This document shows, one piece after another, positions 1 to 64,000 of a stretch of 64,000 nt of DNA. This DNA comes from Yuukianura sp. NJ FZ-2021. Its lineage: Eukaryota. The notes under the pieces are model-generated. The model did no database searches, was not told the origin of the DNA, and saw only the letters and a list, made by a program, of their open reading frames with translations. The stretch is from the NCBI GenBank assembly GCA_046563655.1, contig CM102284.1, positions 3,100,001 to 3,164,000 on the forward strand. Reading direction: 5' to 3'. The translations under genes were made by a program, and so were the position numbers. Every line of letters starts with the position of its first letter. The first letter of the stretch is position 1.

Positions 1-1735
1 GAAATCAACAAAAAGAATGCTGGTTTGACTCAGTATTTTTTGCGTTGTAACACTTTCGGTGCTTCAAAATTGTATTCAAAAATAATTTTATACAATGTAA
101 TTCACAAGCACTCAGTGCTTAATTTTTAGCAACGCGGATTGCAACGTGAATTAATGCATAACTGTTGTTTTGCGATATTGTTTCCGCTGAAATCAACGAA
201 AAGAATGCTAGTTTGACTCAGTATTTTTTGCGTTGTAACACTTTCGGTGCTTCAAAATTGTATTCAAAAATAATTTTATACAATGTAATTCACAAGCACT
301 CAGTGCTTAATTTTTATCAACGCGGATTGCAACGCGAATTAATGCATAACTGTTGTTTTGCGATATTGTTTCCGCTGAAATCAACAAAAAGAATGCTAGT
401 TTGACTCAGTATTTTTTGCGTTGTAACACTTTCGGTGCTTCAAAATTGTATTCAAAAATAATTTTATACAATGTAATTCACAAGCACTCAGTGCTTAATT
501 TTTATCAACGCGGATTGCAACGCGAATTAATGCATAACTGTTGTTTTGCGATATTGTTTCCGCTGAAATCAACAAAAAGAATGCTAGTTTGACTCAGTAT
601 TTTTTGCGTTGTAACACTTTCGGTGCTTCAAAATTGTATTCAAAAATAATTTTATACAATGTAATTCACAAGCACTCAGTGCTTAATTTTTATCAACGCG
701 GATTGCAACGCGAATTAATGCATAACTGTTGTGTTGCGATATTGTTTCCGCTGAAATCAACAAAAAGAATGCTAGTTTGACTCAGTATTTTTTGCGTTGT
801 AACACTTTCGGTGCTTCAAAATTGTATTCAAAAATAATTTTATACAATGTAATTCACAAGCACTCAGTGCTTAATTTTTATCAACGCGGATTGCAACGCG
901 AATTAATGCATAACTGTTGTTTTGCGATATTGTTTCCGCTGAAATCAACAAAAAGAATGCTAGTTTGACTCAGTATTTTTTGCGTTGTAACACTTTCGGT
1001 GCTTCAAAATTGTATTCAAAAATAATTTTATACAATGTAATTCACAAGCACTCAGTGCTTAATTTTTATCAACGCGGATTGCAACGCGAATTAATGCATA
1101 ACTGTTGTTTTGCGATATTGTTTCCGCTGAAATCAACAAAAAGAATGCTAGTTTGACTCAGTATTTTTTGCGTTGTAACACTTTCGGTGCTTCAAAATTG
1201 TATTCAAAAATAATTTTATACAATGTAATTCACAAGCACTCAGTGCTTAATTTTTATCAACGCGGATTGCAACGCGAATTAATGCATAACTGTTGTTTTG
1301 CGATATTGTTTCCGCTGAAATCAACGAAAAGAATGCTAGTTTGACTCAGTATTTTTTGCGCTGTAACACTTTCGGTGCTTCAAAATTGTATTCAAAAATA
1401 ATTTTATACAATGTAATTCACAAGCACTCAGTGCTTAATTTTTATCAACGCGGATTGCAACGCGAATTAATGCATAACTGTTGTTTTGTGATATTGTTTC
1501 CGCTGAAATCAACAAAAAGAATGCTAGTTTGACTCAGTATTTTTTGCGTTGTAACACTTTCGTTGCTTCAAAATTGTATTCAAAAATAATTTTATACAAT
1601 GTAATTAGCAGGCACTCAGTGCTTAATTTTTATCAACGCGGATTGCAACGCGAATTAATGCATAACTGTTGTGTTGCTGATATTGGTTTCCGCGTTGAAC
1701 ATCAACAAAAAGAATGCTGTTTTGATTATTATTGA
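1..1735. repeat. Tandem satellite array, 188-bp unit, about 9.2 copies, truncated at window start; last copy degenerates after ~1605
   Basis: Identical ORFs recur every 188 nt (165, 353, 541 ... 1481). Units are head-to-tail with only scattered substitutions and no unique spacers. Confidence 0.97.
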
Positions 1736-4678
1736 CCCCTAAACCCCTAATAATACCGAGGTATAAACAAAAATTGAAATTCATACATCAATGGAGAAGT
1801 TGGCCATCCGCAAAGAGAGAGGCAATGGAAATGAAATGGAAAATATACTTTTAAATGTAAGTGGACATTCAACTGGATTTTTAGTGTATTGATTTATTCG
1901 ACTGTCGCAATTTTAGGATTTGATGTTTTTCATTCTAATTTTATCAAATTGAAATCTCGTTATTAGCGAGCCTCATCTTTAGTTCACAAACCTTTGCCAT
2001 TACACTTTCCTTTTTGTGGATTCCGTTCAGAGATTCAAAAGAAAATAAATACTTTCTAAAAAACACATCAGTTTCACATGGTTCCCTTTCTCTGTTTCCA
2101 ACTCTTAAACAAAACCTTGCTTTCTGGAATATTATAGCCAGAATCCACTTTCACTATGCTTGCCCACTTCCCTGAGATTGCCTTCAGCCTGATCAATAAT
2201 CATTTTTATGACAAAATGTTAGTTCCTTAACTGTATTTTTATAACAATTACACATTTTAGTGTTTACAACTATCATATTTCCTTAGGCTAAACGTATGAT
2301 TAGAAGTTTCCACTCGTTTTTCGGGTTTCCGTTTTTATCTCGATGTATCCTTTCCCTTCCAAGAAAAATCCTGGAAAGTCATCTACAGTCGTTCTTTCGT
2401 ATCAAAACCAAATTTAGTTACTCTTCCTCTTTACTCTTAATTTTAATTATAAGTTACACATTAAACACTTGATGAGTGGACGAGAGTTTTCCCCTTCATC
2501 TGTCATCTCTTCCTTCCTCATCTCACAATAATCTTTGACTTTTCGCTGTGATGAAGGGGCACTTGGCTGGTTTTACAACTTTTAATAAGAAACTACGTCC
2601 TAAACATCATTATACAATTACATTACATCTAACACTTTTTGGGAATTTTCTTTTTCCTAGATTATTTTTTATATTAAAACTCCTGAAGAATGAGATATCC
2701 CCAGGAAGAACAATAAATGCAAATCTCTTAACATCGACTAACTAAACAATCTTAGACTAATTTTCCGGACTAAACTTAAAATGGACAATTTAAAAACCAT
2801 ATATTCAGAATTACAAAGGAAAGTGGGGAACAAAAATTAAGCTCAAAATAATAGGAAATAACAGTAGCCGACGCTCCTTCTACCGTGTGTAATACTTTCC
2901 CCGTTTTCACTTTTCTACTATTACAGTATGTTTTGAGAAAATATTTGAGAGTATCATGAAACAAGGATATTGAGATCAGAAAAAAATTAAAACGATTAAC
3001 GTTTTCTAATGGCACGTGCACGTTGGGACTTTGGTTAACGTTTGGTTATTTGTTTCAGTTTAAATGCAAATATTATGGAAAACTTGTGACAGTTAGAAGC
3101 ATTGTAACTAGCATTTGTGACAGTTAAACGCTTTCATGCTTTGTGACAGTGGTAATGTGTGATTAAAAAAATTTACAAACAGAAATAGCATAACTAAGGT
3201 GACAATGAATTGTCAGTAAGGACATTTAAATACTATCCTTAGTACCTCAAGATTATTAGTTAAAACGGACTTCATCTAACACCTAAAGCTTGGTAATTGT
3301 TTAACAATTAGCCACTCAAAGAACAAAAGCACCTAAGCTTTAGAATAATATGATTTTCCTATAACAGCCATTCTTCTAATACATTTCAATTTTTGGTATC
3401 TGCTCTGATTGGCTCTTCCTTTTCCAATCTAAAGTTGGATTGCCTTAAGCGCATTTTTAAAAATTCAATTTTAATCAAGCTAACCTTGGCCACTTCAAAC
3501 AAAGATTCGCAGTATAACAAGGGTTCGAGCTCTCTAATTTGAAGCGATGAAAGCAATCTTCAATTTTTGGAAGGTGCGTAATAAAAATATTACTTCTTGC
3601 TCTCAAAAAGATAATTTGACTAGAAATTAACTTGATTTTTACGATTCCTCTTTTTCTTTTAGCAGAAAAAAAAGAACAATTAGAACTTTTAGTCCAAATG
3701 CATTATCACATTTTAGTTCTTAGAGTTCATACTTTTGCTCTGATGTTGAGTTTTAGCGACCTTCCCTCCCGACTTGTTCATCGTTTAAACCGTTGTGAAA
3801 CCAAGGTCAACTTTGATTAAATTAACAATTAGCCTACAGTGTAACTTAATAATTAGCCGTAAGTGGTAAACATTAAATAGTCACAAACTAGAAACATTTT
3901 GGAATTCGTTTCAACTAATTGGGAAATCCATAACCGCCGGACACTCCCTGCCTTCTACAAAACCTTTCAGAGTTGTCATAAAACTAAAATATCTTCCACA
4001 CGCTCTCCAGCAATCCAAAGTTTAAAAAAAATTTAAAACTCGAATTTACAACTTTTGTCGTCTCGAAACACAAAAAGTTGAAAAAAAAATCCGATTGTTC
4101 CTAGAATTGAGAGCTAACTAAAACCGAATAGCTTTGGCATTGGAACATGGAAGAAAGAAATCTACGTGTCGTCAACTCGTCCTAAAGACATAATGACACT
4201 TGAATGAGTATTTTGACTAAACTGAATTTAGAAATACAAATGGGTTAATGAGTTGCAGTGTGGGTTTCGCTGACCTCCTTATGTCTGATTTTCCTTGGAT
4301 GCTTCAGTTCAACTTAAAAAAAAGCCATCTTCTCGTTTTCATAATCCTCTGTGAAAGACTCTTGAAAGGTTCTCATGAAATCTTTTGACAAAATTAAGGG
4401 GGTGATTCGCCGCTGTGTAACTTTCTTCTTCTTTCTCCTCTTCTTCTTCGTAACTTAAAGTCTTATGAAACTAAACCTCGAATCTAAACCTAATTCATTC
4501 TTTTCTTCCGTAAGAAAGTAGTCGGAATTCATTCTTTGAAGCATCCTCCTCTTCTAGAATCCTAGAATCCAAAGAAACACAAATTCAGAAAATTCCATTC
4601 CTAAGAGTAGAAGAAAGTTATGAAAAAGTAAACTTACTGCACATCACAATGAACAGATCGTTGACGTAGATCCTGATT

Positions 4679-4713
4679 TTAGTAGCGGGGGACTCCTGGT
4701 GGGTGTCCAGCAA
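4679..4713 (-). CDS. mbl: mbl distal terminal micro-exon C ([11 protein letters not shown])
   Basis: actctag|TT GCT GGA CAC CCA CCA GGA GTC CCC CGC TAC TAA, phase 1. Matches the recalled Drosophila MblC C-terminus [11 protein letters not shown]. Confidence 0.9.
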
Positions 4714-7700
4714 CTAGAGTATGCCAAAATCATTATTAACTTTCACTCAAATCAAATTCTGCTGCAAAGTAATACTTTCTTTTATAAATCAGATGAATTG
4801 TGTTTGAAAAATGGATATGGAGGTACTATATTTTGGTCAATTGTTGGATACTCTTAAAAGACTTTAGAAAGATGTATGTATAAATAATGTAGGACGTTAA
4901 GTTATAAATCAAGTAAGAAGCAGAGAGCGGAAGAAGCTCATCAATGCAAATCAGCTTCTCGGGAAACAGAGCACGAGAACCGCCGGATTTCCAGAATCCA
5001 TTTTCTTTCACTCTCAAAAAAAACTTAAAAAAATTCGGCCTTGACTTTATTTTAAAAAAAAAGTAAGAAAGTAGCAGAACTCCTTTCCACTTGCGCTCTA
5101 TTTTCCTTCGTGGTTTTGTTTTTCAAAAAAGCCTTTAAAATTGTAATTTATTTTTTTTTAGTAACACGGTCTACAATTTTTTTTTGGTCTAGGAACATGC
5201 CGTCGGATTTTCCTGTCTCTTCAATTTCCCATGGAATTGGAAATTATGTGGCGTAAAAGGGAAGTTAGTGCGGCACTCGAGGAGAGAGTGAAAGTGCCAC
5301 ATATAGATACAGACGCCCTCTGCGAAAGTTCATAAAATCTTTCAGTTAAGGCAGGGAAAGACAAGTGTGAGAGGATAGAAAGCGTCCCTCATCAGATCTG
5401 CTCATGCTCCAATTTCGTAAATCAAAAAAAAGTGGATCTGTGAACAAGTTCTTGAAAAAAAATTGATGTTTCTTGGAATTGTTGCCAAGCTTCACACTAT
5501 TTTCGTTTCAGCAAACTTATTTATCAGCTAAGCAGATCTGAAAAGCCAGTGGGACGAGCAATGTTTTTTGCGGCGACTTTTTTTAGCCTAACTCGTAGAA
5601 TTTATAGAAGCTCTAACCTATCAAAATAAATTTTGTTATATTATAAGTCAAATACGTTTGTTATAAAAATAGTTTTGATAAAAATTGAAAGCAAATAGGA
5701 AAGTAGACATACATTAGCTGCGGACGCATTTTCCCATTCGCCAAAGTCTTCAGCAATAAAAGCCAGGAAAGACCGGACGGCCTTTTTATTTGCGTGACGG
5801 ACGTGATGGATGAGGCCACTTTGATTTTATAGCATTAAAGGTCAATGGTCAAGGTCAACAAATGCAACACACCGTTCACTCTTCCAATTAATAAACCAGA
5901 ACCAAAGTATAAAAAAGACATTTAAAGAAATGAAATGAAATAAAACACAAACTGAAAATAAAATGAATTAAATTCAACTCGGGAGAAAGGATGATAGTGA
6001 GTTATCGCTTTGAGGCGCTGGCAATACCTTGTTTGCGGATTTACAGACGAAAGCGGCGCAGCAGCAGCAGCACTTATGCAATTTGCAAACTGAGCATTAC
6101 GTAACTATTTTAACTTTGAGTAGGGGATAGTAACCTACCCTGTTTTTGTGCAAAAATAATAGACGGAAGTAGAAGAAAAGTGCGGGGAACCGCTGCTGCC
6201 GTAAGGCTGCTCGAGAACTTGGTATGGAATCACTGCTGAAAAAATCAATAATCAAATTACAATTTCCATTATCCTCCGTTTTCGTTTAGTATTTGACAAA
6301 AACTTATACTTGCTTTCACCCAACCTCCCTTTTCCATTGCTTTAATTAAACATTTTAGCATATTTCATTTGCATAGGTTTTTAATCTTGTTTATCATAAA
6401 AACGAGTCTAGAAATATTAGCGCTGGAGAACTAAATTGGCTCAACACCGCGTACGACAAGACTTTCCGCAAATATTTACTTGGTTTTGGTTGAAATTGTT
6501 TTGTTAAAAACAGAATTATCGCTGTTAAGACAAACTGCGCAAATGAGTTGAGGCAAGGAGAGTGAAGGACAAAATTAAAAAAGAAAAACTCCTGAAAGAA
6601 AAAGAAAACGCAAATTCGTCAAAAACTGAAATCAGCGAAACCATTTGTTTTTAACTAACTCTTCACATCAACCAAAAATTTTAAAAAATAAAAAATTTCA
6701 AGTACACTTTCACAGTAACAAGATTCCTGCAAAAGCACCAACAAAGCACTCCCGCAACCTTTTATTCCCACTCCCGTCTGATCTCGTTGGCTTCTTTTCT
6801 TTTTGTGATTTTGGAAAGCAAAGAGAAAGCAGTGTTGTGTCAACATAAAAAAAATCATTTTGGCACAAAAAATGACACCGCACAGTTCTATTTCAGTATT
6901 GTTTAAAACAGCACTAATTTGGGTTAAGGTTAGGTTTAGATTTGGGCGTGAGTGAGTTATATATTGTGTAATTTTCGTAAAAAAACGCTTACAAAGCTTT
7001 AAAACCGAATGACTTAATTTAGAGAGCGTAGGAAACTGCCCGTCTGGTGATTTTCTCTGGGCACCAATGAAAGAAGAAGGGAGTTTTAGAGACAAAAGAT
7101 TCAATTAAGGAAACAAAGGCCTTTTCCTTCCAAGGCTTCAGAGAAAGTGAAGAGGACGTAATAAAATTTTCTTTTCCCTTGTCAAATGACACGAGAAAAA
7201 GTAAAAAGTTTCTAATGGGAGTGTCGTGATGCCACCCGACGAGGAAAACAACCGTACAAAACTGTATAGTAGGCAGCAGGACAAGAAAATAAAAGAGACA
7301 ATGGAATTAGTCGTGTAAAATTACACACGACAAAGCAGTGCCCGAAAAACTTTCTCCGTTCCATTGCATTACGATGAGAAGGGTGCCCGCTTACCAACTT
7401 TTTTCTTTCATGTGAAAAATGGAAACTAAACATTTGGAAAAGGAGCCAACGATAAAAATTAGACCAAACAAGGAGTGGGATTATTTAGCAGGGTGGGTGT
7501 GGCAGTTGTGCTTTTAAGGCAGCTTTTTCTAAAAAATAAAACAATTAATTACAGAATTTATAATTAGCACAAGTTTAGTAAGTAGCACAAGAATTGTTGT
7601 ATAAGGCAATTTCGGTACTTACCTACAAGTCAAAGGCAGCAGCAGCAGCAAGGGAGATTAGGAAAATACTAATATTTTCCAAGTCAGTGATTAAAGCGTG

Positions 7701-10700
7701 TCTTTGGGTGTAATAAACAGTTTGTGAATATGAGAATTCAAAGGCGCAACTGGCAGTGGCTGGAGGCAGGGAAGAAAATCGCTTCAACCAGAATACAATA
7801 CAAGATTTTGGGTTTTTAGACTTAAAAAGATGAAACCCAGTTGTCAACAAAGATTAGCATTCAAAACCAACACTAAAGACGCAGTGGTCATTGGTTTGTA
7901 CTCAAATACAAAGACAACATGATGAAAACAGTGAGATTTTGCGTTGCTTTGCTAGGACGCCTAAAACTACAAATAAAAATACAAGTTAAAGTACTTCCGC
8001 TTCCAAGGCCACTTTGTGATCCAACGTGGTTGATCTCGAAACTGGCACATCAGGTCATTGGTCAACGTTAGATGCAGGAATGGCAGCGTCACGGTTGTCA
8101 ACTTTACATTAGAAGACTGCACGGCAGGTCTCGTTTAACCTTCGTGGACAGATGACAAGTGCAAGCAATTACTACGCAACAACTCTCGTTCAAAATGGCA
8201 GCGGCAGTGCAACAGTCAGAAAGTGAACAATGTCAAAAGTTTGGCTGCATTTCACTCAAATTGTAAAGAAGTGAAAAGACGATTTTAGAATGAATTGGTA
8301 CGCAAGTCAAATAAGCTCCAAATTTTTTGGCTCAAATTTTTTCGAAAAAATGAAGAAATTTGAGTTTCAACCCAATTCGATTCTAATTGAATTTCGTCAA
8401 ATCCAAACTCACGACGGGGGATACAAAAGGTTAATTAAAAATTTAAATTTAATTTAAAAATTAATTTTTTAAACAACAGCAGCCAAATACTTTTGACATT
8501 CAACTTTCTCACAATGGACGCGTAACAAATATGGCGTCCCTCCCCAAAAGCCCGCCTCCAAATGGCTCTCTAGACTTCGACTCAGCAGCACATGCTCGAA
8601 GATGCGAATTTACAACAACATAGAAGATCTAATCAGCATGGTCCAGGAAGAAATCTTGAAAACTGACAGTCGAACATCCTTAAAACGAATTTTAGAGGTA
8701 CATGAAATGCAGTGTGCGATAGGCAGCTTTTGATTTCGTATAAAACTGAACGTTACGCTTAACTTTTCTTTCTCTCGGTGAATTAAACTGATGGAGGGTC
8801 GGCAGAACAACTCAGCGGAGGCTAGTTAACAATTATGAGTAGCAGGCATACGGCGTGAAATTTTAAGTTTGGACCTACAGTCCGAATTTTTAAAAACGCA
8901 ACGCTGTCAGAGAAATATTGGTCACAGGGGGTCGGACTTGTGACATTACAACAGACATAAAGATAGGAAAATGAAGAATGTATTGTCAAGAATACTCAAA
9001 TGCCAATGCGATTAATTGTTTTTAAGTAGCTTATAGAAATAAAGGCAAAAAGAGCAATTTTCAATGCAACGGCAAGTGGCTTTTGGCTGGCAAGACAAAA
9101 AAGATTAATTTCATTCCCCCAACGTAAACTCCCTATAATATATCTAGAGCAAATCTGTTTACTAGCTTTAATAAAATTAACAATATTTCATAGATTAGAT
9201 TTCATTTCCTAATAGAATTTTTGAGTAGGGATAATAAGCAGAACTATTCCCGGATGAATATTTAACCTTTCATTAATTAATGAAAAGCATAGAAAAAAAA
9301 GTTCTGCCTACTTTCCCCTTACACCCATTGAAAAAGCTACAAAATCAAAATCTTTATAATAGAATTAAAAATTATATATTGGTGAAATAGCGATTACGCA
9401 ATTTAAGAAGTAATTGTTAAGAAGAAGTCATTCGTAGTCAATATACATTACAATTCCTTAATACCTACAACGTAAAAGTTAAACAAGAAACAAATATGTA
9501 ACTATAAATTTAACTGTCAGACCCTAATGTAGTACGTACAGTTTCAGTGTAGGCCTTCCTTTTCAACTTTTCTAAGAATAAAATCCTCTTTCAAAAAGTT
9601 TCAAACGAAGTATTGAAATTTCTCAACGTTATACACACAAAATCCATACTAACTTTTAAAATTTACAAGTAATTTTGTAAATCACTTTTACATTTTGTTC
9701 TAGAAGTAATAGGATCTCTACTATTAATTTTAGTATACTACACACCTTTCGGAGGAGTCCAACGCAAAAATTATTTACATTTAAAAAACCGAAAGAAAGA
9801 AAAAAGAACGGAATAAAAAATTCCAATTTTCTTATAAATTAAGTCAACAAACAGTGGAATGCTAAAAAGAAAGATTCTTCGTAAGAATTAAGTTCATTTG
9901 TAGAATATTCGACCGTTCCAGAAAACAATCTTTTTCATTTAAAATTTTGCTATTTTTGCTAGGTAATTTTGTATTTCAAACCTACGATTTCAAAAGTCAA
10001 TCTTTTTCTTTTAATCTTTTCACTAGTCATCAAAACTCTACAGAGCGCTCGCGCGTTTACAAACGCAGGAGGAAATTTAAAATGGGTTGAGGAACAAGAA
10101 GCGTTTTTCGTTTTAACCAGGGCGCATTCTCTTTACTCCAACTGCAGCCTGGAGTGGCGCAGCTCCCTGAGCAACTGGATTTCCAATGTAGAGTTGTTGC
10201 GTAAGCGACGGTGCTGCAGAGACAACTGGGACTGGAGCTCTAGCAAATTGACCGTAGGCCGCTGCAAGCAGCGCCTGTTGCTGCTGCTGACTCTGTTGAA
10301 GTTGTTGGATATTTGCCGCCGTCAGGCCCGGGGCTCCACCCAGTTGAAGTCCAAATGGATTGAAACCGGCTCCGGCTCCTGCCAAAGTCGGAACTTGGCT
10401 AAAAGCTCCCGCCACGCCGGCAGCAGCACTTTGTTGTTGTAAAAGTTGAGCTCGTTGGGCCGCTGCCAATTGCGGGAGTGCCGCCAAGTATGGATTCATT
10501 GCCAATGGAAATCCAGCACTCAGTTGCTGTCCTGTGAGCTGAGAGGCTGCTGCCGCTGATCCACCTTGTGTTTGAAATCCTTGCGATGCAAAAGCTGCTG
10601 CAGCCATGGCTTGCTGATACTGTTGCAGTAGTTGTTGTTGTTGATTCTGTTGCTGCTGCAAGGCTGATGCTGGGTACTGCAGTTGAGACTGAATGGAGGC

Positions 10701-13700
10701 CTGTGCCGTCGGTAGTGCTGCTGTGGCTCCTTTGGTCGCGTTTGCTTGAAGGGAAGCTCCTGTGTAAGTCATTGCCGCCATTGCGGAATGGTAGTTCTGT
10801 GCTGCTGCAGCGTAAGCAGAATTGTTTACCATAACGGCAGTAGCTACTCCTGAAGCACTACTAACTGCGTTGTTATTTCAGCGTCGCTTGGGGAGGGGTA
10901 ATTCCTCCTGCGTTTACGCGCATGCGCTTAACTAAAGCGTTCCCTTCATCTTTGGACTCCTCCTCAGTCCCATCACCCGAGACCCCATTGGCCTCTTCAT
11001 GCGCCCCAACATGGGCTCCACCGCCATCTTCTGTCACCTCAGCCTTCAGTTTCTTCAGAGCTGGTCCGTCGAGTAATTCAGTAGTGTCTGCTTGGAGTCC
11101 GTTTCCTTCTGGACTTGTGGACGTAGTCGCATGGACCGGAGATGCTGCAGCGGCTGCCTGAATCTGCTGATGGTGATGAATGGTCTGCTGGATGCTAGAG
11201 GCTGCGACAAACAACGGAAGTAACTACAACTAATTCAGGCTTTGCAAAATTGAGCTTGGCGAAGCAAACACGGTCAAAATGTATACAATTGTCGCAATTT
11301 ACAACATAGAAAGGAAGGAGAGCTTGTCCCTGCTAAGTTTCAGATCCCTCTACGTGGTTAAATGCAAGTGGCAAAGGAAGAAAGTTAGGCACAAATTGCT
11401 CTTTGGGTTTTCATAAGTTATTAACAGAAAAGTGAGGGAGTACTGCGGAGTTATTACTGCAACCAAAAGTGAGAGGGGAAAACTGAAAATGGCACTAAAT
11501 TATTCTGCTTTTTAGAAATCATGCAATGGCACTGAACTCTTATACTTATACACAGTCAAACTGTATTGGAAAGGGGAATGGCGTATTTTGGAAACTGATC
11601 CTTGCTATAATTTAACTAACTCCTCGTCAAATTCCTCAAGTTCCTTTGTTTTTTAAACGAAGTGTCGTTTTTCTCATAAAAAGTAAAAGCGTTTGACTTA
11701 CATGAAACAGGCACAAAGGGCTGTTGCAACTGCATCAAGTGTTGGTACGCTGCGGCCGAGGCGTTGTTTGGCTGCGGATACACTGGAACGCCGGTTTTCT
11801 CTGCTGGACGTTTATACGTCACCATTCCCGGGTAACTCTTCAGAACACAGAAAAAAATATATATCAATTAACTTTCCAAAACATTTCCATCAGCTTTCAT
11901 CCCTATCCCTGCATTTTTAGACGCTTCAAATCTAAATGTATAGTTGTCAAAATGTATTTTTAGATTGGAAAAAGTCTAAACAAACATTAAAGTGCAATTG
12001 TAGTCCATGTGCATCGCAAACGCATAACCATGCCAGGCCCAACCGAATGAAAAATTAAATATTAACCAAAATGGAAACATAAACGTAAAAAATATAGCTA
12101 TGGATGTTGTTTGGTCGTCTCGTACAAGTACCGTGGGTTGAGACGACGTTGTAGCCACTTTTGAAGTCGAATCTGGTGAATTTGGCGTCGGTGGGTCCGC
12201 TGCTGTAAGCTGCTGCTGCATATGCAACTGAAAGGGCCACTGCCACTGCGTTACAGGAATCCAGTAACACTGCCGCTGACCTGAATTTTGAACATGTCTC
12301 GCTGGTCCAAAGCGTTTCCGTTGGGAACCTGCCTGCAACATATCATCCCCACCATTCAAAGGTCAACATAAAACATAAGGAGGTATTCAGCCTTTTAAAA
12401 CAAAAAACTAAGGAAAGTCAAACTGTTCTGGATTCACTCTTTTCTCTGTAATGCTGAGAGACAGCTAAAAGCGGGAGCGTAAATCCCAAAGCAGAAAGTG
12501 TTACAGCAGCAGCTTCTTTTCATCTTCATTCTTCATCTCCCTCTGCTTAACAAAAGATCCCAAGAATCAACAAAGTCAAGAGGCCCCTCAAAAATAAACA
12601 TTCTGCCGTCTAAATACAAAAATCCACTAAAACCGTAATTAAATTCTGCCGCAGTCACGAGAACCAGACGCCAAACTACTTCAAAACTCTCGGATTCAAA
12701 AGATTTCACAGAGAAAGGAAAAAGACCAAGGCGTTTTTGTAAATACGCGGGAAATCGCGCATGAAAGAAGTCATTACAAGACACAGATATGTCTGTATGC
12801 ATTTAATCCCATCCATCGTACAATTTGTATCTTTTGCATTCTGTTCAGTGACTGGGAGTTCAAAGGTGATGAAGAATGAGAATTCATGAGTCTTTCTACT
12901 CATTAAGCTTATACAGATAGGGCCATTAGGTCCTTGGCAAGAGATTTACACTGCGGGTTAATTGCCCATTAGAATCAACCATTCATCCAAAGATCACCAC
13001 CAAGAAAAAGTCAAACAAACAAAATACATGCAACTTCTTTCTCATGCAACACAAAAGGCAAAGGTGTAACATAAAATTCAATGTGAAAACGACTTAAGAA
13101 TTTAAAATTACTGACCAGGAAAATTATAAATTACTAATCACAAACTTTTTTTAGTTGTGCAAAATGTTCGAATTCGAATATAAGAAAACCGTTCAAGCTG
13201 TATTTCATGCAAAGCTAAAGCAAATGACTGGACACAACTTTTTGTATACCGAGAGCGATGAATTAAGTCGGTAAACAATTTGTAGACAATTTTGAATAAA
13301 GAATTCATAGTAACACAATTCGCAGCAACCCAAACCTCGTACCCCCCGCAGTAAGTAGCATGCAATTTTGGCATGCAACAAGTTTCAATTACTTTGAAAA
13401 CTCACACAATATGTTGAAGAAAATTGGAGTGTCATCAAAATTCAACCAAAGTTCGAACGTTTAAAAAGTCAACAGAGAGTAGTGTGAATCCCAGTAAAAA
13501 CAACTGGCGATGCATATGCTTATTAATAGCATGCTTATTCATCGTTCCTAATTTGAAAAATTGGCGGCTTCTGTTCATTCATTTTGTGAAATCACAAACT
13601 GACATTGACAAATGCACTTCGATTACGTTGAAACTCAGACTTTATAAGACGCTCAAACGGCTCACATTACTCAGTTTTTACTGGGAAGCACAGTACTCTC

Positions 13701-16700
13701 GTGTCATCACTTGTAAAGTTGCCTTCTTACCTTCTGTTGGATTACGGCTTGTTGTGGAACTCCAAGTGGCGACATGGGTGACATGACCTGCGCCCCTGAA
13801 GGATCTGACACGAGTGAGACCAATGGCCCTGTAGGGAAGTACGGATTGTACGAGTTCGTGACGCCCAAGTACGGATTCGTTGCCTAAGAATCATATCAGC
13901 ACATTTCGTTGAATTAGCATTTAAATTCAAAATTGAACTAAAGTTAATTCGTTAGTAGTAAATGGACGTACCACTGCTGGGACTTGTCCCGGTACGACGC
14001 CCTGTCCTGGGCCCATTCCCATCTGCTGCATGAGGGCATTCTTGAGGGCCAAATGGTTTCGGCCGTTGATGAGGAGCTGGTCCTTCAAGTGGAGCGGTGG
14101 GTGAAAGTACTTGCACGGTGGCTTCTCTCTGTTGCATCTTCCCTGCAAACACAAAAACAAATTCATCAGTTCATAATTTGACAACTTACAAATTACGAAT
14201 TACGAATCTAACAAATACGCGCAATTTAGATTAAAAAACACCTAATAAGCCTTTGACTGAACTTAATAAGACAAGAACCCTAGTGTTTTTCGTGGTCTCC
14301 AGCAGTGCGTCGAGTCAAAGCTAACAAGCTTTCACCCCTTGCTTAGACACCACTCACATCTTCATTACACCAATCTAATTTCCGTTTAAATCATTCATCA
14401 ATTACAAATAATTTCGAAAGAACAAATGAGTCAAGACGAATTCCGCCTGCTGCTTTCTCCAACTAACAGTGATTCGAGATTCAACAAAATAAGCCACGTT
14501 CATGTGAAGCTGGACTGCATGAATGATGTTTGAAGCCAACGATGTTAAATTGGAGCCAGACAAGCTTTCTCCGTCGGTATCATTTTCTCCATGTAAAAGG
14601 CAGTGAAATGTAAGAGCGAAGGAACGAGGCGGGAGTCATATGCGAGAGATGGGATGATAAGCTGGAGAGGATCCCCATTTCCATTCCCAACCATAAGCTC
14701 CAAATCCCCGAAAAAGATCCCGCATTTCTTTTTTCTCTTTTCCAGGAGGGTTTTACATTACTTAAATTCTCAATAGAGAGGGTGGGCACAAAATGTTTTG
14801 ACTGTGAAAACCGGTTTCAAAGCTACACTACAGTCGTAGTCGTGCTAATAACTTTAAAGATATAGGGTTCAGTTAAGTAACGTGGGGGTACTACAGTAAT
14901 TCTTATTAGCCACACACTAGTCCAAGACATCAAGTTTATCGTATTTTTAATATCAGGTTACGTTCGAGTGATTTCTCTTTACTTATAACTTTACTGCTAA
15001 AGTTTATTCGCACAATTTTATGTTCTGACGATCCTTAAAGTTATGCCCGTATAATGTTATGGACCTCCTACAAACTTCCTAGAAGGAGAGTTGATTGAGA
15101 CCATTAAATTCCTCAGATCAAAGCGCATTCGAAAATATCCACCAACGTTCCGTTCCAACCAGGGTCAAGCTGATTCTAAATATTTCCGACAACGCTTTCG
15201 AAAAATTTTTTGAACAATTTTAACATCGCCGTAGGAGATCAGCCTTCGCTGTTCCAACTTGTTCCATACACTTATTCTTGAACATCCAGAAAAAAAGTAA
15301 GGGAGCAAACGGAACAGTCCAAATAAAATGTTTTGTAGCAGAGTTGAGAATCGCACCCTCTCTAATGACAGTAACAACAACAACTCAAGCAGAAAATTTT
15401 GCTTTCCCACTTACAAAGATACCATCAAGTCAAGAATAACATAGCAAATAATAGTCCAAGCCCTCCCAAGGAAATCCTACACCAACCACAAAGTTCACAA
15501 ATCACAACCAATTCACAATTACGGCTTTTACTACAGAAAAGAAGCTTTGACGTAAACAAGTTATGCTTTCATCTCGTCCGTAATATTGTGTGTTTGCGTT
15601 GCTTTTGGCTTTCTCCGCCATTTGTTTTTGTTTACCTATAACTTCACTCTTCTGAGGAAAGCACTCGTCAGGGTGAAGAGAAAGTTGAACTTCTAAGAAG
15701 AACATTAGAACATCTTGTACCTTTCATGTCAACCAAACTTTGTTTAAAGGCTACCGCCGTGCTAGTGACCACTTTAGAATACAGAAAATGGGACGTTTCC
15801 ACTAAAGGTATGACCGGAATCACGTATGTTTTAAAGTTCGCTGCTAAATCCGCCGCTATGTTATGAGAAAGCAGCACATCTCTGCCCGCTTACGGTCCGA
15901 CGTGCCGTAATAAGGAGAAAGTAAAGTTTAGAGGGTTGCTTAATTGGGCGTATGACCGTGTCCATCTGAATGAGGGAGTCCCACAGGACCTTGCCTTTAG
16001 GAATGGTCCAGAGTACATTGTGTAATTGGATTAAAAGTTCAGGAGATCCATTTTCCCCAAGAATCCCTGGCCATAGAAGGAGTCAGAGAAAGCAGAATTT
16101 ACTTTCTCCTTCCTCCATAAACATCGATCCAACTTTTATTGCGGTTTTCCCATCCAAACCGGTCTCACAACCCCAAGTACGAGACAAGACTTATCACTTC
16201 ACCGCAACCGTTACAGTCTGCGCCTTCCAGTTCAAACGTACTGCAAAACAAGGAGAGATAAGACACACAGATCTTGCTGAACTAGGTTACGCTATACCTG
16301 CCATGCCCTCCAGCGATTTCAGCGTAAGAGTACAGACGTGGTAGGGTAAGGTAGGCGGTGTTGTGCTATAGGACGCTAGGAATCGTGATCACCTGACTAA
16401 GATTACGAACGTCATTGGGTCAACAACAGTCAAATGTAAAAAAAAAAAAAAACAAGTCAAGAAGTTCGAAATCCATATAAGGCGAAATGGTCAAAATTCA
16501 AAATCATTTGATCAAAAAGTGAAAAGATCAAAGAGTGAAAATGTCAACCGTTACAAATACTAGGTTTAGATTCGGTTAGGAAAGGTTTTCTTATGTTTGA
16601 TCATTTTACTGTTTGACCTTTTCACTTTTTGGCCAAATTGTTTTTGATCATTATTACACGGAACCTCAAAATAAAGAAAATCCAATAACTTTGTTTTATG

Positions 16701-19700
16701 TTCCATTCTTATAAAATCCTCTTACATATTGTAATTTCTATTTAGCATGACGCCATGTTTTACGCTTTTACTAAAACAGACACTTAAAGCATAGCCTCTG
16801 TTTTTCAAATCAAGTTTTGTCTGGGGTCAATGCTACAAGTGACCCAGTAAATATATAAATACCGCAATACGTACATAGTACGTGCCAATATAGTAGTCAA
16901 TTACCATGCATGGATGGGCAAGAATTATGTAATAATTCGGTTATACGCGAAGTTTTCGAGGGAAACGTAATCCACGCTGTACTTCTGTGGTCATGGGTTA
17001 CGTTTCTTACAGGAGCATACTTGACGCCAGCGCTCGGGCGAGTCCTGGACAATCTTCTCGGCCGACTAACTCTGACGTTTACTCTGTCTTTACGTTCCGC
17101 TGAAGTGATTTTCTTCCAATTTCAATGAAAGCAAACAAGCCTAAAGGAAACTGAATACTAAAGAAAATAGGAAATTCAAATTCCTTGGACACAAGTCAGC
17201 TAAAGAAGAACCGCAGAAAGCCTTCTTCTGGAGTAAGATCTAGAAAAAAGAGCTAGCTCTCATTAATGCAAAATTTTTAAAGCCCCGACAAGACAAACTC
17301 TTCCTTCCCAAAACCCTTTTGTACCTAAAATGATCAAATTCACAAAAAAAGTCTATAATTTTCTGTGAAAAGCTCCCGGAGAAGCCCAACAGCCCACAGT
17401 GTTAGCCTATTTTCCATTAAAGATCTCAGAAGTGAAAGTTTTCCATCATGGAATTGATTGATAAAGTTTTGAGTCCATAATTCCGTTGTCTCCCCGTGCA
17501 GCATAGTCCATTAGGGCTAGGAACAGGAGTCTATCCATAAGTCCTCTATGGAAATAGGATCATGTCACAAGACTTTTGGAATTTCTTCAAAGTTCTTCCA
17601 CGGTGTCCGTGCCCCACCACCTTTCCCAGGGGATAGATTTATAAGGCTCAGAAATAAGAATTTATTCCTTACGTCTGCCTCAAGTGAAACTCAACTTTTC
17701 CAAAATGGAGGCCATAACGACCAGAACAGAAAGGATGCAGAAAGAGATCTTCTTACATGAATATCTTCCAATGTCAATGTCTTTGCCACATAGTACTTAC
17801 AATTTCCAATATTTTATTGAGCCAGTCTCTCGGAAACTAAAAAATGAAGCAGGGTGGGGAGAAACCTGAATAGAATATGAATAAAACCGGTTGTACGTAA
17901 GTAGCGAAAGACGACGCCTTAACCTTAGCCCTACATCTAGTACACTGCGGAGAGTAGTAGTGCGACTCCGTTACTCGTAGAGCACGGTGGAGAACAATTG
18001 CGAACAATTGTTGTTAATCTAGATGAGATGAACAATTTCAATACAGGTCACTTTTCACGTTACCGGCCAGACGAGCAGACAGACAGACAAGGCGATGCAT
18101 AAAGTAGTTTTCCCTAATAGCAGCAAAGACAATGTCAGTTTTCCACCGGAAGTCACATCCATCCCTCACATTACAATCAACACTTGTAACCACCATCTTT
18201 CCGCATCACAGAAACCAGAGCCCATGTTACCATCATCAGTCTGTCAGAAGAGAGACTACGTCTAAATATATAAATAGGATGTTCTAACTGTATCATCCTC
18301 CGTCAAACTCACACTCTACGCCCTGTATCTTCCTCTCCATTCACAGATAATCCTGACGGGAGGAAGCACAGACTAAACAAAAAACCCAAATTCAAAAAAC
18401 GAACTCTTGCCTCAATTTTCAGCAGAGAAAAAATTAAACAGCTTCCCTCTGACAGATTTCGTACTTTTTTTGGGATCGTTTCTCTCTTATTTCCTTGGCT
18501 CACATTAGAAGGTAAAAGAGAGCAACCAGGATTTATACTAATCCTTGTGCAAATTCTCAGTTTCCTTCGAACTCTTCCTTCTGAAGAGGCTGAAACTGGA
18601 GTAAAAGACGCCTTTGGCCAAAGTGATCGTGTCTTTTTTCATTTGACTCTGTTCCAAATTCTGACATTTCCTGCGAAATGTGCCAGAGGATAGTGAGCCT
18701 TTCTGGTTCAATTTCGTTCGTGAGCAGTGAATAGCTGATGAGGGCGAGATGTCTCGTAAATCTCATTTTCCTTCCACCTCCAATCAGTTCCAGAGCCAAA
18801 AAGTTCCTACCCAGCACGTTTCATGCAGTCATCAGACAATCCACCCATTTCAATCATACAAACTGTCCAAATGAAAACCAACAAACTACAATCCCCACTT
18901 CCGCATCATTCCAATAAATCCAATTCCATTCCTCATAATTTTGGATTCTCATAAAACTTTTCTGAAATTAGGAAAATAAGCTACACTTTCCATCAAATTC
19001 TTTGGCTCATGTCTTAAACAACATTCATTTCACACGCCAGTTTAAGGAGCTGTGCCTATGATGCTATAAACAACAAGGAAAAGCTATCCGCCGTAATTAA
19101 CTACAATCGAATTCTATTTCCATTTGTCATTATGCCTGTCAGGTCATTATGTCTGTCCTCAACTCCAGATCTCCACAATTGTCATTTACCATTCACGTCA
19201 CTCACTTTGGAATTGGAGGAGACTCGGCACTCAACTTAACGTTGGAGATGTAACACTTGAAGGTGTGAAAATCCACTTGCTCAGAGGATTGTTCACGAGA
19301 AAAGACGATCGCACAAATCGTATTTTAGGTAACAGGATTCCAAACCCACGCAACATACAAAGGTTTAGCCTATAGGCTCATTTACAGAATTTATCTCATC
19401 AAACAAGAACAAACTCCCTGCTCCTATCTTCTTTCGTTTTGTTTTTGGCAAACTCTCTTTTACTAAACTGAAAGGTCACCCACTTGATCCCGAAATCCCA
19501 CTTTAAAAAGTAAAACACCGAAAACATTCCACAATCCACAAGCTCCAAGTTAGAGAAGGAATCTGAGACACCAAAGACAAATCTACAAAGTTACAAGAAG
19601 CTAAAGACACAAAAGTTCTCTTCAAACTTCTTAGAACTTTCTTTTCTTTTGATAAACGTAGTAAATAGTTTACACAAATGCGAATCTGTGACTGCTACAA

Positions 19701-22700
19701 GCACAATAGACCGAATTTTGTTTCGTTTAAACTTGTTTTCCTCAAGAATTGCATCATTTCCTGGAATAAAAGGGAGAAAAGAATAAGGTTTGAAGGAAGA
19801 AGAAGAATTGTCTTCATTTTTCAAACTTTTCTCTTGTTCTGAATTTGAAATTGAAATTGAAAAAAGGCTAGTCCGGAGGACCGTGTTGATGCTGATGGTT
19901 TGGAGTTTCGGGCGGAAATCATTGTTAAATCTCCCCTTTTGATTTTCCAAGCAACTACACAATTCCAGTTCCTTTCCATCACCAAATCCCATTCCGTCAT
20001 TCATTCATTCCTCATCTCCACCCAAGAGGAACACAAAAGTTCCTCTTGCACATTTCTCTACTCAATTCCACTATAAAAGCATCTTGACTTCAAATAAAAC
20101 ACATTTCTCACTTTCACTACACTCACTACGCATCTAAAAACTTTCAAACTTATCAACACATGCACCAACTCAACTCACAAACTTCTTCTGTAAACTTTCC
20201 AAACTCAAATGAAAACAAAAAACAAAAATCCTTCTCAATGGCATACGCTCAACTCCATCTTCATTAGGATTAGACTTTTGAAAACAAAGTTTATGAGCAA
20301 GATTTTCTCCGTAACTCTTGCTCAAGGCACCGACAAAAAACCGGCCAAAGTTTATCTTAGATTGACTAACGATGTTATGCTGTTCTAGATTCGATCATGC
20401 TCGAATTTACGTTAGGTTTTTAAGTCAGCACTGCTCACTTAAGTAAAATTCGGATTTTCGGATTCATAATTTTCAAATCCGGATTTATATCAGAATACGC
20501 CAAAAATCCTATGATAAATCCAGTTCAAACAATCCGGATTTTGAACCCCGAGTGAGTACCTTTCAAAACACTACAAAAATATAGCAACAACAAAATGTTG
20601 TTTAAAATAAGGAGACTTGCCAAAAAATATTTATTAAAAACCAGCGAAATATTTAAATAAATACAATGTTTACTGAAAAAAGTCGAAATATTTACGAACT
20701 TAACATTAAGGGCATCGGTAAATAAATATTTAGTAACAAAAATCCCCGAAATCTTGATTTTGTTAACATTTTACAAGCAGGGGAACTAAATATTTTTGGC
20801 AAGCCTGTAAATAAGTCTATCGTATTCGTAACCAAAATTAACATAAACGGCGGGTATGACTTCGAACCGACTTCGAATTTAGCTTTTTAAAAAACAATAA
20901 AGCTAAAAATAGTTACAAAAGTAAAAGTGGTCCCAAATGTAAATGGGATTGGACAAAAGCTTTCCCTGGGTTTTTACACAAAAGATCGATTGTCTATAAC
21001 TAAAAAAGAAGAGCGCCTTTGGTCACGTCCTTTATTTCCATCAATATTGGATTTCTCTAATGAATCCGCGATTCTTCCAGACACGCCATCCCGCACCTTC
21101 CAAGAATACAGAAAGACTCAACTTTCTCCAGGAGACACACACCAGAAAGCACATAAAAAGTAAGGTTTTGGAGACTTAACCCCAAGCGATACGGCAGGAA
21201 CAGACGTAACAACGCAAGAATTCGCCACAACCATTTGCCAAATCCTCTGCACCCATTCCTCAAAGTCCGCAAAGAAATCCAATTCCCATCTTCCAACTTT
21301 CTCCAAACCTCAATTTACATGGAAAGGATGAGTCAAAAAGGAATCCCACGACTCCCGTTACATTATAAATTATTTCCCATCTAACGATACCAAATAGAGG
21401 GAAACTTTGACATATAAAATTTTAATTTTCTCTTAGCCTTCAACGGAGGGGTTCGTTTCCTATAAAAAGTCATAAAAATGTTTCCTCTCAATAAACCATT
21501 AAGCTTAAGTCATAAACTTTCATCCATCTCCCGCTTTAAAAGAAACGACATTTTAGCAAAAATTGAAATCACCCCTGATGAAGATATTCTGAAAACAATT
21601 TTCCCCAATTTCAAAAAATGTCAATCTTTCCATGTTGGCCAGAGCGTAGCACGTCATTAGCGCGAAAGCCATAAACGCGAATTCAGTAACTTGACAACAA
21701 TCCGACCAAATGACATTGGGTTTCATTTTTCATAGGCTAGGTTTTGAAAAGGCGTGAGTTAGGTTTTTAGAGGTGTAGGTTATGTATTTAAATAGCGCGG
21801 GATAGGTTTTCACAATGTGTGTGTTATGTTTTCGAAGGAAATGTGTTACAATGTTTCATTGAAAACACAGCTCAATGTTGCCAAGTTGCCGAATTCGCGC
21901 TTATTGTTTTCGCGGTAATGATCTGGAACCACCCATAACGCTGTTCTTCCAACTTGTAAAGACAAACCAAACACACCCAAACATAATGTAAATATCGCCT
22001 TTTCACTTTCTGTTTGTGTTTGAACCTCATCCGACTTCCCAAAAATTTCAAACCACAATGTTTGAATTTCCCAAAATTTTCAACTTTACAAAAACACAGC
22101 AACACTCTCATTCCTTACGGTTTCAAAAGGCGCCAGAATAGCGAGTGTAAAGTCAAATGATGTGAATAATTTTTGTCCATGATCTGCTCAAAACAGGAGG
22201 AGGCCACTTACTTCCACTAAAGAGAGACCTGCGTTCCCTTAACTTTAACTGCTGTTTGTGAATTGGCTCAATTAGACTTGACTTGAAATTGGATCCAATC
22301 GAGCCAATCAACCAATTGAGCCCCCTTCCGCCTCACTATCTTAAATTAAACTTCTGACTCATCCCAAAGTAGGTTCACTTACCACAATTAATAAAACCAA
22401 CAGAACATCATCTATCCTAATCCCTAACCCAGAAAAAAAGTATCACCAAAACCACAAACCAAGCCAGATCTCGTAGCAAAAGCACATGAGTCAAGGAGTC
22501 ATACAACAACAGACCAACTTTTTTCATCTCAGAAGACCATAAAAACAATGACATCATCCCACACAAGACAAAAAACAAAAAGAGCGAGTTGACAAAACTT
22601 CCAAATGTGGAAAGTCTCGCCGTGTTCTGTCCAATGAGCCTGTCACCCAAAATGGGCGTCGGCTTTATATGTTGAATGATTTCCCATCATGCACAACCGG

Positions 22701-24312
22701 TTCCAAGCGTCCAAATGTTCCTCACAAAATATACCCCATCAATTCCCATCTCGTCTAAAGGAAAACGTGTATGAGCTATATTTCCAATATCCCACTTTCT
22801 CTTTTCTAAACTCTCCAAGGTAAAAACTTTCAAAAAGTGTTTTCTCGGATCGGGAACCGTGATATGCTTGCCTTCTGAATGGAAATGTCTAGAGATTAAT
22901 CAGCAGGAAAAGTGGCTTTCAGCCTGTTCCAAATAGCCCGCTCTAGACGAACACCATATTTCTTCAAACCCCGCTTCTTTTCAACATATTTTAAACATTC
23001 ACCATCTTTCCTCACAGCACCAATACTTCATCTCTCACGAAATCCAAAAACCAAGCCCTACTTCATCCATTTTTTGCTAAATGTAGCTAGAAACACTTCT
23101 TTCTACTTTTTGTGTTCTACTTAAGTAGAACAAAACAGAAAAGCTGTTCAGAAGAAAGTTAGACTTTAGTTTTGGTCAGCTCTTTCGTGACGGCGCAACT
23201 CAACAGGTCAAACTTCCGACACCTCCTTCACAGGCCAACACCTAAAAACCTTGTAACTCACCAAAGAAAAACGAAAAGCTCAAATAATGAAACGAAGAAG
23301 ACTGTTACGCACTTGGAGAAAGGAAAGTGTAAAGTAAAAAGAATGATTTTCCCAAGGTGCCCTTGTGTGTACTCAAGGATCAACGCTAAGTCCCCTCATC
23401 TCCCTTCCCGCACGCCTCCTTTTCATTGTACCAAGAAAAGTCTCAAAATTGGAAAATAATCCTCAAAGGCCAGTTACTTCCTTCCAAAAACTTTCATACA
23501 TGTAAAAAAAAAATACATTATATGTAAAAAAAAAACATTAAAAACAGCTTTTACCCTGTTACAATGCGCAAAATCAAGGTTTGTTGGCATTTGATTTTGT
23601 TTAATAGGTTGGGTAATACCCCATATTTTTTCGAGTTTCTTTTTCACAAAAAGCTTGTTTCACAAAAAGTATCTTTTCATTTCGGAGCATCGTAAGTCAT
23701 AATTTTTTTTTTAAATTTTCATACGAATTGGTACCAATTTTTTGGATTCGTACTAAATTGGTACTAATTTTTTATTCGTTTTTTTTTTGTCAAAAAGCGA
23801 AGTAGCATCCAACCTGTTAAAGAAAATTAACTTTTCGTTGTCAAGGAACCTTGACTCAAAATCGTCTTAAAAATATTCATCCAACTCTCGCAGACACATA
23901 AAATTTCATCCTAAAGTAAAAACGTCGCGTTGATTTTTTCGGTTATCGTAAAGACTATGCCAAAATAACTTCAAGTTCAGCTAAAAATGGACACAAAACT
24001 GGAAGAATAATGGAAGCATTCAACACAAAAGCGACTGGCTGCGTCAAAGATCATTCTCACCATTCATCAATTTTCCACTTCTGTCAACTGTTTGTGATAC
24101 CGTGTGAAACTAAAGTGCTTTGTTACCTTGATGCTGTCATAGCACGCCGTGACACGTCCATTCTGAACTTCAACATTGACTGGAGGATGGGCAAACTTGC
24201 ATTCTGTGTCAGGCCGAGAGCATTTGTTTCGCTGAAACTCTCGACAGACTTCCAGCTGGAGCCAACGAGAGTCCTTCATGTTCAGCAAATTGTTCATATT
24301 CACCATTGCCAT
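4679..24312 (-). CDS. mbl: Muscleblind (MBNL-family CCCH zinc-finger splicing regulator), multi-exon gene span
   Basis: Exons 24127-24312, 13972-14142, 13731-13883, (12132-12332), 11702-11837, then alternative last exons 10873-11201, 10113-10864 or 4679-4713. All joins are GT-AG and phase-compatible. Hallmark peptides: [66 protein letters not shown]. Confidence 0.96.
10113..10864 (-). CDS. mbl: mbl alternative terminal exon B (about 250 aa, Ala/Gln-rich low complexity)
   Basis: Long ORF with coding-like composition ending [10 protein letters not shown] phase-1 acceptor aacgcag|TT-AGT-AGT at 10865 is in frame with the 11701 donor, but its polypyrimidine tract is weak. Confidence 0.7.
10873..11201 (-). 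CDS. mbl: mbl alternative terminal exon A
   Basis: Strong acceptor ttccgttgtttgtcgcag|, phase 1 matches the upstream donor. Encodes [20 protein letters not shown]...PALKKLK...[19 protein letters not shown]. Confidence 0.75.
11702..11837 (-). CDS. mbl: mbl exon with KRP/NLS-type motif
   Basis: ctgaag|[45 protein letters not shown]+T|gtaagt (phase 1). Resembles the Drosophila Mbl GMVPFKRPAAEK...PFVPVS segment. Confidence 0.93.
12132..12332 (-). CDS. mbl: Candidate mbl cassette exon (67 aa)
   Basis: gttgcag|[67 protein letters not shown]|gtactt; 201 nt, frame-preserving, GC-richer than the flanks. I do not recognise a homologue. Confidence 0.5.
13027..13377 (-). promoter_or_regulatory. Cluster of five UGCAUG (Rbfox) intronic splicing motifs
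   Basis: catgca on the + strand at 13027, 13043, 13206, 13359 and 13372. Confidence 0.65.
13731..13883 (-). CDS. mbl: mbl linker exon (not shown in this frame in the ORF track)
   Basis: ttcttag|[51 protein letters not shown]|gtaag; 153 nt, phase 0-0. The ATNPYL...QQK pattern is typical of insect Mbl. Confidence 0.9.
13972..14142 (-). CDS. mbl: mbl exon completing ZnF2
   Basis: gtttgcag|[57 protein letters not shown]|gtacgt; 171 nt, phase 0-0. Confidence 0.95.
16465..16666. mobile_element. Degenerate foldback/MITE-like element with ~15-bp sub-repeats
   Basis: gatcaaaaagtgaaaagatcaaa is inverted against tttgaccttttcactttttggcc around a taggtt/ttagg core. Confidence 0.55.
17899..18120 (+). 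mobile_element. HINE/DINE-1-like element copy (degenerate)
   Basis: 5' aagtagcgaaag, a (cag)acag microsatellite, and 3' cataaagtagtttt..., all shared with the 30316 and 45814 copies. Confidence 0.55.
20610..20809. mobile_element. Degenerate Tc1/mariner-type MITE
   Basis: Inverted repeat cttgccaaaaaatattta / taaatatttttggcaag; the right end reads ...cctg-TA. Confidence 0.45.
23601..23820. mobile_element. Possible TTAA-flanked MITE remnant
   Basis: ttaataggttgg ... ccaacctgttaa (11/12 inverted match including TTAA). Confidence 0.35.
24127..24312 (-). CDS. mbl: mbl first coding exon (ZnF1 and start of ZnF2); full exon 24127-24380 including 5'UTR
   Basis: [62 protein letters not shown]. Acceptor ttgattacag at 24381; donor AAG|gtaaca. 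Confidence 0.96.
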
Positions 24313-27300
24313 GTTTTCTCCGGTTCCGAGGAAACAGGAGTCCTTTTACAAGACAAAATCCACACAGCCCAGCAACTCCCCTGTAATCAAAACACAAGCA
24401 ACAAATTACTCAACTTCTGAGCCACTCCTTCATAAATAAGTTATGAATAGCACTCTCTAATTCAATGTCAAAAAGATGACGAGATCCATGTCAACTTGTC
24501 AACCCCCTTCCCCCTACTAAGTATTGGACGAAATGACACACAACAAAATCCAAAATCACAGACTCTGTGATTTTGAATTTCGTTGTGTCATTATGTATGT
24601 GACATGGGTGAAAGACAACAATCTTTCCAGTTCCTGGAAATGAAACAGAGGAAACAAATCTCATCTCATCACCAAATAGTCTGATTCTCATCTGATATTT
24701 TTTTTTCAAAATTGTAATCCCACGAACGCATCTTCCTCCCCTCTGCTTATAAACCAGAAATCCGAAAAGAAAATGGAAAGATGAAGAAACAGGGAAGATC
24801 AAAGATAAGATACGCAGAGGGCACGTTCCCGACAAACAGAGGATAATATAATAACGAAAACAAAATTACTTTATCCACCCTACCAAATATGGTTTACAAA
24901 AAAGAAACAGTTTTCTACAGTATAATTTAATAAAAATAGTACAAAAGTAACAGCACAATAACATATAAACGCAAAACGAGATTAGCTCCAAGGAATTTTG
25001 GCGTGCACTATTTTCAAAAAGCCACAAACTTAAAAAACAAAACTTTTGTTTTGCGGTTAGTGCAACTCCAAATCCTGTTCAATAAACCGAAAATCAAACA
25101 CACAGTGTCATTTCCTTCCAAAAATAATCAAAACCCAAAGAAAAAAATTCTTGACGTTTTCAATTTGCAAAAGTTATTCAAACCGTAACAACCTTTTGGT
25201 AATCCTGGAGAGTAGAGTCGGAACTTTATTGGGATAAAAATCAAATTACTTTCTTTCCTTTCTCTTCTACACGAATGACTCTCTCTTTGGTCTTTACAAT
25301 CTGCCTAATTCACTTTCACTTTCTCCCAATTCCGAACTATCGGCAGATTCAGTAAAAGTCCACTTTTGTTTGACCAAATTTTGACCAGAGATGCGCCCTT
25401 GTGACTCTCATGTGTCAAACTAACTTGGGAGAACTTTTCCTCTGAGAAGGAAAATGACAAAGTCCAAGTTCAGTGGTAGAGGAAATGAAACTCCACTTGG
25501 GTGGAGTTCCCTCGGAGGATGATAAAACCTCTCATAAAACCACAAGCACAAGCTCTCCCCCTTACAACTTATTTCTGCACTCTTACTCAAAGTCGCAAAT
25601 TCTATTTTTCGCCAACGGAAGCACAACCAAGCTGGATTATGGCTAAAGTTCTCACAAAAAGTCCATAATATAAAAGTAAAAACTGAACACAAGCAGAGTT
25701 TAGTCAATTGAACTCTATTTTCTCTCCCTTTGCAAATAAAATGGATTTCCGTGGCGTCGACAAGTCTCAATGAGGCTCTAAAAATTTTTACCCTCTTTCC
25801 TATTCTATTGAAAGGGCGAAATTAGAGTTTCTCCCTCTCAAATTCACAGAACGTCCAAAACTTCCAAAAAATTTACAGCCAACCAGCAAACAAAAAAAGT
25901 GCCATAATTTTGGCAACGTAAGATAAGCTCTCCCCTCTCACATGAGGTCATTTTGCTCCCCTCACGCCAACGTAAATACACTTCAAAGCTTTTCGACCTG
26001 CCATCCATAGCATGGGTACGAAATAAACACAATAATAAATGCCATACCGAGAATGTCTCCCATTTCTAGTCCACTTTCTCCACATTCATCACAATAAAAA
26101 CCACATCATATACATAGCAGGTATATCAGCAAAAACCTGTCAAACATTTACCTAATGTAATCTAAAATTTACGTTAACCTTATATTCAATTATGCCCAGC
26201 TGATTTGTAACTGCTTAGATTAGGATACTAAGGACCAAGTTATGTTAATCGTAAACTGAACTTAAGAGTAAGAATTTGCGTTTTTCGCAGGTTGACCTGG
26301 ATCCATAAAACAAAAGAGAAAAGTCAGACGGAGAAAGTCAGTGGCTTTGGAAAGTCCTGCGTCCTGGCCTATACTGTAGATCTGTCAGCTGGATCTATTT
26401 GCCAAAGTTGTCTGGAATTGGCAAATGGAGGGATCGCATGTTAATTGTCCCCCAACAGGACCAACTCCAGAGCTCTCCATCACTCACTTTCAACGTCAGT
26501 TTCTAGCGTTGCCCATTTCGAGTCCATAGCTCTTGGTTCCTAATGAGCCCTAAATAGGGAAAAGCTCCAAATGAGAAAGACTCCACCTTTGAATTAATTC
26601 CAACCCAGCATGAAATACACACTACCAACTCAACGCAAAAAAACAATGAGTGAAAGTGAACTCAACGATCTGCTGGCATGCCAAGGCGCCTTTCTCCCTA
26701 GGGCTTAAAGACCTACTTCAAAATTGAAATATGACCAATTGCGCCTTTCAATTACTCTAATTCAAGATCCGTGTCCCAGGGAGTCTGCAAGAGTCCCTGC
26801 AGGCCCTTACTCGTCATCAGTTCTGTCTAGGAGGACTTTGTGATGGAGAAAGTGAAGTTCTAATAGATGGATTTATAGTCAAATCCATCTCCAATACAAC
26901 CAACGGACTTTTGTACAAATATTAAGGGAATAAGGCTCTCTCTGCTGGAGAAAGAAAAAGAAATGTTGATGGGAGTTTGGATCATAAAATGGAGTCGTAA
27001 AAGAGAACGAGCTCCTCGTAAAATCCTACGTAAAGGAACCACCCCACCCCTACCGCCCCACCCACCAGACTAGCCGGAGCCACCGAAAAATTATTCATAA
27101 TTCCCACCACCCCTCCCCATTGCCACACGCCTCAGTTTCAGCCAAAAATAACACAAGACACACTTTCTCCTTCCTTTTCAAACCAACTGTAAGACGAATC
27201 CTAAACTTACAGCATTTAGGAAACTTTTCGTTTAGAGTAAAAACAAGCCTGATATGAATCCAATCTGCAAAAAATATCAACTTTCGCTTTGTTTGCAAAA

Positions 27301-30300
27301 ATCCTTTGCATAAAAACATTTCCAAATTCCTACTGTAAACTGTAATGTTTTTCAAAATTTGACCCAGACGCCGGAAAGAGAAAGTTTCCAAATCCACTTT
27401 GGTGAAACTTTTCGTTTCTGACGGAATTAGAGAGGTTTGACTCCACTTGTTAAATTGTGAAGGCAAGTCACGGGAGGAGCGTGGCAGTTGAAGGGAATGA
27501 CACATCGGTCTTGGCTCAAATGTAATTTCAGCTCTCCCTTTCATTTTCATTTGGCGGTGAAAGTGCAGAGAGAAAGGCAGAATCCTTGGGGATTTTCCTA
27601 TCCTCAGAGAAAGCCATGAATAAAAAGCATGTTGCAGAAGAGCATCTTTTGCACTCTATGCGGACACTCCGAGTAGTCGCATGGAACAAGGACACGAAGT
27701 GAGGCTAAACTCAATTAAAAAGTCACTCAAAGGCAGAATCCCATTATGAATCCTCCTCCTTTCCACCAGTATTAATCACAACATCAAATTAATCTCAACA
27801 CAACAAAGACGTAAACTTCCCTGTTATCACCTGTGAAGACCTTCAAAATAACAATCACGCAAAGGACACTTTTCAACTCTAATTTTTTTTAAATTTAAAT
27901 TTTGGCAAAAACACTGAAACTGAAACATAGGCAGTTTTTGTCTCCTTCCGCTCTTTTGGAAATCAGCTTAACTTTTAGCACATTCCGCCACGTCAATCAC
28001 TCTTTCTGCACGAACAAACAAGAATTCACTTTTAGTGCCAACTTGGTCTCACTCAAGTATTGTACTGACAAGTCTTCACAAAAGTTTTCCACAGCATACC
28101 TGTTAATTACTTTGGAATCATGAAACAAAGTTAGGTCGTTTATGAGAATGGAATCCAATCCTGAAATATTTGCACAAGCGTTTCCTGACTAAAAAAATCA
28201 CTTGAAGAAAACAGTTCGAACAAAGAAGCACTTAAACTTTTTTGTGTTTGAAATGAAAATTTTGAATTTGAAAAATGGCACTACAACTTCCAAAATAGCA
28301 CTTGAATTTTAGTCAATTCATTGTCTAAGTAAAGTATTGTTTTCTCAAAGAAATCAAGCCCTTTACCGTTATTATTCCTGCTACTTAAAGACACAGAATT
28401 GACCCCAATAGCGCGTTTTTGTTGAAAAAATAAACTTTCGTCAACTAAAACAGAAAAAGACGCACCACAAATTCGCACTCAAAAATCTTGAACTCAACTG
28501 TTGAAATTGAGATCCGGCGTACTTAATTTTTGCCGCGTTTTCAGCATAGCGGCAAACCTGACTATACGATGTTTGCTGTACAAACTTGCTTAACATAATG
28601 CTACTGCAGCTTTCCAAAAGACAAAAACCGACCGCCGAGCACAAGCACTTTAATAATTGCAAAAAACCACTCATCACTTTGATAAGATTTTAGAAGGATT
28701 TAAAACTAAACCTGTGCGATTTTAATATTAAGCTCTGTTCATGTAGTAGTTTCATCAGTGAAAGTGAACCTCAACTTATGTTAACTGAAAATGAAGTTAT
28801 GCAATTCTAGTAGAAAATTGTTCGCAGTAGACATGTCTGGTTTCCAGTGGTTCAGCAAATATCCGGACGTGAAGTCATTCGAATTAAGAGAATGTCGACT
28901 CAATTTTTTCACGTTTTTCAGATGAAACGCAGCATTACAATAATTAAAACCTAACCAAGCGCGTTAATTCCTTTGCCATGCCCATCGAAGTCGCCTTCGG
29001 GTTAAGTTCGAAATTGGAAAAACGAAAAGAATGAATGGAACAATGTTAAAAGACTCAAATGTATTTAAGTTTCTGCTGACTCCAAACATGCAACGTCCTC
29101 CATTTCCCAATGAATGCACTTATTGCAAAAACGAATGCAATGAATCCCATTTCAAAATTGCTCCCATTCTGACTCAAGCCCTGGGAAAATTGCAAAAATT
29201 GCACCCATATGCCCAAGGTGTTTTCGAATGAGGATTCTCTAAACAACTTTAAAGCTTAAAAACAATCTCTCCCGACTCAGGATGACTTGTGTGGGACTAC
29301 TTAAATTACCATCTTGCAAAACCAACACCTAAAACACAACCCACGCATTTTCTTTAGTACTTTTACACTTATTTAGTCCCACATCTTACCTCCAAAGAGG
29401 TCAAGCAGAGACACATGAACAGCAGACGGACTTTGACTTTTAGGCCAAACAAGTGTCGTGAATAACTCAACTTTCCATAAATTCCACTTAAAACTTAATG
29501 CTTTCAAAGAAACTTTGGAACAAATGCACAAAAACTCTTGAAATCAAGCGTTCGTGGAAACTCAGAACACGAAAGAAACCTTGAACTCTGCATGGAACTT
29601 TGGATCGATTTGAGCCAGACACTTTTATAAGACTGAATGGAGAGGCAGACCCCCTCCCACTCTCTAGCCTCTAGTAAACTACACAAATTAAAGTCTCACT
29701 TTCTCCTCAAACCAATCCGAAATGAGATATATTGAGACTAGAAACCCAAAAACTTTGTCTATACCTCCCACATTCAACGAAAGTGTTGATTGTTCCAGAG
29801 TGTGAAGAGGGAAAGCACTTCAACTTCCACCAATCCAACCAAATGAAGATGAGGACAAAGTTGGAGAAACTTTATTAGACTCAAATCGGTTCTAAAGGCG
29901 TCATTCCCACTCTGCACTCACTCAAAGCATAATTCACCTACGACAAAATCCAATTAATCCACAAGATCCAAAACAACGGTTCCACTTTCTCCTGAATTTA
30001 ATCTCCCAACAACCCCAACCACAACACATACAACAGGAAGAGGCATTAAGTTGTCTAATAATATAATAATAATAATCTTTCTCTAAAAAAACAAGACATC
30101 TAATGGACCCAACCCACCTTTTGCTTCCGTTTTGGCTCAAATTCAGCGCTCTTCCGATAACAAGCCACCTTATATGAGTAGATCCTACATCCGCCATGCC
30201 ACAATCACTCAACAGTTAGTTATCGTGCAAACAAGTAAAAACTTAAAACAATCTTCTTTTTCCTTCCTGGATATTCACCTATAATAATACACTGGTTGTA

Positions 30301-30315
30301 AACTGGAGTGTAAAA

Positions 30316-30766
30316 AAGTAGCGCAAGATATCACTCTAGTCTACTCACTATTAGCAGAAGCTCATTATCGTCAAATCGACATATCGTCATATATCCAAAA
30401 ATTATCGTCAACTAACACGAGTAGTGGAGTTAAGAACGGTAAAAATAAAAAATGGCCTTTGACCCGATAGGGGATTACCTAGTGTCAGACGATTTATACA
30501 AAAGTTGTTTGTCTCGATGAGTTGAACAACTTTTGTAGAGGTCATTCTTTATGTTACCGGAGATAAAACCGATTGACCTTGACCTTTCACCTGGAAGGTG
30601 TTGACCTGCCGGGATAATATTCAATTGTGAACATCTCGGAGTCACTAGGGATTGATTAAGCAAAAAAAGATCCCCGAAATGAGGAGCATTCTACCAGATA
30701 ATCACTGTCTAGACTGCCAGACAGACAGACAGATAAATCTAATTCATAAAGTAGCTTTTACTACTT
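30316..30766 (+). mobile_element. HINE/DINE-1-like element copy
   Basis: 5' aagtagcgcaag, internal gaccttgacctt, (caga)n, and 3' stem-loop aagtagcttttactactt. Confidence 0.65.
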
Positions 30767-31944
30767 AATAAAATAAAATCCACCGAAAAATCACTGCCGC
30801 AGAAAAATTGAAAGTTTTAGAGTAGCAGTAGTAATAAAACAAAATGTCATTTTTGACGATGCAATAATGTTGCAGATAAAACTCTTGTTTTTGAAATAGA
30901 AAAACATCAGTCCCGCCTCTTTGACGAATGACAGCTCACAAAAAATCCCATTCTACATAAATTCATAAAAACTAGAGAAAGTATCATTCTTTTCCGTCCA
31001 GTCACTTAAAGTTTTTCCAACTTCTTCAACTTCCCTACATTATAATTCATTTCAAAATTATGTTTCCTAGAATTGGTACTTGCAGACGGACACCTAAAGG
31101 TCTGAGAGAAGTGGCGTTTGGCTAAATTGAGAACGAAGTTCTTGGAATACCGGCTCTACCAATAACTCTCCTGCCTTTCTCTCTCCTACTTTCCCCAGGA
31201 GGCTCACTATGAGCGGAAAATAAAAGGAACCAACTTATATTTATGGACTGAAGGAGACGATCCCCCTCCCTTGAAAAACCCATTAGAAATGACCCACCCC
31301 AAAACAATAGAGAACGGAAATTTATATGCCTACGACCCACAAAACAGGAACAAAAACACCTCAAGCCAATCTCCACAACTTCCACTAAAAGACTAAACAA
31401 GAAACACAATGTTCAAATCCCGCTGTACCAAGCTAACAAGCTAACACTCAAATTTAGAAAACAAAAGAGCGGGAGGAACAAAAGAACTGATAAGTCTCTT
31501 TCTCTTTTTCATAAACTGGATCCAGTTTCACAAAAATTCAATTAAGTAAATACAGTACATGTTCAGAACTTCCTGTTTAAACTGAACCACACCCACCATC
31601 AACAGTAACCGAACTTTCAAAAAAAATCCTTACTTGCCTCCCACAACGAGTTCATTACATGGACTTTTTCCACTTAAAATCTATGAGAAATACACTGTCA
31701 TGTATGGGTTTCGCCATGAAAATCCCCATCTAACAAAAATTCTACCATGAATTCAGTTTTAAATGTAAGAAACTCAGGAATTCAGAGGTGCCCCACCCAA
31801 TGCTCTTTTGCCTTAATGGACCCTAAATCATCCACTTCTCTCAATATAGTTGAACCAGTAAAGGACTAAAGGACATCTAAAGTACTATAGTTTACCTTTA
31901 TAGTCTATGTTATGTAGTATGTTGTAGGTTTATCGGTTTATGTA

Positions 31945-32552
31945 GTAGCACGCCACTGTTCCGAAAGAATTACCACGAAACCAATTGCTCCGACAAGTAA
32001 ATTGTTAAAAAAACAGGTTGCTCGGAGCAATCTGTTTTCGGAGCAACTGGCTCCGGAACCGGAACTGACTAAAATCAAATAAACTTAAACTTACGTTTGA
32101 GGCGGTAACGTATGATCTTCTGCTGACCTTGACCTGAGTATGCTCTCCCTTACCGAACAAATGACAAAAGACTGGAAAATGACTGGAGACTGGAGAGGTG
32201 TAGACAGAGGAGATCTGTACAGAGGTTGAGGTGTTTATTGAGACTACCCCTTAAAAGTTTCCCTATCTCATGATTTTGAATTGTGTTCCCGCAGGGGTCT
32301 CACCTTACCCCGTTGCACGTTAATGTGCGTAGGGTTTAGCAGGATATGCTATAAATTATAAGGTTAGATTTGGTTTAACACTAACAGATGTTACATTTGG
32401 TTGAGTTATGGTATAAGGTTGGGCTATATAAGACCGCTTTCGGAGTAATCGGTCTTTCGAAGCAAATCACCTTTGGAAGCAGTTGGTTTCGTGCAACTTC
32501 ATTCGGAGCAATCGGTTTCGTGCGAATTCATTCGGAGCAATGGCATGGAATC
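31945..32552. mobile_element. Foldback-type non-autonomous element, copy 1
   Basis: Ends gtagcacgccactgttccgaa / ttcggagcaatggcatggaatc, with periodic ccgaa/ttcgg sub-repeats. Same ends as the copy at 38658. Confidence 0.7.
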
Positions 32553-35500
32553 GGTTCATGTTAGAGTATGAGAGCTCATTAGGAGTCAATCCATCAAAGT
32601 ACACTACTGGACTAACTTTTCCTTGTACCAACTTAAAAATAATTTCACCTAATGTCAAACCATAATCATCAAGACGTAATGACCCAGGGAAAGCGCACTT
32701 TCACTCCGAATTAATCAGCTTCAGGGAACCTCCCTTCCTCCCACTTCCCCCTTCAGAAAAAAAAAACACACGAAAAAACAAAAATTCCAATAGGCTAAAA
32801 TACTGCTTCCTCTTTCTATTCTCCTAAAAATAGCACTTTGCATCCCAAAATCAACAAAAAACCAAACTATCTCTTGCCCTGATAAACCAATCTTCAAAAT
32901 GATGTTCGAAACCAAAAATATTTTTACTGTCTCTCTCTTTTTCTAAATTTTTAGCCGTAAATCGTGACTTCGAAGTCGAGCGCCAGAAACCACCAAAATA
33001 ATCCATTTTTACGTCATTTGCTCCCAAAACTGTTCCATTTTTCAAAGGAACTTAAACGACATTCCTAATATCAACTCGTGACAAGAAACTGGAACATCTT
33101 AAAGACGAAAGTAAGGAGTGATACGAAAGTTGATAACACTAAAGAGGCATGAAATTTCCTGTTTAGTAAGGAGCAAAGACATTCTCTGCGCCTTTCTCCA
33201 CCACCGCCTTCATTCTTGGGCTTTCCCCCACTGAATAATCCATTTGACCTTCCTCTGCCCTTCCTCCCTCCCCTACACTTTCACAGCTACGAAAACCTAG
33301 GATTGACCTCTTCTGCCCCTTAATAGGCCTTCGGAGTCTACTTCCAGCTACAGAAAAAACTTCGTCCTCCTCAATTCCCAAGCCACTAGCATTTCCTTCT
33401 CCGAAAAACAGAATCCGCCTCCTCAACGAAGAAGAGACTCCGTTTCGTTCAGAATTCCGAAAGCCGCTTTCGCAATAGAGAAGATCCAGATCAGCCATTT
33501 AGAAAATCCTCTACTCCATTCTCAAGTCCAAACCAAGGAGAGATCAGAATATTCCAAGGACCAACTCCTACATCTCACCCCGAAAATACATCAACTGCCA
33601 AAACACTTTTATGTCTTCTCACCACTCTTAACTTAATATTCACTTTTTCAATTTCTCTCAACATCAGTTCTACTTCAAAAGGAATCTAAAAGAAAATACT
33701 TTTTTTGAAACTTTTCGCCCAGGTCGCCATTTACCAAACATCGCACAAAGCTTAACCTTTGACCTACAACTTTCTTTTTCGCAGAAGCGCTTCTGCTAAA
33801 AAAAAAACTTCCGTTAGAATAATAGTTATCAATCATATCCATAGCAGAATTCGGAAGCCAACTACCAATTTCCACTCCGTTTCAAAAGCAACTGTCTAAT
33901 CCCACAACATATCAATTTCTTTGAATTTCCTACCTGCCTCCCTCCACCCTATTTTCTGCGTGTACCATTTGTATAATTTGATTCTCTCTTCCCGCCCAAA
34001 GCTCTCTCCTAAATGATCTTGTAGACTTCCCTCCTCGTGACATCCATCCCATGTTCTACGGAGAAAGTAATTTCCCTTGGAAATAAAAGAAAAAGACCTC
34101 GTGGAGGGCAGACTCCATTCCAATTGGGAATTTAATAATAAATAAAACGGAGAGAAACTCAAAGTGAAAGCCACCCTTCTCCACTCCTCTTCACTTCCAA
34201 CCAAAAGGACTTTCTCTTAGCATCTTCAAGGAAAAGTTCAAGTGCACAATGGGATCCTCGGGACATGCACATTCCACATCCACACAATAAACACCTCCCG
34301 AGAACCCACTTCCAAAACTAGAAAACAGTACATTACTAAAGGCATGCTAACGGCTTCTCTGCGGAGAAACTCTCCCTTCAAGCATGTTTTAACGCAGTAG
34401 AATGGAAAAAAGAGAAAGCATACTATTCAAAAGAACTGAGTCTGGTCGTCGCTAACATCAAAACATAGGAAATATTCCACTTCAACCCACTTGACTCCTC
34501 TCTTCCATTCCCTAATTGAATCCATCCCACTTAAGCACCCGATTACAAAGAACGACAAGGGAAAGTTAGGTCACAGGTCAGACACGCCCACTTAATGAGC
34601 CCATTTCAAAGCCGAATCGATATTTAATCTCAGAGGTAGGCTAACCTAACCTAAAGTGATAAGAGAGAAAGTGCTTCAACTAGAACCTATCACTAGGAAG
34701 TGGATACGAAAGTGATTGGATACAAAATGTCACTGCGTTCTTCCGCTGTTCTGAGTTTACATGGTATCCCTATTTGGCTTTTAGAAAACGTGAGTTCTAC
34801 AGTAGCAATGGCAGTGGAAGTACCCTATTTCACGGCGTATATCGCGCATTCGCGTATACCGCGCACTCAAATACAATAAAAAATAAAGATAAATTAAAAC
34901 TAGAATTATCAATCAAAATAGTCGTCAAAATTGATAAAAACCAGAAGAAATTCCTAAGCAATACCTATTTTGATATCAAGCCAGACTGAATGTTTCCAAA
35001 TATCGTCACATGAAGATTTATTTAAGGCGATATTGCGCAATTAGGGCATTTCTGGAACAACTAATTTTTGGTAGTGGAATTCAGATGATTTTTATTATTT
35101 TTGAGAAATTTTTACTAAAACTTTCGAAGAATTTCTTCGGTTTATGCCACAAAAATAGCAGATAACACGCGTGTTATACGCCGTGAAATGTGGTAAGAGC
35201 AGTGGAAAAAGTAGTAGGGTGCGAGACCCACTTAAGGAGGCGATTAGGATGTGAAATGCTCCTGAAAGCCCTTCCATGTTCACTATTCCACTTTACAGTC
35301 ACAAATACAATCAACACTTTTCTCCGGCGGACCTTTGCATAAACGCAGCCTTGCTCAAGACAAAACTAAACTCTCCAAATCTTGAACCTTACTATTACGA
35401 AATATCAATTTGCGAAAGATTTCCCTAATGCCTTTGCCTGATTCCTTTAGGGTAACTTACTTACGTCAGGGTTCAAACTCTGTCTAGCTGTCTGTCTGTC

Positions 35501-38500
35501 CGTCACGCACTAATAACGCAAGAACTACTAGTTTCAGTTCCAGTCAGTTCTATGGCTCGAGCTTCTTCTGAGTCAAAGGCGATCGACCTCATTTCATCCC
35601 CGGGAAGATTTAAAACAAGAAGCTTACGTCTATTTTCAAATCATTTTGAACCTAATGCAACGACTATAAAAAATGGATTTTTTTTTGTTAAAAATTTGGT
35701 TTCGTAGTAAGAATTTTCAACATATACTCGCCTGTACTCTTAAAAAGTTTTTGAGAAAGTCCTTATCAAATTTAGTGGTAAGGAAATAGCACACTTATTT
35801 AATTTTTTTCATTTCCGCTGACCATATTTCTAAGCTTTCCAGCACTACAGTTAAAAAATTGCACACCTAGCGTTCTGTTTAGTCTGTTGATTAGGTTAGG
35901 CATAAAATGATTTCCGATACGCCAACGTAGGTGCAAGGTTATGTATACAGTATGTACCTGCTAAAATTCTACAACGAAAATGCTGCACCTTAAAACATCT
36001 GCAAAATATCTGTTGTGCTGATCATCTTACACTTCCACCTTAGATGTTAGGCTTACGATGACGTAACTTGCCAGTTACAAATGGAAAATCATCACTTTTT
36101 CCCTAAAATATAGTAATTGTTAACCCTTTAAACTAAAAGTCTGGTCCAAAATGCTTTCAGGAATTCAAACTCACAGGCATACTGGTAATGTCAGGAATGA
36201 CGAATGAGACAACCATCCACGCCACATTTAATTTTTCAAAGGCATTATTATTCAGCCACCTTCCAAAACGACAATGAATCTCAATGTGTATTTAAATACT
36301 GAAAATTATGTTACAGAACCGCAAGTCCCCATTTGTTTCCCTGATTAGGATCAAATTCATGAGTTGTGAGAATGGAAATAAAGTGTGCAGCTTTTAGCGT
36401 CTGCTTTCTCCTTATCATCCATTACAAAGTTTTCCCTCCGTGTGTGGTTTTGTAAAGTGAGGCCTGTCACCGGAGCCAACTCCCTTACTCATAGTCATAA
36501 ATTAGAACTTCCGAGCACAATGAATCATCAGGAGAAAGAGAGGATTACAGAGCCACTGCTACATAATGGAAACACCAAAAAGTAGTTCACATGCTCCAAT
36601 AGTTTCCACATACGCAGCAAAACTGGCTACCAAATCCCAAAACAATGGATTAGCTAAATGTAATTTTAGATTTTAGCTTTACCGCAAAAGCTGTTTACAA
36701 TCAAACCGATTCTGAATTTTGTCTTTTACTTTCTAAACTTCTCCTGATTTTCGAGGTAGGTGTGGTATGAACTTTGCCAAAATTCAATACAGCAACCATT
36801 CGACATCCATTTTCGAAAAATCGCTAATGAAGAAAACTACTTGCTAACAAAATTAAGCACAAGTAAAAGTACGTACGTAATACAGATATGAGTTGACAGG
36901 AAGAGGATGTATCTTCCTATTATAGTTACTCCCTGCAAGCAGAGGAGCAGCCAGAAAGAAACCGGAAACCGCAGGATCATTAAATCTCTCTCCCCTCCAA
37001 ACTAGACTTGTCAACAGAAATATGAAAACGAAAGCAACTTTAACTTCTTTTAGGTCTTTCCGTAGACGACAAAACCACACACGCACTCTGGTGCATTTTA
37101 GCATTTTGAGTCTAGTCCAATGCTAAACATTAGAAGATGAAGTAATATGTCTAGCCTCCTAAAAGCCGCAACAACGTCAGCATTTAAAGAGTACAAAGGC
37201 TAAGTAGAGCCTAATCTTTGACCTGAAGGAATTTAAACAAATGTTTCCTGGACGAAAAAAAAGTTGTCTAGGTCACTTTTCAACCTAAAGCAGAGCAATT
37301 TTAACCGTCGAACCTAGAAATATCAAATCTAACATCTTCCTGTACTCCATTCCTTAAGCATTACTGAAAAAACTGCTTTTCGAGTGGTTGCTTCTTTGAA
37401 AAGGTCAGACTGGCAGACGGACAGCTGAAATGCACTAAGTTGCCATCGCTTTCACTACTTTAAGAGTACCAATCAAGAGAAACCGGAAATAAGTTCTCAA
37501 CACGAACCTCCTTCCGCTCCATCATCCAACGCAAATCAAATCCGCCAATAATCAAATCTAATCAAAAACATGAAACCGAAAAAATGAACAACTGGAAAAA
37601 AATATCCTAATGCAGAAAGAATACTAATACGAGCTTCTGCGTCCAAGTGAGAGTTAAATCTGTGATGTTGATGACATGTCATGTTACCTTGTATAGCAAT
37701 CATTCAGCACAACATCAAAGACTCTAAAGAAAGTCAAGAAAAAGAAAAACAGAAGGAAACATAAAGGAGTCACATGATAACCCTGCGGAATTTGTTGTCA
37801 AAGTATTCATGACCCCAATCAAAGAGATGCGGCCTGGCTTTTTATTTGTATTCCGTATGGATGCGCACCTCAGCAGTGACTTGGTGAAAGTATACTTTCC
37901 TATGACCAGACTCCCATCCCTCCTGTTACCATTGATTTCAAATCCAACTTACGAAGAAGAGCAGCACTAAAGGCGGAGGCGTGTACAGTTATATCCAACT
38001 GGAGTCTACACTCGGATCGATAGAGCAGAGATTCAAAGTCCACTTTCTCCGACCATTCACACTTTCTCCGCATTCCTTCCACTCTCCCGCAATTAGACGC
38101 ACATATTCCACTTCCCCTAATTATAAATTCCACACGCCCAAATCCACTCTCACTCGCGTGGTCTCCATAAACGAAATGAACCACACAAATAGCTCCAATA
38201 CTTCGCTCAAAAACTCAAGAATTTTTTAATAATCCCCAGAATTAATTCAAACTCCTCCACCGCTGCCTTTCTTCCTTTAAGTGAACTCTAGCCTTTGGAA
38301 ATGAATTTGCAAAGAAGAGTGAGGAGAGAGGCTTTATTACCAGAAGACTACTAGGACGACACAAAGGCTGGCATCCTAACTCCCATAAAAATACCCATTA
38401 AGAACAAAAATAGGGAGTTCAGGTCTAGCCACCTTCTCAGAAGACAAGAAAACCACGCAGATACGTTCCGAAAACATGGAAAATAGGAAACTTGGAAAAG

Positions 38501-38657
38501 CCATTAGTACAATCTGTTACACAAGAACAAAAGGACATACTACATACAAAAAAAAACGCTGGAAACAAAAGAAACAGAAGTCGGCGTCGGCGTATATCAA
38601 TCGCACCTACTATTTCTTATAGAGGTTAACTCCTTCACTTGATACTGCAAGTCTAGG

Positions 38658-39027
38658 GTAGCACGCCATTGCTCCGAATGAATTCCGTCGAAAGCAATTT
38701 CTCACAACAGTGAATTTCTCCGGGAGGCTAATTCCTCCGAAATTTAACCAATCCTGCATTAAGCTGATTACATTAAGCGATGCTTAGGTTAAAAACATAA
38801 GTTAAGTTTAGGTTTTTGCTAGGCTAACAACTATAAAATTACGCAGTGGTTGTGCTGTAATCTTGGTTATGCGAGTAATCAGGTTACGATATGTTTAGCA
38901 AATAAAAGTGTTTTCGGAACAGAGCGCCCTTTGGAGTAACGCGTAGTTTGGAGGAATCGGTTTCTTAGCAATTGTTTCGCAAGTATTTCCTTTCGGAGCA
39001 ATTCTTTCGGAACAATGGCATGGAATC
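38658..39027. mobile_element. Foldback-type non-autonomous element, copy 2
   Basis: Ends gtagcacgccattgctccgaa / ttcggaacaatggcatggaatc, with a ttaggtt-rich core. Confidence 0.7.
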
Positions 39028-40328
39028 ATATTTATAAGTATAAACCTCTTGAAAAAGAAACTGATATTCTGCAATATCATATTACCCTCTTCACAAAACC
39101 TTAAGTTAACTGTCTTTCTCAGAGAGTTACCGTAACGATGTCAAGGCTTTCTAATAAAAATGTCAGAAATTCTGTGACAGAATCATCAAACCGAAAAAAG
39201 CAGAGTCTAGGATTTAATTCAGAGTCGTTAGTGATAAGTTAAACGGAGGTTTGATTACTCCTGAAGAAAAAGAGTGGGAGCTTCCCATCTGGAGGGCGGA
39301 TGGTAAATGGGATTGAGTGTGTAAGAGGATCACTTTCACTGCTTTTCCTCCTTTACCTATCTTATTCCAAGTCTTTGGAAAGCAAGGGGAGAAGGACGCG
39401 TCTTATCACTCTCCATGCCACCGCCATGGTGTCAAAGAATAAGAAAAAACTGGGAGCTCAAGGGATGAGACTCCCTTTCAAAATAGTTACAGTAGGAAGG
39501 AAAACTAAGGGAGAAAGCACGGAGAAAGTCATAAAGTCTCGATAAGGCAGGCTTCCTGTGCTGGCAGCCGGAGATTGGTCCCTGCCTCCAGGCTCTCTCC
39601 CACCCATTTCTCAGCAGAATCCGACTAATTCCTTACTCCGTCATGTGAAAGGCGCAAGAATGGGGGATAAGTTAGGTTAGGCCACTTTCACTTGAACTTC
39701 ATGGAATGGGACAGATGAGATGGAATTTTATTTTTAATGCAGAGTCACTCTTCTTACACGGAGTGAGCTACTATAGTAACATGTCGACTACGCGTATGGA
39801 GAAAGTTAAGTTGAAAAAGTAACTTTGCCAAAAGAAGCTCAATTCTTCCAAGCCTAAATACTACTCAGATATCCCTCTATATAGTACTGCTCGCAACTGG
39901 CTGCATGAAAAATAACGTTCTTTGGGACATAGGAAGAAGCGTTTCTGCCAAGGAAAGAAAAGTTTTCTTTTTCCACTCTCCGATTCCAACGGAATCCATT
40001 ACTTTTTTTCGTAGTAGCACAAGTACAGTGTGGCAGCAGCCTCCAGTCGGCACAAATAAGATCTGGCTGGGAAACCAGCAAAACTTTTTTCCATAGACAG
40101 CACATGCCTCGGAAGAAAAAGAAAGAAAATTGAGAACCTACTTAGGTAACGCCAAGTTTACAGAAACACCAACTTTCACTTCTTTCCTTCTATACCTCTT
40201 ATGCACTCTGTTCAATGGACCTCCTTTCTTTTAACATAAAGAACATGAGCAAAACTTAGGCTTATTCAAAAAACCTAAAACCATACCCACACATTACCAT
40301 AAAATTCATAATACAAATTAGTACAAAC

Positions 40329-40444
40329 TTACAACTTTCATGTAAAGCAACTTTCATACAAACCGACTTTCATGTAAAACGATTACCATGGCCCCGTGGG
40401 CTGAGTGCCCGATGGGCCTAATAAATAAATAAAAAAAAAAAAAA
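40329..40444 (+). mobile_element. 5'-truncated non-LTR retroelement 3' tail
   Basis: Ends in a ggccc...gggcc stem, (aata)n and poly(A). Flanked by a 14-bp TSD aaattagtacaaac (40315-40328 and 40445-40458). Confidence 0.8.
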
Positions 40445-40647
40445 AAATTAGTACAAACGCCACCGGAATCTTAAGAATGCTGCAGCTTTATACACTTTCT
40501 CCTTTCCCGTACACGCAACAACCAGCCACTTGCTTAAATTGAAAAATCAACCCTGCACTTTGAGAAAAACTCGTTTGAAATGTTAACTAAACCGAAAAAA
40601 TTGGCCTGAAATATTTCAAATCACAATAACCTAACCAGGTCACCGCT

Positions 40648-40694
40648 GAAGGACGGACAGACAAGGTCAAACCATAAAGTAGGTTTCGCTACTT
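40648..40694 (+). mobile_element. HINE/DINE-1-like 3' end
   Basis: ggacggacagacaag...cataaagtaggtttcgctactt stem-loop, matching the other copies. Confidence 0.55.
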
Positions 40695-42552
40695 AGTAAC
40701 AGAAAATATGTAGCTGATGCCACAAAACTAAAGCGTAGAAAATTGGCAGAATGAAAGTTATGTCAGCCCAGGGCAGAGAGAAGCACTGTCACCTCAATTA
40801 ATGTCTCTGACTTTGAAGTTTCGTTGGAACTTAACTTCATTGAAGACAGAAGAAGATGAAAGTGTTGATGGCTCATTTCTCGAGTCCTCCATGGCCTTAT
40901 CAAAGGCCATTTCCATTTCTTTCACCCCAGTATCACTGTGTAACTAAAAAGAAAGTGGCGAATGGAACCAGAACGCAGAAGTTGGCCTATAGGAACCTCA
41001 ATGGAAATTTGTACCATGGAAGAAGGCATGTCTTCCTACTCCTTTCAAGGCGAGAAGGAACAAGACGTGACAGACAGACGAAAACTTCCCACTACTTTCT
41101 CCAATTCCATTCCGCAAAACGTAGTAAGTAGCATTGAGCAGCACATCTACTGGTAGCTACCGTGTCCATGAGAAGCTACGATAGAAGAGAATATTTAGGA
41201 ACGAAGGAAAAGGAGAATTCATCAAAAATTCTCTAAAATTACATCACGCAGAGATCCCCTCCCTGCTTTATCTCCAACCCTCAAAAAGTGAAAGTGGGAA
41301 TTCGGAATTCAGATCAGGTCACTCGCCAAGGACCAGACTACCCTCATTTCCTTCCGCTCAGATAACACCCCGCCCCCATCATAACTTACGTTAGGTTTAC
41401 GTACTAACCACCCTCCCTCTCTAATAACACCTAGTGAAGCATAAATAAGAAGTTGCCTAATGCCAAGTGACACTACTGAAATCCATTTTCATTACTTCCA
41501 TGCTCTCCCAGCATCCTTTATACGAAATAAAAACTTGACTCACTCAATAGCTTATTTACAAACTGACAATGGATAAACAACTTCTTTCCCGGCTATGATT
41601 GCTCCATTTGGATTAGTACATCTCACGCAAACTTTGTTTCTTTTTGTCCAGCAATTTTTGCACCTCAGCTATGTCACCGACTTGATCTATTTAACTTAAA
41701 CTTAAATAAAACCCATTTTAAGTGTATTTTCATTAAATTTTACGTACTGTATAACCCAAATGGCGCAATCATAACCCGGGATCACTGGAGTAGGAACGGA
41801 GAAATCCTAGGTCGGACTACTCATCCAACAGAATCCAAAGGTCAAGCTGATTTGAAGATGGATTGATTTCGCGTAGAAAGTGCCGATTTGAGATAAAATA
41901 ATGAAAATTACGGATAAGAAATAACACAAATGCAGAAATAACAGTATCTTCGGATACTTACAGCAGCGTAATCATGATAATTTACGTAAGAAATTAACAG
42001 TCGTGCTTACCGTACACTTAAGGGGATGATCCTAGGTAGTTTGGTAAGTGGTTGTTTCCTCTGGTTCTTGTTCTAGTATTCCAGTATCTATGAGCCCTTT
42101 GTTTCCTTTTGAAATAGTGACCAAGATGACGTTTGTTTCGTTTCTGCTCTTTGGATTTGATTGTTGATGATTCTTTGTGAAATTTGAAAATAATTGAAGG
42201 AGAGAAGAGCCCGCGCTAGGCGAGGAGAAGTAACAAAGTGAACAAAATACTCACTCGTCTTTCCAAACCAAAAGCGAATCCAGATCACCAGGCAGTCTTG
42301 CACACTTGTTTCTTTTTAGTACACGTGAAGTCCAAAAGAGCAAAACAAATGGATGCTTCCAGTGGTCTATAGTTTTAATGTCTTCGCTTAAAATCAGTGA
42401 TGTCGGATGGATAAAATATTTCTTCAACCTACATCAGATTAGGTGGAAGTATCCGGAAGTATTCATTTCTATCCATTTTATCTATTTCTTCCGGATGGAA
42501 ACAGATGAAATATATTATCCACCAAATACCCGCTGGACAAAACGTCAATAAA

Positions 42553-42830
42553 TTGGATATAGAGCAGCCCCCTGCGTTCAGCCCCCGTAGCAACCAACGC
42601 CAGCTTTTGTTTGTGACGTCACTCGTTGAAAAATACCGGTATTCAGGGAATAATGATGGTATCCTATAGAAACCCATTTACCGTTTGATGTTTAGACACG
42701 CGCCTCGGATAATAAGCTGCCGATTACGGTATTTTTCAACGAGTGACGTCATAAAAAAATGCCGTGGTAACCTAACAAACTTTCTGTTCGCACTACCTAG
42801 TGTTATTCTATTTACCTTGGATATAGAGCA
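42553..42830. mobile_element. 250-bp insertion with 14-bp flanking direct repeats and a 25-bp internal perfect inverted repeat
   Basis: ttggatatagagca at 42553-42566 and 42817-42830. tgacgtcactcgttgaaaaataccg at 42614-42638 and its reverse complement at 42727-42751. Confidence 0.7.
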
Positions 42831-45813
42831 ATACTGCTTAAAATATGATTGCATAGAGTGAAACTGTCACTTGACAGTTCAACAAACTCTAGGATGTGGG
42901 TTTTTCATCAGAAAACCTGCTTATCGGGGTAAGAAATAATGTATTTCACTTTAATTTAATTTACTTTACTATTTATTTTGAATTTAATTTACTTTATTGT
43001 ATTAAACGCTCGAGTAATACTTAATTTCTGAAAACCGCGATATAGAATGTACGTGCAAGTGTGAGATTATTTTCATTACTCACGGTACTGTTCGAGTATA
43101 ATACTAAATGTCATAACCTAACCGAATCGTAGTTACAATAGTATTTCAGTTAAGGAAGCTTCAAAGCTTCTTCAGCTGTTCGACATTATAAACTCAACAG
43201 GCCGAGACTGTCCTTGCACTGCGCCGCAACCGACTGCTATACTACTGTGTGATTCACTAGCCTTTCTTATAGTCCACCCTAAACTTTATCCCACAACGCC
43301 AGCAGCCCTTAACCCTGCGTTTGCTTACTTCCTTTGTCCTTTCCTTTTCGCGTCTTCAAGGAAAGCAGCGCCATCGCCAAAGATTTCCAAAGACTTTCTC
43401 CATAGCTCCTTATTCCTGTGCTAGTTTTACTTCCCTTTGCAAAGAACAATTTTGTTTCCATTTACACTCTACGAATTAAATGACCTTTGACCATATTAGG
43501 ACGAAATGGAGCATAGACTTTCAGTGGAAATTGTAATGGAATTCAATGCCTTCAAGTGACATTATTTTGTTAAATTTTCATCGCGTAGGGGGAACTCGTA
43601 ACTGGTAATCTGGCAACGATCTGGAAAGTGAGTTACGTTGTCATAACGAGAAATATAAAACAAGGAAAGCATCGATTCAAATGACCTTTTGACAAATGAC
43701 AACTTTTTAGTATAGCTGTTTACCCATGACACTTTCCGCATCCATCCAGTGTGGAAGACCATGTTGTTTTTCTTAATTTTGAGAAAGTTTTTTCGTCCGA
43801 TTTCATACTGGTCAACGCGAACAGTGCATGCATTCAGACTTGCAAAAATTTGTAGGTACTTGCCGCCTATAACATTCCGATCAAAGGCGAAGGTCAAAAT
43901 ATTACCTTGCGCAGACGCTTTTAACTCTAATCAAGACGCCACTTTGTACAATCAAACGGCAAAACCTACTTCGGGATGAAAAGTCAGAATTTGATCTTTA
44001 GTCTTACATCTTTGCGAGCAATTAATTTGCTTTCGCGATTCGCTTTTCCTATTTTTTCATAGCTTATGAATATGATGCAAACAAAATTAACTTTCACTAC
44101 TCCAATCATTACGTTAAAACTTGGCTTAGGCATGAATTGGAGCAAAGGGAACGAGCAGAAGTAAAGAGCGTCATCTTCAGCAGTTGAGTTTGTGTGAAAG
44201 TTGAATTGTCAAGTTTCTAAATCGTAGCAATAAGGGATTATTTGAATTCTTACATCTTGAATGACTATTTCGGATTTTCAAAGCACAACATTGAAATCTT
44301 CTGTGCAGATACTACGTGGTTGATTGGTTTCCATTGTCATCCGGAGGGCTATTTAAGGGTCCTAAACTTTCACTCTCCATTGACTTTCTCCGGTTGTTTA
44401 CGATGGAAGGCCACAATGTTCTAGAACCCCAGGGACCTTGGCAGGAACGATGTCATCTCTGACATCAACTTCATTTCTTCAATTCCCTACAAACAACTCT
44501 CCCAACATCCAAATGTCAAAAGCTCTACTTTCCCAATATGTTACTCAAATCTAGTTCTTACATTTTGAGAACATTCTTCATCGAAATTCCACCATTCCTG
44601 GGACATGAAAATGTGGGAAGTGGACCAGAAGAGATCTTTACGATCTCCAAAAGCCCTTTTCATTCAGCGATAACATATCCTCACAGAGGATCACTTTACG
44701 ATCCTCCTCTTCCAAAGTTCGAACCACTATGTACTAAATCAGGACAGAAGAGGACATGTCAGAGTCAGTTAGTTTGGGTGGATCAGTGATTGAAAATTGG
44801 GAGAGTAGCCATTTGACCATGTTCTTTTCTTGGACTTTCTCCGCCAGGGAAAGGAAACAAAGTTTAAAAAGTCAAGTTCCGCCAACTTTATTTCCTCTCT
44901 CCAACTTTTTTTTGCCAACGTCGTATCCTCTTGATTTCCCTTGAAGTTTAGGAAGTAGTAGTAGACAGGAGTAGAGAAAGTTTTCCAACTAGAATTGGGC
45001 TATAAATCATTTATCTTCTTATACAACGAAGATTCAATTGAATCCGCTTGGTCCTTAATTCTTTGACGTTCCCTCAACCAATTCCCCCCATCAACCCTCT
45101 CTCTGAATTTAAACAAGTTCGTTTCCTATGATTATTGAGAAACTAGAAAACCAAAAACCGTCAAGTTGCTCCAAGATTTATTCCTTTAATTATGTTCTTG
45201 TGAAGCCGAAAGGGAGGCAGCGCAGGAGTTGAACTTTGAGTTTACTTTGCTGCTGCTGCTGTTGTTGGTTCAAAAAGTTATACGTTTTGGCCCATGTGTT
45301 GGAGCAGTCTAGAAAGTTGGAATAGGTTCTAAATTTTGATCTCCAGTTTCACCTCAATTTTTGGCTGCTCTCTGGAGCCATCCCTCCTGTCGCTTTTATG
45401 AGAGCCTTAACAAAATAACGACCAAAGTTGGGCAGGAGCTGGAGACAATTACTTTGGAGAAAGCCTCTTTTCTCAGGCAATCATAAACCACGCACTCCAC
45501 TTCATCTCGGAGGAAGGAAACAAGAAAAAATGAGCATTTGCTAGGCTTAATTGACTCCGGAAAACTGTAGGTTAGGGATTTCTTCCTTCTAATTAACACT
45601 CCAAAATCACCCACTTTTCTCCTCTTCTCCTACAACAACTTCACTTTAAACTTACACGCCCAAATTAAAATCCGACACCCCTTCAATTTTTTCCTTTCTG
45701 ATTCTCCTGAGATGAGATTTCTTCAAGCAAAAAAATTACTTTTTTATGGAACGCCGACCAAAATGTTTTCAAAAATAACCGAGTTGTAAATAGGATGTGC
45801 AGTGTAGACACAA

Positions 45814-46261
45814 AAGTAGCGAAAGATCACCGCCTCACGGTTTTTCCTTCAAAATTCAGGACTTATATAATCATTTTGCTCAAATTATTTTTTCACATCA
45901 TGAAGACATTTAATTTAGAATCGAAAATTATTTTTTCACATCATAAAGACATTTAATTTAGAAAAGAATCGAAATAAATGTTTGAGTTCAAGAGAAATGG
46001 AATACATTTTGCCAGCTTGCCAATATGTACTCCTGTATGAACAATGTAGGCCATTTGCTATTAAATCTGTTGATATTGGCGTTTTAACTGAGGAAAGAAG
46101 GGCACAACAAGGGAATAATAGTTGACTTGACAGTGAATAGACCAAAAATTCGATGTTGATGTTATTGATTAAAAACAGATATCGCATCGTTTGTCAGACG
46201 AATTTCCGCCTACGGCCTGACAGACAGACAATGTCAGACGATAAAGTAGCTTTCGCTACTT
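45814..46261 (+). mobile_element. HINE/DINE-1-like (Helentron-associated) element, best copy
   Basis: 12-bp inverted repeat aagtagcgaaag / ctttcgctactt. The 3' copy is part of the hairpin aagtagc-tttc-gctactt. Also (gaca)n and an internal ~42-bp tandem duplication at 45882-45970. Confidence 0.7.
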
Positions 46262-47775
46262 AAAAAAAACACCAACGTCAGCGAGAAGTGTATTGTATTT
46301 TGTTTGACTTAAGCGGTGCTTAAATAAGAAAGGTTTGGAAGGCGTGAAAAATTCTCTAGAGAGAAAGTCTCATTGCATATTCGAGGAGTGTGGAAAGAGA
46401 AAGCAGTGTCCACTTCTGGCCCTCTTCCTCTTGACTGACACTTATTCAATTAGACCAACACACAGTTCTTCTTCTGTTGCGCTTGATTTCTCCTTCGCTT
46501 GGTTAAGGTTATGGACTACGCCCGACGTCCATTTGTTATTCTGGACCACGACACTAGTGGACTGGACTTTCCTCCACTTGACACTCTAAATCCTTCCAAG
46601 GAAATCCAGCCAAGGACACTCCGAGTCCTTTGGTCTAATGGACTTTCGCCCAAACCATGATCAGAAATCCAAGGACTTCCAACTAATCCATGTAAAGAGG
46701 CAACCTCACTCACTCTGCTTAATTAAACACTTACCCCCTCCCTCCTCTCCCCACTTTCACTGCGACACGGTGCTTCTCTAATGCTTTCTAATTTTCCAAA
46801 GGAAAAAAAAACAAATCCCTTTGCAATACGTTTTCTTTTAAGATTCTACACAGCACGAACATCATTAAGAAGGCAAAAGCACACATTAAAAAACCAACGT
46901 CATATCCAATCGCTCGCTTTCACCTTGAAAAGTAATCCTCTAAAGTTTTTAAAACCAACAACAATACGCGTTGGGACTGATGAAAACGTTTTTCTCATTC
47001 AAATACTAACGTTTTGTTTTGTTGTAAAAGTTGTATGTAATTTGTAATAAGGCTACCATTAAGTTATACGATTGAGATTGCCGCGCAAATACGACGTTGC
47101 GACTAATCGGGGTGTTCAATCTTTAGATGCTTCTTATAATGGAAAGTGCTTTCACCTTTTCTGAATTTTAAGCTAGTTTGTAGTTTTGGCTGGATAATTT
47201 GGTGAGCATAGCTTCTGCTACAAAACATTTTAGTTTTATAAGTGGTAGAAAACGTTTTGATAGAATAATTGAAATTACGTCGAAGAGATCCAATTAGAGA
47301 GGCTTTTGTGACACAAAGTCAAGTGTTGATGGAGGGTTTGAGGCAAGGAGTACAGTCATGCGATTACACAACTACGTCCAAATCGGATTCATATTCTGAT
47401 GAGATTCAATTTGGACGAGAAATAGGATCTCTGTACTGCAACAACACACGAGAAAGAGCGGAAAGTGTCAATTTGTCATCTGCCCCCTAGCAACCTGTGG
47501 GACTTGAATTAATTCCGACTTTTGATTGGGGCGGAGAAAGTCCATTTGTCTTCTGCTGAGACAAGGCTGTTGTCCAGAAAATTCCTCCAGCCTCATTCGC
47601 ATTCCTCGGAAAGAAAGTCTAGAGACGCTCAACTTCTTCTAGTTCGTCTGCTGATGAGATTGGACGAGGGGAAAGTTGGTGGGCTTGATCCAGGAAGACG
47701 CTGATGCTCCTACATCTTCGACGTGACTTGACTCCACGCTCCTCATTTTCCGTGACTCAAAGGATCAACAGACAG

Positions 47776-48252
47776 TAGGGATGTTCACGTTCCGTTTCTA
47801 GCAAAGGAACTTTTTCCGTTTCCAGTTTCGTTTCCGTTTCTTCATTTTTTTGGAAACGGCAAAATTCGTTCCGGTTCCGTTTCGTTTCCGTCTGCAGGGG
47901 CGAGTGGAACCGCTTTCTTTTAGGAAACGAAACGGATAAGGTATCACGTTAGCTTTTTGCGCCTTTTTTAATCCGATGTCTGACTAAAATTTGTGATTTA
48001 GAAATTCTGTTTCCATCAAAACACATTTTTCAGCCTAATTCTATGTAAACTTTGAAAAAAATTTCCTTTCGTTACTCGTACATGTGCTAGGGGGACTAGG
48101 AACGCAGCGTATACTTTTTATAGTACATCAATTTGCCTTATGGTCGTTTCCGTTTCCTTCATCATTGGGCCGTTCCATGTCTTTTTGGAGAAAACTCGTT
48201 CCCGTTTCGTTTCCCCGTGGAAACGGAACGGAACGGAACATGAACATCCCTA
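47776..48252. mobile_element. hAT-superfamily MITE (Ac/Ds-like ends), 477 bp
   Basis: TIR tagggatgttca(c/t)gttccgtt (20/21). Perfect 8-bp TSD acagacag (47768-47775 and 48253-48260). Many subterminal ccgttt/aaacgg motifs. Confidence 0.92.
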
Positions 48253-49061
48253 ACAGACAGACGCCAGCCAACTACGCTAACACCACATACAAAGTCCATT
48301 TACTCCAACGACAAATCAAGGTTCTGTCTCCCGTCAACTTCCATCAACCAAAAATAACATCAATCTCCTTTCCCCATCTCCGACAGCATAGGATTAACGT
48401 AGTCACAAAAAATAATCCAAGCGTCAAGACGTTCCAAACTAATTTAGTTTATAACGCGGATGAGCTTTAAATAGCTTAACAGGCATCCCTTTTATTATAC
48501 ACCAGAAGTTAAATACACACGTTCACATTAATATGCCCCATGAAGGAGTGATTCCAGCAATTTAGAATCAGAGTTTAGTTAGTGTTTACGTTATAATTAT
48601 TATTATTTGTATAAGGTATAAGTTTACTTACACTGTAGGAAGTAATTGCAAGCGAATCACCCAACATACGACCAAGACGAATCAGAACACTTCAATTTAC
48701 GACTAAATTGGGAACCATAAAGACTTGCGACAGACTATTATAAATTAACTACTATCACAGTATGGACAAAGAGTCCTTGGGTGCCGCATGTTCTTCGTCC
48801 CTTAGTACGTACAATTCCTTGGTTTTGTTATATCAACACACGCATGTTAAAGTGAGTTGTCAAAAACTCAAAGGAATCAGTAATTTTGATAATAATTGGC
48901 GGAAATTGTGAGTATAAACGAAGGTAGATAATTGTTAATTTAGAATTTGTAATAACGGTGCACATTCGTCTAATTGTAATTCACCCTTACGAGTGAGGGT
49001 AAATTGTTGTTTAACATTGGGTGAAGGTCTGTCGGGGTTCGAGCGTTGGCAATTCCAGCTC

Positions 49062-52000
49062 CTAAGCCACATACGTGTATAATTTCCTGCAAAACAACAA
49101 TAGATGAATCTTACTTATTACGTATTAGTACTTTTACTAAAGACAAAATCTAAAATGCTTACCGATCTTCGGCAGTTCGTGCCAAATACTCTCGTTCAAT
49201 TAATCCCTCGATTCTCTTTTTGATCACTACAGGATGTGGAAGAAAACGACTTTTTAGCTGTTCTGTCACTTCTGCCACAAGACTTGAGTGCTGAAAGTAC
49301 AAATAAAAAGTTGTATGTGAACGAACAATGGAAAGTAAACAATATTCTGCTTGTTCTTACCGGAAGTCTCTTTCTAGCCTTCATGATCCGTACAATCGCT
49401 GCCTCGATTTCGTGTTTCCGATCTTCGTCCACTTTATTTCTCGTTTCCTTCCGCTCTGGTTCAGATTCACCTTTTGCTGCGACTGTCTGAATTTTCACTC
49501 TATCATAAGAAGAATAGTAGAAAAATAAATGAGAAAAGCTTATTTAAATCCAATGCGAGAAATTGAATTTTACCGATGTAATTTAGAAGTGAAGGAGTCG
49601 TTCACGAAAAACACATGCGATGGCTCAATCTCTTTGGTCTTGGGGGTCTTAATGAGGACACGTTGAGAGGCTTTGCCCATGGCTAAACTCTGCAAGGCAC
49701 GGATAAGATCTTTCTCCGGAATGTCAGTCTCACTCTGGATCTCCTCATAAGTCAACTTGTCTCGATTGTTGAAGAGAACAAGTATGCACATTTGGTAGGT
49801 CGACACTTGGATGATGTGCTTCCGTGGCCCCAAATACTTGCTAGCAGACGACATCAATGTCGTTGACGAACTGGCTCCATCCTTTCCTTCTCCTTCCTCT
49901 CGTTTCGGTCCATAGAAAACAGCGTTGAGGTCAGCCGAGCCAAGTTGTGGATTCAGTGTTAGTTGTCTACCGCTGTGCTTTCCCAAATAAAATCTGCAAA
50001 TCCAGTACAAAAGAGCCACAATTAGCACACCATCAAACGAAAAATTCCTCTCTAGTTAGCTTCACTGAAGCCTTTTCACTTTTCTTAGACATGCATTTTC
50101 CGCAAGAGCAAAAATAGTACATAGAGTTACCGTTTGAAGGCATCAAAAGCATTTCGAGGTGCACTGGGAATAGTACATTTGGGCGTTGCAGACTGCGTTG
50201 GCCAGAATCCAGTGGTAAGAACTCGAACACTTAAGTCCACGCCGTAAAGGCTCACTCCAGTAAGCTGAACGTGCTCCTTGAATTCCTCCATGATTGTATT
50301 TGAGACTGTCATGTCCTTGAACATTCCTTCCAACTTTGTGGTGAATTGACATCCACATTCAGTCTACAGATAAAAAATATGATTGAATTATTTGACACGC
50401 CGTTCAAATGTTTGAAAAATATCATGGTCTCCAGACTGTAATTAATACCTTTAGTTTGGAAATCATGTTCTTTTCACTGTCATCTGAAACCGATTTGTTG
50501 AGAAGTAGGCGTTTGGCTAAATGTTGTTTGTAGTATCGTTCGAAGACGTCCTTTTCCAATAAAAATCGAAAGAGAACCATCGTCTTATCCAGGACGGTCT
50601 CAATCTCTTGCTCAGACATCTACAACCGACAGGTTAAATCAGTGAAACATGTTGAAATAGTATTATTTAAGTATAATCATAAACACCATTAAAGTGGACT
50701 AATTCTTACACCCTTCACGCCTTTCTTGAGTTTGTCATCAATGAAGAGTGAGAGGTACTCTGGCGACTTTTGATTCAAATTCAGAAAATACTCAAAGTCA
50801 GAGGCGATCATCTGCTTAAAAATTTTGTCGTTATTGAACGAATTTATTAGAAAGTGATCGAACCGGTCCTTCAAATCCAACAAATTCTGAAATAAACAAA
50901 AAACGTGTTAAAATTCAGTAACGTAAAACCCATCTTGTATAAAATAGCAGTTTACCTGGACGAATGTAATAGCATTCGTGGCATCGTCCTCGCGTACAAG
51001 GGCTTTTCCCTGCTCTCTCAAGTAACGACTGATGCACTCGGATACAGTTTTGAGTCCTTCATGGACTCGGTGAAACAGTTTGTACATGCATCCTAAGTCC
51101 TCCGTCTTTTGATATTTGAGCATGTGTACAACGCCCGAATTTTCCATTTCCACAATTGTTCGCATGTGCTTCTTGATCAACTCGTCCTCAACCACTTCAA
51201 CAATTCTGCATTCCGTCGACTCGTCCAAATAATGCTTCGCTCGTTCCGCTTCTTCATTAATCCTTGCTTCCACCTTCTTGATGTAAACGGACGCACAATT
51301 TTCCGCCAAGAATTTTTGACTCTCCAACTGCAATTTACAAAAAATATTGAATCACTGTAATAAAAACTGGGGATTTTGAAGTTAGGCCAAATTCAATTAT
51401 TTAGTTCATTAAAGTTGGTTAAATAACCTTGTAAAACTCGGACGATTGGTTAAGGAAAGGGCGTTCAAAGTCTTCGTCGTAGACAGTTCTGCCCTCAATG
51501 CTGAGGACCATGAGCATATGACACGCATTCTTTATTGCTAAACGATCCACAACTTCGCCTCGTCGTTCCCGCATAACCATGTCCAGAAGAGTTTCTCTGA
51601 GGTGATCCCGGATGCCACCATAACGAACCACTTGATCCCGAAAAATGATGAGACCCAGGTTATACACGTTGTCAACGTTGTTCTGCTGCACGTAGACTCT
51701 ATCCATGTACATTAGGATGTCACGGATCATCACCATCGAAGTCTGGTGATCACTCCAAGCTTGGTTTAGAGACTGGAGAAAGTTGTTATGAAGAGATCGA
51801 AGAACTTCTTCCCGGACCTATCGGAAAAATGGAAACAAATGAAAACTATACTTTTACAAATTAATATGAAAGGCAGAGTAAGCGTACCTTCGCTTCGAGA
51901 TGGTAGGTAACCACTTCTTTGAGACCAGTGTAAAGACGTTCGCCATGCTTGTGTAATACCATTGTGTAGGCATTACGATACAATTCCTCGAAACTCAAGC

Positions 52001-52227
52001 CTGAGTTGTTCTTCTTCTGAATCTCTTGGATCGCACTTTTCAGAAGAGTCCAAATACTCTCAACGTACTTCTCATCCATCGTCATCTATTCAAAAATGAA
52101 GTAATTCAATTAAGGGCATAGCTTTTAAGGATAAATACTAATATTAAAAACTCTCACTAACCGGAAAAGCTCGAATCCTCATTTTTCCTTCTTTCTTCTG
52201 GAGACCTCCTTGTTTGTTGTTATTCAT
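49062..52227 (-). CDS. Cul3: Cullin-3 E3 ligase scaffold, 11 coding exons, 772 aa
   Basis: Exons 52162-52227, 51888-52085, 51428-51817, 50956-51327, 50710-50886, 50449-50619, 50131-50363, 49574-49993, 49361-49499, 49163-49290, 49062-49086 (2319 nt, all GT-AG). Motifs: [39 protein letters not shown], neddylation site [10 protein letters not shown]-terminal YTYVA. Confidence 0.97.
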
Positions 52228-52627
52228 TACGATGTGGTTGATTATTTGAACTTGTGTGTTGCTTCTGATGCTAAATGACTGAGATGACAGAAATTCGATC
52301 CGGGTAATTTTTCCAAGATGGAGCTGACGATTGCTCGCTCGAATGTGAGTCTAAAGTGAATCCTTCTTGCAGAACACTGCCAAGGAGCTATGCTCCAACG
52401 CCACCACCAGCACCGGCTATTCCGCCTTACTGGAACTGAAAATGTGACAAAAACCAAAGAAATTAGAACTATTCCGTAAACAAAATATATAATGAAGGAT
52501 CACGCTGCTGTGTATGGTTACCGTGGAGCCGTAAGGACAACTTTTAAATCATCGAAATACCTTGCATTCTTACAATCTACTATAATCAATCTAAGGAATT
52601 TAAAACAAATAATGACTTCAGTCAGAT

Positions 52628-53118
52628 CAAGGTAACTAAACATAAATACACATGAGCTTTCTAAGGTAGTCTCACGAGCTGGTTTTTAATATTTTTTGGC
52701 GATATTTTTTGGTGGGGCGGATTGTTCGGTTTCCAAGGAAATAAAACTGTATAAAATTCATGCAAAGGTTGGTTGAGGTAACAACGATGTGTTAGTTGTA
52801 CCCAGCGTTCAGTATTTTAGGCAAATCAACTATTTGTCATTTAGTTGCATTGAATTCGTAGTAATTATAAGCGTAAAATTTGTTTACTTCATTTTCCAAT
52901 CCTAAAATCAATGTAAACCACTAGCACGATGATTGGGTACATTGGATGGTCACAATGGAGGAATTTTATTTTGTACTCCGCCCGAAGGAAAACGTTGTCA
53001 GAGGAATGTTTAAAAAACAAACAATCCGCCCCACCAAAAAATATCGCAAAAATAGCTGAAAAAACCGCTCGTGAGACTACCTTAGAAAGCGCGTGTTTGT
53101 TTATGTTTAGTTACCTTG
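52628..53118. mobile_element. P-superfamily-like MITE with ~100-bp TIRs, 491 bp
   Basis: TIR starts caaggtaactaaacataaa and ends tttatgtttagttaccttg. 8-bp TSD agtcagat (52620-52627 and 53119-53126). Confidence 0.85.
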
Positions 53119-53202
53119 AGTCAGATGATTCCGTTATATTTAAGTTAAGGTGTGCGGACACCCTGGAAACTGGGGGTCAAAATGCCGCTGTAACACCGCC
53201 AC

Positions 53203-53484
53203 GCAAAAATGGTTTTGGTCAGCGTAGAAATGTCGTACAGTGACCTACAATATATCAAACTTTAGGCAAAGACTTGATCTAGTACTATTACGTTGCAAAC
53301 TTATTTAATTCCAAGTGTAACTATGCAGAAAAAGGGGCTGAATATTTGTGTCCATTTTTTTCATTGTTAGAATTATAATTTCATAATTTTAAAACGTAAT
53401 AGTACTAGATCAACTCTTTTCCTAAAGTTTGATATATTGTGGGTTACTGTACGACATTCCTACGCTGACCAAAACCATTTTTGC
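53203..53484. mobile_element. Long inverted repeat (92-bp arms), MITE/foldback core
   Basis: 53203-53294 is nearly the reverse complement of 53393-53484. No clear TSD found. Confidence 0.8.
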
Positions 53485-56470
53485 ATTTCAATGTCGCAGC
53501 CTCAGAAAAGTTGTTGACAAAACCCAAACGACGGCAACCGAACTTGCGTCAGTTTTGTTTGTTTGACAGTGCATACTTTTTTTTTATCAAGGTATTTGCA
53601 CTGATCCTTTTTCACCACTCACGAGGGTGTTTCTTTTTGTCGATGTCTGCAACTTTTACTAACTACACAAGCTCGGTTATCGTGGTTACTAAATTTAACG
53701 ATTATTGTTTATTAGACGCATAACACACGTCCTTAATAACTGCTGCAAAGTAGTAGCATGGCTCCATGTTCTTGTTCCCTTTACCATTCCTTTAAGCAAG
53801 ATTTATCATTCCTCATTCTTACTGGATGTCATCCTTAAGCCTTAAGCAGTAAGCTAGACGAGTTTCTTTATGGTGGGCAGCAAAGTCAAATTCACCCCAT
53901 TGACCCGACCTGAACTTGAGCAGCTTAAGCCATTCTTCCGTAACGGAATTCCCGTACGAAAAACTCGGGGTCGGGATGACCAAATCGTTGTCCAATGTTA
54001 CAAGGAACTTACTGACTACTATTAATTACACAATTACACAATATGTACTAAACTAGGGTTAACTTACCGACTCCAACTGGAGATACAGTTTCTCATTTAA
54101 TTTTGCTCCACCCTCTGACTTCACGATCGGAAACGTTGACCCACCGTATTTTATCGGCAACAAATACAACAGTACTTCAACTTTTAGCTTGTAAACTTCA
54201 GTTTATCGTGACAACAGCTATTACATCGGGTATCGTATGCTTCTCTTCTGAAAAGGTAACCAGAAGTCTGAACTAAAGACAGAGGACAATGGAAATATTT
54301 TGGTTCAGTAATCTGAAATCTTCAATTGATCTTTGGTACACCTAGAATATTTTTTACACGTTACAATGACACAACCAACGGTGGGCACTCATAGACCTTA
54401 TTTTCTGTTAAGCATTTAATGATTTCACGTTGATTTTTAACGAACATTTTAGCTTATGGTATACTGCGTTCCCTTAGTTTGAAATTAAACAAAGAAAGCT
54501 CATAATTCAATTTCTGAGAAACTGTAAATGAAAACTGATGAATTTGGTTCTGCCCACCTTTAAGTGCGGCATTGAGTGCTCTTGGTCGTGCTGAAACCTA
54601 TTAAATGCACCCTGTAAATACTTTCGTCGCAGTAAACGCATATTACATCTATTGTAACCACAAATTGTGACTACATTTTATAAACTCTCACTCGCTCGAT
54701 AGTTAAACTACGAAGGCTCAACTCAAAAACTATAGTTAAACTAATCTAACTTAAGGCGTAGTAGGTCTAGGAAGTGAGAAGATCGAATGTAAAAAGGTCG
54801 TAAGTGAGAAGGCCGGAAAAGATTGCAACATCAAATGGTCGACGAAAGGTAAAATGGTCGAAAATTAAATAGTCGCACACAAAAGGTCGCTACATTAAAA
54901 TGTCGAAAAGTGGATGGCCATACCTTGAGTATAGTAATTGTTAGATTAGACTTAACGTGATTAGTACTACATTGAAGACAATTCCGGTTGACGTTAACCA
55001 TTCAGCGACAGGTAAATGTGGAAGTAGGGGTGTGACATTTCGTCAACAAGCGCGGATGAAAAACTTTGGACATGAAGGGACGACGCTCTGGTTTCTAACA
55101 TTTTGGGAATCAATAGGTCATGCCCGTTCCAACGATATGCTACTTGCATAGCGTCGTCATAGGATGACATGGTGACCTGCTTTGACCCCTCGTATCCCTT
55201 GATCTATCGTTTCTAGGGATTTGAAAATTTGCAGAAATGATGCAACTTTGGAAAAATTTCATTCGAATCGCACTAGCGATGATTTTGATCGGGTTTTGGA
55301 CCATTCCCTTTTCATCTCTGCGCCACGCCAACCCACTCATTATGCCGCTGGAATTTGCGGAAATGACGGGGTTTTACAGACTAGAATGCGCCGTAAATAG
55401 TTAACTGATTACTACGGTATGAAACTAACTAGTCTTGTTGGTTTTGAGCAGAATTATGTCATTTTTATTGCTGAAACATGAATAATCACTGCACTTCAAC
55501 GTTTTCAAAATCAACTCGAACGAGAACGATAAAAAAAAGATAAAAAACCCACGCCAAGTTCAATGCATTACCATTATACAACTGTAGTAACTTTTATAAG
55601 CTTTGGCTTCCCTACTCTCATCATCACTGATTACGAGCATCAAATTCAAGTACTGATTCAGTGGACATTAGAACAGGTTATGTGCCAGTGCCGTTCGCTT
55701 TCTCTTTTTTTTTATCTTGTCAGTCCTCACAAGGCAAAAGCAGAATGTAAAAAGTAAAAAAACGCCACGGAAGGACCACAGTCACAAGTCGCCCTAACTT
55801 TCGCAAATTTTTTTTTACAAGTTCGGGATCGGCAGAAGTCATGTGAGATACAGCCAGAGGGTGTCCTATTTTGAACGTAAAATGAAAATGATTCCTACCC
55901 TATAGCAAATTTCGCAGACTCCACCTACCTCAACGACCGGCCTCGGAAGTCGTCCCATTTTCCAAAAAAAGACGAAGTTTCTCCTCGTGACAAGACGGGC
56001 TATAGTGAAAGTCACCAGGGAGAAAAGGTAAAGTCACTCACTTGAATTTTATAAAGTTTAGCAGGTTTACAGGCTATGCTGGTGATGGTCCGTCTGAAAT
56101 TCTGAATTACCTCAACTTCTTCTCCACTCATTAGTTCGGTTCTGTTCTTTGCCCGATTTAAACCTTTCACTCACATTCAATATCGGTCAATTTCTATCAA
56201 TTTTTAAGAAGACTTACCAAGGAAGCATTTCCCAATAATGGATCGACAACTCGTACCCCTGCTTCGCCATAACATCAATAGCTCGTTCAGAGTTTCTGGA
56301 ATTCTGGACAGTTAGCATAGGAGTCACGGCACGGCCCACATCATGATTCATTCACTGATTCACTTGTCACTTATTAATCCTTGATTCTCGACAGACACGT
56401 CAAAGAAGTACCAAAGGAATTACAATTAGTATTATACGCGCAGTTTGCAAGTTAAGTCCGGTTGCAAACG

Positions 56471-58290
56471 ATGCCATCAGTGGGCTTCAACTCCGCTGTG
56501 ATATCAGAATGGCTCATCGGAGGAGTCGACTTTTCCTTAGCGGGAAATGGCGGGCCCTCTTGTTCAGGTAATACACACAGTTCATCGTTTTATGGTTTTG
56601 TTTAACTCAATTAGTAACTTTAATTTTAGCTATTAACTTAATATTGTCACCAACTTTGCGTTTCGTTTTCATTGCAGAATTTACGCCACAGCTCAGACGA
56701 TACCTGGAACTCATTTTCTGCCTATCCGTGGCAGCTATTTTAATTACGTGGGCCTACAAGTGAGTCGTTGAAGATTCAAACAATTCCAGCCTAACTGTTC
56801 TGCGGCTTTAATAATCCGATTGATTTCATTTATGTTTAGAAACTGCAGTATACCGGAGTGCCGTAGTTCAACTCGCAAGGATCGTGGAGGACGCAAAACA
56901 CTTCTGACCATCGTATCGCTCATCTTTGGAATGGAAGTCGCGTACAAGTTTGCCACAAAAACGGTTATATTCCTCCTAAATCCCTGCCATGTCATAACAG
57001 CTTGTCAGGTTAGGCGAAATCGTGAATTCAGTAATCGAGTGTCGGATTAAGACTATAACACACTTCCTTCGTTCTTTTTAAAACATACCAGAGTCACAAG
57101 AAATGGACCCTATTTTTGTTGTAGATCTATCTACTAGCAGCGGCTCCCTCCAGATTCGTAACGGCGCTTTTCCGGATCCATCTTAACTTTTTGAATGGAG
57201 CAATACTTGCTCTACTTTTCCCTGTTACCAATACGCTTTTCGTAAGTCGGCTAATTTAGCAAAACTTAATTCAGTAAAACAAAAGCAACCATGTTGAATC
57301 TAAAAAGCTTGTTGTCCATTTCAGCTTCCCTTCGAAACCGAAATATATTTTATACAACACTTCATGATGCTCGTGACACCGTATTACCTGATGCGTGTTG
57401 GAGGTTAGATAACAATTCGCCAATCGTTCTTATGAATTTGCAGTTAAAATATAAAGAGCGGCTTTACATATGTTATACAAATATAAAAATATTATACAAA
57501 TATAAACCTTATAACAGTTTTTCTACATTCCAGGAGCATATAGTGTGGAGAAACTATGGGACTTTAGCTGGACATTGCTCTCATACGGCATTATGATACT
57601 CTACCATTACCTGATCCTTTTTCCAATTGCGCTCGTAAGTCTGCCCACCCCTTCCCCCTCCGAAAACAAAGATCGATCATTCTATTAAAGGAATTCTATT
57701 AAATTCTATATCTTGTTTTCTCTTCTTTCAGCCTTTGGAAATAAACTTGTCACAAATGTTATGTCCAGCAATATCGGATCCATTCTATGGTCCAGGTAAT
57801 TGTAACCGACGTTTGTTTTGGTTGAAAACAACTAATTCCCTCCGCTGTAACCACCATCGAACGGTTAATGCGATGGTCATTTGTTGCGAAAACAACCGAA
57901 AATAGCATGTTTGGTTACATTGGTTAGGTTTAACTTGTAGTTCTGTCAAATTCTTGTTCTAGTTCTGCTCATCGAAAAATATGACCTGTTGGAAAAAATT
58001 CCGTCCGAAATTGCTAAAACTTCAATAGTTAAAATACATAATACATATTATACAGATTTTTTACTGTTGTTTTAGATTATCGACTTTGGACGTTGGTGCA
58101 TCAAGCTATATTTGTTCCCTGTCTCTGCAAGGCCTACTGCCAACTATGCAAATACTTCATTACGAAATGTCCGTTGACACGCGTTAAGAGTGACATCGGG
58201 ACTGATCTGGGCCTGTTGACCACCGTGGAAACAACCAAGAACGGATTCAAGTGTCATCAACACCATACGAATTGTAATATCAATATGTAA
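56471..58290 (+). CDS. TMEM164: Transmembrane protein 164 homologue, 8 coding exons, 307 aa
   Basis: Exons 56471-56567, 56678-56759, 56840-57008, 57125-57241, 57325-57403, 57534-57634, 57732-57795, 58076-58290 (924 nt, GT-AG, in phase). Motifs: WLIGGVDFSLAGNGGPSC, YKFATKTVIFLLNPCH, LPFETEIYFIQH, MLCPAISDPFYGPDYR. Confidence 0.92.
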
Positions 58291-58950
58291 ACTCCTTAGT
58301 TCCTGTTGTCCAAAATTACCTGAAATCCAGTTTATTGATTCTTGTCAAACTCATTTTACTTAGAATTCATTCGACTACACAGCTACTATAGCTCCGTCGC
58401 TTAATTTGCTCGCATGACAAGCGCATGAACCAGTGCGTGATGCTAAATATCAAATTGCTACTGCTGCTGACGCTTACGTGATTTCCGAATCTTGTCATCG
58501 GCTCAGAGACGCTGTCTCAACTTCTTCAAATACTCTTTCGCAGTTAACTTTCGAATAGTCCTTCGAAGCCAAATCTTCATTAAGCCAATTGCAGTGGAGG
58601 AAGAAGCTCCATTTCGTATAAATACTGCTTTTCCCAAAAGTACTGCTAGATTTTTGCTTGACGAGCTTCAGTAGATGTTTAGCGTTGACGCAAACATGCT
58701 GACTATATATTCTCTGTCCTTACGCTAATCAGGCTAGCCCTTATTTAATGCTCTTCAATTAACCAGTCTTATGCACCACTTCTTGCCGGCATAGTGTAAT
58801 GCATTTAATAAATACGTTGAGTTGAGTATCTTTTGTGTTAGGAAACTCTATTTTCCATGTTCCTATAAAATTACATCGGGAAGTACTGATTTTGCAACAC
58901 AAAGTACTGATACGGAAGCACCTCATTATGTCGGGGCTAATGATGAAGTA

Positions 58951-61920
58951 CTAAATACCTAGCGGATTTAGTTGTATAACTCCGCCGGCTTCACACAAGG
59001 CATCTGAAATTTTGGTCATGTCTTTGTAATTTCCCAAATTCTTGTCTCCCTTTGTGTGTCCGAGGTTCATCGTTACACGCTCGTAAGCCTTCAAAAAGCG
59101 ACAAAATACAAATTACATTTAAGATTCCAGATTCCGAGCTTTAAAACTTTGGAGAACGTTTCCATTTTACAATGCTGGCAGAGATCAATAATTCTATCAT
59201 TCAGTTGCATACTTGCATACCTGATTGCACCATACACGAGTCATGAGTTGCTCATGTTGAGCCGAGGGGACGTTTTTCTGCAACGAAGCGGAAGCTCTCG
59301 ATAGGACAACAGCCATGGAATACGTGTCAATTGCCGCTTCAGCGATCCTGTTGAGTAGATACTGCTCATCCATTATTGATTTGTTATACTTAATCAACAT
59401 AGCTTCAACAGCTTGACCAAACTCCTCAACAGCCTGTTACAAACAAAACATCACATCTTAGGTCACACGAGCTTTATAAACTGGCTTTTCAGAGGCGACA
59501 ATGACAGTCCCAATTACAACAAAATGGGACTGCCATTGGAGCTTTTGAAATTTTGTATGATATTATACAAGCTAAGGTTTTTATCTTACCTGCGAAGCTA
59601 AGGCAGCAGAATCTGCCAGGCTGGGGTGGACTAAAGGCACGAGTGCTTTGCTGGAAGATCCTCCTCGAGATTTGAAAATTCGTTTCGTAGCTTCACCGAG
59701 AATTAAGCCTAGATTTGATCCTGGACTTTTCATGGCTTTCTGTATTTCTCGCAAATGGGCTCCTACGTGCTGCATTCCAGTCAAAGCTGAAAATAGTGTG
59801 TGCACACATTGGAGCATATATGAAAGGTATACATTTTTCCAGCAATTCCATTTAAGGTTGTGGCAAACCAAATCAAACTCACCTATAAACAGCCGAAGGA
59901 TGTCATTCGTCCCCTCAAAAATTCTAAAAATCCGAATATCTCTCAGTACTCGTTCCAGGCCGGTTTCTTTCACTAGATGGGATTATAAATCAAAGTTGTG
60001 TTAAGTGCGGTATTTTTAATACATCAACTGTTTTTCAATAATACTTACTGAATCCATTCCCTCCTAAGATTTGTATGGCTTCATCGGTAACCCACCACGC
60101 TGCTTCGGAAGCGAATACCTGAGAATGAAAACTAGAAAATGCAATGCCCAAGTTCCATTAAAGGCGATAGAATTGGGTGGAAAGACTTACTTTACTTATT
60201 GCCGCTTCAATCTGGAAGTCTGTGAATCCACGATCCATGTTTCCGGCAACAGCGTACGCAATTGATTCACACACGAAGTGTTTAATCGCCATTGTCGCCA
60301 ATTTTTCTTGGATGGCCCCGTAAGTTTTAATTTTTCGTCCAAATTGGTTTCGATTGACAGCAAAATCTGTTGCTTTCGCAATAGAAGCTCTCATAGTCCC
60401 AGATAAGGCAGCACCCATTCCGAACCGACCGTTATTCAAAATGTTCATGGCCACCTAATACAGGAAAATTAAGACTCTCTAAACAGCGAAGGCGATGAAT
60501 TGACAAAGCAAGTTGCTTGCATTGTTAGTAGATGCCAAGGGCATTGAATTTGAATCAGTATAGTAACAAATGATTCTTCTTCTCACCTTGAATCCGTCTC
60601 CGTATTCCCCAATCAAATTCTCTCTCGGTACTTTCGTGTTGTCAAAATATACTTCGGCTGTGTTGGAGGCTTTGATGCCCATCTTTTTTTCGGGTTTCGA
60701 GTTCGTCACACCACCGAAACTTCGTTCAACAATGAAAGCTGACATTTTATCCTTTGTGATTCCTGTTTTCTCGTCCTTCACAGGCGTTTGAGCAAATACT
60801 GTAAAAACTTCAGCTATGCCGCCGTTGGAAATCCACAATTTGTTTCCATTGAGTATGAAATGTTTCCCATCCGGAGTGGGTTCGGCTCGCGTGCGAATAG
60901 AATTGGCATCACTTCCACTTGTCGTTTCAGTTAAACAAAAAGCAGCAAATTTCCGTCCAGTGGCCACCTATTACAAACGAATAATTAAATTCGGATTAAA
61001 TAATAACATAATAACAATATGATATGTACAGTTAATAAATTTAGTCTCGTACGTCAGGCAAGTATTTCTTCTTTTGTTCTGGATTTCCAAACAACAGGAT
61101 ACCCTGTATGCAATAAATCAAAACAAGGGTTGCAAAAACATTGAAGTGAAAAAAAAAACGTGGCTAATAAAATGGAACCTCAAAAATTCGCTGGTCATTT
61201 TAAGAGAACATACCTTAAATCCAATTGATTGATGAGCTCCAAGGCAGATTCCAACGGCAAGGTCATGCGCTCCAACAACCTCGACTAAGCGAGCGTACTG
61301 GCTGTTGGATAGTCCAAGACCACCGAGATCTAGGAGGGCAAAGGTAAGAACGTTGTGATTCGGAAGCATCAAAACAAGATTGAAATTATAATTTTTTGCT
61401 TCACAGTCCAGAAACCTTGAGGAACTTGCAATCCGAAAGCGCCAATTTCTTTCAATCCCTCCAATGTTTCTTTAGGAATATCAGCCAAATCGTCATTCTT
61501 GACAGGGTCGTTCATTTTTTGGAAAAATTTCTCAGTTGGATCCACCAGTGTTTCTAATGTTTCTCTCTGCTCCGTAGTCAAGACGTTGGGAAATGGGAAT
61601 ACTTGTTCACCGTTGACAATTCCTCGGAACATATTCATGGCAAAAGAGTTACTGACTGGCGGTCCCTTTGGCTTGGCGTTAGAATCCTTGGTTTGCGCGC
61701 TTGTGCCCATGAGTCGAACAGCTGATGGAATACATGACAGGCCTTTGTTGTTGAGGCTGAGAAATAGTAGTTACATAGTATTTAGTGAATAAAAGGATAA
61801 CAGATCATTATAAGAATCATAATCATGTTGCTAGAATCGCAAGAAAGTAGTCGCAAATTACCCGCACAATGAAAGTGATTTCGTTAGAGCCTTAACGGAC
61901 TTGACACCCCGACAGTGCAT
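58951..61920 (-). CDS. ACADVL: Very-long-chain acyl-CoA dehydrogenase, mitochondrial, 11 coding exons, 639 aa
   Basis: Exons 61862-61920, 61416-61756, 61214-61329, 61053-61103, 60587-60967, 60191-60454, 60049-60118, 59883-59972, 59590-59786, 59221-59433, 58951-59088 (1920 nt). Motifs: [16 protein letters not shown], catalytic [16 protein letters not shown] (VLCAD-type rather than ACAD9-type), basic transit-like N-terminus. Confidence 0.93.
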
Positions 61921-62078
61921 GATTAGTTCCTGTGAACAAGAAAAACACAACTTCCCCTGGTAATATTACGTCAATACTGTGTTAAAAATGGCGTCGGAGA
62001 GTAATAAACAATCGAGTTCCGGGTTCTCGTCGTTTCTCCAAGAATAATGGTTGAATCGAATGCTGTTGAATACGATTG

Positions 62079-62475
62079 ATGAACTGTAATTACAAAAAGA
62101 GGTCCGTGGTCACTATATAGTTTTACCAACTGGATATTACAAAATAAATCACTAACTCACCTGACCGTGTGATTTTCAGACAGTTACTATTATTATTTTT
62201 CACAGCTTCATTTCTTGTGCTTGAGCTTGGTGTGATTTCATCTGTCTGTTTCAGCGGTCGTGAAGTTGATGTTCCTTCCAAAAAACTCAGCCCAACTCCC
62301 AACGTCACAATCCCAACCTTCGCTCCCAAACTTTGGACTTTGGATGTGACAATAAAAACGACACACAATTTTGTTGAGGCAGACGAAGTATTAATGTTTC
62401 CTGACAATTTGCCAGGACGCGAGAAGAGAAAATCAAAAAGTCTTCATCCAACTTCACCACTACTACATACACTAG
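62079..62475 (+). CDS. Possible 5' exons of a secreted/membrane protein (62079-62101 + 62180-62475)
   Basis: Splicing gives MNCNYKKRQLLLLFFTASFLVLELGVISSVCFS... (signal-peptide-like) with REKRK. Downstream exons not identified; may instead be antisense to an ACADVL 5'UTR exon. Confidence 0.3.
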
Positions 62476-64000
62476 GTACAAAATAAAAAAAGTAGAGCCG
62501 GTCGTAATGTCGACCTTATATTTTATTGCATTCCGACGGGCGCGGGCGAGGAAAACTACAAGATTTGTATTATCCCGAACCCGGTTCCAGATCTGGAATC
62601 AATCGGGACAATACAAATCATCATCGCACTCTGGCCATAGGGCGATGATGAAAAAGTTTTTTTAAAAAAATACACTTAATTACTAATTCCCAGCATTGGC
62701 AAATACCAAGCATTGACAATGGATTTTTAATAGCATGAAAGAATTCTCGTACGTCTTGTCCAATGCAACGGACTAAAGCCCAAATATCAGTCTACAGTGT
62801 TAAACACCGCAAAATCGTTTAAGTGGAATTTTTTTTTTAAATTTGCGATTTCTGGGGAAGATTGAAAATATACAACCCAAAGTTTGAAAGTATAATACAA
62901 CCTTTGAGTTTGTTGTTGCCTACTTTTCGCTGAACAGCACTGTAATAAATTGTCCATCCTGCGTTTGAATGCGTGACATTAATTGCGGATAAATGGAAAT
63001 CTCATTAGACGCTTCCAAAGGTTTTATCAGGAAACAGGATCAATAAAAAAAACTGAATCAGAATTTCGTAATTGTGAGGGTTAGGATAAGTTGATTTTGC
63101 GGATGATTCGGAGTTAAATGGCGTAATTACATGGGTGAGGGACAAAGGGCCTTCGAAGTCCTTTCTCTGACAAGTGACAGTTGAATTATGGTCCATGGCT
63201 CTTTTATCACTCCCTTCAATCCCACTTCCCACATCACTACTCACACTCAAATCGGTCGCGTGCCGATGCCACAAAAATGAACCACTTGAACCTCTTCACA
63301 GGCCCTTTGTGTAACAATCGAAAGGAGGAGCAGGACAAGCTACTGCCACAGGCGTCGTCTCTCGGCCACTTAATTGATACACGCTGAAAATGTACGGAAA
63401 CCATTCCTCGGTCTAGTTCACAATCCTAGGCTGTGTTTTCAATTCCAGGGGGTGGCTATAACTACTGGAAATCTGGAGAGGTCATCAAGTGTACATGAGG
63501 TCAAAGTTCCGGTGGCACTCCAAAGGAAATTTAGTATTTGACAGATATTCCCAGCGAAAACTATAGTGACAAACCAACTTCGGCTAAATGATTTATTCTA
63601 TTTCATTGACAAACTTTATCCTCCAAGATCAAGGGCCCTTTTGAAAGGTAGATCCAAGGGCTAAGGGCTCTTGATAAGAATCTCCGTGTTACTGGGAAAA
63701 CTGTTTGAAAATTAAATTGTCGTATTGCACAGCTCAAAGTGTGGGAACAAACTGATAAAATTATTTATATTCTTTGGCATTATTTTTTTTCAAATTGTTT
63801 TAAGGAAAAATATTTAAAAAAAAAAGTAAAAAATACACAGCAGGAAATATTACCTACTTCAGTTTTTATAATTTTTTGCACTTCGAAGGTTCGATTACTT
63901 ACTTAGTTATTAATATCATTCAAAAACAAGCTTTTTCAAGAATTTGTTGTTTTCAGTCCTTTGCGTTGAACCATGCGATATGTGACGCGTGAAAGCGATA

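Follow-up and report, generated by a model that had tools for sequence, protein, structure and literature searches.

An inverted repeat at the 3′ end of a springtail-like hexapod muscleblind gene: a candidate long-range RNA stem with near-chance statistics

The closest described counterpart of the structure considered here is found in Drosophila Nmnat, where intron 4/exon 5 carries conserved complementary boxes (Raker et al. 2009, PMC2724269). As presented in the main text of that report, the boxes form a long-range stem in a gene whose C-terminus depends on the choice between a distal exon and an internal terminal exon that carries a poly(A) signal of its own, and the stem is backed by conservation and by mutational tests. 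Muscleblind/MBNL proteins, in turn, are described as master regulators of alternative splicing whose C-terminal isoforms differ in localization and activity (PMC2238819). A cis-acting RNA stem that set the Mbl C-terminus would, if real, represent a new regulatory layer for a disease-relevant gene family, and a functional stem in mbl would extend the Nmnat paradigm beyond Drosophila.

Other systems offer partial parallels. Base pairing selects among alternative exons in Dscam exon 6 and 14-3-3 zeta, where one docking site is contested by several competing selectors and the exons are internal and mutually exclusive. In ADAR substrates with an editing-complementary sequence, an exonic site is rendered double-stranded through a remote complement; such complements are usually intronic and nearby, and efficiently edited sites typically present an A opposite a C. 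A purely mutational precedent also exists, since template switching is reported to generate reverse-complement copies from which RNA hairpins arise (PMC5453318; bioRxiv 10.1101/2021.04.15.439925).

In the window analyzed here (the whole 64-kb stretch of DNA), a real 27/31-nt inverted repeat lies in the 3′ part of a springtail-like hexapod muscleblind gene, in its long terminal coding region, and on paper the transcript could close an 827-nt loop by means of a 26-bp interrupted helix. Like Nmnat, the mbl locus would combine a long-range stem, here a predicted one, with a choice between a distal exon encoding a different C-terminus and an internal terminal exon that has a putative poly(A) signal. 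In mbl, however, the 5′ box is coding and lies within the terminal exon past its strong acceptor, so that the only acceptor enclosed is a cryptic and hypothetical one. Unlike the docking/selector genes, mbl has a single pair of arms in the window, and its exons are terminal; mutually exclusive splicing of the docking/selector type was rejected after a 14-mer search of the window that did not return several selector copies. Compared with an editing-complementary sequence, the complement in mbl is remote, lying in the 3′ UTR at a distance of 830 nt, and the predicted helix is limited to 26 bp and has an A.A mismatch. With the products of template switching (PMC5453318; bioRxiv 10.1101/2021.04.15.439925) the repeat shares an isolated, sharp-ended reverse-complement patch that can pair without any prior function, whereas the mbl arms lie ~830 nt apart and differ from exact reverse complements by a 4-nt insertion and two substitutions in the copy.

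The initial annotation knew of no such duplex described for mbl, and a search of full-text literature likewise found no description of a long-range structure in this gene. The main texts of PMC2724269 and of its 2026 follow-up (PMC13092977) do not mention mbl, although Drosophila mbl could be listed in their supplementary tables.

The muscleblind gene and its long C-terminal tail

The gene on the minus strand is muscleblind, as initially proposed from its sequence; both the protein matches and the exon map bear this out. Matches at E<=0.001 were obtained for 1028 of 1034 protein candidates, and among those listed with a source name most are called muscleblind or muscleblind-like. The hallmarks of the family are present in the form of collinear CCCH zinc-finger exons, an exon of the pattern YPGMV...KRP...FVPVS, and a tail of the MblC type, GHPPGVPR[FY] (Table 1). 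The junction of E4 with exon A reads FVPVS-S-SSIQQT..., matching the FVPVS-S-TSIQHS junction of the springtail Allacma fusca, and use of AG 10866-10865 would place ORF B in phase with the same donor (FVPVS-F-SSASG...). Each of the three acceptors, A (11201), the putative B (10864), which has a purine-rich tract, and C (4713), keeps the reading frame when joined to the phase-1 E4 donor. The gene model, in which a single donor faces three acceptors in phase with it, the two conserved halves of the long tail occupy different frames, and the distal exon is of the MblC type, constitutes the firmer result of this analysis.

Table 1. Features of the muscleblind locus and of the inverted repeat (positions in the 64-kb window)
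Feature	Positions	Strand	Description
Conserved exon E4	11702..11837	-	ends QQPFVPVS + T; donor T|GTAAGT, phase 1
Exon A	10873..11201	-	acceptor AG 11203-11202 through ORF A to stop TAA 10875-10873
5′ (upstream) arm on the mbl transcript	10902..10928	-	coding, A frame; KRMRV common to Allacma P0121
A-to-B frame-change interval	10863..10901	-	TGA (B frame) 10880-10878; AAA-TAA-C (A frame) 10878-10872; weak AG 10866-10865
ORF B, second half of the long Mbl tail	10113..10864	-	ends ...GVKRMRPG + stop
Competing local partner of the 5′ arm	10801..10821	-	imperfect helix, -22.8 kcal/mol; prevails in 2/8 folding contexts
3′ (downstream) arm	10044..10074	-	CpG-dense patch after ORF-B stop; holds bulge GUAA and UGUA 10061-10058
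3′ half of the 14-bp perfect helix	10061..10074	-	pairs with 10902-10915
ATTAAA	10010..10015	-	first poly(A)-signal-like hexamer past the ORF-B stop; pattern match only; 28 nt downstream of the 3′ arm
Distal terminal exon C	4679..4713	-	MblC-type tail and stop; acceptor AG 4715-4714, in phase with E4 donor

ORF B had been regarded as an alternative terminal exon. The weak in-phase AG on which that proposal relied is present, but an independent exon B is doubtful, since Allacma has A and B fused: in its proteins P0121 and P0122, A-like and B-like sequences form one continuous ORF that is collinear with the window. The segment is most likely the second half of a single long tail-coding exon. In the window A and B occupy different frames that meet at AAA-TAA-C, and because the Allacma counterpart is one collinear ORF, the apparent stop of exon A may reflect a one-base frame discontinuity, whether genuine or introduced during assembly, and not the limit of an isoform. 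With 254 open codons and 44% identity to the Allacma tail (E 6e-47), ORF B itself must be translated somehow. A small intron connecting A to B in frame was considered, and 113 GT/GC-AG combinations leave an open frame, yet this route was rejected. The combinations with canonical GT donors all cost the protein a conserved stretch: donors upstream of KRMRV delete that motif, and donors 10933 and 10918, joined to acceptor 10796, delete AYAAAAQ. The remaining combinations rely on weak GC donors.

Allacma fusca is the only relative found, and exon A is recognizable only through collinearity with it. A protein search with exon A in the "longer" length class gave no match, a comparison with 1.84 billion protein representatives gave only two, which were read as low-complexity, and none of 120 insect Mbl proteins was matched in a blastp search. 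Metagenome scans with ORF B and with the alignment of the window and Allacma found no orthologous DNA.

The inverted repeat and its predicted helix

The description of the two arms as inverted copies was confirmed by sequence inspection, a repeat search, and RNAduplex. On the plus strand, the 31 nt at 10044-10074 are the inverted copy of the 27 nt at 10902-10928, with a perfect core of 14 nt (10061-10074 with 10902-10915, 100% complementary) and 827 nt separating the arms, in agreement with the loop of ~830 nt given initially. As RNA of the minus strand, the arms form 14 perfect bp, a 4-nt bulge GUAA (10060-10057), and then 12 of 13 possible pairs, comprising 11 Watson-Crick pairs and one G-U, with one A.A mismatch. 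The computed duplex energy is -46.1 kcal/mol (RNAduplex). The value on the opposite strand is the same, and because there is no strand asymmetry, nothing specifically indicates selection on the transcript.

Read in the A frame, the 5′ arm specifies K-R-M-R-V-N-A-G-G, and 36-37 nt separate its end from AG 10866-10865, so that its proposed coding content and its distance of ~37 nt from the weak AG both hold. The KRMRV part is common to Allacma, whereas NAGG(I), encoded by the perfect 14-bp half, is replaced there by QNVGSGG. The boxes flank the in-phase AG of putative acceptor B together with ORF B, but not the strong acceptor A at 11201. The 3′ arm begins 38 nt past the ORF-B stop (10115-10113) and is indeed the isolated GC-rich patch noted at the outset, with 58% G+C and 5 CpG inside a stretch of 35% G+C. 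Both arms fall within the 0.29% most CpG-dense 31-mers of the 64-kb window, which form 27 clusters, and the similarity between them breaks off sharply at the arm ends. A search of the window with the 14-mer, allowing <=2 mismatches, returned the two arms and one weak 2-mismatch match at 62953, 52 kb away. Two UGUA motifs can be read from the sequence, one in the bulge (10061-10058) and one just 3′ of the arm (10042-10039). No Rfam family was found in 9000-12000 at E<=1.

Folding was predicted in eight sequence contexts. The helix has a pair probability of 0.97 in six of them, including 9990-11201, which extends from acceptor A to just beyond the putative poly(A) signal and is the most meaningful context for the prediction. 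In the other two the probability is <0.01, and helix formation is therefore not robust. A local hairpin of the 3′ arm, which had been put forward as a possible switch, does exist in the predictions, but it is weak, with an energy of -10.2 kcal/mol and a probability of ~0.35 in one context.

Chance level of the complementarity

Comparison with shuffled sequence had been proposed as the check on the duplex. The excess of the duplex over shuffled sequence is marginal across the window. For the energy control, duplexes spanning up to 3 kb were collected throughout the window and in 100 shuffles (block-wise, dinucleotide), which together yielded 6 duplexes with an energy of -46.1 kcal/mol or lower. 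By gapped alignment score, 44 inverted repeats scoring at least as high as the observed one occurred in 150 shuffles, and 32 of the 150 contained at least one. In the unshuffled window, 26 seed pairs score at least as high as the mbl repeat, mostly overlapping seeds of two large foldback repeats, and there are 26 ungapped inverted pairs of at least 24 nt; every entry ranked above the mbl duplex belongs to one of four other loci. The repeat is thus statistically unexceptional for a 64-kb window. In a targeted test defined post hoc, in which the 150 nt before the AG were paired with the 150 nt after the stop, 12 of 2000 shuffles reached the observed energy or lower. Statistical support is weak to marginal, improving only in this targeted test, and the repeat is at present a candidate with near-chance statistics.

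Origin and possible roles of the duplex

The reading preferred here, held with about even confidence, is that the repeat is fortuitous or was created by mutation and has no role. The complementarity would have arisen by chance or through a small inverted duplication, in which template switching copied the coding arm into the 3′ UTR; we infer both this mutational origin and the lack of function, whereas the repeat and its predicted duplex are firm. The sharp end of similarity at the arm boundaries is what a copy event would be expected to leave, although a spacing of ~830 nt is far for template switching. Weak window-wide significance on two measures (6 per 100 shuffles; 32/150), the many inverted repeats of similar or larger size elsewhere in the window, the 27 clusters of similarly CpG-dense 31-mers, the equal energy on both strands, and a helix prediction that changes with the folding context all point to the absence of a role, as do the lack of conservation in Allacma of NAGG(I), encoded by the perfect half, and the single ORF formed there by A and B. 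Against it stand the fairly strong targeted test (12/2000), the probability of 0.97 in the 9990-11201 context, and a suggestive geometry, in which an in-phase AG follows the 5′ arm at 36-37 nt while the 3′ arm is placed between the stop and the first ATTAAA; moreover, an old and neutral island of high G+C would be expected to decay in an AT-rich UTR. The same geometry and targeted result, together with the helix in 6/8 contexts, lend some weight to a stem of the Nmnat type, which is considered unlikely but is the foremost of the functional readings. Pairing in the pre-mRNA would sequester the branch-point zone and the weak AG 10866-10865 and loop out ORF B near the poly(A) signal, shifting the choice among acceptor A (11201), cryptic B (10864), and distal exon C (4713) and thereby setting the Mbl C-terminus. 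Such a role would suit three acceptors in phase with the phase-1 donor of E4, a 3′ box 28 nt upstream of ATTAAA, and an ORF B that needs some route to translation (254 open codons, 44% identity to Allacma), and introns containing complementary boxes are described as enriched for weak acceptors and for alternative acceptors coupled with poly(A) signals (PMC2724269). However, the strong acceptor A, which defines the terminal exon, remains outside the stem, because the 5′ box begins only within exon A, at 273 nt past that acceptor; a hypothetical acceptor B with a purine-rich tract is all that the stem encloses, Allacma shows only the fused A+B protein, and the window-wide statistics (6 per 100; 32/150 shuffles) weaken the case further.

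If A and B are one exon, as Allacma suggests, both arms would stay in the mature mRNA, where a duplex between coding sequence and 3′ UTR might act on the terminal exon or on the message itself; this is judged improbable, more so than the Nmnat-type stem. By exposing or masking the UGUA motifs, the helix could tune how often the ATTAAA site is used, or it could serve as a double-stranded platform for a Staufen-like protein or Mbl itself, affecting stability, localization, or translation of the long isoform. UGUA is a CFIm site, and the two copies of this motif, along with a 3′ arm 28 nt upstream of the first ATTAAA, are consistent with the former; on the other hand, translating ribosomes would open the 5′ arm, the window-wide statistics are weak, and the region has no Rfam family. 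Slightly less probable still is ADAR editing directed by the 3′ UTR arm, which would render the KRMRVNAGG codons double-stranded and allow an NLS-like motif to be recoded by deamination (e.g., at AAG, AUG, or AAC). The predicted 26-bp interrupted helix does span coding adenosines, and recoding would have consequences since KRMRV is conserved in the protein, but the helix is short for ADAR, and its lone unpaired adenosine (10923) faces an A (10049) rather than a C, all other adenosines being in A-U pairs. Should the frame break be real, ribosomes might cross it by a programmed +1 frameshift at AAA-UAA-C (10878-10872), a heptamer that serves +1 shifts in Euplotes, with the long-range helix as stimulator or regulator. 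Its 5′ arm stops 23 nt short of the shift codon, which would allow the helix to pair again once the ribosome has passed, and a single mRNA would give rise both to a short protein A ending in KRMR and to full-length A+B in a ratio set by structure; this is very unlikely. A MITE-like mobile element with the arms as terminal inverted repeats would account for sharp boundaries and arms of ~27 nt, and TE-like foldbacks occur elsewhere in the window. The conserved KRMRV encoded in one arm and the absence of further arm copies in the window (14-mer, <=2 mismatches: the arms and the weak match at 62953) speak against such an element, and it is effectively refuted by an 827-nt interior that is ORF B, conserved coding sequence homologous to the Allacma Mbl tail.

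Gene model of muscleblind

Muscleblind (mbl) is carried on the minus strand. Its 57-residue zinc-finger exon matches 1028 of 1034 candidate proteins, with a best identity of 93%, and the source-named proteins among the matches listed are mostly muscleblind or muscleblind-like. Downstream of the fourth upstream exon (E4), three AGs are in phase with its donor. The second of these, candidate acceptor B, had been called weak in the initial annotation, and the purine-rich tract upstream of it bears this out. Because the first ATTAAA comes after ORF B, the region holding ORFs A and B would be a terminal exon of internal position, with exon C, whose MblC-type conservation has been described (PMC2238819), as the distal alternative. 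About 230 nt upstream of E1 lies a near-perfect 25-nt palindrome (24538-24588; 92%, 1-nt spacer).

Features of the mbl locus
Feature	Position	Strand	Description	Basis
E1	24312-24127	minus	contains start codon	tblastn
E2	14142-13972	minus	zinc-finger exon	tblastn
E3	13883 to ~13722	minus		tblastn
E4	~11837-11702	minus	ends ...QQPFVPVS plus one T, then GTAAGT; phase-1 donor	tblastn
Acceptor A	first exon base 11201	minus	reads FVPVS-S-SSIQQT...; agrees with Allacma junction FVPVS-S-TSIQHS	
Acceptor B (candidate)	AG 10866-10865, first base 10864	minus	reads FVPVS-F-SSASG...	
ATTAAA, poly(A)-signal-like	10015-10010	minus	first such hexamer past ORF B; 28 nt beyond the 3' arm of the inverted repeat	
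Acceptor C	AG 4715-4714	minus	short tail then stop, the ancient MblC-type tail	

ORFs A and B in the C-terminal tail

ORF B is similar to the latter half of the long, Q/A-rich tail found in insect Mbl isoforms, with common motifs including AQ-NY...YTG; it ends in VKRMRPG, versus ...YKKMKT[ST] in the insect long isoforms. Searching a protein database with ORF B (7999 candidates scored) gave just two proteins, which belong to the springtail Allacma fusca and are collinear with the entire gene (identity 94% for E1, 90% for E2, 69% for E3, and 72% for E4). Allacma residues 350-659 align with the B frame (10862-10119) at 44% identity (E 6e-47), and residues 240-345 align with the A frame (11208-10903) at 26% identity (E 0.18), a match that is weak alone but collinear and takes in KRMRV. 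In Allacma a single uninterrupted ORF encodes both the A-like and the B-like part, and four residues stand in place of the 40 nt and the frame change of the window. This match suggests that the window comes from a springtail, or from a near relative, whose own proteins are absent from the database. The initial annotation had B as a separate alternative terminal exon; the in-phase weak AG is indeed present, but the single Allacma ORF weakens the premise. K-R-M-R occurs twice in the tail on the minus strand, as VKRMRV mid-tail (10917-10928, within the 5' arm of the repeat) and as VKRMRPG at the very end (10122-10133). Both sites are conserved in Allacma (KRMRV and VKRLRPQ) and may be NLS-like.

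The frame change falls within 10863-10902 of the minus strand, at CTG-AAA-TAA-C (10878-10872). The A frame terminates ...CTG AAA TAA (stop 10875-10873) and the B frame is blocked just upstream by a TGA (10880-10878); a one-base difference could therefore fuse the frames only within AAAT (10878-10875). A reading of candidate intron combinations yielded no canonical intron that fuses A to B in frame and keeps the conserved residues. ORF B must be translated, because it is open over 254 codons and clearly conserved. Two routes to it appear about equally likely: the extra base would be an assembly error or recent polymorphism, with A and B as one exon, or the weak AG at 10865 would serve as an alternative acceptor, as initially annotated. 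A +1 frameshift at AAA-UAA-C could be a third; in Euplotes, AAA-UAA reportedly serves as a motif for +1 frameshifting (PMC5011710, PMC10952039). In sandflies, the predicted Mbl isoforms P0040/P0041 and P0045/P0049 are distinguished by the choice of acceptor within the long tail exon (FVPVS-S-NPIAIV... in one pair, FVPVS-CEYPSPSP...TANPIAIV... in the other), so that annotations of other insects already include alternative acceptors internal to this exon.

Geometry and chance expectation of the inverted repeat

The inverted repeat that drew attention to this region was recovered with exact placement. On the minus-strand transcript, 10928 to 10902 (the 5' arm, coding sequence of exon A) pairs with 10074 to 10044 (the 3' arm, past the ORF-B stop) over a spacing of 827 nt, in the arrangement first described: 14 perfect bp, a 4-nt bulge, and 13 positions comprising 11 Watson-Crick pairs, one G-U, and one A.A. 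The bulge, GUAA (10060-10057), sits in the 3' arm, and the duplex energy of the two arms is -46.1 kcal/mol (RNAduplex). Arm-to-arm similarity breaks off abruptly at either end. The 3' arm is a patch of 58% G+C with five CpG in a surrounding stretch of 35% G+C, and both arms fall within the top 0.29% of window 31-mers by CpG density, which form 27 clusters. Nested outside the main duplex is a 12-nt perfect inverted repeat, GGAGGAGTCCAA (9751-9762 / 10952-10963; -25.3 kcal/mol), one arm falling in the coding sequence of exon A and its partner about 250 nt past ATTAAA; by a rough hand estimate, about 0.1 perfect inverted 12-mers are expected by chance in the 2-kb region.

The repeat exceeds chance expectation only marginally. 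Inverted-repeat seeds up to 3 kb apart were ranked by duplex energy across the window, with 100 dinucleotide-preserving shuffles in 1-kb blocks as the null; six duplexes at or below -46.1 kcal/mol arose in these shuffles. The entries outranking the studied duplex all come from four other loci (53.2-53.5, 52.6-53.1, 42.6-42.75, and 32.0-32.5 kb). By gapped alignment the repeat scores 18.0, and 44 repeats scoring at least as much occurred in 150 shuffles, 32 of which held at least one. An inverted-repeat search of the window found 26 ungapped inverted pairs of at least 24 nt. When the 150 nt upstream of the AG at 10865 were compared post hoc with the 150 nt after the ORF-B stop, 12 of 2000 shuffles lay at or below the observed energy.

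Folding depended on context. The helix appears in both the MFE and the centroid structure of a 931-nt fold (z = -2.19, 20 shuffles). It forms with a pair probability of about 0.97 in six folding contexts, among them 9990-11201, from acceptor A to just beyond the putative poly(A) signal, and of below 0.01 in two, 9900-11050 and 9800-11260, where the 5' arm pairs locally with 10801-10821 (-22.8 kcal/mol) instead. The opposite strand gives a duplex just as stable, so that strand asymmetry is lacking. No Rfam family matched over 9000-12000.

Origin of the repeat and other inverted repeats

As it stands, the repeat is a candidate stem with near-chance support. A fortuitous or mutational origin, to which we give roughly even odds, is favored because the statistics are weak, the folding is context dependent, strand asymmetry is lacking, and the residues specified by the perfectly paired half of the 5' arm, NAGG, are not conserved in Allacma. 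The abrupt ends of the arms, their rare composition, and the isolation of the GC patch are consistent with a small inverted duplication, in which the constrained coding arm would have been copied to the UTR; template switching is a described source of reverse-complement copies (PMC5453318; bioRxiv 10.1101/2021.04.15.439925).

The main rival, by analogy with Drosophila Nmnat, would be a stem acting over long range in splicing or polyadenylation, which we regard as unlikely. [quoted passage not shown] The layout in mbl agrees in several respects, but its 5' box is part of exon A and comes 273 nt after the strong acceptor A, whereas the Nmnat boxes surround the proximal acceptor. If functional, the mbl stem would join the long-range splicing/polyadenylation stems; no description of such a structure in mbl was found in full-text literature searches or in the main text of two papers on conserved Drosophila boxes. 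Two UGUA motifs, one within the 3' arm and one adjoining it, would suit a duplex between the coding region and the 3' UTR with an effect on 3'-end formation or on the fate of the mRNA, UGUA being the CFIm site, yet such a role seems improbable. An ADAR complementary sequence is more doubtful still, as the sole mismatched adenosine lies opposite an A, and transposon ends are a negligible prospect, contradicted by the alignment of the interior (ORF B) to the Allacma Mbl tail.

A second, intronic stem of similar strength is predicted in mbl at 13475-13501 / 13674-13700 (27 nt, 89% complementary, 172 nt between arms, -44.6 kcal/mol), its 5' arm starting some 20 nt past the E3 donor. Two large foldback inverted repeats at 53187-53500 (149-nt arms at 83%, 16-nt spacer) and 52627-53119 (106-nt arms at 88%, 281-nt spacer) are probably situated in an upstream mbl intron and look like transposon-type elements. 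Between 31949-32547 and 38662-39022, 6-7 kb apart, inverted matches of 75 nt at 72%, 42 nt at 83%, and 41 nt at 78% resemble the terminal inverted repeats that would bound an intronic element of about 7 kb.
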